A DNA stretch of 62,239 nucleotides, filler included, from Porpidia crustulata (Eukaryota), in assembly GCA_964255105.1 (NCBI GenBank). It is 2 parts of 2 records of this genome, joined end to end, with 100 filler letters (N's around TTAATTAATTAA, not from the genome) between each part and the next. Parts side by side here need not be neighbours in the genome. Positions count along the whole stretch, not along the records: positions 1 to 31,297 come from CAXUWE010000017.1; 1 more part is not named here. One strand, written 5' to 3'. This document shows, piece by piece, positions 1 to 62,239 of this stretch (positions are counted from its first letter, which is position 1; each line of letters begins with the position of its first letter). The notes under the pieces were generated by a model, which was given only the letters and a program-made list of their open reading frames with translations, ran no database searches and had not been told where the DNA came from. The position numbers and the translations under genes were made by a program.

Positions 1-1567
1 GTTGGGGGTAGAGGGGGTGAGGGGCTGAGCCAAGCTTGAGACCCAACGCGTTAGCGTAGGTACCAGACTTAATTTTTCACCATCTGCACAAGCTAGTCCA
101 CGATGCTTAACCGGACTCCCTGTATGCTCCCGTCTTGACACGCAGGCAGATCAGCTTGAAGGAAATGAGGAGCTGCATAGCCAATCCATGAATCAAGCCA
201 ACAATCAGGAATCTCCCTGCTGACACGTAGATAGATCGAAAGCCATGGCGTAAGCTGATACGCCTGCTCACTCAAGGCGTGAACTCGGTAAGCTCACCGC
301 TCTGCATCCTACACTGCTCTCAGCACACTACGTCGAGCAGCTCCTTCAACAATCGATGACGATTTTGATTTGCCGCAAGAAAATCTTCCTTCAAATCGCT
401 AATCACAGACCACCTCGGCCGAACTCCCTGCCTATCGAGGTGGGGAGGCATACTAAGCTCGGTGTAAGTCTTCTAAAGTGATTAGTAAGACATAATTAAG
501 CGAGAAACTGGCACACTTGAATGTTCCCCCGAGTCTACACCTGGCAGTCCGGGTCAACACATCGCCCTTATTAATACCTTTGTTATCCCGTCACGGCTTC
601 TACCGCTCGAACATTGGAGACTTGCCAAATGTAGATCCCAATGCATTGAAGCCTGGTACTCAACGGGGCCCCAGGTAGATAAGATAAGATGAGATGAGGA
701 ATCTTCCGCCGAGCAGCATGGCATAGATAAAGTGACTGCCTGTCTCGGCAAAAGCGATTCGATTTTAACGATTTGGAGTTCATTCTGACGTCCCATATTC
801 AAATAAATAAATAAATATACTTTTCGAAGAATTACATCGACAACGCATTGCGGTTACCCCACTTGCGCATTTGGAAAAATTCCCATGTTCATGGATTTGA
901 CGCTCGATGTCAGCCTCAGAGTGGGGGATCACCCTTTTGCAGTTCTTCAACCACGTGGAGATCCTGTCACCCTGTCTTTGCCTGTAGCCCTGCATTTAAG
1001 CTTAGAGTATCACTCTCGTTAAAACCACCTCCACGAACATCGAAATCCTTCAAATGCGGCAAATTGGGATACCCGCATTGCACTGTTCGGTGTGATATTT
1101 TGATCATGGAATGCAGTCATAATTAAGATCCAGAGCTTTGATATAAAGCCAAACTGAGGGCAAAGGGTTTATTGGCGGACCAGGTATACCCTAGAATCGA
1201 TGACATTAATTGATGGTGATGATTTTAGGAGGAGGCTATGTTGCTATCGAGGAGGTGAGAAAGATGAAGGGAATTTTCTGCTGGCGTACCAGCCCCATGC
1301 GGCGGAGATTGCCAATCAACCTGCCCAACTCCAACAAGAATAGAACAGGCAATCAGCAATTATAGGATATGTTGATATAGTTGCTAGCGTTTCAAACGAT
1401 CTTAGTATTTTCTTTGTCTATATAACAGTCCAATCATTACTTGCTTATCTCAAGTAAGAGCAACTCTATTGCATTCCTTAGAGTACCCAGGACCGTTACA
1501 TTTTGGTTACAACAATACGTGGGAAAAGGGGTAGACGACGTCAAAGGCATTGCCATGCCTCACAACC

Positions 1568-2533
1568 TTAGAATACCATAGTAGATCGTGCATCCTCCAA
1601 CAACAGAGCCAGTTTTTCCGGCACGGGACTTCTCACGTTCTGCACCCAATCCTGCAGATCTCCCGTGTAGCTGGCCTCACCCTTCATGTACTTGCTGTCT
1701 CCGTTGCCGTAGGACCACGCGACGTTCCTGGTCTGCTGTTTGTCGTACGAAGGAGCTTCGTTGAAGAACTTGCGTAGTCTGTCGTTCGCGGTCGCCGGAA
1801 TTTCACCACCTGGGACATTCAAGGCGTAAAATGCCACGCGCTTGATCTTGCCCGTGTTGTAGTCGATTGTAACGGCAAAGACAAATCGCTGCGTCGGGAG
1901 GAATTTGCTCAAGTCCTGAAACTCGGCTGCGGTTGGGGGCTTGCATCCGGCGAGGTTGGTGTACGCGGCCGCTTGGGCCTCGGAGATGGGGCCTGGGACA
2001 GTGAAGTAGATGTTCATGGTGTCGCTGTGGTGATCGACGGCGACGAAGTGGACGAGCTTGAGACCCAAGCTGTGGAACTTGGCTCGATGTACCCGGGCGC
2101 ATTCGGGGACTACTGCGGCGTCCAAGATATCGTCCACAGACCTTTGGCCTTTCAAGAAGATCCAGGTCTTGGCCACGCCCTCCTCAGGGTCCAAGTCACA
2201 CCACTGCACCGTGTCGCCGTTGAACAGGTCGCTCCAACATGTTGCCAGTCGCGCCATCGGACTACTGGCCTCGATGTAACCGGCCTTGACGGCAAGGGCA
2301 ACCGTGTCCAATCGACGACGGAGGTAGAATCGATAGTTCAACTTGTCATTGGGCCGACTGGTGGAGCGCCAAATCACGGTTCCCTCCTCGAAGCACCCGT
2401 CGAAGCTGCTTAGCGTTCCTTGAACTATTGGCTCGGAATATGAAGCACCGAGGGAATCCGCCGTCTTCTTGTAATCATCCAAGAATCGCGCTGAAGTAAA
2501 CGCACTCGGAGTTGGGGACGCTACTGCAGCCAT
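1568..2533 (-). CDS. ABBA-fold aromatic prenyltransferase, CloQ/NphB (PTase_Orf2) type, intronless
   Basis: 321-aa ORF with family-like segments LNYRFY, GVAKTWIFL, VAVDHHSDTMNIYF, APSYD, VAWSYG, YMKGEASY; no DDxxD motif and no TM helices. Confidence 0.85.
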   Translation of the reverse strand: MAAVASPTPSAFTSARFLDDYKKTADSLGASYSEPIVQGTLSSFDGCFEEGTVIWRSTSRPNDKLNYRFYLRRRLDTVALAVKAGYIEASSPMARLATCWSDLFNGDTVQWCDLDPEEGVAKTWIFLKGQRSVDDILDAAVVPECARVHRAKFHSLGLKLVHFVAVDHHSDTMNIYFTVPGPISEAQAAAYTNLAGCKPPTAAEFQDLSKFLPTQRFVFAVTIDYNTGKIKRVAFYALNVPGGEIPATANDRLRKFFNEAPSYDKQQTRNVAWSYGNGDSKYMKGEASYTGDLQDWVQNVRSPVPEKLALLLEDARSTMVF

Positions 2534-3244
2534 GATTGATCTTGATACAAAGTGAAGTAAAGTGAGATAGTTGAATTATATTTTCCCAAGTGCAGGTATC
2601 AATTGAAAATCTTGAATTCTTTGGACTAAGAGAGGAAAGACTGAAGTAGTGGAACGAAAGGATCCCTTTATATTATTGTTATGTGTATATCACACCAAGC
2701 ACGTCGGCGTATGTACGTAGTAACTTCTAGGGCTCTCTTGGTTGCGAACCCGCCGACACACACTCGGTCAAGTCGCAACACAGCCTCACCTACATGATCG
2801 CTATCGTACATGGGGATGACTTCGGTCAGCAGTATGCATCTAAGCACAAACGCACAGGTACCGAGTGATGCAGTGGATGGACTGAGATCCGCAAGCGACC
2901 GGAGTTCGGGGGGCTCGGGTTTCGAACATAGTTTTTAGAGTACTGCTGTGATATCAATATCCACTGAAACATACCATACTCGCTTCAACATCTGGTTGAT
3001 AGCCTCCATCTTGGGCTCCAACGGTAATCCTTAGGGCGATATTGCGTTACAATATTATGGAGAACGAGTTTGACCTATTCGGAAACTTTGTCGGGCTTGT
3101 CAGAAACCTATTGGGTGGCGTGAGTGGCATGGTCACTGATAAGACATTGTTGAACCCGCTTCTTTGTGTTTACCTTTCCGTTCGATAGTTCAAATGCAGG
3201 TCATCGAAATCAGATCCAGCCTAACCCGATGTGACGGTTGAGCC

Positions 3245-3255
3245 CCGAGGCCCGA
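3245..3255 (-). promoter_or_regulatory. TCGG-N3-TCGG putative Zn2Cys6 site upstream of prenyltransferase
   Basis: CCGAGGCCCGA; near match TCGGGTTTCGA at 2915-2925. Confidence 0.45.
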
Positions 3256-4122
3256 TTGCTCAATTCAACGTTGCACAAAGGCCTGAGTACCGACCTTAAG
3301 AAAAGGAAACCGATCAGAAGATAGTTTTGAATTCCAAAGAACAGGATCAAACCAACATCCTATGAGACATAAGCTCTCTCGTTGGCCATGAGCAACCGGA
3401 ACGACGTCGGCGTTCAAGTTGAAGATATCACCACTATTCATCTACGCCTCTCGAAACACTCCTCATCGATCTGTACGAGTACCGATCACAAACCATAACA
3501 TCTTCTACGAAAGGTAGTACCACTTGCGCACATAATAAGTCTCTTTGCGACATGTTTCACTCCGAGCTTCCAGTCTACCAACTCACCATGCCCGATTGGG
3601 CTTTGGAAGACTCGTCTCACACAGAATGGGTGATGATTGAAGCCTCTTGCGAACATGTGTGGAATCGACCGTGGTGTAGCCTTGGGTAGGAGACGCTGGG
3701 ACTTGATTAGTGGGGAAATTATGGTCGAGAGGACAATTTCACACTGTAGTTTCTCTCTAGGGAAACTGTTCAGGCATTTACTGCCGTACTGGTACCAGCG
3801 CATTAATTGTCCTAGCTTTCCCTACCTCAAGTAATATTACTGTTCAGACTCTTAGGTCATCGAATCAACAGGAAATATAATCCTCTGTAAGGCTTTCAAG
3901 AGCGGAAAGAAGGGTATGTTTGTGATACGGACTAGATACTGTGGATGAATGACGTACTTGGATTGAACTAACTAAGTCTATTTCGATGTGTATCGAAATT
4001 TAATCATTACTAAAATTTCCACAGCATCACTGAATGGAAGTATCTATTTCTAGTGAGCCACACAACATCTTTCCACGGTCTTCCCAATCAACGTCTCTTT
4101 CCCCTTTTTATCGTTCAGCTTC

Positions 4123-4883
4123 CTAAGCCCCATAGACCTTCATCCTATCCTCAACAGGATCGAACGTCTTCTCCATAATTCTTGATCCCGCAGGCTTTCC
4201 AAACACCATCTGAGCTTTCAAGCTCCATTCGGCTGGGATGTTCCACTCCTTGGCCGCCACGGCATCCACCATTGGATTATAATGCTGCAGGTTGACCCCG
4301 AGACCCTCTGCGGTCAGCATCGTCCAAATAGCATACTGCAGCATTCCGCTTGCATGCTCCGACCCTGTAGTAATGAAGTCAGAACCTTACACGTTCTATG
4401 TTGCCGTAACCTCTACTGTGTAGCAAAGGGCTAAGAAGCGTCGCTGCTTACATTGAGGAATCTTGTCTTTCACGATGGGCATTTTCTCTTCCGTCTTCTT
4501 CAGCGCGGTAGCATCCTCGTAAAACAAGATCTGGATACACACGCATGTCAACACAGTGATCTAGTGAGAGCCCTGATAAGACTTACGGTTCCGTACGCCG
4601 CGCGGAACATCTTGATTCGCGGGCCAAAGACCATTTCGAAGACCTGCGGCGGAACCTTGCCTTTGGCAACATCGTGGGCCAAATCCCAGAATTTCTTGTG
4701 CTCGTCCTTCAGAAGGATCACAGCTCGACTAGACTGGGAGTTGAACGCTGTGGGAGAGTGAAGGATACCGTCACGGACGATTTCCTGGACGTGCGCATCG
4801 GAGATCTCGACGTCGTCCGAAAGCGTGTGCAGCGAACCTCGATTTTTGAAGGCCTCGCCAACGGTGAGCTTGGATTTCAACAT
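4123..4883 (-). CDS. Nitroreductase-family protein (Frm2/Hbn1-like), 3 exons
   Basis: HSPTAFNSQSSRAVIL, AAYGT|ILFYED, WSEHASGMLQYAIW, GVNLQHYNP, AQMVFG, joined by GT..AG introns. Confidence 0.88.
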
Positions 4884-5137
4884 GGTCAGCCTTGGATGGG
4901 GTGGAATATGTCAGAGTGTTTGTGTGTAAAAAATGATCTTGGCAAGATGCTTAATGAAGTCAGGTTGGGCGCATTAAGAATAGCACGTGTAGAAACGAGG
5001 ATAGGAATGACTACGATGGGCGGGAAGGCTAAGATAAAGGGTATTCATCAGAATGGCAGCGACAAACAGTCTGCTGGTAGAAGGCAGTCGTTTCAGCCCC
5101 AAGGTCAGCTCAATGCTGTGTAACATCCCACCGGGAT

Positions 5138-5148
5138 TCGGGGCTCGG
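5138..5148 (+). promoter_or_regulatory. TCGG-N3-TCGG putative site upstream of nitroreductase
   Basis: TCGGGGCTCGG. Confidence 0.45.
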
Positions 5149-6200
5149 AACACCGACAGATTGACACAGCCACGACAGCCGAGCGGAAGGATTGACCCGG
5201 GCCCTGCATGCCACCATGTTTAAGCATATTTATATACCTAGATACCTTATCATTAATTTTCTGTATGCGCCCACCAACCCCACATCCATGGATCTTCAGG
5301 TCAGACTGCATGGGAGTTCCTGGGATCACACGAAACAACATCTCGATGCCTCCGGTCTTCGGTGTTGGGTGTGAAGTTCTCCGTCCAATCACTTCCACGG
5401 TTACCCACTCTTCGCTGGGAACTCAATGTTCACAAGTCGTGGAACAGGGACGAATTTTGAGCTGGAAACAGTCGTTGAAATTAAAACGATTACGATAACG
5501 ATAGAGGCGGAGCAGTAGGTAGGCAATTACACCTTAGACATTGCTCAATCATCTTTTTGTATGTTTTATTCTTCTCCTTTGAGACTTAGTAGTTGAATAC
5601 TAGTTTACCTTATAACGTCCCTCCATGGGTGGCGGAAACCCACCTGTGCCGGAATGAATCCGTCATTTAGGCATCTCAATTCTGTCCTCGCAATTCTATC
5701 AAATTATCAAAAATGTAGTTCTATTCTTAAGACATTCCTCTATAGAACGCTGTTGTGCAGCTAGAAAAATACAGCACTTTTGATCGTCCTCTTAATTGTT
5801 CCTTTCGAGCAGCCAGAACTGCATTTGCTTTACACCCCTACTTCACTGTAACAATCTGCAAATTATTAAGTTTCGGAGCATTGAATTGATGATCGTATAA
5901 CAAAAGAAGGTAACTCGAAGCTTTTAAAGACGCTTGGCCCTTGAAAGTATGCATTCCGAATTTATCCTTACAAAGAGGTCGGCGACTTGTCTATGAGAAT
6001 TTCGCGCCCTTCCATTGTTGCGGTATCAGTCACCTAACTCATGGTATTGTATTATACACTATGCCTGATTGACTCGAAGTGTGGCTCACTTTCTAGAAAC
6101 ATCTATCGACGGTCATGTGTCGGGGCTATTTTGGGCAGCCGGGTGTGCCCCGCCCTTATTGTTGTTAGCTGTCTCCCGTATCCTTTCCATCACCACAATC

Positions 6201-7922
6201 ATGCATATGGACCGAGCCAGCCAGGTACTGGCGCAAAGTCTGCCTCCAGATGTACCTAGAACTTGGGCTGCCCTATCAGAAAGGAGCGGTGTCCCTCTCA
6301 CTACGCTCTATTATCGTGCACACAGACGACAGTCCATGCAAGAAAAGGCCCAAGGCCAGCAATACCTTGCCCCAGAGGAAGAGAAGGCCCTCGTTACGTT
6401 TTTGTTACTAATGTCTGATCTTGGGCAACCTGTTCGAGTAAAATACATACCTTCGCTAGCCTTTAGCATCGCCCGCCAGCGGTCTATCGTTACAACGGAT
6501 GGTCCAATCAAGCCTCCAAACAAGAACTGGCCCCGAGCCTTTGGGAAACGCAATCCCGAACTCAAAGCGAGAAGAGTTAGGGCGATAGACTGGAAACGTC
6601 ACGAGAATAATATATATGTGAAAATCACACACTGGTTCGAAGTGATTGGAAGAATTATACAGGATCCGGCCATCCTACGAGAAAACGTATATAACATGGA
6701 CGAGACGGGGGTCATGTTAAGCATGCTCGGCTCCGTCAAAGTCCTTGTAGGTAAGGATGACTTACGAGACTATAGAGGCGCGGGTGTCAAGCGGACAATG
6801 GTATCTGCTATTGAGTGTATTAGTGCAGACGGTAGGTTACTGCTCCCTCTCATAATCTGGCCAGCTTCAACTCACCGAAGCAACTGGACTGCGTACCCAA
6901 CCCCTGGATGGCATTACGCACATTCGGAAAATGGATACAACGACTCCAAAATTAGCTTGGAGTGGCTTACTCGTGTGTTTGATCCCCAAACCAAAGGACC
7001 AGCTAACCAGGGACCACGGGTACTAATCTGTGACGGCTTTGGGTCACATGAGACACTCGAGATCTTAGAGTTTTGCTTTGAAAATAACATTCTCCTATGT
7101 CGTCTCCCCTCCCACACGTCTCACAAGCTCCAGCCCTGTGATGTCGGGGTCTTTGCGCCTTTGAAGACAGCCTATCGCGACGAGGTTGAACGACTGTATC
7201 GAGGAGGTTTGGATACAGTTGGCAAGGAGCATTTTACCTCTCTATACAAGCCTACAAGGGAAAGGTCGTTGACCAAGAGAAACATTATGGCCGGATGGGC
7301 CGCGACTGGTTTGTTTCCGTTTAATCCAGAGAGAGTCCTCCGACATACACCGAAGCCCACTTCTGAACTTACAGTTTCGAAAGCTAATGACGTGTTGTCT
7401 TGTCCGCAAGACCAAGTACTGCAAATGCCTGCAACGCCTGTAACGCCAGTAACAATAGAGGCTCTTACGTCGTTGCATAATCTGATTAAACAGGAGCTTG
7501 ATGAGCCAAATACAGATCGCATACAGAGGCACGTACAGAAGCTTGCAAGTGCCGCCAAGATATCATTCGCCAAACAAACACTGTTTCAGGATCAAAATCG
7601 ATTCTTGTCCAAAATAAATAACGAAGCCAAAGTTCGCCGCTCGACCAGATCAGTGGTCCTAGGGAAGGCGAAGGTGATGAGCTACGAGGACCTTGAGGAG
7701 GCACGAGCAAAGCGTGCTGCGAAGGAGAAAGCTACCACGGGCAAAGGAAAACGCAATTCTAAGCGCAAGAGTCCTATGCCAGAGCCAGAAGTACAGGCGG
7801 GTTCGCCAAAGGTAGTGACGGATTCATCAGTGCCAAAGGACAAAGTGGCGAGGATGAGCGAAGTCGAGCCAGCGAAGACCCTAGGAGCGCCATGGAGGGC
7901 CCCAGTGGCCCGGATGTATTAG
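6201..7922 (+). mobile_element. pogo/Fot1-family DDE transposase, uninterrupted ORF
   Basis: N-terminal HTH/CENP-B-like region; NMDETG, DGFGSH, HKLQPCDVGVF catalytic motifs; no convincing TIR pair found. Confidence 0.92.
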
Positions 7923-8693
7923 GATAGTACTATTAATTCAGGATAACTTTGCGCCGGGAGTTGCACAGGTTATACTATCCATCCCTGAGGTTGAAAGATC
8001 TCTACCGAGCGAAACACCACCCAGATATTTTCCATCTTCACAAGTTTTCGCAATGCACATCCCTTTGTCTGCATCGAACTATAGCGATTTGTTATTGTAA
8101 AGTAGCTTGACAATAATAATTGCTTATCTAAATACAAAATTACTTGACTTTGATTATGGGAAAGTCCCGGCGAAGCTGAGAAATAACAGAAGTGCTAACC
8201 AACGTCCAGAAGCAACTGCCCAAAAATAGACAGCCAGTTTGCGATTCCATGAAGAGTTAAGTTGAATCGGTCTACCATCCATACAACTCTTAAAAGCACG
8301 ACGCAGTTATGTGACATGATGCATCCGGCGCGAAATCGCACATGCTCCGGGAGATTCCAATCTAGCAAAGGCGCAGAAGCCACCAACGCAGGATGGCGCA
8401 GTCTCTGCAAATTCATCGCAAGGTACCGCACAGCGGCAGTCCTCAAAATCCGTTCTCCTATTCTATTCCAGGAGACATTGTCCTCCATCCTACAAAAGCG
8501 CTCTATCGACCGTCCACTACCATCGATACCTTCTTTCGTCCCCGCAACGACACCTCCTCACGCCCAACATGGCGTGTATTCAACGATACGTATGCGACCG
8601 CTGTACGCAAACATGGAGACGTTACAAGGCTCAGGCTCCATCTTCGACAGTCATCCGGGCTACAGAGACTAGTGCACGCGTCGAACGACGTCT

Positions 8694-10848
8694 TTAGATC
8701 CCGAAATGTACATATGGAACCCAATAAAGCGGCGGATCCTCGTATAGTTCGGCTGTTCTTGGAACTCTCGTCGTCGCTTGACCTGAGCGTGGTTGTTCCA
8801 TCGCCGCGGGACCCTCAGCGCGGACGGCGGCCATGCGCTTTGATGTACGGGCTGCACTTTCCAAGTTCCATTGGCTACGAAGATGTCGGCTCGCCTGATG
8901 GAGGCCTTCCGCCACAGAATCGTCGCTCATGTTTCCTCGTTTCATCCACTCGTATGTCATGGCCGCCGCCTCAACGCATGACTGGTCGTTTACCTTCCAC
9001 AACGTGCCGATGACATGCCGGAAACCGGCAAGCTGGCACGCGCCGATCAGATGAAGCGCCTCGTCTGTGAGGTTGTCGTGCTTGGCCTCCCCTGTCCCGC
9101 ACGCCGAGAGGTAAGCAAGGAATGGCGCGCGACTGTGCAGGTTTAGCTCCAACAGACTCCCCACAGTGAGCGGTCCGTCGCTGAGAAGTAGAGAGCTCTT
9201 TGATGGATCCGACGGGTGCGTGAGCCCATGGCCGGCAAAGTGGAAGATTCTGCAGTCTCGTAGCGTGGAGAGGACATTGTCCTGGCGAGCCGATGGTATT
9301 GTTACGTCCAGCTGCATCGATCGGCACAGGCGGCTCAGCTTTGCAATCTCCTCCGGCACATATCGAAGATGATCCTGGTCTGGCGTCATTTCCATGCCTA
9401 CCAGAATAGCCTTATTTACTTCCGGTGCCACCTTCACCCTTGAACGCCGTTGATGGCTTTGAATGAGCGCTCGGATTGAGGAGCTGTATGATGAGATTAC
9501 TCGGTCCAGGACCGTATTGCAGGAGCCGCGAGAAAGATCTCCTGCTGCATGGAGAGGAAACTTGGTGAGAGGTCCGGTGGGAATCCACCATATCCGGGGC
9601 CAACTACCACTCGGCGCTTGGATGAGCCCCAGCGCATCTAGGGCCGGCTTCCCAATTGTGTCCCACAACCATTCTATCAGCTGCTGTTCTGGCTTTTCCA
9701 AGATTGCTGCGCGAGCCCGAACATCTTTGCTGTCTAGGTCAGGGAGCCGTAAAGCCTGGAGCCCGCGTTTCTCGATGATTAGCGCATCGCAGCGGTAGTC
9801 GCTCACGTTGATGACCACGACTGGCCCCGAGACTGCGGCGGCTTTCAGCTCATTCTCCGTCGGGGCCAGGAGAAATCGCTCAAAGCCGGGCAGTCTCCGG
9901 ATGTCTTCGATCATCTGCTCCAGCTTCTGGCCCGTGTTGTGGCGCTGATCAATCCGGCGCGTGACTTCTGCCGGGAGATAGAGATCATCAGATCGACGCG
10001 CCATGGCTGTTGGAGCATCAAGCTGATCCCGAAGGCTGATGTAATCTTCTGCTAACTGGGGATGTTTCTGCTGGAGATCGAAGATATCCGCGCGTAGTTC
10101 GTTGAGAGAGGCCGCAATGATCCCACGGCCAAGTTCCAAAAGTTGGATCGCCTCATATGATGATTTCGCCACCATCAGAGCGATTGCTGCCGCGTCAGAA
10201 GCCAAGCCAGCAACTTCAGTGAGCAAGTTTTGCCTATCTGAAGTCTCGAGAGAGCGAGTTGTAAGTAGGGCGATCAGAGACACCGTGGTAGAGGCAGTTC
10301 CGTGGGCCAATAACCAGTCTTCAGCTTCGGCATGCAACCTAGTTACAAGAACACCAGATCTTAGCCTATCAAGAGTATGAGACGTGTGATGATCAAGGGA
10401 TTCTTGGAACTGTTGAATGGCTGCGTCTAGATCTGCCTCTGTTCCTTTTCTATGATATCTANNNNNNNNNNNNNNNNNNNNNNNNNNNNNNNNNNNNNNN
10501 NNNNNNNNNNNNNNNNNNNNNNNNNNNNNNNNNNNNNNNNNNNNNNNNNNNNNNNNNNNNNTGATCGTCTGACGTCAATCTAATAGATTCTAAGAACTGT
10601 TGAATGGCTGCGTCTAGATCTGCCTCTGTTCCTTTTCTATGATATCTATCTCGATATCCAATCCCGAGGCTTTGAAGTCGACCCGCTCGTTCTGGATGAT
10701 CGTCTGACGTCAATCTAATAGATTCTAAGAACTGTTGAATGGCTGCGTCTAAGTCTTCCATATCTCGTTTCTTTCTTTTACTGATGATATTCGCTTTCTG
10801 TCGAATATTTAAAGTCGTATTGAAGGCTGATTTAGACTGTAGGCTCAC
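8694..10848 (-). CDS. TPR-repeat + CHAT (caspase HetF-associated) protease; spans assembly gap, 5' end uncertain
   Basis: RIWWIPTGPLTKFPLHAAG, VISSYSSS, FHFAGHG (His), YLSACGTG (Cys), AGFRHVIGTLW, WVPYVHFG; upstream 45-aa TPR-like repeats DLDAAIQQF. Confidence 0.9.
10400..10760 (-). repeat. Near-identical 135-bp (45-aa) coding tandem repeats
   Basis: tgatcgtctgacgtcaatctaatagattctaagaactgttgaatggctgcgtcta at 10562 and 10697; a further copy of part of the unit lies left of the gap (~10408-10461). Confidence 0.88.
10462..10561. other. Assembly gap (100 N) inside the TPR array
   Basis: N run flanked by repeat copies. Confidence 0.97.
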
Positions 10849-12314
10849 TTTTGAAGACGAACAGATATGCTTCTAGTGCTTAACTTATGGTCGGAACGTC
10901 GTTCTGCCCTCTAGAGATTCTTCCTTATCTAGGAAAGAGTGATTGCGGCTCTAGGTAGGTCATGAAAAAGGCTGCAACAGTATTAATGTACGTGTACCAG
11001 GTAACCAGACGCGCTGGTGAAGCATCGTCCCAACGTTACGGTTCTGATGGGGTAAATGGCCAGGGCACTCGACGAACAGAAGCCTGTCGTTCTTTATACA
11101 CCTGCTAGAGGTAGCCCCACGTGAGGCTAACACGGACGGAGCTCGAGCATAAGACATTGTCTAAGCGTGCTTATACCCGAGTGCCTTGGAGCTAGGCAGA
11201 CGTTGGGAAGATAAGGCGCTACGCTGTCTGGATCTAGAATGTTAGGTAGTTGCTAATGGGTAGAATTCACGGAACGACACGTCATTACTGTACAAGAATG
11301 GGAGCCCCTCTTCCTCCATTAGGATAACGCTGGAGACGCAGCCGCGAAGGGACCTTCGGCATCTTGCGATAGCCGTTGCCATCCTTGCTTGTAACTTAGA
11401 GGCTGACCACCTAGACCGCTCACCGCACACTTCGGCGATTTAATCGTGGCTACAGTAGGTGGCTTCCACAGACTCATCTTTGACTTACTGGAGGCTTGAT
11501 GCACGCGAGCCTCTTTCTTTTTCGTGGATGCGCACCTCCGAAACGTTTCCTGTCGCCAATGGCTAGTCGATGCTCGCCAGGACTGCGAGGAATTTTAGGT
11601 CTGTCTTCCGATTCATACACTCATGTCAGCCGTTTCTAGGGGGTTTAGCATTGACTGCAGCCACTAGTGATTCGTCAATGGCGCAGGGCGTCGACTGCGC
11701 CCGCGCATTCGCTGCTTGCCCTCGGTTGGGTCTGGACCCTTGTGACGGCAACGCTGGGCTGACTCGAGGGCGCACTACTGTACAGCAGCTTACCCACAGA
11801 CCAGTACTTGTAGAGTATCCAAGGTACCTCTTACTAGACAGACACGCACAAAGATAAGTCAGGCACAATGCCGTATGGAAGTGGATGATCAGCACTTAAG
11901 TGTCTAGCATGTAGTTGGGGCCGTCGAGTCAACTACGTGCCACAAGAACAGCAATGCATTTACCCGACGCAGCGGTTTCCGGCCGGGCAGGCTGCTCAAT
12001 TTCGTATTTTTACGCTATGTAGGGCGGCTTTTGTCGCGCTGTTTCATCATGAGCTTCCTACAAATGTACTGGAGAGTTGTACTTTATCACTTGGGTAAGT
12101 GGCCTACTCGCAGGCTCCGCAAAAGACCGCATGTATGCAGTGAGATGCCTGAATGATCTCTCACGTGCCTAGATACGTTGCAAGCCCACGCACTTCTATC
12201 GTGCTACCATTTGGGTTACTTCTCACACTTTGTTAACCTATACGCCCATATAAAACCCTGATTACTTGATCTGTTTTCCATACTAGAGCCGGTATATATC
12301 CTTGCTGCTGGTTC

Positions 12315-13392
12315 TTAGTTTTGTATCGCAGTAGTTTGAGAAACAAACACAACGAGAACAGTAGCATATCTGTACAGCTCGGTCAGCTGTTCATATCGCT
12401 CTGAGCAGCTCAGCACTAACGTAGCCCCTGCGAGGATCAAGTCTATCGTCCTCGACTTTGTCAACCAAGAGAGAATAAGGAGGTACGAGATCGTGCACAG
12501 CACAACGATGACGATCCGGACTGAGATGGTGCTGATTAGACTGCATATGATGACCGGCATCATTAGGAGAAGCGCGATCAAAGAAAACAGTATCGCCTTC
12601 GCGGTACGCTGAATAAGGGGTCCCCGGTAGATGTACACATTTGGATTAGTCGAGATGTCGTGAAATCGGCTCTAGACTCGTAAGCCAAACTACACGTCGA
12701 GTGGTTGCCCCTTCGTCACATTCTTACACTTCGAAAACCCTGCCAGTATTGTACCAGCTTGTCTTCTACCCATGTTTCGAGCTGCAGGACCGCACTGTCC
12801 ACTACGGGTGCCAGAGAAGCCAGATCGCTATGGTACGCTAGATATGCTGTCTCCTCCCGAGCCAGGTAGCCCGTCGCTTCCACCCAGTTCTGCAGGCTTG
12901 CTATGTCTCTCCCCTCCGCTGGCTGTAGGCAAAATATCCGGCTAGTTCTCTCGACGAATTGATCTAGCTCTATCAGTCCAATCTATAAGTTCTTTGCTTC
13001 ACTTACCATAGTCGGCCATCGCTGCTTCAATCTCGGATAGCGTAGAAAGACGGTCTCTATTTCCATCGCAACGGCTTTTCCCAAGGAAGAGAAGGGACGT
13101 TTCCTCTGCGTCAATCCGCTCTAAACGTTTCTCGAGTAGGGATAATCTGTCTTGTTTTAATAATACGATTCGAGCCCGGAGCTTGTCGAAGCGACGGCAT
13201 ATCAACCAGGGGCGATGGGTTGAGAGAAGCGCAGTGAACCGAGGATACCCAGCCTCGTACTCTTCAACTGCATATCATTAGCAGATGGAGCTGATACTCA
13301 AGTTACATACTTTTACCCGTCTCCAGGTCGGTCGTAGTCGTCCTCTTATGACGCTGCCAGCACTGAAGATAATAACGAAAGAGCGCTATCAT
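12315..13392 (-). CDS. DUF6594-like membrane protein with C-terminal TM helices, 5 exons
   Basis: Spliced reading MIALF...IEEYEAGYPRFTALLS...ICRRFDKLRARIVLLKQDRLSLLEKRLERID...SLQNWVE...LLLMMPVII...LAGATYATVLVVFVS; introns 13268-13310 and 12964-13006 plus two more, all GT..AG. Confidence 0.8.
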
Positions 13393-14520
13393 CGTGCCTC
13401 TTTTTGTTTTATAAACACAACCTCCAGTGTCTTCATTCCTAGGTGGAGGCAATTGAGATTGTATGCCTGAATGTATTTATTTGATAAGTTTGCAAGGCTG
13501 AGGCAGGCTGATACAGACTGAGGCATTGGAAACAGGAGTGGGGCTTCTCCCCAATAAGCCTGCATGTTAATTCTGAAGGCGGTTCCGGGGCGGAGCATGA
13601 ACGAGCATGAACACTATCGGAACGCCTCGCCGGCTTTTCTCGACAGCTGGATGACCTACAATCCATATTATAAGTATTAGGATGCTTCATTGAATAGTAT
13701 CCATATTATTGCACCTCATTTACAGATACCTGCTCTTAAACCAAAAAGCAAGCAACTATGTCATCCCAAGAGTACGCAGCCATCACTCATCCTAACCTGT
13801 CCGTACTTACATGTAGAATAGGAAGGAAAAGGACAAATTCACCTTCACCGATGAGGAAGACCGTCCCTACATCGCACACTCTAGTGTTAGTGCTCTGTCC
13901 ACAGTTTACCGGAGCGTGCTAATGTCATGTTAGGCTTCCGAATTTCGCGTTGGGGATAGAGTGTATCTTGTGGGTTCTGACGGATCTCGCGATGGTCCCT
14001 TCCTCGTGGCATCAATCTGCCCGGGGCAACAATGTACCCTAAGTTTCGAGAACGGCAAGGCTGCCAAGGACGGTGAGGAGATCAAGATGGCGAAGCTGGA
14101 GGCTGCGTGAGAACCGTGGGGCATCCGGCGCATCCAATGATACCTTTCCACGTCAGCAGCGGAAAGCCTAGCTAGGCGATATGAATGCGAACCGTATCAC
14201 TCCTTCGCAGCCGCAGTTTCGATGCATCCTGCAGCTTCTTGTCCAACAGGGCGCATTTGTCGCTCTATCGTAGCCACTCCTCCCTAAATGCGTGTATTGT
14301 GTAGACTTGGTTTTTAAGCCTCGTAACGTTACACAGCGAAGCGGGACGTGCCGCCCACGCCTCGCCCCCGTAGACCACCGTGTCTACCACCGCCGTTTCC
14401 CCAACTCTTCAATATGATAAACACTCTGTTTTCGAGCCATTGAAATCTAGGCCAAATCTTCTGTTGTACATATACGTATCGAGCATCTTTCGCCACACGC
14501 ACGCAGCAAATCCTGCCATA

Positions 14521-16413
14521 ATGGATGGCCAGCACACTATCCCTACACATTACGCAATCCTGATTGGTATCAACGCCTACCCGAATAGTCCCCTGGAGAG
14601 CTGCGTACGTGATGTCCAGAAGATTAAAGAATGCCTCGAGAGCAAACTACCTTCGGTCGACATCCAGACTCTCACGGCAAGCGGCGGCGATACGCCACTC
14701 GAACATCCCGAAAGCTGGCCAACTTATCGCAACATGACTTCGGCTCTTGAGATGGTCACGTCCCGAGCGCAACCTGGAGACTTCATCTACATCCACTACT
14801 CTGGCCATGGGACTAGATTAGACCCGTGCTATGAGCTCTCGAGCCAGTCGACCGGAGACTTAGCTTTGGTTCTCCTGGATGAGGATAGTAGCCGGGTGAG
14901 GTTACTACCTGGGCCGCGACTAGCTGGCCTTCTCAAATCCATGGTAGACAAAGCACTGGTCATCTCTCTCGTTCTGGATTGCTGCTTCTCGGCGAGCGTT
15001 TACCGTAATAGTGACCCTAATGTTCGATACCTTTCATGCGGCCGCATTGGCGCATTGACATATCCTCCGATTCCGGAATATGGTCTCGCAGACGGGAACA
15101 CTCGTTCTACGAGCCGCGATGCATCGATGCGCGATAATTGGCTCCTGGACCCGGACCAGTATACTATACTCGCTGCGTGCGGGCCACACGAAAAGGCTAA
15201 GGGTGGGTCTGAAAAAAGTGAGAAGGGGGAACGTTACGGAGCTTTGTCGTACTTCTTGTTCAAAGCCTTGTCCGACCACGGGCTTGGGAGGCGACACAAG
15301 GATATCCACCATCATTTGTGCACCAAATTCTGGGAATCTTGCCAAGCGCAACATCCCGTCTTGTATGGAAATAAGGATCAGGCTTTCTTTGGCCGGACCG
15401 ACCCATACCGTAATACGAGATTCACGAGCATCTTCAAATGTGACAAGAGCCATCGGCTCCTGGCCGGCCTGGCTCACGGTCTTCGTGTTGGTGATCGCTT
15501 CGCATTGTCTCCCTTTGGCCCGTCAAGCGATCGAGACGTCGAGGGAAACTTCACCGCGAATGTCACCCACCTCTGGCCTCTTACATCCGAGTTGGAGCTA
15601 TTAGGCACTCCACATAGCCTTCAAACGGGATGGATCGCGGAACCGCTCACTTACTCGTATCTCTCGGACTTCCCCGTTCGGCTGGCACCTGAGCTTTCAC
15701 ACCAAGATGAATGGCGGGCAGCGCTGGAGGAACACTCACTCGTTACTTGTATCGACAATGAACAAGATCCAGCGCTGCAGGTCGTGCTAAGCAACAACAA
15801 ATACGAAATACTAGAGTATGGCCGGAAGATCATCAATCTGCCGGCGATGCCGCGAGACCAAACGGACACTAGTCGCGTCTGTAATATCTTAGAGCACTTA
15901 GCTAGGTTCCGAATGGCCAAGGACATAGCCAATGAAATGCCTAGAGCTGCTTTCAGAGAGTCGCTCGACATTGAGATAAGAGCAAACAAAAAGGCTTCTA
16001 ACCCAGGGGAACAATTAGAAGTGCAGCACGGCAATATTGTGGAACTGGTCATGAAAAATGCAGGAGAAACCGCGTTATACGTTTACGTGTTCAACCTAGG
16101 TCCTTTATGGCAGGTTAAGGGGATGTCTTATGAAGTCATTCCTGAGCGTAACCACGACCACGACTTGAAATTTACAGGGATATCTTCAAAGAAGATCAAG
16201 ATGACAGTTCCTCCTGCGATGAGTGGGTATGGCTCGTGTGAGGATATCATTAAGGTCTTCGTCACGTCCCAGCCGACATCTTTTGATTCGCTTGAGCTAC
16301 CAAATCTTGATGAACTAGGCAAGACAAATGTCGGAGATAGGACTAATCGTCCTAATAACCATGAATCAGAGGATTGGGTGGCTTTAAACTTTCCTATCCG
16401 CACGCTGTTGTAA
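14521..16413 (+). CDS. Peptidase C14 caspase/metacaspase-like protein with long C-terminal extension, intronless
   Basis: HYAILIGINAY, CVRDV, IHYSGHG (His), VLDCCFS (Cys), LAACGPHE, YGALSYFL, QHPVLYG. Confidence 0.9.
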   Translation: MDGQHTIPTHYAILIGINAYPNSPLESCVRDVQKIKECLESKLPSVDIQTLTASGGDTPLEHPESWPTYRNMTSALEMVTSRAQPGDFIYIHYSGHGTRLDPCYELSSQSTGDLALVLLDEDSSRVRLLPGPRLAGLLKSMVDKALVISLVLDCCFSASVYRNSDPNVRYLSCGRIGALTYPPIPEYGLADGNTRSTSRDASMRDNWLLDPDQYTILAACGPHEKAKGGSEKSEKGERYGALSYFLFKALSDHGLGRRHKDIHHHLCTKFWESCQAQHPVLYGNKDQAFFGRTDPYRNTRFTSIFKCDKSHRLLAGLAHGLRVGDRFALSPFGPSSDRDVEGNFTANVTHLWPLTSELELLGTPHSLQTGWIAEPLTYSYLSDFPVRLAPELSHQDEWRAALEEHSLVTCIDNEQDPALQVVLSNNKYEILEYGRKIINLPAMPRDQTDTSRVCNILEHLARFRMAKDIANEMPRAAFRESLDIEIRANKKASNPGEQLEVQHGNIVELVMKNAGETALYVYVFNLGPLWQVKGMSYEVIPERNHDHDLKFTGISSKKIKMTVPPAMSGYGSCEDIIKVFVTSQPTSFDSLELPNLDELGKTNVGDRTNRPNNHESEDWVALNFPIRTLL

Positions 16414-18774
16414 ATAAATTACAGCTATCCCGTTCCTGACTTTTCCGTACTGCCGGGAAGTGGGGCTCCGTCTTCAACGATCACACGGTGAGCTCCCTAC
16501 ACGTGCCTCGGCCAGCGCGCTGCCGGTTACGAGGCACCCGACGCCGGAACTGCCCTGCGGACATAAGGCCTAAAAACGACACTACACTCCCTTTAGCACG
16601 GATATCTTATGTTGCGATCAAACCGTTTTTTTTTCTTTCCTGTGTTGAGCAGGGCGTTAGGCAATGGACGAACATAGTTGGCTTCTGAATCGGAGAAAGT
16701 GCAGCAGAGCAAGATGTAATTAGCTGACGCATTGTAACGGTCCATACCCATAGATTGCATGGCCATAATAGAACACACACACACACCCGCCAGGACCGTC
16801 CGGAACTTTAATGGCAACGGGAAGAGAGTTCTGGATAGCGTGGTAGGGCCCGCGAAGTATAGCCACCATCAGATTTTGCTCTACCTGGCCCAGCCCTCGT
16901 GAGCTTCAAGGATTTGTACTCTTCATCAGCTTTACAGGTTATATTGAAGCACCGCAGTTCTCATGCAAGGTGCCGCTCATTGTATAACCGTGCGGCAGCT
17001 GTACCACCGATATATGCACAGCCTTTCCACCCTCGTGTGCTTGCAACTGTAACTTTATACCAAGCACAATAATCATTCTACTTGCTGAAGTGCACACTTC
17101 GGTCTTGATATTCTGTGTTCTACCAATCTCTGTCGGCCGCTGTCATGCCCACTATATCTGAGGCCCACCCTATGTTGTCTTAAACATATCATGACAGCAC
17201 TTTGTCTTGGCAAAGCAGACCGTCTGGTTTATGCTATTCCCCTTCAACGAGCAGGGATTAGACATCTGGCTGCTGCTTGGTATATGTCGAGAAGCGTAAG
17301 GACGTGATGGGCTTGAGCAAATTCCTTCGTTCGGTCGGCGGCGGTGTCAACGGCGGGTCTGCAGAGCTTCAGAGTGATTCTTGATTTGCCTCTTGTGTTA
17401 TAGGACCTTTCGACATAGTAGTCGTGCGTTGGACCGCATCTTGAAGTTGTACAATGGCTGTTCCGAAAGCTGATCGCGATTTGGATGCTGGGACGCGTTA
17501 GTTGACTAGGCGACGTTAGTACATGATTGCCAATGCCAAGAGCACAAGTGAGGTACACAGCCACAGATCTGACAGCCACAGGCTTGGCTTGCTTGACTGA
17601 CACGTAAATTACACGTAATGGTTATATGAGACGTGCAAGGTCGTCTCGCGCTAGCCGAGATGAGCGATCGCTTCGGTTGGAAGTACCGATTGGCGTGGCG
17701 ACCCTACATGAACTTGCGCGCCACAGCAGATACGGGGCTGGCAATGACTCCCCATAATCGTAGCGAGGTTCTGAGGCTTAGATAAGACCAATTTATAAGT
17801 ATAGAGTGATAAGAGCATTGCGGTGGTGCTGCGGGAAAGGAAGTCTGTTACGCCATGAAAGGAGGCTCTCTACAAATTAAGCTCAAAAACGACAACGCGA
17901 GTGTAATTTTCTAGATGAGAGGGTCTTGAATATGCAGAAATGGCCACAGTACACGGCTTATACAGAAGTATGGTAAACGACAAAGTGTGCACAGAATCTG
18001 AGCCACTCCAAGTCGAAGTACCTCTCATATTTTCCGGCACGGTGGGTTTTCCGCGACACAGGGACGGACGTTACTCGTATAATACCGTTTGAAACGACTA
18101 CGTCGCCAACCCACGAGCATATATGATCCTTTAATTCACCAATTGTTTGATTTAAACTGACTCTTGAGTTGAACCTCATAGCCAGCGGGTAAGCCTGTTT
18201 GATCCAGCCGCTGTCATCGATTATTGACCTTACTTACCTAGCTGGCCCGATCGGGTTAGCTTACTCAAGCTAGCTATCCGACGGTTCAATACCCCTTACT
18301 GGCAACAGGGCCAAAAGTCAACAAGAAATCATTGTTCATATAATGGATTACTTGATTTACGTGCAAAAGCTTTTGAACTGGATCGACGGAAGAGGTAATC
18401 AGTCGTGTAAAAGGGTACAATGTGTTTCGTAATTAAGAGGTTGAAAAAGAATCGACAGAAGACTCATCGACTCTCATATCATCTAGAGTATTTCGTTGCC
18501 GTAAACCGAGAAAGGCAAAATCATGTTTTAGCCATTTCTCTCACGCAGCTGTTGAAATCCACTGTAATGCGTGGATCTGAGTTTCTTCAATTATGGTTGC
18601 ACGCACAGAACCTTTTACGAGAACACCAAGGCATCGTACGGTCGCCCAGCGAAAGAAAGAGGGGAAAAAGCCAGAACTTGAAGGCAGTCAAAGAAAGACC
18701 TGCTTATATCTTCTAAGCACTAGCAGAGCTAAGATCTACAAATTCTTTAATCCTAATCAAGGGGATGCTTTGTT

Positions 18775-20449
18775 CTACTGGGTATGTGACCCATATAACT
18801 GATAAACTGCTTCTTCTAGTGCACCGAAACATTTGGTAACTAACTTATCACCAGGCGGCAGAATCTGGGTGACGAATAGTCCGGCCAAGCCTGTCGTACG
18901 ATCAAGCCACTACGCCATCGTTAGCAGCGAGCTTTGCTCCACTAATTTGACCTATAACCTAGTAGATACAAAAGAGAGTGAGAGTATAGAATAGAGAGAT
19001 AGGAGGGAACTGTGCAAAGACAGAAGCTGAAACCAGACGAGATTTTCTCACGCAAGAAGCAGGGACTGGAAGTGGTAACTTACAGCATGGACACCTGGCA
19101 TACCCTGCCAGTTCGCACTGTTCGCTGGCCTTCGTCCAGGAAAGTCTTCTGCATTGATGGATGAACTGAGTCCAAAGTCGCCCTTCGACCCCTCCGGCCA
19201 CGTTTGACCCAGATGGGCTCGCCCTGAGCCACACACCACGGAAATAAAGTGAGACGGGTCCGCAGTCTGTGGCCGCATCACCTCGTCGATACACTCCTTA
19301 CTGATGATGCCGGCACCGCCGCCCAGTAGAGCGGAAAGGAGCTTTGCCTGATCTGCGGGAGTGCTGTAGAGACCGACGCCGCCGCAGCAGTCGGCTGCTG
19401 GGTAGCCGAAGGGGACTTTCCCCTTGTTGAGAGTGCCGTCTGGACTGCGCCACGCCAGTTCGACGAGCTTAGCCTCAAGATCTGGTCGCAACCAAGGCCG
19501 GAAGGTCGTGGAACCCATCTTGAGCGGGATCCAGATGTTCGTCTGCATAAAGGACTCAAAGTCTTGCTTTGCAACAATCTCGATCTGCAGCTTTGTTCAG
19601 CTTCTGCCACTTTCACACTACCATCTGAAGGTGGCAAATTGCCAGGAGAAAGGGGTAGTCTGGGGAGAGCCTACTACTCGGCCTGCCCAGTCCATCCCAG
19701 GACCGTACGCCCAGCCCTGTCCAGGCTCGAAAATCAACGGTTGAAGGTATCCTGTCTGCAGAAACTCAGTGCTTCAGTGTTTGCTCACTTTCGGTTGAAG
19801 AGACTACGGCTACCAAAGACAGCACTCACGTAAGATCCGGTGAAAGTATCTTCTTTCTTTCCGACGTAGGTAGCCCACCGCCGAAGCCCCTCATGCTGCT
19901 TGTCGTAGCAGAAGCCACTGCTGTGTGAAAGCAGTTGGCTTATCACTTGAATTTAGCATGGACCCCTGAGCACAGCAATTTTTCTCTGGGTTATTCCTTA
20001 CCGGAGGGAAATAGGGGCTGTGCACTTCCTTAAACGTGGTTTGCCATCGTCATCAAATCCCTCAAGCACATCAAGGTCGGCCAGCTCCGGGACAACGTCT
20101 CTAACGTTCTGGTCCAGGGTGACTAGGCCCTTTTCAACCGCAATCATGGCAGCGACTGCAGTGGAAAGCTTGGTGAGCGAGGCAATCCAAAAGAAAGAAT
20201 CCAGCGTGATAGGCTGGGTCCGTGCTAGATCTCGCGAGCCATAGGCCGCGGAATAGAGCACGCCTGCTTGGCCAACGATCGTTAGTGATCGTGCTCCCCC
20301 CCAATACGTGATTGTTTAAGATAACTGTACTTACCCTCTTTGCCAATAGCGGAGAAGCAGGCATTATGCATCGCTGGGCTCTTGCCATCCACCTGTCCCT
20401 TCAGAATTTGGTCGATACGCTCCGTGTTGGGTGTATTCATGCTCCCCAT
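18775..20449 (-). CDS. Beta-lactamase-fold esterase/acyltransferase (LovD/EstB-like), multi-exon
   Basis: FWIASLTK (SxxK), LLSHSSG, GGVGLYST, WQGMPG|WLDRTTGLAGLFVTQILPPGD; GT..AG introns. Confidence 0.85.
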
Positions 20450-20810
20450 CTTGCTATTGGAAATATTTCCCTTGTTTGTCTTCCTTGTTTTCTTTCTTAG
20501 TTTTTATTTACTTCTCTTGAGATGACTTCAGGCCAATCGACCATCGAAGATCAAAGGAGATAAAATGCGCAACGCCCTGAGAGATCCTAATATGTCAAAT
20601 TTATTCCAGGGTCACACAAGTAGGCAGATGCAATTGAGCTTCTGGTAGTTGGCGTCAAGTTGCAATTATGCAATACGCTCAACTGCACTGGCATCACAGA
20701 CTATGTTATTGTACCTGATTAGACCGCTCAGAAACGCTACGAGCTCATAGAATTACAAGCGTAGTCTCTCGTGTAAAAAGTTGGAAACGCGAAGACCGTG
20801 AACATGAGGC

Positions 20811-20821
20811 CCGAAGCCCGA
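20811..20821 (-). promoter_or_regulatory. TCGG-N3-TCGG putative site upstream of LovD-like gene
   Basis: CCGAAGCCCGA. Confidence 0.45.
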
Positions 20822-21176
20822 CGGCGTAGAAGCGCAGTGGAAGTCAGCAATGGTGATATTTGCCCCCAGCGCCAGGGAATTCGGATCTCAGCGATCGCCA
20901 TATTACTTTATACCCACTGATGGGGTGGGCAGGGGGATATGGGTCTTTCTGGATGGGGGCGTTTTTGCGCCGCGCCTCTTGTCCCACAATTCGGTGCAAA
21001 GCAAGTAAGCCGGTCTAATAGATCGCCCCTTACATTTGCAAACAATCGTCGGAAACAGGGTCTCTGCCAGCCAGTCATGTCACTCATGTAGATTCTCTGG
21101 ACATCAGGAACTGTCCTATTATTACTTGATTGGATTTTAAGCTAGCGATCCACCCTGGGTGCCAAATTGGCGACGA

Positions 21177-22415
21177 CTATCTCTCTCCAACATACTGACT
21201 ACACTCCTCAAATGGCCTCTGTCCAAACAATTTGCGGCCCCCAATGTAACTCCTGCGAATGTTGATCCCAGCAAACTCGCGCATAGCCTTTTCAAACTCC
21301 CCAATGCTCTCCGTCGAAATGCCCTTTGTGAAAATTGTCTTGGCGAGGTTAGCGCCATCCACCAACGCAGTTACAGCGCCCACGCCTCCGCAGGGGCTCA
21401 TAACGTGAATGGCGTCCCCAATCACCGTGACCTTGTCGGACGGCGCCCAAGGCTTGATGTCCGGGCTCGCCGATAGGACCCTGAGCGGGCTGGACTGCTT
21501 CAGGTCCTGTAGGTGCAGTATTGAGCGGATGTTGGGGTCCCAGCATTCGGTGGTGCGGAGAGATACCGCCGCGGCGTCCGCACCGGTGTATTTGGACAAT
21601 GGCATGTCGCTCGGGAGGTTGAAGATGTGCTTACGTGCGATAAGCACCCAGTACATGTAGTCTGCCGGCAGGTATTCATCAAATCGATCGTTCTTCTTAG
21701 GGAAGCGGATCGGCTCCAACAGAAGGGTGACGGCTGTGTCGTCAATATCGAGTGTCTGTGTTATGGGTGTACGGTCGACGACGAGCGTCATCCACCGCAT
21801 GGCGCGCGTGGGGAACCGTTCGAGCAGCTCGGGAGTAATAAGCGTCTTTCCGTAGATACACGTGCCTTCGGTATCGAGAGGCCCATGGTCCGGGAGGAAC
21901 TGTTGTCTCGTCACAGAGCCCTTGCCGTCAGCGCCGACAAGGAAGCGGCCGTGGGCGGTGGTGCCGTCCTTGAAGTAGGCGATGACTCCCTCGGCGACAA
22001 TCTCATAGCGGGCCAGCTCCTTTCCGTACGATGTCTTCTCCTCCAGGCCACTCAGGAGGATGTCTCGCAGCACTTTACGGTCGCAGGTGTACGGTTTCAT
22101 CCCCCTCATAGCAGGACCGCCGCCGGCGCGGCTGGCCATAATAGAGCCGTCCACAGCGTTGATGTCAGTCTCGCCCAGCTCGGCGGAACAGCATGTCTTT
22201 TCGAATCGCTCCCATAGCTCTGGCGTGAGCGTCTCCTTCAGCGCATTCGCGCCATCGCCATTGATACGTAGGCGATAACCCTGAGGTCTCCAGGATGCGT
22301 CTGCGTCGCGTTCGAAAACGCGGAATGAAAGGCCGGCCTTAGAAAGGCCATGCGCTAAGCACAAAGCGCCAAGTCCGCCGCCGATGATTAGAATGTCTTT
22401 ATCCGTAGATCCCAT
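21177..22415 (-). CDS. FAD-dependent monooxygenase (aromatic hydroxylase class)
   Basis: IIGGGLGAL (GxGxxG), RPQGYRLRI, LVGADG, VIGDAIHVMSPCGGVGA. Confidence 0.9.
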   Translation of the reverse strand: MGSTDKDILIIGGGLGALCLAHGLSKAGLSFRVFERDADASWRPQGYRLRINGDGANALKETLTPELWERFEKTCCSAELGETDINAVDGSIMASRAGGGPAMRGMKPYTCDRKVLRDILLSGLEEKTSYGKELARYEIVAEGVIAYFKDGTTAHGRFLVGADGKGSVTRQQFLPDHGPLDTEGTCIYGKTLITPELLERFPTRAMRWMTLVVDRTPITQTLDIDDTAVTLLLEPIRFPKKNDRFDEYLPADYMYWVLIARKHIFNLPSDMPLSKYTGADAAAVSLRTTECWDPNIRSILHLQDLKQSSPLRVLSASPDIKPWAPSDKVTVIGDAIHVMSPCGGVGAVTALVDGANLAKTIFTKGISTESIGEFEKAMREFAGINIRRSYIGGRKLFGQRPFEECSQYVGER

Positions 22416-22596
22416 TATGCTTCTGTCGTAAAAGTAAAAATTTGAACAGAAATGCAACACTATACAAGACGAGTTGCAGATCAAAATGCGGATTTCGGAA
22501 CTTTTGATAAGTATTGAGCGGTTGCTGCAGCAGTGCAGCGTAAGCAAGGCCTTTCCTTCTACCTATTTCCCGCTCTTGTCACTGGCCTAGCGAAAC

Positions 22597-22607
22597 CCGA
22601 ATACCGA
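22597..22607 (-). promoter_or_regulatory. TCGG-N3-TCGG putative site in FMO/EthD divergent promoter
   Basis: CCGAATACCGA; near match GCGGATTTCGG at 22488-22498. Confidence 0.45.
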
Positions 22608-22785
22608 TCGACTATTTGCACCCATAGGCGGAATTCGTCTTGGCCGCAATCATACGCATAGATGAAACCGACCGTAGGTGAAGAGGATGTCTTATCCCAC
22701 GTACTGCTGCTTTTTCGGCTTGGATCCATTACTCTACCAGCTTTCGACTCACTGAAACCTCGAGCTCTTCCCAAGCAACATAATC

Positions 22786-23393
22786 ATGGAGAACGGACAT
22801 AAAGTCAAGGAGCCGATGCTCTGCCTCACTATGTGTGCTTATCGCAGGGAGGGGATGGATGAGGAAGAGTACCGCAACTACATGACAAAGTCCCATGCGC
22901 CACTTGTCCAGGGTCTCATGGTCAAGCATGGCATTGACAAGTACAGCATGGTGAGTGGAATAGCCTCGCTGCGTGAACGCCAACGGAAAGCAGCATGCCA
23001 ATCTTGGGCTGCTCGTCCTTCCCTGCTTGGCACTCCCTGCTATAATTTTGGCTTTCCAACCTAACACATTGCTTCGAACAGACACACAATCCGCTCTCGA
23101 CCCGCGCTCTGATGGGCAAGATATTTGACTCCCAGTTCGCCAACGTGGCGGATTACGACTGCATTGTTCAGATTCAGTTCCGCGATATCGAACAGTTCAT
23201 AGCGCTCAAGTCGGACCCCGAGTACAAGAGAGTCCTCTTTGCGGACCATAAGAATTTCGCCGATACCGAGAGAACAAAGTGAGACTTCGCCAGCCCCGTT
23301 ACGGTGTGATTTTAACTACTGACGACCTGTTCTTTTCTTAGGATGACAATCGGCTGGGTTCAGGATTTCTTACGAGATGGAGCGCTTGTGTGA
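22786..23393 (+). CDS. EthD-domain protein (polyketide dehydratase/decarboxylase-like), 3 exons
   Basis: YRREGMDEEEYRNYMTKSHAPL, ADYDCIVQIQF, DHKNFAD, MTIGWV; divergent from the FMO. Confidence 0.85.
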
Positions 23394-23739
23394 AATTCAG
23401 TTCTACAGCTTGCGTGTGTAATAGGGTACCAATCAAAGAACAATCATGTCCATTCTACCTTAGTGATAAGTGATCAGTTTACTTGGCGTAGATATTCTGT
23501 TATCCATCGCCATTAGACCATCAAATTCATTTCCTCTGATCCTCAGCATCGTGACAAGCGTCCGTGTCTTATATGCAGGAATGACGCAATCAAAAATCAG
23601 GATAAGATTTGTACAACTCCGATCTACCTTCGCATGTATCTCCATCCTACCAGCGTCTTGCACAACGAGAGGAGCATGAGTCCATCGTAGGTAGATCTCG
23701 TGCTGGCGTCCTACGAGCTAGCTGTTGCATTCAACCAGG

Positions 23740-24730
23740 TGGTTCACATACGGTAGACCATGGATTTGACAACTGCGCGATAAAGACAATCTTTGACGTA
23801 GAAGACCCGGCAGAAGAAATAGAACCCAGATGGTTCTTTCGGAACGCCTCATGGAAATCAATCAGAGAGAGAATTGCCGCATATTTTTGAAGCGGCAGGA
23901 TCGGACGTGACGTGGAGGAACAGGGCGAGGAGTTTAAAAGAATTAAACGGGTCTATGCTTGTCTGGAAAGACCATCCAGGGAAGCAAGCAAAGAATGTCA
24001 CGACGTCGTTCGTAAGAAAAAGAGGGCTCATCGAGAGGATTTCCTGGCCGAAGACACAAATATCTGGCAAGCGGCCTGATATGCAACCCTTAAGGGAGCA
24101 GCATCCTTTGCCAAGATTTCGCCGTCGACACGAGAGGATAACATAGTTACAGAAGGTAACGCCGACCAAGTAAAAGAGCTACTGTTAACCTTCTTCTCGC
24201 CTCTGCTGAGTCACATCGAAGGGGGAGAACGGCCACAGAAACCCCAAATACAGACACCTTCTATATCGGAACAAGAAATCGAAAGAAGAGTAAGAGCCGC
24301 TAGTCCATAGAAAGTACATAGGGAAGACGATTTACCAATGATCGTGTGGAGACGGGTGTAGGAAGAAATAGAATGAGCATCAGAAGACTTTTCCAGGTCG
24401 CTAGACGAAGGAGCGCTCCTCCATCGATGGGAAAATGCCGAGATAATCCCGACTCAGAAAGTCTGAAAAAGAAGACTGCTCGCGGGCAAAAACATGGACA
24501 CCGATCTCGCTACCAGCCATGCCAGGTAAGATCTTAGCGTCGGTGGTAGCAGAGCGTGTTTCACATGAATGAACACGGGCTCCTTTCGTGCGATCACTTT
24601 AACGCAAGAAAAACACGCTTCACCGAACAAGCGCCGGCGGTACTATAAGATTGTATGTATAAAGCGTGGAGATCAGATGAGATGCTTAGTCCTATAAGTT
24701 CCGATATCAAAAAGGCATACAATGAAATAT
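23740..24730 (+). mobile_element. Degenerate Tad1-like LINE (endonuclease-RT) relic
   Basis: Decayed motifs HGFDNCAIKTIFD, P*KVHREDDLP (cf. PWKAPGEDGLP), WTPISL..GKIL.SVVAERVSH, DHFNARK, SSDIKKAYN; stops and frameshifts. Confidence 0.75.
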
Positions 24731-25630
24731 ATAAAGGAAAATAAGCATGCAATTCATCCAAAGATCAAACCACACCACCACCGTACCTTGAATCCTCAGC
24801 TTTTACAATACACCGAGGCGAACGATTGATCGACAACGCGTATCGTCGAGGACAACAAGCATTGGCTTCGATATCATCCATAGCTATAGGAATTCATGCG
24901 TTTTCCCTACCTGGGCGCCCTGCGTAATACTACAAGCGACCCCCAAGGCCCATCCTATCCATACAAAAGCTCCTAAAGCTATCTTGGCTAAGAACTGCCT
25001 CTATTTAAGCGATCGAATACTTTTTTAGAGTGTCTCCGTGGTGCAGAAGGCATTCTGGGCCGAGTCTGATGAGGTAAAGAAACTGCCAACGAGGCCTTGT
25101 TGAGATAGCTGTGTCTAGATAGGTGAGCGTTGCTTACCCGATGGCATTTGCCGCCTTCGCTTTGCCAATGAGCACCCGGAAAGCTAGCCTGGCTAATGGG
25201 CCTACAGTGGCTGGTAATAGAGGAATGAGTTTGAATGACGGTGTGAGGTGGGGGTTCACTTTGATAATGCGTCTACAAGGTATGGAACTGTGAAACGTGG
25301 CTAACACGCTCATAGTTCCTGTCACCATGTCGTGCCTGTCTAATTGCACCAGGGGGTGTTAGAAGTCATTGGACCAAACTGATAGGGCTCTTTTACTTAA
25401 GTGGTCTTTGAGTATTTCAATAACTATTAACACCCTTGATGCTCTGTTCGAATCCTTTACCGAAGTATTATTGACACTTCGTTACAGTAATGCACGCAGC
25501 CATCACCCTGTCAAACAAACATTGTTTAAACTTCATGGAACTAGCGCACCTCCGGAAAGCACCCATTCCTTCATGTCAAGCAACAAGGTATATTGGTGGT
25601 ACAGCATGCAAGTCATGATCGCCGCGCTAT

Positions 25631-27016
25631 CTAACGCAACCATGAACGAGGCTCGCTCTCCACCATCCATGTCGTACTTTGCCTGACAAACTGGGACCAA
25701 CTACTCTGACTCTCGGTGTCCACATCCGAATCACTTATACCCGCTCGGACCGTAGCGTTATTCGTCATGCTCGTTCCGAAAAAGCAATCATCGCCTCTGT
25801 AGCGTTGCGGATAGTCATTCAGCTCGAGTGCCTTGTTGCTGAAAAGCGTGTCTCGTGCCTGCGCCGATGCTTTGCATACGTTGGCGCGCGTGGAGTTGGG
25901 GAAGCGGGAACTGTAGTTGTTCGGGATGTAGATGCCCTCGATATGTTGCCGGCGCAGGTCATCGTTGCGAATAAAGCCTGTTTCGAGACTGTCGAAGAAG
26001 GGTCTCAAGCCGGGGATGCAGGCTGTTATCACGCTTAGATTTTGCACGAATTGGGTGCTGATGATTAGCTGCCATGTGCTATAAGTGAGATCGGAGGTTC
26101 CGGATGCTTGGTTGACGTAAGCTAGCTGAGCTATTATCGCTGCTACGACGCTTTAAGACAGTTAGTAGCGCGCTAATGCGCAGACAGCGTGCACTAACAA
26201 TAAGCGAGGTGCGAAGTATCCGGCTACGACTAGTCTCCGCTTTAAGGATATCCTGATGTTCCATGCTGTCCCAAAACATAATAGTATTAGAGCCACGTCG
26301 GTGAGGATATTGACGATTCCAACGTAGTTCCAGAAAGAGGTCTATATTGGGTGAGCGAGATTTGAGACCACAGGAGAACAAAAGCATATACTCGATCGAA
26401 GCATGCACCACCCAGGTAGTTCCAAGGACGAGGTAATTGACACTGCAACGCAGCTGCGGTCTCTGCTGTCCCAGCCCAAATTATTGTGCTTATTCCCGTC
26501 CCTACCAGGAACATCTTTTGGATCTTCTCTGGTGTGATTTTCCAGAGCAGAAAGAGTAACGATGTCTTCGTCAGACATAGGTTGACAATGAATAAGAGGT
26601 TCGCAGCGTAGTCAAACTATGCGGAGCGAGTCTCAATGATGGTTTACAACTGTTTGATCTAAGGAGGTGCGGACTTACCTGTTGATATCTATTGACCTGT
26701 GAAGTTGTCAAACTAGTCTGATGCTGACCTAGTCCATTTTCTGTTTGCAAAGAAACCATGACTGTTTGTCCGACGCTGAAGATCTGACCATACATCCGAT
26801 TAGTACCACGATCCAAGTTTCTACGGGTAAGCTTACCAGCGCCGTTGCTATGATCAAATCATTTGGACTGCACACCCCACGAGAGAGCGCCTGCTGTGTT
26901 GCTGTACGGAATATGACTGCGAGAACGGTTGCTACAAGTAATAACCATGTCACGATGTTGACGATGGGCCCACGGTTTTCAGGAGATACTGATGGTCTCA
27001 ATTCATTCGAAGACAT
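25631..27016 (-). CDS. Pth11-like (fungal rhodopsin-domain) integral membrane protein, multi-exon
   Basis: NRGPIVNIVTWLLLV, NGLGQH, LQCQLPRPW, NLSVITACIPGLRPFFDSL. Confidence 0.82.
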
Positions 27017-28159
27017 AATCTAGGAATGGGAAATTAAATTAATCTGTGGTTCAAATCATATAATTCTTGCCGCTGATTTGACGAGGAAAGTTCGACAGAC
27101 GTTTAAAGACCGTTATGATTTCGATTAAAGATGCTGGCGCTGGAAAGATTTGACAGATGTCTCCATGACTTTAGAGCGAGGACAGATAGATTAAGGCTTC
27201 GCTCAATGCGGTGTCTATAACTAAATCCCTATGGACACATCTAGCTAGTGCAAGGTGAATAACGTGCCGTTCTGGTGCATCTGAGCTGGTTACCCCGTAC
27301 AAACATAATGGTACCTTAGAAGCACGGATAAACTTTTATTTTTGTTTTTGCCCGACGACGGAGCCGATAAGGTCGCATTTACTTTATCCTAGGCGTACCG
27401 CATAAGCTTATCACATTGCGGCTATATCTACTTGTCCGTTTGTTATGTGCATCGAGACTGAGGGGGATTCGATCTCAATGGCTGTATGTTCACCTCGTTT
27501 GCAGTCTCACTTGTCGCTGCAAACCCAGAGGGAATTCGTCCACTAGAATATCTATAATGCTACCGGGAAAGAACTTTCCGGATGGGATGGCGTTGTTGCG
27601 ACGCCGACGCCGTATTCGAATTCTGACTTTCAAGCGAAGGCTTTCGGCTGGCCTCGATTGTATTTTGTGATATGCATCAGATTCTTCAACATACGAAATT
27701 TGGATACAGGGCTGGCATTTCGGGAAAGATGTTCGAAATAACAGAGGTCTCTTGCATCGTGAGGCGAGAACATATGCAGTGTACGTGGGAGAGAGTGTTT
27801 CAAGTTTTGAACAATGCACCTTTTGCCCCCTTTCGGCCAGACGCATTCAACTACTGGCCCGCCATCCACGAAGACACAATGCGATAATATAATACTTTGG
27901 TAGCTCCGATGCAAGACACGGTCTCCCGAATCTGCACGCACCTCAACGCCGATACGAAGTCAAGATTTGGATATTGTGGGGGCATCCCGATGGCGGTACC
28001 AATGGCAAAGCACGTGGCCATCGTCGGGCAAAAGCTCACTGAAATATTGGGCCGATCAAAGCGGCTACAAGTGAAGGGCCATCCTCGTTCAAACCATCCC
28101 AATAGGACAATTTATAGCAGGAGCTTGCTACCCTTGTGAGTCAACAGATTTACTCCTCG

Positions 28160-29503
28160 GCTTAACACGTCTCCAGCTTCACCATTCGCAGCATAATCGG
28201 CACCACTACCTTCGTCAAGGCTGAGAATCACCATGGACGGCTTTCATGAGCTTTCCGAGGCAGACAAAGATAAAATGGCAACCAAGAGGATAAGACAATC
28301 GGAGTTCGAATGTCAATCTTTGCTTGATAGCGACCAAGCAGAATTGGCAAAAGTGGGTAAGAAACAAGTGCTTAAGGTATGTGCACTCAGTCGAATATCT
28401 TCTATGGGTACTGAGCAAGCTGATTTTTGAAGCGGCGGTTCGGGTTCACTGCAATATTGGGCTTCAGCTGCACGATACTAATCACTTGGGAGGGCGTCTT
28501 GCAGTGAGTTACTCCTGCAAGGGAGGAGAAACAAACGCTGATCAGATCTTGTACAGACAATTCACAATCGGCTTTTACAAGTAGCAATACCCTGACGTAT
28601 TCCGTGCGAACGGCGGAAAGGCTTACATTTACCCAAGTGGAGGTCCAGCAGGGTTGGTATACGGCTACCTTCTCGTTTGGATTGGGACAATGTCTGTATT
28701 TACTACTACAGCGGAAATGGCTTCAATGTATGTACATTTTAGGATAGGTCGATTTGAGAGCTTCTCTCTCAAAGGCTGACTACAGTCACAAGGGCGCCTA
28801 CCAGTGGTGGTCAATATCACTGGGTTTCTATGCTTAACACGTCTCCAGCTTCACCATTCGCAGCATAATCGGCACCACTACCTTCGTCAAGGCTGAGAAT
28901 CACCATGGACGGCTTTCATGAGCTTTCCGAGGCAGACAAAGATAAAATGGCAACCAAGAGGATAAGACAATCGGAGTTCGAATGTCAATCTTTGCTTGAT
29001 AGCGACCAAGCAGAATTGGCAAAAGTGGGTAAGAAACAAGTGCTTAAGGTATGTGCACTCAGTCGAATATCTTCTATGGGTACTGAGCAAGCTGATTTTT
29101 GAAGCGGCGGTTCGGGTTCACTGCAATATTGGGCTTCAGCTGCACGATACTAATCACTTGGGAGGGCGTCTTGCAGTGAGTTACTCCTGCAAGGGAGGAG
29201 AAACAAACGCTGATCAGATCTTGTACAGACAATTCACAATCGGCTTTTACAAGTAGCAATACCCTGACGTATTCCGTGCGAACGGCGGAAAGGCTTACAT
29301 TTACCCAAGTGGAGGTCCAGCAGGGTTGGTATACGGCTACCTTCTCGTTTGGATTGGGACAATGTCTGTATTTACTACTACAGCGGAAATGGCTTCAATG
29401 TATGTACATTTTAGGATAGGTCGATTTGAGAGCTTCTCTCTCAAAGGCTGACTACAGTCACAAGGGCGCCTACCAGTGGTGGTCAATATCACTGGGTTTC
29501 TAT
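28160..29503 (+). repeat. Apparently exact 672-bp tandem duplication (28160-28831, 28832-29503)
   Basis: Identical ORF translations at a 672-bp offset; GCT microhomology at the junction. Confidence 0.95.
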
Positions 29504-31012
29504 GCTAGCACCTCCGTCATCCCAGAAGTTCCTGAGTTACGTTACAGGTGGGTATACATGAAATTTGACCTTACCTTCAACGGTGAAACTAAGTAATACA
29601 GGATGGCTGATGGTTGTTGCCTGGCAAGCTTCTGCCGCGGGTCTCGGATACATTTCCGGTACTATCATTCAGGGGCTCATCGCGCTGAATAATCCGAACT
29701 ACATCTTCGAGCGATGGCATGGTACCCTACTGTTCTGGGCTTGTACGCTTTTCGCAGTGTCGGTAAACACATGCATTGGCCTCTTCCTCCCCGCGATTGA
29801 AAGATTTATCCTGATACTACATCTTTTTGGATTTTTCGTCATTCTTGTCCCAATGGTATATCTAGGACCTCACGGTTCCAGCGCAGATGTTTTTACTCAA
29901 TTTTTGAATAAAGGGAATTGGAGCACTCAGGGGTTATCGTTGTTTGTAGGACTTAGTGGGAATGTGTTTTCTTTGCTTGGTATGTCAAATTTCTATGTGA
30001 AATTATGTGTTGGTTGTAATTAACGCATTCCCGTAGGCGCGGATGGTGCTGTCCACGTATAGCGTCCTATACTTGATTTGAACACTAAATATTCATGCTG
30101 ATGCACGCTCTAGATGTGCGAAGAAATCCACAACGCCTCGACAGTGGTTCCACAATCCATTCTCCTGAGCCTAGGCATCAACGGCGCTCTAGGATTCGGG
30201 ATACTTATCGCCGTACTATACTGTCTTGGGGACATCCAGACTGTGCTTGATACATCGACCGGATATCCTTTCATAGAGATATTTCTCCAAGCTACAAACT
30301 CCATTCCAGGAACCTCGATCATGGTGGCTATCGTTCTTATCCTAGGTATCTGTTCCGAGATCGCGCTGCTAGCGGCCTCGTCCAGGATGATGTGGGCCTT
30401 TGCTCGTGACCGAGGGCTTCCCGGATGGCGGATGCTGAGCAAGGTAACGACTGCCCTCAAGTTTCTCACCCTCCGTGCAGTCGTATCCTTTCAGATTTAC
30501 AAAAGCTAAGCATATATTTCCCACAGATTGAGACTCGCAGCGCCATCCCCATCCCAGCCGTCATCGCAACCACCCTCATCTCCTGCATCCTCGCCCTCAT
30601 TAGCATCGGTTCCTCCATCGTCTTAATCGACATGATTAGCATCGCCGTCAGCTGTCTATACTCATCATACCTCATATGCTGCTGCCTTCTCCTCTGGCGC
30701 CGCTGTACTGGGATCATCCGAGCACGCTCCGACGGCCCAAATCAGCTGGCCAACACCGCCGGCGGCGCCCAATTAGTTTGGGGCTCGTGGCGGTTGCCGG
30801 CCGCTTTCGGCGTCGTCAACAATGCGTTTGCTTGCATGTATTTGGCGGTGCTGCTGTTCTTCACCTTTTGGCCGCCGGATGCGGCGTCGACTCTGGAGAC
30901 GATAAACTTTGCGGTGTTGACCACGGGAACGGTGGTGGGTTTCAGCGTTGTGTACTATCTTGTGTGGGCGCGTAAATGTTATACAGGACCGATTGTTGAA
31001 ATTCGTTTGTAG
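28905..31012 (+). CDS. Amino-acid/GABA/choline permease (APC superfamily), multi-exon; truncated duplicate of 5' part starts at 28233
   Basis: LAKVGKKQVLKRRFGF, GGPAGLVYG, AEMASMAPTSGGQYHWV, WHGTLL, HMCEEIHNA, SRMMWAFARDRGLP. Confidence 0.88.
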
Positions 31013-31297
31013 GATTCGGAAATTGATTGAGAGACTACGCACGAGTGATGTGAAGAAATCGAAGAATGAAATGAAACATTTAATTCAGAAAGCTACGGAG
31101 GATAAGTCATTTTACTTACTCGTATCTTCTAGATAAAGATCTCCATTTTTTAATTCGATCGAAATTTAATAAAGTTGTCACATTCGAACAGTCTTTCGAA
31201 TCTTTTGAATCTTTTAGTGATTAATTTACATTTCACATAATTCCTTCGATCTATGTCTATCCTCTGCACAGGCCCCCCCATCCAAAGACAGTCGAGA

Positions 31298-31397
31298 NNN
31301 NNNNNNNNNNNNNNNNNNNNNNNNNNNNNNNNNNNNNNNNNTTAATTAATTAANNNNNNNNNNNNNNNNNNNNNNNNNNNNNNNNNNNNNNNNNNNN
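31298..31397. other. Assembly gap with artificial TTAATTAATTAA linker (31342-31353)
   Basis: Six-frame-stop 12-mer centred in an N run. Confidence 0.93.
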
Positions 31398-32233
31398 TTG
31401 GTGCCGTTTGGGGGGTTGGTTTATTGGAGGGTTGGAAAGTCGACAGGGTTGAGGGTTTGGAGATTTGGAGATGTAGAGAGATGGAGAGGGAGCCGCGGGG
31501 GGTTTTGTAGGATTCGAGTCATGTCACGAGGTAACAATGTGGGCTATTGGGGTTTCGACGCGTGGGAGCGTGAATTCGCTCTTCTGTGGGGGGCGCCTTG
31601 GGGAGGTGAAGCGACGGATGCGGGAGGGTAAAAAAAAGTGAAAGGTTTGTAGGACTCATGGTAGTGGATGGATGGTTTGGTCGGATCGGTGGTTGGGGTG
31701 CGGATTACAGTCGTATAGTTTCGCATGGGCGAATTGGCCAGATAGTCGGAACACTGAAAGGGTGTATTTGTGCGTTGAGATTCGGTTCTGTTCATTGAGC
31801 TCCATTTGTCCATGCAGAAATCTCATAGTGCCCGGAGGTTATCCGCTGGACTTGGAAGCCGCCGGCCGAGGTGAGCAAATAGAAAAGGATAGATAGAATA
31901 CATATTGAGGAATTGGTGGAAGGACGGCGATGAAGGTTTTTTCTGGGAATACACGAGCGTCAAAGCGGAAGACACTGATGCGAAGGACTTGGTGGGGGAC
32001 TCACTGCTATTGCGATGCCCTTCACAGCTTGATCCATTGAAACTGTATCATCCAATAGAATCTCCTGCTCATTGCCTCAAACCCTTGTCATCATCAGGTG
32101 AGAGTGGTAAACTTGCTCAAACTTACTAGATCATCCGCTTCATCCGCACTTCTTCTTCTCCCTCCTTCCTCATCCATCTCCCTTCCATCTCAAACAGCAA
32201 ATCCACGCAGCACCTTGTCCCTCTACCTCTATC

Positions 32234-33118
32234 ATGGAATCCCCAAACACTCTCGAGCCCCGTCATCCTTCCCAGCCCCAATCGACGAGCGCCCAGCATG
32301 GATATCCGTGCCCTCCGCGAAACTTCTTCAGTGAACAACTCGCTAAATTCAGAGCACAAAAGGTCTCCAAGCCCGAGCCGTGCGAGCCGCCGCATAACCC
32401 CGAAGGCCGCGTAGACATCGACCGGAGGCTCAGGGCGCATCTGCGTCTCATACAGGAAGACGAAACGAAGGCAAGAGAGGCGGCGGAAAGCATGAGGCTG
32501 ATGTCATATTCGGTAAAAGAGTTGGTAGAGATTGTATTGGCAGCGGAAAAGACGAAGATAAGGCAAGGCGATCAGCCTCAGGAGGCTTCGGCGGAAGGGG
32601 ATCAGGGTATAGATGAGTGCGTGGACGAAGATGAGGATCCGCTCGGAGGACAGGAACACTCTTCTCGCACTCCAGCGAGGTCGCGACTGTCAAAGACTAG
32701 CGTTTGCCTTGCGGAAGAGCTGTTCGAATTCGCAGACGGTACGATCGGAATCCATTACGGTCGTAGTGGACGTTGTCCCAATCGGAGAGCGGACTAATTG
32801 TGGGTCAACATCTTCCGTCGCGAGTCCATTGAGCGGGAATTTCCAACCGTTCTCTCCGAAACCTCCTTACAAAGCGGTTTACGAATTTTCTCCGGCATTG
32901 TAGGACACGGAAATTTGAAAGAGAGGATTAATCCGTCGGCAAGGAGTCGGCTGCAATGTGATTGGGAGCGGATATGTACGAAGACCAAGGAAGTTGAAGT
33001 ATGGAGACGGACTGAAGGAAAGTCAAGGGGGCGCCTGCTGAATTTGACACCCGACGTCACGGCCTTTTTTAAACATAGAGCACGTTCTCATGTAACACGC
33101 AAGAATGCATTTAGATGA
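32234..33118 (+). pseudogene. Hypothetical ORF split by one in-frame TAA (32795-32797)
   Basis: 187-aa and 106-aa ORFs are contiguous in the same frame; no family recognised. Confidence 0.35.
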
Positions 33119-33287
33119 TAGTAATATTGCCTTTCACACACTTGATGATTGACTGCGAACACTATCATAAGATCGCATTTAAAGCGCTAGGATATCGGCA
33201 CCAAGCAACCACGATCATGTTCAGTACCATCTCAATGTTTGATTAAAGAATGAGAAGATTGAAGGAAATGATGCTGACTATCTGAGC

Positions 33288-35362
33288 TTAAACGCGTTTG
33301 ACGGCAATGGCCTGGTCGGCAGCAACAGCACCGTCGAATTTGTACAAGGGCTCAAGCTTGGCACCCTTTCGCATAAACACGTAACGGTTGAACCACCAGG
33401 GTAGCGCCTTGGTGAGCTGATATTTCATGTGGGTGCGAGTGGGTACGGCGAAGACGTAATCCAATTCTTCCAGCGTGCGCTGCTTGGTCTCGGGTACCCA
33501 CAAGAAGATCATGACGAGGGCCGTGACATTCAAAGCGGCGTAGAAGACGAAGGCGCCTACGGGGTGGAAGGCGATCAGGATCCGGGGGAAACTGATGGAC
33601 AGAACTGCGGCCCAGAAGAGGCAGGTCGCTACCGCCCAGCTCATACCAACTTCACGATGAGACAGAGGAAAAACCTCGGCCGAGTAGGTGAACGGCACTG
33701 GGCCTTCACCGGGGGAGTAGAAAGCGGCAAAGAGGAAGATGAAGAATGCAATCATGCCGAGGTGAGCCCTAGATTGCTCAGGAATGATGAAGCAAAGGCC
33801 AGCCGCAAGCAAGGTCCAGGCCATTTGGGGAAAAGTAAAGAGAAGCAAAGTTCGGCGACCCCATGTGTCGATGGTCCAGATGGCCGGCCAGGCAAAGGTG
33901 AAGTTGACTAGACCGAATCCCCAAGACACTAGAAGAGCGGTCAAGGGTTTGGCACCGGCATTGACAAAGACGGTCGATGAGTAAAAGGCGATGATGTTGA
34001 TACCGCACATCTGCTGCGCTAACATGACTACGAATGAGGCGAGAGTCGCACGTCGGACACGGGGGATGGTGAAAAGTTCGATAAAGCGGGTGACGTAGTT
34101 ATTCTTGCCAATGATATCCGCTTCCTCCTGAATCTGAGCATGAATGTAGTAAAGGTCACGAGCGGCTTGAAGGGGTGTGTTTCGAAGACGACACAGTGAC
34201 TGAAAAGCTTTGGCGTATTTTTGTTTCTTGATATACCAACGCGGTGATTCGGGGCAGAAGTAAACGCCGACAAGAAGCGGTACCGCAGGGATGAAAGCAG
34301 AGCCGAGTTGGAGGCGCCACGAGATGCTTCCCGTATTGTAGACGGCCAAATTGGCGCTGAATCCGAGGAATATTCCAAAAGCAGTCCACATCTGCCAACT
34401 CATCACCAAACCTCCACGGATCGCCGCAGGGCAATTCTCAGCAGCGTAGATCGGGACGGTCGAGGCCTTTGCACCCATGCCAATGCCAAGGAGCAAACGA
34501 GTCACGAAGAGTTGCGGCCACGATTGAGAAACTGCAGAACCGATGACGGACAAGAAGCAAAAGACCGCGGCGAAGAAGATGGTCCCGCGACGTCCAAAGT
34601 AGTTGTTCAGAGGGTCAGACATCCAGCAACCGCTACTGGTCGTTAGATTGGAGGATACTAGATGGATTGCAGATACGTACATGAAGGCAGATCCTAGATA
34701 CGGTCCGGCGTTGACAACACCTACGATCCAACTATTCTTCGAATAATCCACGCCAGCCACCGGCTGGTTTTTGACCACGGGAGAATCGGGAACACCAAAG
34801 GCAACAGGCCATGTTAAGTTCGCACCATTGGAGCCAGTTTGGTCCCAGCCCTGAACGGCGGCGCCGATCGAACAAAGAATGACGGTAAAGTACAGGGAGA
34901 CTGGTTGACGCCACTTGTGGAGAACCTCGTTGCGTAAAGCATCGCGCTCAGTGTCGTCCAACTCATCGATTTGTTCAAAGGCCGGTGGGTCTTGCGCAAC
35001 CAAAGCGCCCTTCTTCAAGAGTGGGATGTGCTCGACCATAGCAGCATCGTTGGCGAATTGCTCCACATTACTAAGGAGGGTATGACGGGGAATGCCGGCC
35101 AAAGGATTCTGAATCCTACACACATGTCAGTGTACGTTAAGCGGATAGCTCTTGGAAGTCTACGTACCTAGCAGTGACATTTCTATTCAGATTGACCGAT
35201 TGCTGACGGCCTCTCTCTTGTTGGGTGATGTGCTCATACTGATCGGAAGACCTGGAAGAATTCGTCAACACTTGGTCTTTGTAGCCTGGTTCAAGACTGG
35301 GGTGCGCGATTCACACACTTTTCAGTCTGGGTCAAGTCGCCTTTCTCTGAGAAATCGGCCAT
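33288..35362 (-). CDS. MFS sugar porter (polyol/myo-inositol transporter-like), multi-exon
   Basis: [55 protein letters not shown]. Confidence 0.93.
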
Positions 35363-38300
35363 GATTACAATTGTCAAGCAAAAGACAAAAGGGTATCAAG
35401 GCTATCGAGAGAATGGCGAGAGAAGATGGAGAAAGTAAAGGAAGAGAAAGTGAGGGAGGAGAAAGGATGCAGAGTGAAGAAGAGAGACGCAGCAGCGAAG
35501 ATCTTAAGAAATTGACAGGGTCATGGGATTGGTGTTGGAGTGGGGCAGGGCAGAGCAGGGCATACTTATGATTATTACTGTTCCATGTAATGTTTGTATG
35601 TACGTAGTACTGCCGTTTCACCGTAGAGTGTCCAGTAGTAGCTTACCCCGAAGGATTTGATTTGAAGTGCATCGTTGCATAGGGCGACATTTTCGGAATG
35701 CTTCATCAAATCACCAGTCGCACTACAGCTGGGCCAGTCATTACACTTTGAACGCCAACCCTTCCACAATCCACACATCTTTACCTATCTGGCATTAGTG
35801 CCACTGGGATGCAGACCTTGGCGGCATCTCACTGGCCCAGCGAGTCGTCCTACCGCCTAGAGGATCCATGATGAGCACTTGCCCATGGACAGTTACTCCG
35901 ACTGTTGGCTTTTAGGCTCGCTGGCAGGCTGATACGCCGACCGCCCCATCCTTCTCCAGACTTATAACGACCTGAGTGTCTACCGTTTTCCTGGGGTTTG
36001 ATCGCGTGGATCAACCGGTTCTCTAGCCCTTTTGGCCCTGGTTAGACCCTGACGGCCAGTGCGGAAAGGGCCTGAGAATTGCAACTTGGGGTAATTTGGA
36101 GCTTGAGCTACTACCCACAAGGCCCCAAACCACTCGACCACAGCTTAAATAAAGAGATCCATTGCCTCGGGGATGTGTGTCACACCATATCTGTTGGCGT
36201 GCTGAGCCGTAATCTATCCATGTCGAGCCAAGACCTCCCGTATGTAGGTAATCTGCTCTGCATTGTTGCTGTGCGACCAATTGCCTGCATGTATTCGTCT
36301 TTGGAATCGACTCGCATCGATCGATGCAAATAAAAACTGCTAAAAGCGGGGGGAGTCTGCAGCTTGCAGATACTTTCCTCAGGCTTTGGGTAATGCTTCT
36401 TGAGTCTCGACTGCGACGGACTACCTAAGCAATCGATACGACCCACAAGATGGCCGATACACCAATATACCAATAGGTGCCATGTCCTCCGTAAATATTG
36501 CAGTGCTCTCGGTTATCACGGTTATCCTCAACTTTTAGCCGAGGAACATCCTCCTCAGATACATTCATAGTATTACTCTCCTCTGCGGTTCATCGCCACG
36601 AGTAGTTGCATATCGCGGCATATTATAACAAACACACTCTTCATTTTCGTCGCCTTTCCGTTCCGGGCTCCTTCGTTCGGATGTTCCAATACAGATATAT
36701 CTATCTACTGAGATACTCTAATGAAGGTAAGTATCACATTGATTTACTTTTCTAGAATGCTTCGGTCTGTTGATTAACCGGCGCTTACAACAGTCTTTGT
36801 TTCTCTGGATGTGGGAAATCCCGTGATTCTGGCTGCTGGGCATGTCAGCTTATGACGTTGGTCCACCGCTCTCAGCTTTTGTGATGGATCACGTTCTTGC
36901 GCAGAATTTACAAATTTGCCCCACATGAATTCTGATTCGACGTGGTCGCCAACGCTGCTTTTCGAGTTACGGCTTTCAACTTGCCCAATCTACCTCACAT
37001 CCAATGCTCGGCATCTTTTGGTAATCAGCCTGGTACGCCTTCCCACACGATAATCGAGTTTAAAGCATCTCAGTGTCTGACCGTCTAAACTCTAAAGATG
37101 GTCCGTTACGGATTGCTTGGACCTAATAGTGAGCGTTGCTTTCGGGCATTAAATTAGAGTACAGTCTTCTTGTTATGGAGTAAAGCCTGCATCAATCCCC
37201 GCCCCCAGGATCCCCATACAACGGGAAAGCTAGAGGGACTGGCGGAAACGCAGTCCCTTACGCTGAGTCGTTTTAGGCCTCAGTGGATCAGCCTCAGCGA
37301 ACTGCCTTGTAGGCATCATTGAATTACTACTCGATAAAATCATTTAGTTCATACTTGGACGCCTACAAGTGGTGAAGTACTTCACGTTACGCCTTTGGAT
37401 CGACACTGTCCAAGTTCCATGTGACTTGGTGATGACTCGGCAACCTGAGTGCGTGAGTGGATGTAATAATCCTAGCTGGTTAGCACGGCACACGACTGGG
37501 CAACTGTACGCCGGTCATAAACCCTGTCGGATCGCACTACGCCCTAGGGCTAGGGTTATAAAATCCTGCTGGCGCTCTCACTGGACATTTTCGCCGAACC
37601 TTAGATTCAAAGTTGTTCTTCGTTCACCTAATTTATCGGAATATTCAAATGGATCGATAATATACTTCTGACGACTTGAAAATCCTCATAGCACAAACCG
37701 AGTTCTCAGAGTCAGCTCGGAGTATCTGCGTAGTCTGTGTGGAGATGAATTACTTCCTGCAATCAAACGAGTCGTATCCAAATAGTCTTGAGCTCGCCGT
37801 CAGTCTTTTTCCGCCGTCATTTCCTCAATCGCCAACTGTCATCATAATTCTTGATTGTCCCCATCTCTTCCGAGCGAACAAATCTTATGTATTCTACGTT
37901 TGCATGCTGAATGGGCCTTTATCAGACTCTCATGAGAATGGTTTTGGGCGCTCTGTTTTGACTGTCGATCATTACTACTGCGGATGACCGGTTAAGACCG
38001 GCGCAGCGTACGTTGGTGGTCATCAGGATGCTCCGTTGAGTACATCAGGCTTGTGCAATTACTCAAGACTAAACCGAGGAGTCTAGATACCAGGATTGCT
38101 ATCTTTCATCTTTGTACATACTGACATACAATGCAAATTATGGAGATTTTGTTTCATAACTTATACAACAGTGAAAATTTCCGATCAAAATATCGAGTAG
38201 ATGTGGAAAAGAAAAACTATGATAGAGTGTACATTCCCTCGATTGTAAGGAAACATGTAACAAGAACAACTCCCATGCCCGATTTCGAAGGAAATACAAT

Positions 38301-39370
38301 ATAAAAAACTTCTCCTAGTCAATCTACCCTGAGCTCGAGTGATTGTCGTAGCGCAAATATCTCCAAGAAGACTTGACAGCTTCTCTGCTGACCAAGTCGT
38401 GAGCGGCTGGCTCTCAAGGTGATCTCGTTGCTAAGCCAAATTCCTCGTATCTTTGTGGATCTGAGCTTTATGATCGCTTCTCGTGCAAGAATGCGTTCCA
38501 CCGCCTCCAATAGCCAGGGGAGGTGTGAAAGGTACAGAACGAGCGAACTGCAGGCGCACAAGTCCAAAATCGAAAGACTTTATTACTTCGAATCAATGTC
38601 ACAGAAATCAACCCCTCGATGGCGGCGAGAACATCAGCTAGACTTGTCTTACAATTCCTGCGTTGATTTTAAAGTCAATAGCGATATAGAAGGGCCAATC
38701 GGTCCAAGCTGGATCGACTTTAAAACGCTGCTCGACTTGCTACTGCAAAACCATCCTAATGATTCCAGCGCTATATGCTATGGCACCGATCCGAAAAGGG
38801 ACAACGAGAAAAATTCGATCTCGGAAGGGAAGCTATAAACATTTTTCGTATAGTAGGCATAGATTAGAAAAAATCAGACAACATCACGCTGGAGGCCACT
38901 GCATTCCGGAATGCATTAAACAAGGCACACCAACGTAGCAAGGTTAACCCACAATAGCATATGGTGTAAGTCATCTGAGAAACGTACTTTTGCTGATGGG
39001 AAGAGACAATACTCCATAACGCTTATAACGGTCTCTACATCTGAATATTAGGAAACAATTAGAATATTATTCATAATCCACATACACTCGAGAAGCATAG
39101 TAATAATAAGATTGGCTTGAAGCATTACCATCAAAACCACAATGACACTATTCGAGCGAAGATAATTTTGCTGGCGAATTAGGTATGAAAGCGATGGTAT
39201 TAATGTGGTTATTATCAGGAGACTATCTAGAAGGTGGATGGAAAGAAAGAAAAGTTTCTGCTAACGTTTCCAATTCCATGTGACGATGATTGTCAATTGA
39301 CTGCTAGTATTTGGAATCATACAAGTAGATAATGAAATAACATTAAACGCATCTTTGATTGTGTTTAATT

Positions 39371-40467
39371 TTACTTAGTTTTGTCAGTTTTGGTTTCTTT
39401 TTCTACGCACGTGCCGTAGCGTTTACGGAAGACGACGCTGAACAAGTAGAGCCAGATATTGATGTAAGTAAATCCTAGCAACAACTTCAAAGGCCAAGGG
39501 TATTTCCTCTCTTCTTGAAAAGTTTCGCACATTCCCAAAAATTTTGGAACGTTATCCGTAACTATCCCATCCAGTCCCTGCCTGATGCACCAGTCCATGT
39601 TCTTTTCACTGCTAACGGTCCACGAATAAACCTGGCGGTGATTTGCTCGGAGTTCTTGAATGAATTTGCGGCCGTTTGGAGAGACGAGCGATGGTTGGAG
39701 TATGTTGAAGCCCATATTCGGGACAGCAAGGAATTGACGGGAGTAGGCGACGGAGAAGCCGATGTTCATGATGGGAAACCCTGGGAAATACTCGTGGCAG
39801 AGTGGAATGAATTTTGCCTACGGAATGTAAGCGGCGGGCGGCGCACACTGCAGAGTGGCTGTTACCGTCCAACAGCCAAGTAGCACTTTGTCCTTCCAAG
39901 ACGAATTGTTTCCTGGATCGACTTGCCTAAACGTCTCCGCAAGATGATGCATAAGCTCTTCTGGGTCATCATCAATCTATTCAGTGTCAGGCAGATGTTT
40001 ACTACGATACTACGATAGAATGAAGAACCTTGATATCCAGCATGAGCCAAATGCTTTGCCATTTCGGTCTCCGAAAGAGCTCGAGTAGATCTCGAAGACA
40101 AGGGAGAGGCTCATGGGGCATCCGAGTTGTGCGCAACGTCTCAAGGATGCTCCAATCGCAGTTGCTGATCCTTTCATTTACACCGAAGCATCTTTTCAAA
40201 TCAGGATCCTGGATAATTCGTCAGCAATCATCAAATTGCGTCTGCTTCTCGGCGGGGAAGGAAGTTTACATGGGAGAGAACCACAACGCCGTCTTTGGTG
40301 AGATGCACGTCTGTTTCTACAGCATGAGCGCCGCCCTCAACAGCGTCTTCAAAAGCCCGAATGGTATTTTCTGGATACTTGGCTGTCCACCCCCGATGAG
40401 CGATGGCCTGCGGTAGGCTCCTCCCATTCACTCCTAGACGTTTCGAAGCAAAAGCTGCTGTAAACAA
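39371..40467 (-). CDS. Glycerophosphodiester phosphodiesterase (Pgc1-like phospholipase C); first exon unresolved
   Basis: [49 protein letters not shown]-terminal TM. Confidence 0.85.
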
Positions 40468-41807
40468 TCATTAGCCGCTGAGCAGGATTATTGTTCGTTC
40501 TGTTTTTTTCAATGAACTGTGGAAGTCACATAGCAAGGATACACAACGGCAGAGTTAGAGGTGGTGTGGCGCTGACGCTAGGGTCGGAGAGGCGTTTCGG
40601 GAATGGTGATTGCTTTTCCTACGCTGTGCACAGACGATATAATTCGCCGGTACTTCGAACTTAACAATTATGTAAATGCACCTACATATCGGAAAGGTGA
40701 TATTTGGTAATGTCACCTTCCTGCCATACTTGGTCATCGTTTCGTCGCTAAAAATCGGAGGAGCGAATGGGATTTTCTGGATAAGCTTTAGAAGATCCAT
40801 TCTGGACTGAACAGCCCGCCTCAATACGACGATACTGTGTTGCAGCTGGTAAAAGTAGAAGCCGTGTTGCAGAGAAACACTGGCAATAGGAACCTTATAA
40901 CGGCGCTCTTCCTTCTTCCTTTCACAAACTGTACCCAGGAGTTCAGACGAGGCCGCGTAGCATGTGCACCTGTGCACGGCTGCACATCTATCTTGAACAC
41001 AACGAATCGGCCGAGTGCGAAACGCTTCCTTATCATCGATGTTAAGCTGTCTGCTGTCTGCTGTCTGCTGTCAGCTATCTTACCACGGGATGTGTCCCGT
41101 TCGGCTTATTGGCAGGGGCTGGCTGTGTATCGTGCCAATAAGCCCTTTGATCCTCATGCTCTGCTGACAGCGTTGAAAGTATTGCCCACGAGTGCCTACC
41201 ACGCCCACCTCTTTGATTTTCGTGACGCTAGTGCAAGTCGTAGCATCCTCCACAAATCATGCAAGAACACAAATCCCCGATACTCCACTCGAGCCGCACG
41301 GCAGTGGTAACGTGCCTTGCTTGCTCTGTCTTGGCATGCGAATGAAGGTGATCAGCATGTCCCCACGCCACTATATGGACCTCTGGGACGCTCCGTTATA
41401 CCAGCTTCGGGAATTTATGCAAGCCATTTTAGCCTTCCGGGCGTCGTCTCTGTTTCGAAACTACTCTGTTCCTGTATGCTGGGATCTGCGCATCATTTAT
41501 TGGTACGATCTACAAAAGCAGGAGAATATGTCAGTCGGCACAGCAAGAATAATCCCGAACTGTGGCTTCAGGACTGACAAGTGATACGCCGGTGCGACCC
41601 CCTTTGCTTGATTTTCTGCTTGGCACACTCTTTTCTGTTCCCTCTCAGTCGCCAGGCTGGCCCAGCGGAATCATATATCAAATAATTAATTCTATATGTT
41701 GCCCGTGCAATGCAAAAATTTCGAAAACCCTCCGTCACTCGATTTCCTTCCGTGAACTACAAAGTATCACTATCAAAGACTACAAATACAGCAGCGTTCA
41801 CTGTAAC

Positions 41808-43361
41808 ATGTCGTCCCCTTATACTGCAGGCCGAATTGTTGGCACGTTGCCTCCTCCACCGGGCCAGACTGCAAACTTCGTGAATCCTGAGAACCACGAT
41901 GCGGAAACGATTGCTTTGCATTCCGTCTGTCTTGTACTCATTACCTTGTTTGTTGGCATGAGGGTCTACGTGCGAGCGTTCGTGCTTCGTCAATTCGGTT
42001 AAGATGATGGTAAGTCAACTACTTGACGATCCAGAATGACTCTGGCAAGCTGATACTCCTCAGCCTTCTGTGTGACTGGCTGGGTAAATAAGTAGACCCT
42101 ACCTTTCATTACAGAGATGGCCATTGTGACCCATTGAAACTAGATACTTTCCGTCGCGTATTCTGCAATTACCCTAAAGAGTAGGGAACATGGACTCTAA
42201 TTAAGAGGACGGCAGCTCTTTCGTCCCATCGTTGCGATGCTTGGGAGTCTAACGATTATGTTGTTTTCTTAGATATAAGCTTACAGAAGCTAACAATCAT
42301 TAATAGCCATGACACTTGGTTTAGGTCGCCACCTTTGGGATGTTCCCGCAGCGCAAGCTATTGACTTCGGAAAGGTCATCTCTCATTTCTTGAATCCGTA
42401 ATGGAACAATGTGTTTCTTACATTTGACGTCCAGTGGCTCTTTATTACCGAGATCGAAATCATACCGGTCTGGCTAATGATCAAATTGGCCTTCTTCTGG
42501 TCGTACAAACGAGTGTTTCAACCGAGTCAGACTATGAGATGGCTCTGCTACACTGGAGCCTTCGTCTGCACCGCTCTTTATGTCGCCGAAATCTTCCACG
42601 ATATTTTTATATGCGTTCCGGTGCAGAAGAATTACAATCCGAAAATACAGGGTCACTGTCTGCCCAGTCGAGTCGGCGGATCCATAACGGCTATCTTTAA
42701 CGTTATCACCGACTTGTACATCTTCATATTGCCTTTACCTTTGGTCTGGTCTCTGCAGATGAAGCTACGTCGAAAATTGCGGTTGATGACATTATTTGGA
42801 CTCGGAGCATTGTATGATATGTTTTATTTCAACACACTGACAGTCGCATATCCAGTCATGCACATCGATTTGATAGAAGAAAGTATGCTAATATGATCAT
42901 GCGCAAATTATAGTGTTAACGCCGCCACTATCGCACGCCTAGCCATTACCTATCAGATCGCCACAGATAAAGACGTCAGCTGGAAAATATATAGGGCATC
43001 GCTCTGGGTGTAAGTTCCCTAATCCAACCTTCCCCTTGGCCCATTTAAGATACTTTCCCTCTAATTCATTGACGGCAGCACCCTTGAAGTAGACCTTGGC
43101 CTAATCTGCGTCTGCGCACTACTCCTCCCCAGCTTTTGGGACCGGGTCATCCTCCCCTCCTGGAGCACCCTACGCTCCAACTCGTCTGGTGTCTTCGGCT
43201 TCCACAAGTTCTCGGAGGATACCACGGATCCTGAGCGCGGCCTCACGTTTGTGCATGTCCAGACCCAACACTCCCCTACTACATCCGAATCGGCGGCTCC
43301 CAGGCTTTCTGAGGTGGCGCACAACGACATTGTCGTGTCACAAGGTCTATATTCTGCTTAA
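41808..43361 (+). pseudogene. Pth11-like membrane protein with premature stop in exon 1
   Basis: PPPPGQTANFVNP...RQFG*DD (TAA 42000-42002), GLGRHLWDV, FNVITDLYIFILPLP, EVDLGLIC. Confidence 0.75.
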
Positions 43362-43787
43362 TTGTCCTGAAATTAGACTTGAAGCGCTAGTCTTATGTTG
43401 TCATCTGTCTATGATGCCTTATCCCTAGATTCGGCAACAAGGGGTTGGGACAGTGATCATGGGGAGTATTTGGACGGGTTGAAACAACTTCCGGATTGTA
43501 GCATCGTCTTGAAATGCTACGAAGGTGCTGGAGCTAGAATAGTGCACGAGATCTGAGGCGAGCACGAGTTGACTTATGTGGTGCATAACAGCACGGGGAA
43601 GGAGGTGCAGATGTTTCCCAATATTTCATTCAGTATTGAAGACAAAAATAGTAGACATCTAATTGATTCCTTTTTACCGATCATCGGCCCTCGGACCGTT
43701 CGCTAAGTATGCATGAATTTTTTGTGGCGCTCGAGGTGTTACTGAAAACATTTGTTGTTCCCATCACTTTCTCTCCAGCGCTCAGCC

Positions 43788-44653
43788 ATGACACCCGCGA
43801 CCGAAAGCCAGCATCTCGACAACGCACTCGTCGCTCGTATAGCATCTCTGCTGGAAAACGCTGAGATCCCGAACGTCCTCTGGGGCAACTACTTGCTGTG
43901 GGTCGTTAGAGTACCCACAATCGTAGAGGTTTGCCCGCCAGACTCGAGATTGACCACAAAGATAAAATTCTAATCCGCGTCATAATGAAAAAGGACGTCT
44001 CCTTCGCTATCTCCGATGAGTCCGTCTCAGATGCTACCTCCGTGCTTCTGACTGCAGGGTTCCCTGCCCGCGCCGTGTACACCACCTGCCCAATCGCCAA
44101 CAGCAGTTTCCGCGCCAGTCCCGCCCCATCTTCACATGTCCACCTCGATCAAACGACCTGTATTTGTCTTTTCAAGAAATCTGAAACGTTCTGGCGTGTC
44201 GACCTTTCCTCCCCTCCCCGGCTTAGGCAGTTGCGGACTCCAAGCGCAAAAAGAGTTGAGGTAGAAAAGGAAGATGACCGGAAAGTGGATTGGACGAGTG
44301 ATACCTTAATTGCATACCAATCAAACGACGTATCTTCCCCTTCGGGTCATGGCAAGACTTGCTTCCCCCCGGAACTCCACCTCGTTCGCGTTCCTACGGT
44401 TCAACGCCTGCTCGAAGCCTATATTCTACTCATGGCCCGTGATCGGCACAAGGTGTACAAGCACTTTTGTTCAGCGATGCTGACCTACATACGGGAGTAT
44501 GTCGAAGGTACTGAGTCGATGGTGCGCGAGGAGCTGGAACAGTGGTGCTGGGACTTGTATGATGCAATGTTCAAGGGACACGGTTCTGTTATCAACGAAA
44601 TGCTAGAAAGGGTGGCGGAGAATGGAAAGCTTGGATACCCATTGGAAACATGA
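43788..44653 (+). CDS. Fungal hypothetical protein, 2 exons
   Basis: IPNVLWGNYLL..VPTIVE|DVSFAISDE; long open second exon. Confidence 0.6.
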
Positions 44654-46037
44654 AATATCTGATATCCTGGTGTTATTTGGGCTTGGTACTGGACCTGGCA
44701 AGCTATTAGAGTAAATTATGGCTATACCGCACGATGGTGGCCCTATTTGCCTGGCAGCCCTTCACGTTCTAAGTACCATGCTTTTGAACATTCCCTCTCT
44801 GTCGAGGAGAATTCTCGACAAGTAGAAACGAGAAGGTGGCGGCCGGTCAGACTCAAAATGGACCGTCAGACCTATTTTCCAAGAATCCATATCGACAGTA
44901 TCCCGCCTGCCTTTGCCTGCCTTTCAACGTACTTATCTGGAAACGAGGTCGAGGGGGCCTCGCTCGACCTCTAATAAGCTTGACATGCTTCCACTGGCAG
45001 CCCACCGCGAACCGAACGCTTTCACGAAGTATCCAAGTATCCAAGTATCGCCCTCACCAAACTTTGAACCTTAACTCTACAACCACATCCCAGGATCCAG
45101 CGACATGGAACACATGCCAGTGCAGATCCAGTGTACGGGCCTTTGGAAGAGCTGCAAAAGCGTCACGACCCGACCCGAGAGGGTGATTACCTGACTCGCA
45201 ATGGAATGTCTGATGATAGATTAAAGTATAGGATACAGGTGGTAAAGGCGTGACTTAATTGGGTAAAAGTTGCTCGGTCGATAGGGTTTGACGTACATTC
45301 CGATTAACGGGCCCGTTTCAAATAATAGTCATGTATATATGATTGATATATTTTTAAGCCCCCTAGATCCTCGGTCGTCTTTCCAGCAGGGGTTTTTTTG
45401 GGGGGGGTATCATCTCTACACGACGGGGAACATTAGACGCAGTGATGTAAAAAATTTACCGGAGGCCCCCTTAAGGTGTGCTCGTGCAATGGCTTCTCAA
45501 GATCAGTTAAGATGTCAGTTTAACGTTTCTCACGATGGTTTTGATAGCTGGCATGCGACCGGCGAAGTTATTGGTTGCATCTACGTGAACACGTCCTCGA
45601 TCTGATAGTGTCGCATTTTGTCATCCCCTCTTGAAGGAATGCTCCTCGCGATTCCGCTGGAAGCCTCGATCCAAAACCAAGCCGCCCTACTCTGCGAGAT
45701 GCAGGCGAGGTATATGGCTCGCAGCGATCTCCGCAGCTAGCTAGCACCAATCACCTCGTGGTACACTTGATGTGAGTACCACGGCTTGTATCTCCCCAAG
45801 GCTCACAGACTTAGTCTGGGCCTCTGGACTTTTCCTTCCTCTCAGTGCACATGCGCCATTGACTTTCAGCTCGTCCTTCTCACCGCTATAATTCGAACGA
45901 TCTCTGCGGTGGATAGGAAATTGTTTGGTGTGCTTGTGAGAGAAAGTTCCCGACCCATCATCATCGACAAGTAAAGTGGAAGTGTTTTCCCGCTCCCTCT
46001 CCTCCCCCAATCATGGTTTCCCACAGCCCTTGCGGGT

Positions 46038-47690
46038 GCCCGCCACATGCCCGAACATGATGTGGAGAAACAAGTCGAGCTGCAAAAATTCGTCCGTCAA
46101 TGTCTCCACCGTTGGCGGCGAAAACGCCCGTGACATCGTGAAGCACTCCCTCAAGCCTTCAGACCGACACCATATCCCTGCCACGCCCGTCCTCCTTAAA
46201 GGTAGACTCGCAAGATGGAACGCCAAAGTGGAAGGCCTGGCCGGCCTCGAAGCTCGTGGCATCACGCGTGTGCTTCCAGAAGAGAAACATGACGGGGGCT
46301 TGAAGGAATATTTGCAGATATTTACTCCGTGGTTTGGTATGAACCTGGTGGGGGTCAACCTGGTTGTGAGGTTCTTTGGGCCACTGATCTTCAGTCTCGA
46401 CTGGGTCGATTGATTCTGCATCGTTATCTTCGCCGACGCTCTCTCATCCTGCGGACCATCTTATACGGCCACATTCGGTCCATAAAGTAGAAATCGAACC
46501 ATGGTACGTCTGTGGGTGACATGCATGCCCTATTCTCGCTCACGATGGGGGACTTTGTTTGCTAATGGGATTTAACACTCGCCTGCTTGATAGATCCTCG
46601 GTCAATGTTTCATGGGATACTGGCCGTCCAATATCACCTGGCTTCTCAACATAATCCTTCAGCTGGGCTGGGGGATCATTGGATCCATCATCGCTGGACA
46701 AATGTTCTCAGCCATCAACGGCGCGGGTCTGAGCATTGCCGTTGGCTGTGTCATCAGTGCTCTTTGCATTGGCCTGATGGTCACCTTTGGCATTACCATT
46801 CGCCATAGGTACGAGAGGTGCGTTCTATTGCTCGTCGCGAAACCAAAAGAAATGACTTCAATGCCTCCCTGCCGTCCGTCGGTCCTGCTGGCACAATCAT
46901 CGCCAACCGCTGCTCCTTCTTCGCCCTCTAGTTCTCCATCGTCATCGGATGCTCCGCCGTCGGCGCCGACTTCTACGTCTACTACCCAGGCAATACGAGC
47001 CGGCGCCTCACGTTCTTGATAACCTGGTCAGGCTTGTGGTCGTCGCTCATCTTCGTCAACCTCGTCGGCGTAGCCACGACCCTCGCCTGCAGAGACGCCT
47101 ATAAGACCTCACTCGGCGCGCTTCTCCTGGCCTGCTATGCCCGCCTCGGCGGCTTCGGAGGATTCTACGTTGTTATCCTCGCTCTGAGCAGTATCGCCAA
47201 CAATGCACCGGCCACATATGCCGCAGCTTTGAGCTGCCAGGTTCTGGGCCGCTGCGCCAAAGCCATCCCGCGCTGGATCTAGTATCTCGTGCTTACGATT
47301 ATCGAACTCGTCTGCTCCATCGCCGGCCGCGATCATTTGTTCAATATCTTTGAGAATTTTCTGCCTCTCATGAGTTACTGAATCTGCTCCTGGGCGACAA
47401 TCTTATTGGAAGAGCACCTCCTGTTCCATGTGCTGCAAGGCATGCCCTCCGATTAGACCGCGTGGGAGGACAAGAAGAGGCTTCCCATTGGGGCCACCGC
47501 ATTGCTTTCTTAGCTGATTGGATGAGCCAGTGCGATTGTCGGAATGGACCAGACCTGGTATCAAGGCTTAGTTGCGCTGAAGATCGGGGGATATGGGAAC
47601 GATATTGGAGCATGGATATCGATTGCTTTTGCGTGCTCGGTTTACCCGCCGCTGAGGTACTTGGAACTGAAAATATTTGGCCAGTAAAGA
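46038..47690 (+). pseudogene. Purine-cytosine (NCS1, Fcy2/Tpn1-like) permease pseudogene
   Basis: GLEARGITRV, GP*SRNRTM, MGYWPS, ADFYVYYP, NNAPATY, AWEDKKRLP; at least 5 stops plus frameshifts. Confidence 0.85.
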
Positions 47691-48412
47691 GGGTGAGCAT
47701 GAATAGAGGATCATGCGCTATTATTGTTGCCGCCGTTTGCCCGTCTCAACATAGTATTCGCAAGAATTTGTGTTTGATCGCTTGCAGTCTGGTTTTTTTT
47801 GCACTGAGGTACGTGTTGCGATAAAGCTACTGCGCTGCTCTCGGCATCATGAAACCCCAATGAAGTAGACGCCCCCTTGTCAATGCGGTATGTGTGGCAC
47901 GTAATGAGCGGTCCACTATCCCATGGCATCGAACTCTGAGAAACCTAGATTGGTTACTTCAATGCATGCAACCTGTGCATCTCCGTGCCGGTAGTGCACA
48001 TTTCTTGCTGGCACGAGATTGCCATTGCGATGGAAGCACCATTTGCTGCCCTTTCTTCCTGATCAAGTCTGACGAGCATATTTCTGTAGACTGCAGGTGA
48101 CACGTTGACTACCCAGATTGACTCTGCTTTTCGGGGATAATGAAGATCGTGTATGATTTGCTCTACGTGACAACCCTCGCGAGCAATAGATGGCTACCGC
48201 GACTCCCGGTGGTTATGGCGCAACGCATGTGGCTATTTACCATCGAAGGAGAAGAAAGATGCTGTTTCGTCTTGTAAAGTTTCTCTTCGTTCAATTAATC
48301 CTCGGGATTCCTAAGCTGCCATCACGATCAGTGATGTTCTCTAGCTTACGCAATGTTTTGAAGGTCCCCACGAGGGACAGTATCGTCCACACCCTAAGCC
48401 CATGTTCATCGT

Positions 48413-49197
48413 CTACTTTGCAACGACAAGCGTTCCGAAATGCGGCGTCACCTTGTAACTTTCAAGTTCTTCAATACTGGCACTGCCATTACGATCCTTC
48501 AAAAATGCATCCGGTACGTTGGTCACGCTCCACGCCACCTCGCCACGAAGCCCGCCTTCTCTCGCAGAAGTCTCGTAGACCTCCATTCTCAAATGGTAAC
48601 AATCAAATTTTACCTCTCCGTGTCTCGTGTGCGCAAATGCCTGGAAAGTGATTCCATCCTCCACGGCTCCCGTAACGCTGTAGAGCAAGCCACCCGATCC
48701 GCTCGGCCTAACCCTCCCCTCGGCTTCGACATTCGCGGCAGGATCTTGCGTCGGCGGCGGCGTCACGGTGACAAAATGTCCACCGTCTTTGAGATTAAGT
48801 GCGACGTTGCAAGACATGTCCACTATGTCATTGCCACTGAGTGCATAGTTCAGCAACCACGCGCCGAAAACGAGGTCGAACGGACCGCCCTCATACGGCA
48901 CCGGTTTCGAGCAATTGGCTAGCGTGAAATCGATAGTCGCACTGTTCGAAGGCATGTGGGATTTGGCAGCCCGTGCCTTCTTGAGCATTGTGGAGGACAT
49001 ATCTGCCTCAACGACCTTGCTAGCTCCCCACTTTAAGGAATCATACGAACGAAAGCCTGATCCGCGAGCGAGGTCGAGAACGCGCGCATCTTTGACAAAC
49101 GGTGCAACAGCTTATTGGACATTGGCGTGTTCGATAAGAGCAATGGAACTTTTGCGGAGCCATAGGTTGCTTGGATGGTGTCGTACTGAGCTGACAT
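48413..49197 (-). pseudogene. Class I SAM methyltransferase (ToxA-like) pseudogene
   Basis: MSAQYDTIQ, frameshift, NVQ*AV (TAA 49112-49114), VLDLARGSG, GPFDLVFGAWLLNYA. Confidence 0.8.
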
Positions 49198-49442
49198 CTT
49201 GCTGATATAACGAGATATGATGAGAAGTATTCACGCTGTATTTTTTTTTGGACGCCAATACTTTTGTATTTGATGCGTAGGTAGAATGTGGAAGGTAAGT
49301 ACTCGCTTGTCATAGAAGCTCTACAGAAACAGACAGGATTTTGTTCGGAGACTCTCGATCGTCTTGGTATCTTGTGTCGCTCATGAGACATGTACATTCG
49401 AAATCGAGTCGCGGGTGCTGCAGTTCTGTGAGAGAATAAAAG

Positions 49443-49890
49443 CGTCGCATTCAGAATTCTGATCTCGATTTCAGAATCTAGCGAAAACGATCAAAAATTT
49501 GACTCAAATTTGATGCAAATTTGATACCCCATTCAGTGCTTCATTAAATGGCCATTTAATGTCTATCCAGTGCCCCATTCAGTGCTCCATCTAATGCCCA
49601 CCCAGAACTTCTTTTAATGCTGATTCAGTACTCCAATTAGCTCTTCATTGAATGCCCATTCAATGCTTAATGCGTGAAATAATGGAAGCGCTGAATGGAG
49701 CATTGAATAAACATTAAATAGAGCATTGAATAAAGTATTGAATGAAGCATGAAATGAAGCACTGATTGGGGCATTAATTGGGCATTAAATGAAGCATTTA
49801 TATGGGGTATCAAATTTGAGTCAAATTTAGCTGTTTTCGTGTTCGTTTTCGCTAAATTCTGAAATCGAGATCAGAATTTTGAATGCAACG
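49443..49890. mobile_element. MITE-like/foldback element with long imperfect TIRs
   Basis: Left cgtcgcattcagaattctgatctcgatttcagaatctagcgaaaacga is near reverse-complement of right end; internal ~12-bp ccattcaatgct-type repeats in mirrored orientation; no ORF. Confidence 0.85.
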
Positions 49891-50195
49891 ATAGATAGCT
49901 CGGTTACGGTAGCACGGTAGAAAGTAACCATCATGCCGACTAAGAAACAGTCAAAGCTGTATTATAAAACAGCGTCGAGACAGCCACGTCGTCTCACCCA
50001 CACACACAAATACCGCGTTTGATATCCCTCCTTCTCTTCCCTCTCTTCCCTCTCTTCTTTCTGTCTGCAAATGAATGTAAATTGATTGTAGCAAACACAT
50101 GTTTCCCAGTCTCATGGTGAGAGTTCTAATAACCATTCTTCACTTCCACTTCGCGGTCTTCCACACGATTATCCCATTTTCGATTACACGCTACA

Positions 50196-51319
50196 ATGAC
50201 TTCTGTTTCGATTCCCAAAGTCATGAAAGGAGTGCAAATGAAGAACTTCGGCGGGCCCGAAGTTCTGCGATACCGGATCGACTTACCCGTTCCGGTTCCG
50301 CGAGAAGGTGAGGTCTTGATCAAGAACGACTTTATCGGCGTCAATTACGTCGATGTGTTCGTTGCCCTTCTCCCCTTCCCGTCCATCAACCCTTCCGTTG
50401 CCTAACCGGTGATCAGATATTGGCGCATCGGGATGATGGGATTTCCCGCCGGCGGAATCATCGGCCGCGAAGCAGAGGGCACGGTTGTGTCTATCGGTCC
50501 CGGAAGCGTCAATGGTCTCCAAGTCGGCAATCGCGTCGTTTGGCTCGCCATGGGCGGCTACGCAGAATATTCCGCGGTTCCTGCCTCGATGGCTTATGTC
50601 GTTCCGGCCGAGGTCGAACCTGGCGTCGCAGCCGCAGCACTCATGCAAGGCCTGACTGCCCTCACCCTTACGCACAGAATCTACCAAGTGAAAGAGGGTG
50701 ACTGGGCACTGGTCCATGCTGCTGCTGGAGGTACAGGGCTGTGGTTGTGTCAACTATTGAAGGCGCTTGGCGCAAAACCCATTGGCACGGCGGGTACAGC
50801 GGAGAAAACCCTGCTGGCAAAGGAGAATGGGGCAGATTTCGTGATCAATTATCAGGAGGAGAAGGACCTGATGAAGAGGGTAGAGCAGATTACGGGGGGC
50901 TATGGGGTGGATGTCGTATATGACGGTATTGGGAAGGATCAGACAGAAAATAACGTGAACGTTGTGGCCAAGGATGGGACAATCGTGACTTACGGAGTGG
51001 CTGTACGTAGATGCCGCATGATATTCTTGAACGGCCAAATTACTGACGTGGATGATAGTCTGGAGTCCCGCCTCCGATCTCACCGGCCAAGTTGGCTGCA
51101 AAGAATGTAAGATTGGTGGGGCCTGGCGAAAGTGCACTGATGAGAACGGTCGGTTCGCCTCAGGAGTTTGCGAGTTGGTGTGCCAAGCTCTTTGATTCCA
51201 TCACCAAGGACAAGGTCAACGTGAGAATTCATGACACGTATCCGCTGTCGGAGATTGTGAGGGCCCATCAAGATCTTGCGAGGCGGAAGACTACGGGGAA
51301 GGTTCTCGTGAAGCCATGA
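50196..51319 (+). CDS. NADPH:quinone oxidoreductase (zeta-crystallin/Zta1-like MDR), 3 exons
   Basis: FGGPEVL, GVNYVD, GREAEG, LVHAAAGGTG, GVDVVYDGIG, RKTTGKVL; splices without stops. Confidence 0.9.
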
Positions 51320-51824
51320 ACCTCATGGCTGTCTGAGTATAGGATGAAAATAGCACTTTCTACGCGGGTACGACACCTGTTTAGGTTATTGGCATTTGTA
51401 AGTAGCAAGCAATAGGTATGGGTATTTAGGTAAACTTAGCATTAGATGGTACATCAGATATATTGATGCTTGGTTATAGCAGGAAGTACCTAGGGGAGGA
51501 AGCAGGTGGAAACTCTGCTTCCAAGCTAGCTATCGGGCTAGCCCTCTTGGGCAAACTCTACAGGCCGGAAATTTTCAAATCTGGCAGCACCGAAGCATCC
51601 TGTCTACTTTGCTGCCTTTCCAATACAGGTTGCCCTCTGTATTTCGGATTGGTTGAAGGTGCATAAACGGCACGTTTTCCAAAGCTTACTTGAGTTGTTG
51701 TTCTATTGAGGACTGTTTCATGATTATATCAGCAGACCTACGCACCAATTCGTCTTCCGCAACCAACTCACCCTGTGGAAACCACTATGGGGTTCTCTAT
51801 CCACGGATCCCAAAGTGGCGTCGC

Positions 51825-53410
51825 GCGACCGTGGATTTATGGGTGGCCATGAAACGAGTCGTATCGCCTCCAAGGAAAGTTCGGTTATCTTCAAAGGGTG
51901 CCAAAGCAAGTTGCCCTTTTCCAGCTACTGTGAAAAGCTGAAGTTACTTTTGCATACGTATTTGACTATTCGACCTAAGGCGAGTATAAGGGACTGTGCA
52001 AGGAGTAGTCGGGAAGCTGTCGACATTGTGATTCCAAGCTCAGTCTTAGCTCTCTCTAGATCTTATACTCCTGAGAAAGGGATGTTCCCTTTTGATCATA
52101 TACTGCTAAGAAAGGAATACTCACTGTCGCGTTTTCCGATTTCAATCATGGCCTTGTCGGGAGCAACGCATTTCCATGAGGCAGATAGTAATTCACCCGA
52201 CAAGGAATTCAGGACCAAGTCGATACCCGAGCCATGGGTAGCTTCCATGATGCCTTGCAAGAAGCTGCTGTCTCGAGAGTTGAATATACGATTTCTAGAA
52301 ATGCCGAACTCCTTCACCAGGAATGCGGCCTTGTCTTCACTGCCAACGGTGGCATATATCTCAGCTCCAAGCCACTTCGCGACGTGGATGGCACAAATTC
52401 CAATTCCTGGAGCTGTCAGCACAGATATACACGTAAAGAAAAGGGATGTTACCTCCAGCAGCACTGTGGATCAAGACAGATTGACCCTTGGACAACTTCC
52501 ATTTCTCGGATAGGAATATTAGGACGGTGACGTAGATAAGCGGCATGGTTGCCGCTTCTTCGTTGCTGAGTTGATCTGGAATCCTGATGCACAACTGAGC
52601 TGGTCTTCGGATTACCGTGGCCATTCCTATAGAGTCGGCCCCAACGGTCATGACGCGGTCGCCCACTGCAACGTTGGTGACTTTGGAGCCCAACTTGGTG
52701 ATGTACCCAACTCCTTCCAAGCCAAAGGTGCTGTCGCCGGCATTGGCGCCGGTTGCGGTTAGGACGTCACCGTAGTTCAAGCCCACGGCCGTTGTCTTGA
52801 TATGAACCTCTTCCGGAGCGGGATCTCCCAGCGGTTGGCTTGTCCACTCTAGAGTCTGTAGCAAACCTGGTATGCGGATAGTCAGACCCTTCGCCGTCGG
52901 TGCCTTTGCAGTTTCACAGAGATCCTTGTTGACCGGCATCCAGTGGAAACAGCCAACATTCAAGGGACCGTTCGCCCACGCCCACTCCATGTCGGCATCA
53001 AGTTCGTACTCGGTGTCCTTAGATCTTTGAACTTTGGTCAGAACATCAGCGACGACTCTCGCAGCTCCTAGTCCAGTGTCGCGAATGACGCTGCAAGTTC
53101 CGCCCGGTCGTTCTCATCAGATCAAGCATTTGCCCAGCGTAGGGGTCAGTCGGGTTGATCTGAGCGGCAGGCATGAGCCAAATGATGTTGGATTGCTGGT
53201 ACGAGTCTACCGTATGTAGAAGCTGAGTTGGATCGTCCTTTCCAATATCCTGGAGCAAGGTTTTATCTCCAAGATCCATGAAGGAGATAATGTCTTGGTC
53301 CAGGCGAGGTTCCTGGCCCCATTCGCACGAATCAAACTCAATATCACGTTCGCGAAGTACAGTTTCAACTTGGGCAACGAATGAATTCTTTTTGGAACTG
53401 TGAAGCAGGG
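51825..53410 (-). pseudogene. Highly reducing PKS fragment (enoyl-reductase region only)
   Basis: [67 protein letters not shown]; no KS/AT/KR/ACP; frameshifts. Confidence 0.85.
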
Positions 53411-54597
53411 TATGAGTACTTCAGTGCTCAGTCTTCATGTAATCTCATATAGTTTGCAGATTGGTCTCCGGTCCAAATGTATCCAAAGTTATTGAGGGTC
53501 GTGAGTCGAATTAATACAAAGATTCTAATCGGAAATGGTCTTCAAGAAAGTGACGAGTGGATCGATATGAATACCAGTGTAAGTGAAAATGGTCAGAGAA
53601 ACGTGTTCGCAATAGCTACTAATAGAGATAATATAGTACGCAAGAAATGTTTTCACATCCTCAGCAAAGCTCCGAATATTTCCTCCTATTCTGCGTCCTG
53701 TGGCTCAATTTATCTAACCCCGAACTCTGTAGTGTCTGGCACTGCAACCGTCGAGCACGAGATATGATAGCCCCTATTTTGGCCAATAGAATTGTGCGTG
53801 AGAAGAGCAGCGACCATAAAAAGCCACTCGACTCTATTGAATGGTTCCGGAATGACACGAACGACGCAAAAGATCGAAATGATCCGGAATTGCATCCCCT
53901 TGCGCAACTCCTCATCGGAGCCTTGAGTGTGAATACAACAACGCAGTTGATCACAAATTCAATCTTCAATCTTGCTACTCAGCCTGAGTACGTACCCATC
54001 TTGAGGCAGGAGATTGACGACACTTTGAGAGAAGTTGGAGGGAAATGGACTATGGAAGGTATGGCGCAGCTGCAGAAATTGGATAGTTTCGTCAAAGAAA
54101 CTCAAGGCATAGTGGACATTTGACTCGTAAGCAATATCTTTCCCTTACCGGTACAGTACATTAGGATTCTAAAGCAGGCAGTCACCTTCCATCGACTGGC
54201 GCGGGAAACAATCACTCTTTCTGACGGAACGCAAATCCCCAAGGGTTCCACGGTATTTTCGCCGGCAAATGCAATCAAGTTCGACCCCGAACTCTATCCA
54301 AACCCCGAGACCTTTGATGGTCTGCGCTTCTACAAGCTTCGGCATGCTTCACCGGAGGACGAGAAGAAGTTTCAACTAACAAGCCTCACCGGGGAACAGA
54401 TGCAGTTCGGAGCAGGCAGACACGCATGCCCGGGACGATGGATCGCTAGTCATCAAGTCAAACTCATACTTGCCCATCTCCTGGAAAAGTATGAACTCAA
54501 GTTGAAAAATGGCGAGGGGCGGCCGAAGACCATTTTGTTTCAGACGAATCAGTTCCCGAATCCACAAGGGGAGATATTGTTCAAGAATAGGAGGTAG
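53411..54597 (+). pseudogene. 5'-truncated cytochrome P450
   Basis: KLDSFVKETQG (ExxR lost), PETFDGLRF, QFGAGRHACPGR; N-terminal part absent. Confidence 0.85.
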
Positions 54598-54794
54598 AAG
54601 GATGTATATCGTAGATTGGTGGAGCCTACTGGTACCGTATCCAAACCGATACCGACCTTTTCTGTGAGGGTGTCCACCACCTCGCGTTAGTTTAGGCCTG
54701 CTCTCAAAATATGATTGAGGATGATTTATTGCGACTGCTGTGCAGAGTGCCACGCGTAGTTAGAACGGTGAAATTGTCTTTACATTACTTATAT

Positions 54795-55600
54795 TTGGAA
54801 CGAAGTCCTTTAGCGTACTTTACCGTTCGGACATTAAAGGACTTCGTTCTTACCACCACCATCACTTGACTCCCAATAACTCAACCATTTCTCATTCAAA
54901 TTTCTTCACCCAAGGAGCCAATCGCTTTCGCTTTACACATGTATCGAAATGGTCATTCTAAATCTTTATTCATGGCCGTAAAAGCAGTTTGAAGTTTCGC
55001 AGTGCACATGAGTCCCGACGTGATCACGGAATCCCACTCCCGAACCAATTCTGCTCTGCACAACCGCAAATTTTGTTCGTTCACGGAGGAAATTACAACT
55101 GTCGAATGGGGATTACTTGTCACAAAGGCGATCGTACAACATGACGCGAAATTGATTGTTGGTTTAGCACTAAACCGACGGGTCGAATCCGTCTCCCTCA
55201 ATTGGACTTCCAAATTTATTGCACGTCACCCACAATTTCGACTAAAGTATAATCGTCAGTACGACTACAAAATGGCCCTCTGCGAAGACCTTCAGCTTGG
55301 AAATCCGTTGGTGTACTCACTCGTCCGGAATTCAATTGACAAATGGGGAATCCAATCAGAGGACGTTAATAACTTCGACGAAACGGGCTTCCAAATGGGG
55401 GTTATCTCAACTACCAAAGTAGTTACATCGGTGAAAAGATATCGTACGAGGTCAAATTCAGTTCAACCTGGAAACGCGCATGGACTGTGGCAATCGAGGG
55501 TATCGAAGCGACTGGTCGAAAACTTCCTTGGATGGTGATTTCCAAAGGTAAACTCCGACAAAGCACCATCCTGAGCAGAGATTTACCCATCAACATGGAA
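54795..55600 (+). mobile_element. Degenerate pogo/Fot1 transposon fragment
   Basis: NWTSKFIARHP, YDYKMALCED, NFDETGFQMG, VQPGN; frameshifted and truncated. Confidence 0.8.
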
Positions 55601-56117
55601 CACAGGGCTTAGGCTCTGAGCTTATGTTCTTTGCCCGCCTCTATAGCGAAAAAGTCGAAGTAAGCACGGTCATCGTGTGGACTGCAGTATCTGGGAACAA
55701 ACTTCTCAAGACTCCTCGGAGCTTGGATGATATTATTCCCGTCGTATGCTGAAGGGACAGACCTCGATTTCTCCAAGTGAAAGCGGATAGAGCCTGTCGC
55801 TTTCAGACCATTCAGACGTCTTCGGCTGGGTAAGCGAGGAAGTCTATGAATGCCGATTCTCGGAAGGCGTACCGGTCGAATTGTCGAGAGAAAAAGACCT
55901 GCCGACTCGGACATGAGGAAGAGAAGAGAAGTCTAATTTTCATGAAGGTCGGGAAATTAGTATAATGAAATCAGAAAGTGTTTGATCAATTGAGCGAGGA
56001 TGAAAATTTCTTGCGACTCCGAATGCCAACAGATATCAGCACTCCTTCATATTTAATGTCTGACTTTGCGCAGAAATGCCAGCATGGGATCACTTCAGAT
56101 GATTTCAAAAGTATACG

Positions 56118-57500
56118 TCAAAGCCTCCTGATTTCTATACTCGTACATCCGTCGTGGCAAATCCATGGACTTAGAAGCCTCTTAGATCCGCATATAGTCT
56201 TTGGTTTGGAAGGATCTAATGAATACGAGTCTTCTCCTTTGAATATGTTCTGTAAGCAGTGGAAAGCTTCCTCTTCGTTGCGATTCCGCGGTCTCCAATT
56301 ATCGACGTCGAAAGTCTCAATTTGAGTGTACTGGCCATCTTTCCTTCCCCGCCGTGATGTCCGAGGATTTTTAGATTCCTGCAAGTATACAATCAAGGCT
56401 AGTAGCGGTATTATGTTAGAATCTAGTTCTCCCAATGTCAAAATACAAGTGACTGAATGCTAAATTGTGGCTCGTGGAAATTAGGGTTAGTTAACAGCGC
56501 TGAGTAAAGTTCGTATTGCCAATAGGGAATTGTTGCACGCAACACAAAGAACCTGAAATCTTAAGAAAGCCCGCTCCGATGACACCGAATGGATTATTGA
56601 TAGGTTCTGTGTGTGCCTCCAGGGCCTTGGCGAGAGGCTCGCAACGCATCTCATGATAGTAAAAGGCATTGTGAACGGGAACATTCGCGGATGCCCATGA
56701 CCAGGTCGATGCTCTGTACTCCTGATCGGCTAATCGTGTCCCTTTGGAATTGGACCATATCAACGAGGTCTCGATTTGGTAGCTCCACAAGCCAGCGAAA
56801 CATCTAACATGTTAATCGCGCCACATATGTGTGGGGAACATAACGATATTAGAAATGGCGACAAGCTTGTCCGAGGTGAGTGTCAAATCCCGGCGTGTGT
56901 AAAATCTCACGGCATCGTACAGTTTCCGTAGACAAGCGGCTTTGCGAAGAGGATTTGATCTTTGGGAAACGGCAAAGAACACCTCTGTACAGCAGTGGAG
57001 TTTCCAACGCCCTGCTCCAACACTCCTGTCGTGTCAGACTCCGAAGCCCGAAGGCTTGAACATTCCTGAATCGCCTTGTGGGATAGGAAATGTATGGTTC
57101 GGTGGGCAGGAAGTCGTTCTTGAACCATCCAAGCCTTTATACCCAAAGGCACGTGTTCAAGAATACCCAGGTCCTGTGTGTAGAAAAAGATTGTGAACTT
57201 CCTGTTTAGCCATCGATTCGCTCTGAAGATCATTCTCGCCCTTGGTGGCGTTACCGTCAACGGATTTCTGTCTTGAAAGATGCCTCCATTAGCATGGCTG
57301 GAGGAGTTTGCCACGATGTTGGGAAATGATCCTCCGTATACGTCGCTCATCATTATCGTGCATTCTCCTTCTCAATCTTGCGCGGAATCTTGAATGATAC
57401 GTAGACCGTCAATCCATATGTAATCAATAGCTAAAGATCGCGTCAATGCAATAGCACCACGAAAATTCCTGGGCAAATTCGAAATTGAAACTCCTCGTTT
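56118..57500 (-). pseudogene. HET-domain (heterokaryon incompatibility) pseudogene
   Basis: LPRNFRGAI, YIWIDGLRIIQD*, MSDVYG, AWMVQERL, DKLVAIS, YRASTWSWAS. Confidence 0.8.
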
Positions 57501-57932
57501 GTATGTAGCATGCCCATCGCAATTCTGAGACCCTGCCACCCTGCATCGACACTCGTTCCTCCTCTGGTCGTCCATCCCAGCCCAGTAATCCTTCCAGAAG
57601 GACGAAATTGAGTGAAGGTCTAAGATTTTAGTATGGTCAGAATGACGCTGCCGTACGCCGCGCCATACTGCAACTGCTCGAAGAAGTAACACATACGGAG
57701 GTGACTATCAAAGAAAGAGAAGAAGGAGAAGGAGAAGTTGGTTCGAGAACCGCGTGTTGACTCTTTCGGGGGATACGCGAGTACTAATTGAGACCGCCTT
57801 TGACTTGAGAAACCTTCGAGGACCATGAGCCATTTGATGTTCTAGGTCGACGCTTTCCCCACAGTATTTCGCCATGATATGATCGATTGAATGTCTAAAG
57901 ATCAGTCTCTATCACTACATCCTAGCCATGCA

Positions 57933-58924
57933 CTAGTATGTAGACTGGATCATAGCTACACGGCCCCCATCACATAGAAGAATTTGACCGTTGCAGTAAG
58001 CCCCAGCCCGACTTACCAAATATAAAATCGAGCCAGCCATCTCCTCTTCTGTGCCAAATCGCCTAGCCGGTATGAAGCTTGGATGAGTCACAGGCTCAGT
58101 CTCAGGATCACGAGCATTTATGACTGATTTGGTCATTTCGGATGGGAAAACTGCTCGAATAGTCAACGTTTGTATCTCTGGTAGATGACGGGGTAGACTT
58201 ACATCCAGGTGCCAATATATTGACCCTGATTTGGTGGGCAGCGAGATTCGTTGCAGCCTGCTTGGCCAACTGAACAATCGCGGCTTTACTTGCCATGTAC
58301 GCTGGAGGCGTGAAGCTAAATCTACTGAAAGATCCAATGCTTCCAAGGAAGACAACCTGGCTTTGAATTGAAGGCACTTGACTTCCCGCGTTAAGTGGCG
58401 CCCCGAATCCACCTTTCAAGGCATGCTGGTTCCCAGCATCAAGAAGTTCCAGAAATGCGAGCATCGTAAAGTATGCCCCAGTCAGATTGACTTGGTGTAC
58501 TTCTGCGAATCTCTCCATGGCAACTTCATCAAATAGGTGTTTGCGCAGATCCTAGATCGTCATCTTGGGGTTGAAAGAATTCATGGGACCTGTAGTTCCC
58601 GCACTCGCAATAACGAGGTTGACATAGCCAACTTCTTTGGTAATGGTGTCGACAGCCTTTTGAAGGGATGGCTTTGAGGTCACGTCACATACTAGGGGGT
58701 CGATGCTTGAGTTTCGGATGCTGCGGTCACTAAGATTGCTTCTCGTCGACCAAGGATATATACCCTTTTTGCACCGGCTCCTGCAAAGGCTCGGGCCATC
58801 ATCAAGCCAAGTCCTAGACGCAATTAGAACGTGTGTTGGTATACAATTCGACAAACGCACCATCGCCGCCACATGTTATCACGGCAACAAGGCCATCGAC
58901 GCTGAATAAGTTAGAGGAGTCCAT
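57933..58924 (-). pseudogene. Short-chain dehydrogenase/reductase pseudogene
   Basis: LFSVDGLVAVITCGGDG, CDVTSK, AYMASKAA (YxxxK), IRVNILAPG, DGGR; frameshift near 58710 and TAG at 58552-58554. Confidence 0.8.
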
Positions 58925-59681
58925 GGTAATCTGGGTGTTTACGTATTTGCCCAATACTTGTTTAATTGATAGTGCAGAAGCCGCATTTAAAGATCCTTCT
59001 ATGTGTGCTAATCGGGATCTTGAAAAAGATATTCACGCCCGCACAGAGATAGGTTCTCATTGGACTGACCTCGCGCAGATTTACCATAGTCCAAATTTAC
59101 AAACGCGTGTTGCTCATTAACGCAGGGAAAAAGTTAGAAGAATCACCCTTGCCAATGCCGAAATCCGGTGGCCTTTGACTCGCCCACAAAATACTCCTTG
59201 CTGACGACGACGTTAGACAAGGCACTGAATCATTTGCTTGCTTAATCACGAACATGTTTTATTTTATGCGCCCGAAGATTGTAAACTTCCTCATCTAAAT
59301 TAGTTCTCTTCAGCGAGTTCGGGTCATTTTCAACACCAGAAGTAGAGCGCGGCCACGCTAGTTTGAAATCGATCAGGTAACCCTAACCCTTGGTATGGTA
59401 GCCGAGCTACGGTTTTAGCCGAACTAGCAGTTCACGTTAGTAGACAATTCAATTAAACTGCATACTACATGACATTCTGAACAGTCATTTTGAATGATTT
59501 TATAAAAATGCGTTCAGTCACTACTCGATCAATTTCACATTTCAGACGCTAGAAACAAGAAGTGAGAAGGCCGCCTCCAACGCCGTCGAGACCGTCTCTA
59601 ATCAGACGCGTTCTCACCTGCACACAAAGTGACCGCGTCTCCTAAGTCCTTCATCATCACCCAAAACACCCAACTGGAAGT

Positions 59682-61242
59682 ATGGCATCTTCTGGTAGAC
59701 CACGGCAATCTAATGCAGCGAGTATGCATAGTCGAAAGTCATCTCAATTGCCTCCGTATCAACCTCTAGCCAACAAGCTCAACGATGCTGCCCAACGCGC
59801 TGTACACAACCTTCCAAATGATCATCGCCTTGACGGCCTCACAAGACGGCTTAAGATGGCAAATACTTTTTTGGGCAACAACGCAGGCGATCTCACTGAT
59901 TGTCTGTATAGGAAGACTGCAGCTCAGCAGCGGCGACAAGCTAGGTTGAGAGCGCAAGGCGCCGATGATAACATGGATGGCGTGGAAGTCCAGGAGATGA
60001 GGCGCACCGTTGAAGAAATGGTCAGTCGGATGGAGAGAAGCGTGCGAATGATCATTGACGCGAGAGTTGTGCTCGAAGGAGCTGAAGCTGCTTTGAAAGA
60101 GCTTGATTCAAACATTACTGCTGGTCGGGGTGCTGTTGCGCCTACTCAGAGTACACTTGGCGCAAGCCAATTCCGGCGAAAGAGAGAACTTCGTGGAGCG
60201 GAATCTGATGACGAAGACGAAGAAAGTGACGATGAAGCTTTCCAGAGCCAGGACATTGGTGATGGACCTTTGATTTCATGGAAGAAGAAGACTGCCGAGA
60301 ATATATCTATTTATAAGCGCTTGTCCAAGCGAAATCGGTATGTATCAGGTTCACATGTAGCTACTGTAAGGTTACTAACTTACCGACCCAGATACGCTTC
60401 CCACAACGACTACATTGGGTTCAGAAAGGTGATTCATGATGCCCGTCACCCTGAAGACGATGCTCCGCCAATGGCACATTCATCCACATGGTTTGCTGGG
60501 TCAGAGGATGAGCCTGACACAAATGTCAACACTGCAGAAAAAACAGCTGCGGCTGACCCGGATGACGATGAGGACGTTGCCATTGCTTCGGAAAAGAAAA
60601 GCCTGAAATGTCCCATTACCCTGCTAACGATGGAAGACCCCCTGTCCAGCGTGAAGTGCCCTCACAGCTTTGAGCGTTCCGCAATTCTTGAAATGCTAGA
60701 GCTGAGTGAGATGCGAATTGGGGGTAGTGGTCGACGCGGAGCTCGAGACGGACAGAAAGCGATGAAGTGTCCAGAGTGTGACGTTGTATGTACCCGTGAT
60801 CACGATTTTGCTACGGACCATGCCCATCCAAGCTAATCACCAATTACAGATCCTCATGGCATCCGACCTTCAAAGCGATCCAGTGCTAATCCGCCGAATC
60901 AAACGCCTTCAAGCTGCCGAGGCAGCGTTGGAAGGTGAGTCTGACGATGACACGGGACGCCCCTCCCTACCGCGTGGTAGTCAGAAACGGCCGGTGGAGC
61001 CGATCAGTAGCGACCACGAGGGTGAACCTTCAAACGCTTCTCGAGCTAGATCTGCGATGCCAAGGATCAAGGCGGAGAAGCTAAAGGCGGAGAAGATGCT
61101 TAGTTCAGCAAGAGTCCGGGACGTTTCCATGGTACCGAATTCACAGGTTCAACGGCTTGTTAGAGAGGATGAGGGACCACCTTCTACAGCCGAGTCGGAG
61201 ATTGTTGACCTCGAGGATGATATGACCGAAGATGAAGAGTAG
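59682..61242 (+). CDS. MMS21: SUMO E3 ligase Nse2/Mms21 (SMC5/6 subunit)
   Basis: SP-RING-like SLKCPIT..CPHSFERSAI..KCPEC; YASHNDYIGFRKVIHDA; N-terminal coiled coil. Confidence 0.85.
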
Positions 61243-61622
61243 TAATTGCGGATGTTTCCTGGTTTAATCAAATCAGCCCAATTATTTTTGACTGCGGTTT
61301 GGAAAAATCGCGGCGTGGCTTTGCAAATACCAGTGCCAACTGATGTGAGGGTATTTTGTATTGCATTGCGACTGAATATACTACCTACCGAATGCTAAAA
61401 TCGAGCAAAATAAGCAAGAGCGCCAGCAGCTGAACATATGCGGAGAGCATTCATGTCGATAGACTATCCAGAAACGTTCAAAGGGTCAACCGAAGTCTCC
61501 ACCATCATATTCCCACAGCACAATTAGACGAATCATTGATCGATTGAAGCCGAGAATAAGACCACCGCCAACCAGTCTTTACCTCAAGACAGATAGGACG
61601 CCCTCCCCGAGTAACATATTCG

Positions 61623-62239
61623 TCATCTTGTAATGAATCCTAGGTAATCCGCAACAATGAGAGTAATCATACTATGTCGTCCCGTCAGCACACCCTCCAC
61701 CAAAATATCTAAGATACCTCACGGCATCACCTCTGGGAAAGGAGCAAAAAAAACGGGAACACTCACGCATGAGGCGCGATCCTCACATAATAAGTCCCAA
61801 ACCCGCGGTAAAACCTCAACAGCCCCTCATCCTTCGCCACCTTCCGAAAACAATCGCCCATTCCTTTGTACGGCACGCTCCCATCCGGCCGCTTCTGTTG
61901 CCGCTGTAACCTCGTCTTGACAAAATCGAACGGCAAGCTGAAGAAACTCGCAAAAAAGCCGGCCACGGCACTCGCCGTCAACGTCTGCACATGCGGCGCC
62001 AGCTGCGTCCTCGCTTTCAATTGGCCCTTGGCCTCGCTGAAGAACGCCAACTGCCCAAAGTTCAACGCCATGGCCCTCACCACCGTCGGTGTCGCCCCGG
62101 CCCACAACGCAAATACCCCCTCGCTCTTTGCAATCCGACTCAGCGCGTCCACCACGCTGCGGTAATTCGCCCGCTGGTCCTTTGGCCTTAGCCCATCGCT
62201 CTGCATCCGAATCAGTGCCAAATCCGCCGGATTCCCCAC
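61623..62239 (-). CDS. Mitochondrial 2-oxoglutarate/malate (dicarboxylate) carrier, 3' part
   Basis: PADLALIRMQ, PTVVRAMALN, PFDFVKTRLQ, YVRIAPHA|MITLIVADYL; runs off the window. Confidence 0.9.

Follow-up and report, generated by a model that had tools for sequence, protein, structure and literature searches.

A candidate proteolytic membrane module around a metacaspase-like C14 protease in Porpidia crustulata and other fungi

Gene clusters in which a protease is paired with a protein that damages membranes are an emerging logic of regulated cell death in fungi. To our knowledge, the partners worked out so far are limited to gasdermin, which goes with S8 or CHAT proteases, and effectors of the HeLo type. 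A locus of Porpidia crustulata (GCA_964255105.1), in which two proteases lie on either side of a DUF6594 membrane protein, raises the question of whether such genes form a further system of this kind and in which order their products would act. DUF6594 is presumably a large fungus-specific family without assigned function, and full-text searches turned up no paper mentioning it. Here, we describe this locus at positions 8694-16413 of a 62,239-nt stretch of DNA (the window; the locus lies in its first part, CAXUWE010000017.1), comprising a TPR-CHAT gene, a DUF6594 gene, an 84-aa small gene and a 630-aa C14 gene (Table 1). The module is very probably real and functionally linked. That its four genes are one functional module of filamentous ascomycetes for regulated proteolysis at a membrane has slightly less than an even chance in our judgement, and a death/immunity system with DUF6594 as executioner is a more doubtful proposition.

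Gene content and transcription of the locus

Table 1. Features of the Porpidia crustulata locus, in positions of the window.
Feature	Position	Strand	Details
TPR-CHAT protease gene	8694-10761	-	Single exon; ATG 10761, stop 8694-8696; from Pfam CHAT and orthologue starts
Assembly gap, 100 N	10462-10561		Inside near-identical TPR repeat array
DUF6594 gene, 294 aa	12315-13392	-	Five exons: 13392-13311, 13267-13007, 12963-12728, 12671-12421, 12369-12315
Divergent intergenic region	13393-13757		365 bp, from the DUF6594 start codon to that of the small gene (gene models)
Small gene, 84 aa	13758-14110	+	Exons 13758-13771, 13822-13885, 13934-14110
C14 protease gene, 630 aa	14521-16413	+	Single exon; from Pfam, alignment and AlphaFold

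The three domains proposed in the initial annotation were confirmed by Pfam, with CHAT (PF12770) on 8697-10460(-) at E 4e-38 (profile positions 2-288 of 289), Peptidase_C14 (PF00656) on 14374-16413(+) at E 5e-15, and DUF6594 (PF20237) on three minus-strand ORF pieces in 12315-13274 at E 2e-14, 1e-8 and 2.5e-9. Its reading of two clan-CD proteases with intact dyads was also borne out: the CHAT motifs HFAGHG (His at 9230) and LSACGTG (Cys at 9101) are present and, as HFAGHG and SAC.TG, invariant in an alignment of 34 CHAT relatives, and those of C14, HYSGHG (His96 at 14806) and LDCCFS (Cys155 at 14983), keep both dyad residues invariant in 39 aligned relatives. The membrane gene, which had appeared split in the ORF track, does encode DUF6594 and is itself intact. 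Its exon pieces span profile positions 1-85, 89-155 and 159-233 of 238 (relative P0010, scanned whole, scores E 5e-47), its length equals that of relatives P0001 and P0002 (orthologues, 285-296 aa), and its GT-AG introns are 43, 43, 56 and 51 nt long.

All four genes are covered, and all six predicted introns reproduced, by polyA RNA contigs of a relative (two runs from one study). Contig joints coincide with the four DUF6594 introns (12369>12421, 12671>12728, 12963>13007, 13267>13311) and with both GT..AG introns of the small gene (13771>13822, 13885>13934), an unspliced contig spans C14 (14516-16419), and others lie over TPR-CHAT (8600-10438). RNA contigs also traverse the divergent intergenic region, which is probably a shared bidirectional promoter. 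The samples are apparently ordinary lichen samples, and expression in them fits a latent executioner and a housekeeping role equally well.

TPR-CHAT begins with 45-residue TPR units; a helical region comes next, and then the CHAT domain. Its 5' end is complete, with residue 1 of five orthologues aligning to the ATG. The fused orthologue P0027 scored for TPR-S and TPR_10, both of which are also listed among the precomputed domains of other orthologues. Except for the gap in the TPR array, the genes are intact. TPR units flank this gap on either side, and orthologue P0045 (746 aa, 89% identical) is continuous; the repeats include 63-nt copies that are 97-100% alike, with 135-nt spacing between two copies on one side of the gap. 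In the best-holding RNA run, contigs end at 10436 and resume at 10623, and short repeat contigs at the gap reach 2-4 times the flanking depth. CHAT integrity across the gap is only putative because no contig bridges it.

Pfam found no NACHT/NB-ARC or other NTPase family on the CHAT or C14 products, and the precomputed Pfam lists for relatives of both contain none. No gasdermin (HET-Q1/RCD-1-like) came up either, among 31 + 38 ORF translations of the window or, ORF by ORF, among the 115 ORFs that flank nine other clusters, searches that short spliced genes can escape.

C14 and its two constant partners

The C14 enzyme, initially annotated as caspase-like, is by its sequence metacaspase-like, with AtMC9 (E 1.7e-10) and also AtMC4 as sequence matches in the PDB. 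In its AlphaFold model (pLDDT 73.6), a caspase fold (1-296) interrupted by a disordered linker (157-212) precedes a beta-rich C-terminal half (300-630) that consists of a middle domain (300-475) and an Ig-like sandwich at ~477-630, the latter matched at a Z of only ~8.5 to generic sandwiches. Residues 8-296 superpose on AtMC4 (VIA Z 21.4, rmsd 3.5, 226 aligned) and AtMC9 (Z 20.1), and Foldseek matches include TbMCA2 (E 4e-10); the SAVED-CHAT/PCaspase structure 8tl0 is also among the fold matches. In the HMMER alignment, HYSGHGTR is identical and CVRDV aligns with CINDV of AtMC9 (C-x-x-D). An acidic S1 pocket, formed by the C-x-x-D Asp and the Asp two residues before the catalytic Cys, confers Arg/Lys specificity in metacaspase structures. 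Across 39 sequences, Asp153 does not vary, and conservation reaches at least 90% for Cys28 and Asp31; since C14 keeps these acidic S1 motifs, cleavage after Arg or Lys, not after Asp, is expected.

Other features bear on the metacaspase type. C14 begins nine residues ahead of the first strand of the fold, and the Pro/Gln-rich prodomain of type I is absent; this start is common to all 39 relatives, mis-fused gene models aside. The insert at 157-212 follows directly on Cys155, is shorter than in plants, and carries Arg162, Arg169 and Arg199, which are invariant in the alignment of 39 sequences. Type II metacaspases are placed in plants and green algae only, and type I in fungi, in a review (PMC13304501). 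The family defined here is a fungal metacaspase-like one that does not fit type I.

The DUF6594 product is helical in its N-terminal part and carries three transmembrane helices in its C-terminal part, placed at 211-238, 242-263 and 267-292 in a low-confidence AlphaFold model of orthologue P0002 (pLDDT 63, pTM 0.40). Its invariant residues gather in the N-terminal stretch of 110 residues, which is cytosolic, rather than in the transmembrane helices, and a cytosolic loop, LFLGKSRCDxN..R, is conserved. The helices are ordinary hydrophobic ones; the protein resembles no known pore-former, and searching the PDB with a profile yielded no match.

The initial triad of proteases and DUF6594 stands as a conserved module, into which a fourth gene, of 84 aa, has to be added. 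This overlooked gene encodes an N-terminal tail (..DEEDRP..), followed by a ~55-residue domain that may be beta-barrel-like, with an SH3/KOW/Tudor-like barrel (score 0.90) as a lead. A basic residue stands at one tail position in ~27/30 relatives, read by eye from the alignment. As a stand-alone family the small protein has 299 representatives, mostly of 80-90 aa, and no Pfam family matched it; Hva1_TUDOR, the UniRef label of relative P0300, was unmatched by 30 members and by exon 3 of the window gene at E up to 1.

Gene models fuse the small protein to C14 (P0180) and to DUF6594 (P0010). A complex prediction with the small protein and C14 both taken from the Mollisiaceae P0180 scored 0.48, against 0.00 for the best of three controls. 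The runs, in which alignments were not used, agree in at least 45% of contacts, with a partner pLDDT of at least 52, a mark reached by 51/78 solved complexes and 2/108 mismatched pairs; scores of 0.60 or below comprise only 5/78 solved complexes and all 4 passing mismatches (of 180). The model hints at an interface between the two proteins, such scores being, by this calibration, wrong more often than right unless the guess is already likely.

These features bear on a non-lethal role, in which the protease would free the soluble N-terminal helical domain of DUF6594, or a peptide of the small protein, as a damage or stress signal. This would resemble the release of Pep1 from PROPEP1 by Arabidopsis MC4, or the mode of membrane-tethered transcription factors. 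Such signalling would agree with plant type II metacaspases MC4 and MC9 as the closest structure and sequence matches, with DUF6594 invariance in the cytosolic part, with the conserved basic tail residue, and with RNA coverage in ordinary samples. However, neither DUF6594 nor the small protein showed a DNA-binding or signalling domain, and in the fungal NLR literature repeats with high internal conservation, such as those of TPR-CHAT, are more typical of non-self sensors. We regard signalling as improbable.

Linkage in other genomes

The association first noted at this locus recurs elsewhere, both in metagenome loci and in nine named fungal genomes, where module genes carry neighbouring tags or are fused in gene models: Trizodia (M1829_003400/003401), Clarireedia jacksonii (ACMFMG_005585/6/7), Fusarium sp. 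NRRL 66182 (F66182_6054/6055), Endocarpon pusillum (GJ744_004809/004810), Metarhizium acridum (J3459_022262/3), Cadophora gregata (ONS95_014763/5), F. oxysporum f. sp. rapae (v015788/90), Mollisiaceae sp. (EG329_002866/9, with a small-C14 fusion, EG329_005914) and Trichoderma ceciliae (all four genes on a single 946-kb contig). By a proxy for linkage (equal-sized contigs of the same species, or neighbouring tags), a listed C14 relative is linked to 20/43 DUF6594 relatives and a CHAT relative to 7/43. We viewed 26 metagenome loci directly, of which 19 are non-redundant with a clear C14; they are not phylogenetically independent. Of the 12 non-redundant loci that extend at least 2.8 kb upstream of C14, 9 carry a DUF6594 gene, and in 9/11 cases this gene is no more than 2.5 kb from the C14 start (random placement expectation 21.5%, binomial 3e-5, on loci that are not independent). 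It is divergent relative to C14 in all 11 of 11 loci, and the small gene stands between the two in 13/19.

The common layout is DUF6594(-), small gene(+) and C14(+), with TPR-CHAT alongside in variable position, and it is kept across distant fungi in unrelated genomic surroundings. Here, the flanks encode a prenyltransferase, nitroreductase, transposase, beta-lactamase and monooxygenase; those of other clusters differ per locus (SRP54, flavohaemoglobin, P450, PDDEXK, hydrophobin and others), and the module therefore moves as a unit. It can also be lost, as follows from deletions in both the DUF6594 and the small gene of L001, a close relative that is ~90% alike, and L005 has no DUF6594 within 4.75 kb upstream of C14.

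Conserved neighbours need not share biochemistry, and a bidirectional promoter or inherited synteny might hold together proteases and a membrane protein that act independently. DUF6594, CHAT and C14 are all large families (we found 1243 CHAT and 632 C14 relatives), and some C14 relatives (L003, L016) are solitary in loci that extend at least 9 kb to either side. Nevertheless, the same order and divergent orientation recur at 36-89% protein identity to the window C14, and the flanks vary, which counts against inherited synteny because synteny would preserve the flanks also. The putative interface between small protein and C14 points, weakly, the same way, and we consider mere neighbourhood very unlikely.

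The constant core is DUF6594, the small protein and C14, and TPR-CHAT is the least constant member. CHAT is present in 8/19 non-redundant metagenome loci, absent from 3/4 loci reaching at least 9 kb to either side, and lacking from the 10 kb downstream in L009 and L011. This bears on the order of action first proposed, a strict linear cascade in which a trigger acts on the TPR array, CHAT activates C14, and C14 cuts a pore-forming DUF6594, every step being obligatory. Two clan-CD proteases with intact dyads do share one cluster, and an upstream protease could cut the disordered inter-subunit linker of C14, although metacaspases usually activate themselves. Precedents exist in the reported SAVED-CHAT to PCaspase cascade of bacterial type III-B CRISPR (bioRxiv 10.1101/2023.06.23.546230) and in Podospora anserina, where TPR-CHAT (Q2L-6) cleaves the clustered gasdermin (Q1-6) (PMC8851545). 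Four-gene sets also occur in L012, L018, L019 and L023, and in Trizodia, Clarireedia and T. ceciliae. Against this, many clusters that are complete in other respects lack CHAT, whose position and orientation are not fixed, and the more constant small gene is left out of the model. The obligatory chain is unlikely as a general design because TPR-CHAT is the least constant member.

Proposed mechanism and comparison with known systems

Our best reading, to which we give not quite even weight, is a protease-gated membrane module around the metacaspase-like C14, with TPR-CHAT as an optional upstream sensor. C14 would probably be the constant central protease, specific for Arg/Lys and activated by cleavage in the disordered linker after Cys155, which contains the invariant arginines. 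The 84-aa protein may be a C14-bound regulator, pseudo-substrate or substrate through the basic residue of its tail, and the three-helix DUF6594 protein may be the membrane-embedded target or effector, with its conserved loop as candidate cleavage site. Where present, TPR-CHAT could be a sensor protease whose near-identical, fast-evolving TPR repeats recognise a trigger, and which switches the system on by cutting one of the three remaining proteins. If fungal gasdermin/protease clusters are taken as the analogy, the output would most likely be membrane damage or cell death of an immune or allorecognition type; we infer the cleavage order, the death/immunity output and pore formation by DUF6594.

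A bolder version of this protease-gated module, which we hold to be rather unlikely, makes DUF6594 proteins a novel class of membrane executioners, activated by proteolysis and replacing gasdermin, run by a type II-like metacaspase with an Ig-like regulatory half, restrained by the 84-aa barrel protein and, in many species, armed by a hypervariable TPR-CHAT. If true, fungi would have a two-tier clan-CD protease pathway of death or immunity. The module as such would supply a third kind of partner for proteases as well as the first functional context for DUF6594.

The nearest fungal likeness is with the gasdermin/HET-Q2-like clusters, HET-Q1/HET-Q2 among them, in which TPR units and a C-terminal CHAT stand beside a membrane-acting protein, as here, in 2- to 3-gene clusters across Pezizomycotina with repeat sensors and no NOD in the TPR-CHAT type (PMC8851545). 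In contrast to those clusters, there is no gasdermin near the window locus; the membrane partner is an integral three-helix protein, unlike gasdermin, a soluble pore-former with an inhibitory tail; and the metacaspase-like protease and 84-aa protein are more constant than CHAT. The SAVED-CHAT/PCaspase system likewise encodes a CHAT and a caspase-like protease together, with a cleavage cascade as the proposed logic. Its sensor is a cyclic-oligoadenylate SAVED domain rather than a TPR array and it is not known to include a membrane or small barrel protein, whereas the present module is eukaryotic, with spliced genes and a putative cascade.

Plant type II metacaspases (MC4, MC9) share with C14 the lack of a prodomain, HYSGHGTR, C-x-x-D and possibly the insert between large and small subunits, in which self-cleavage activates the plant enzymes; the C14 linker is shorter, at ~55 residues, and a 330-residue beta-rich C-terminal extension is added. 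MALT1 paracaspase (caspase-Ig3) also has a caspase fold followed by an Ig-like beta-sandwich, and arginine specificity is expected in both, but C14 has no death domain or N-terminal Ig domains, and its Ig-like match is a generic one. Type III-E Craspase (Csx29 with Csx30/Csx31/RpoE) combines a TPR-CHAT architecture with a small neighbour protein, which is the protease substrate in Craspase; unlike this module, it is bacterial, RNA-guided through Cas7-11 and without a second protease. The module is found in the tractable Trichoderma and Neurospora tetraspora, and also in lichen fungi, in which the control of cell death could have a bearing on symbiosis.

Organization and transcription of the module

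A three-helix membrane protein and a small protein are encoded together with two clan-CD proteases in a module at 8694-16413, which is conserved, transcribed, and intact outside a 100-N gap. A three-gene cassette had been annotated initially; its TPR-CHAT, DUF6594 and protease genes are all present, but there are four genes, a small one having been missed. The membrane gene, which the ORF track had split up, proves to be a single gene, with all its introns matched by RNA joints from a relative (table below). The window comes from a filamentous ascomycete: genes across it are spliced and those adjoining the module are of kinds typical of Pezizomycotina. The closest named C14 and CHAT relatives among the matches listed come from lichen-forming fungi (Heterodermia, 83%; Letrouitia, 82%; Lasallia, 88%).

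Genes of the module and splice joints seen in RNA contigs of a relative
Feature	Position	Strand	Details
TPR-CHAT gene	10761-8694	minus	Pfam CHAT E 4e-38
DUF6594 gene	within 8694-16413	minus	five exons, 294 aa
DUF6594 joints	12369>12421, 12671>12728, 12963>13007, 13267>13311	minus	intron ends CT..AC
Small gene	within 8694-16413	plus	three exons, 84 aa
Small-gene joints	13771>13822, 13885>13934	plus	intron ends GT..AG
C14 protease gene	14521-16413	plus	630 aa, no intron

The RNA evidence is a set of polyA metatranscriptome contigs, 85-99% alike, that belong to a related organism and come from two runs of a single study; contigs of this kind do not allow expression levels to be ranked. RNA joints coincide exactly with each of the four DUF6594 introns and the two small-gene introns; the joint 13267>13311 is found in one run only, with a variant (13268>13319) in both. 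The C14 gene is covered unspliced (14516-16419), and CHAT is covered over 8600-10438. The orthologous cluster is transcribed in a relative, rather than in the window's own strain. At 13319-13771, one RNA contig of the relative carries spliced exons of both DUF6594 (minus) and the small gene (plus); the 5' ends of these divergent transcripts may overlap, or two transcripts may have been joined during assembly.

The TPR-CHAT protein opens directly with 45-residue TPR units, and the ATG at 10761 is residue 1 in five aligned orthologues, so its 5' end is complete. The 100-N gap (10462-10561) is flanked by TPR units 97-100% identical in DNA, with two copies on one side showing 135-nt spacing in a repeat search, and this near-identity probably gave rise to the gap. 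Near-identical repeats are a style known from fungal NLR-type sensors. No RNA or DNA contig of the relatives bridges the gap, the best run stopping at 10436 and restarting at 10623, and short repeat contigs there reach 2-4 times the flanking depth; several further TPR units have probably been collapsed. An orthologous protein, P0045 (89% identical, 746 aa), is a continuous TPR-CHAT with about four units. Tandem Repeats Finder reported nothing because the gap divides the array. In the CHAT helical region, 39 nt (13 codons) at 9978-10016 are missing from the relatives' RNA and DNA contigs alike; absence from DNA rules out an intron, and the stretch is an in-frame indel between species.

Linkage in other fungi

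Recurrent linkage in other fungi, set beforehand as a check on the cassette, was found both by neighbouring locus tags and in metagenome loci. Linkage in named genomes was drawn from three protein searches, with the C14 and CHAT relatives being the best 120 each (table below). At least 20 of 43 DUF6594 relatives have a C14 relative, and at least 7 of 43 a CHAT relative, on a neighbouring tag or on an equal-sized contig of the same species, the latter a proxy for linkage. Neurospora tetraspora is a further carrier of the cluster.

Module genes linked in named genomes
Fungus	Linked loci
Trizodia sp.	C14 003400 adjoins 003401, a gene model fusing DUF6594 and TPR-CHAT
Clarireedia jacksonii	CHAT 005585, C14 005586, DUF6594 005587
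Fusarium sp. NRRL 66182	tags 6054 and 6055
Endocarpon pusillum	tags 004809 and 004810
Metarhizium acridum	tags 022262 and 022263
Cadophora gregata	tags 014763 and 014765
F. oxysporum f. sp. rapae	tags v015788 and v015790
Mollisiaceae sp.	tags 002866 and 002869; also a fused small+C14 gene model
Trichoderma ceciliae	all four products on one 946-kb contig

Scanning metagenome contigs with the C14 alignment yielded 26 loci, 19 of them non-redundant with a clear C14 gene. Twelve loci extend at least 2.8 kb upstream of C14, and 9 of them carry a DUF6594 gene, as do two shorter loci; the gene is divergent from C14 in all of these (11/11; the loci are related, so trials are not independent). For 9 of these 11, the distance from the C14 start to the near end of DUF6594 is 0.75-1.7 kb; the upstream zone within 2.5 kb of that start makes up 21.5% of non-C14 bases (binomial 3e-5, again with related loci and non-independent trials). 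The small gene sits between DUF6594 and C14 in 13 of the 19 loci. CHAT was found in 8 of 19, mostly in convergent orientation a short way downstream of C14; in some loci it adjoins DUF6594, which is the arrangement in the window. Two loci (L003 and L016) hold a solitary C14 flanked on both sides by 9 kb or more, and another (L005) is without DUF6594 within 4.75 kb upstream. Among 115 flanking ORFs, there was no family common to the flanks of nine other clusters and no fifth recurrent neighbour, and these flanks are unlike those of the window; the module thus stays together in genomic settings that are unrelated.

Ilyonectria destructans, Hypoxylon crocopeplum and Mollisiaceae sp. have two copies of module genes on different contigs, and the cluster seems to be duplicated within some genomes, as is often so in immune-type families. 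In one metagenome locus (L001:1-3215, ~90% identical to window 12106-15631), positions 13130-13205 are missing, an in-frame loss of ~24 codons that takes out the most conserved DUF6594 motif; 14045-14273 are also missing, which shortens the small gene by its 22 final codons. Either the cluster is decaying at this locus or the losses are artefacts of metagenome assembly.

Features of the predicted proteins

The CHAT domain and its intact dyad, as initially annotated, are borne out by Pfam and by an alignment in which HFAGHG and SAC.TG are invariant in 34 relatives. The second protease had been called caspase-like, which holds for its caspase fold over residues 1-296 (AlphaFold model, pLDDT 73.6), but it is metacaspases, among them the plant type II enzymes, that it matches best (VIA Z 21.4 and 20.1; Foldseek E 4e-10; PDB sequence matches E 1.7e-10). 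It has no prodomain, and a disordered insert (157-212), in which Arg162, Arg169 and Arg199 are invariant among aligned relatives, directly follows Cys155. C14 keeps the C-x-x-D and D-x-C pocket motifs, the basis of metacaspase Arg/Lys specificity. The window's C14 family does not fit type I metacaspases, the only type that one review (PMC13304501) places in fungi. Fold-search matches are mostly to the caspase domain and hardly cover residues 300-475; over residues 477-630 the resemblance is to generic Ig-like sandwiches (Z about 8.5). The C-terminal half has no Pfam match at E up to 1 except a chance Ank_4, and in the Atlas it matches unnamed clusters (0.87-0.90), one with DUF4384 on 22% of its members, which serves as a lead only.

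The small protein represents a stand-alone family (299 representatives at E ≤0.001, mostly 80-90 aa) that matches no Pfam family and, by profile against PDB sequences, reaches a best E of 0.065. An Atlas feature match to 'putative KOW domain' (score 0.90, recognition below the mark) is a lead only. In alignment A8 of the family, read by eye, about 27 of 30 relatives have a basic residue at one position of an otherwise variable tail. When the Mollisiaceae fused model was divided into its small-protein and C14 portions and these were predicted as a complex, run without alignments, the pair scored 0.48 vs 0.00 for the best of 3 controls, with runs sharing at least 45% of contacts and partner pLDDT at least 52. 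Among 78 solved complexes, 51 reach the mark, against 2 among 108 mismatched pairs; with a score no higher than 0.60, just 5 of the 78 reach it, and all 4 passing mismatches (of 180) fall there. This prediction weakly suggests that the small protein might pair with C14. A joint alignment of small pieces and C14 proteins (A3) was dropped in favour of A4 and A5, as the small pieces were misplaced onto the HYSGHG region: MAFFT had set VGDKVYL..SGSREGP of the small protein (13949-14005) on C14 GDFVYIHYSGHGTR..P (14785-14830), around the catalytic His, a likeness that may be a chance resemblance of strand plus loop.

Three C-terminal hydrophobic helices are predicted for the DUF6594 protein in a model of its orthologue P0002 (pLDDT 63, pTM 0.40), which is too poor for fold search, and a DUF6594 profile against PDB sequences gave chance-level matches only (E 0.087 or worse). 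Residues invariant in 29 orthologues gather in the predicted cytosolic N-terminal 110 residues, and include a loop, LFLGKSRCDxN..R, between two long helices.

Possible function and genomic surroundings

In the module, fungal protease genes are clustered with the gene of a membrane protein. We propose that the metacaspase-like C14 would be its central, constant protease, with the small protein as a putative regulator or substrate of C14, DUF6594 as a candidate membrane target or effector, and TPR-CHAT as a possible facultative upstream sensor protease. By analogy with gasdermin/HET-Q2-like clusters, the output could be death or immunity. The main rival is a non-lethal signalling role, such as fragment release of the kind by which Arabidopsis MC4 releases Pep1. 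The comparison behind a death or immunity output comes from Podospora, where a TPR-CHAT cleaves a neighbouring gasdermin, and from 1,884 fungal gasdermins, 19% of which have a CHAT gene no more than 10 kb away (both from PMC8851545). A full-text literature search for 'DUF6594' or 'PF20237' found no paper, and this cluster was not found in the main texts of literature (PMC12881547 included) on fungal CHAT, caspase-like and Peptidase_C14 clusters and metacaspase types, which, in the parts available, comprised gasdermin work, reviews, and bacterial systems.

All relatives compared (two RNA runs, one DNA run) part from the window immediately beyond 16419, a point that lies six bases after the stop codon of C14, and their loose-end sequences are similar; this divergence marks a rearrangement or insertion at the module edge. 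The 2.5 kb of the window beyond 16419 contain no Pfam-recognisable ORF. On the other side, an unbroken 617-aa ORF at 6069-7922 (plus; DDE_1 E 1e-29, weak Tc5 HTH match) encodes a pogo/Fot-like transposase; 0.8 kb separates it from the stop codon of CHAT, and 5500-8700 showed no terminal inverted repeats of at least 18 nt. Runs of N at 31298-31341 and 31354-31397 lie downstream of amino-acid permease ORFs ending at 31009. An intronless 335-aa ORF at 1571-2575 (minus) belongs to a bacterial-type aromatic prenyltransferase family (PTase_Orf2, ABBA; E 1e-77), and near it are nitroreductase, FAD monooxygenase, P450, methyltransferase and dehydrogenase ORFs, which suggests that secondary-metabolism genes surround the module.
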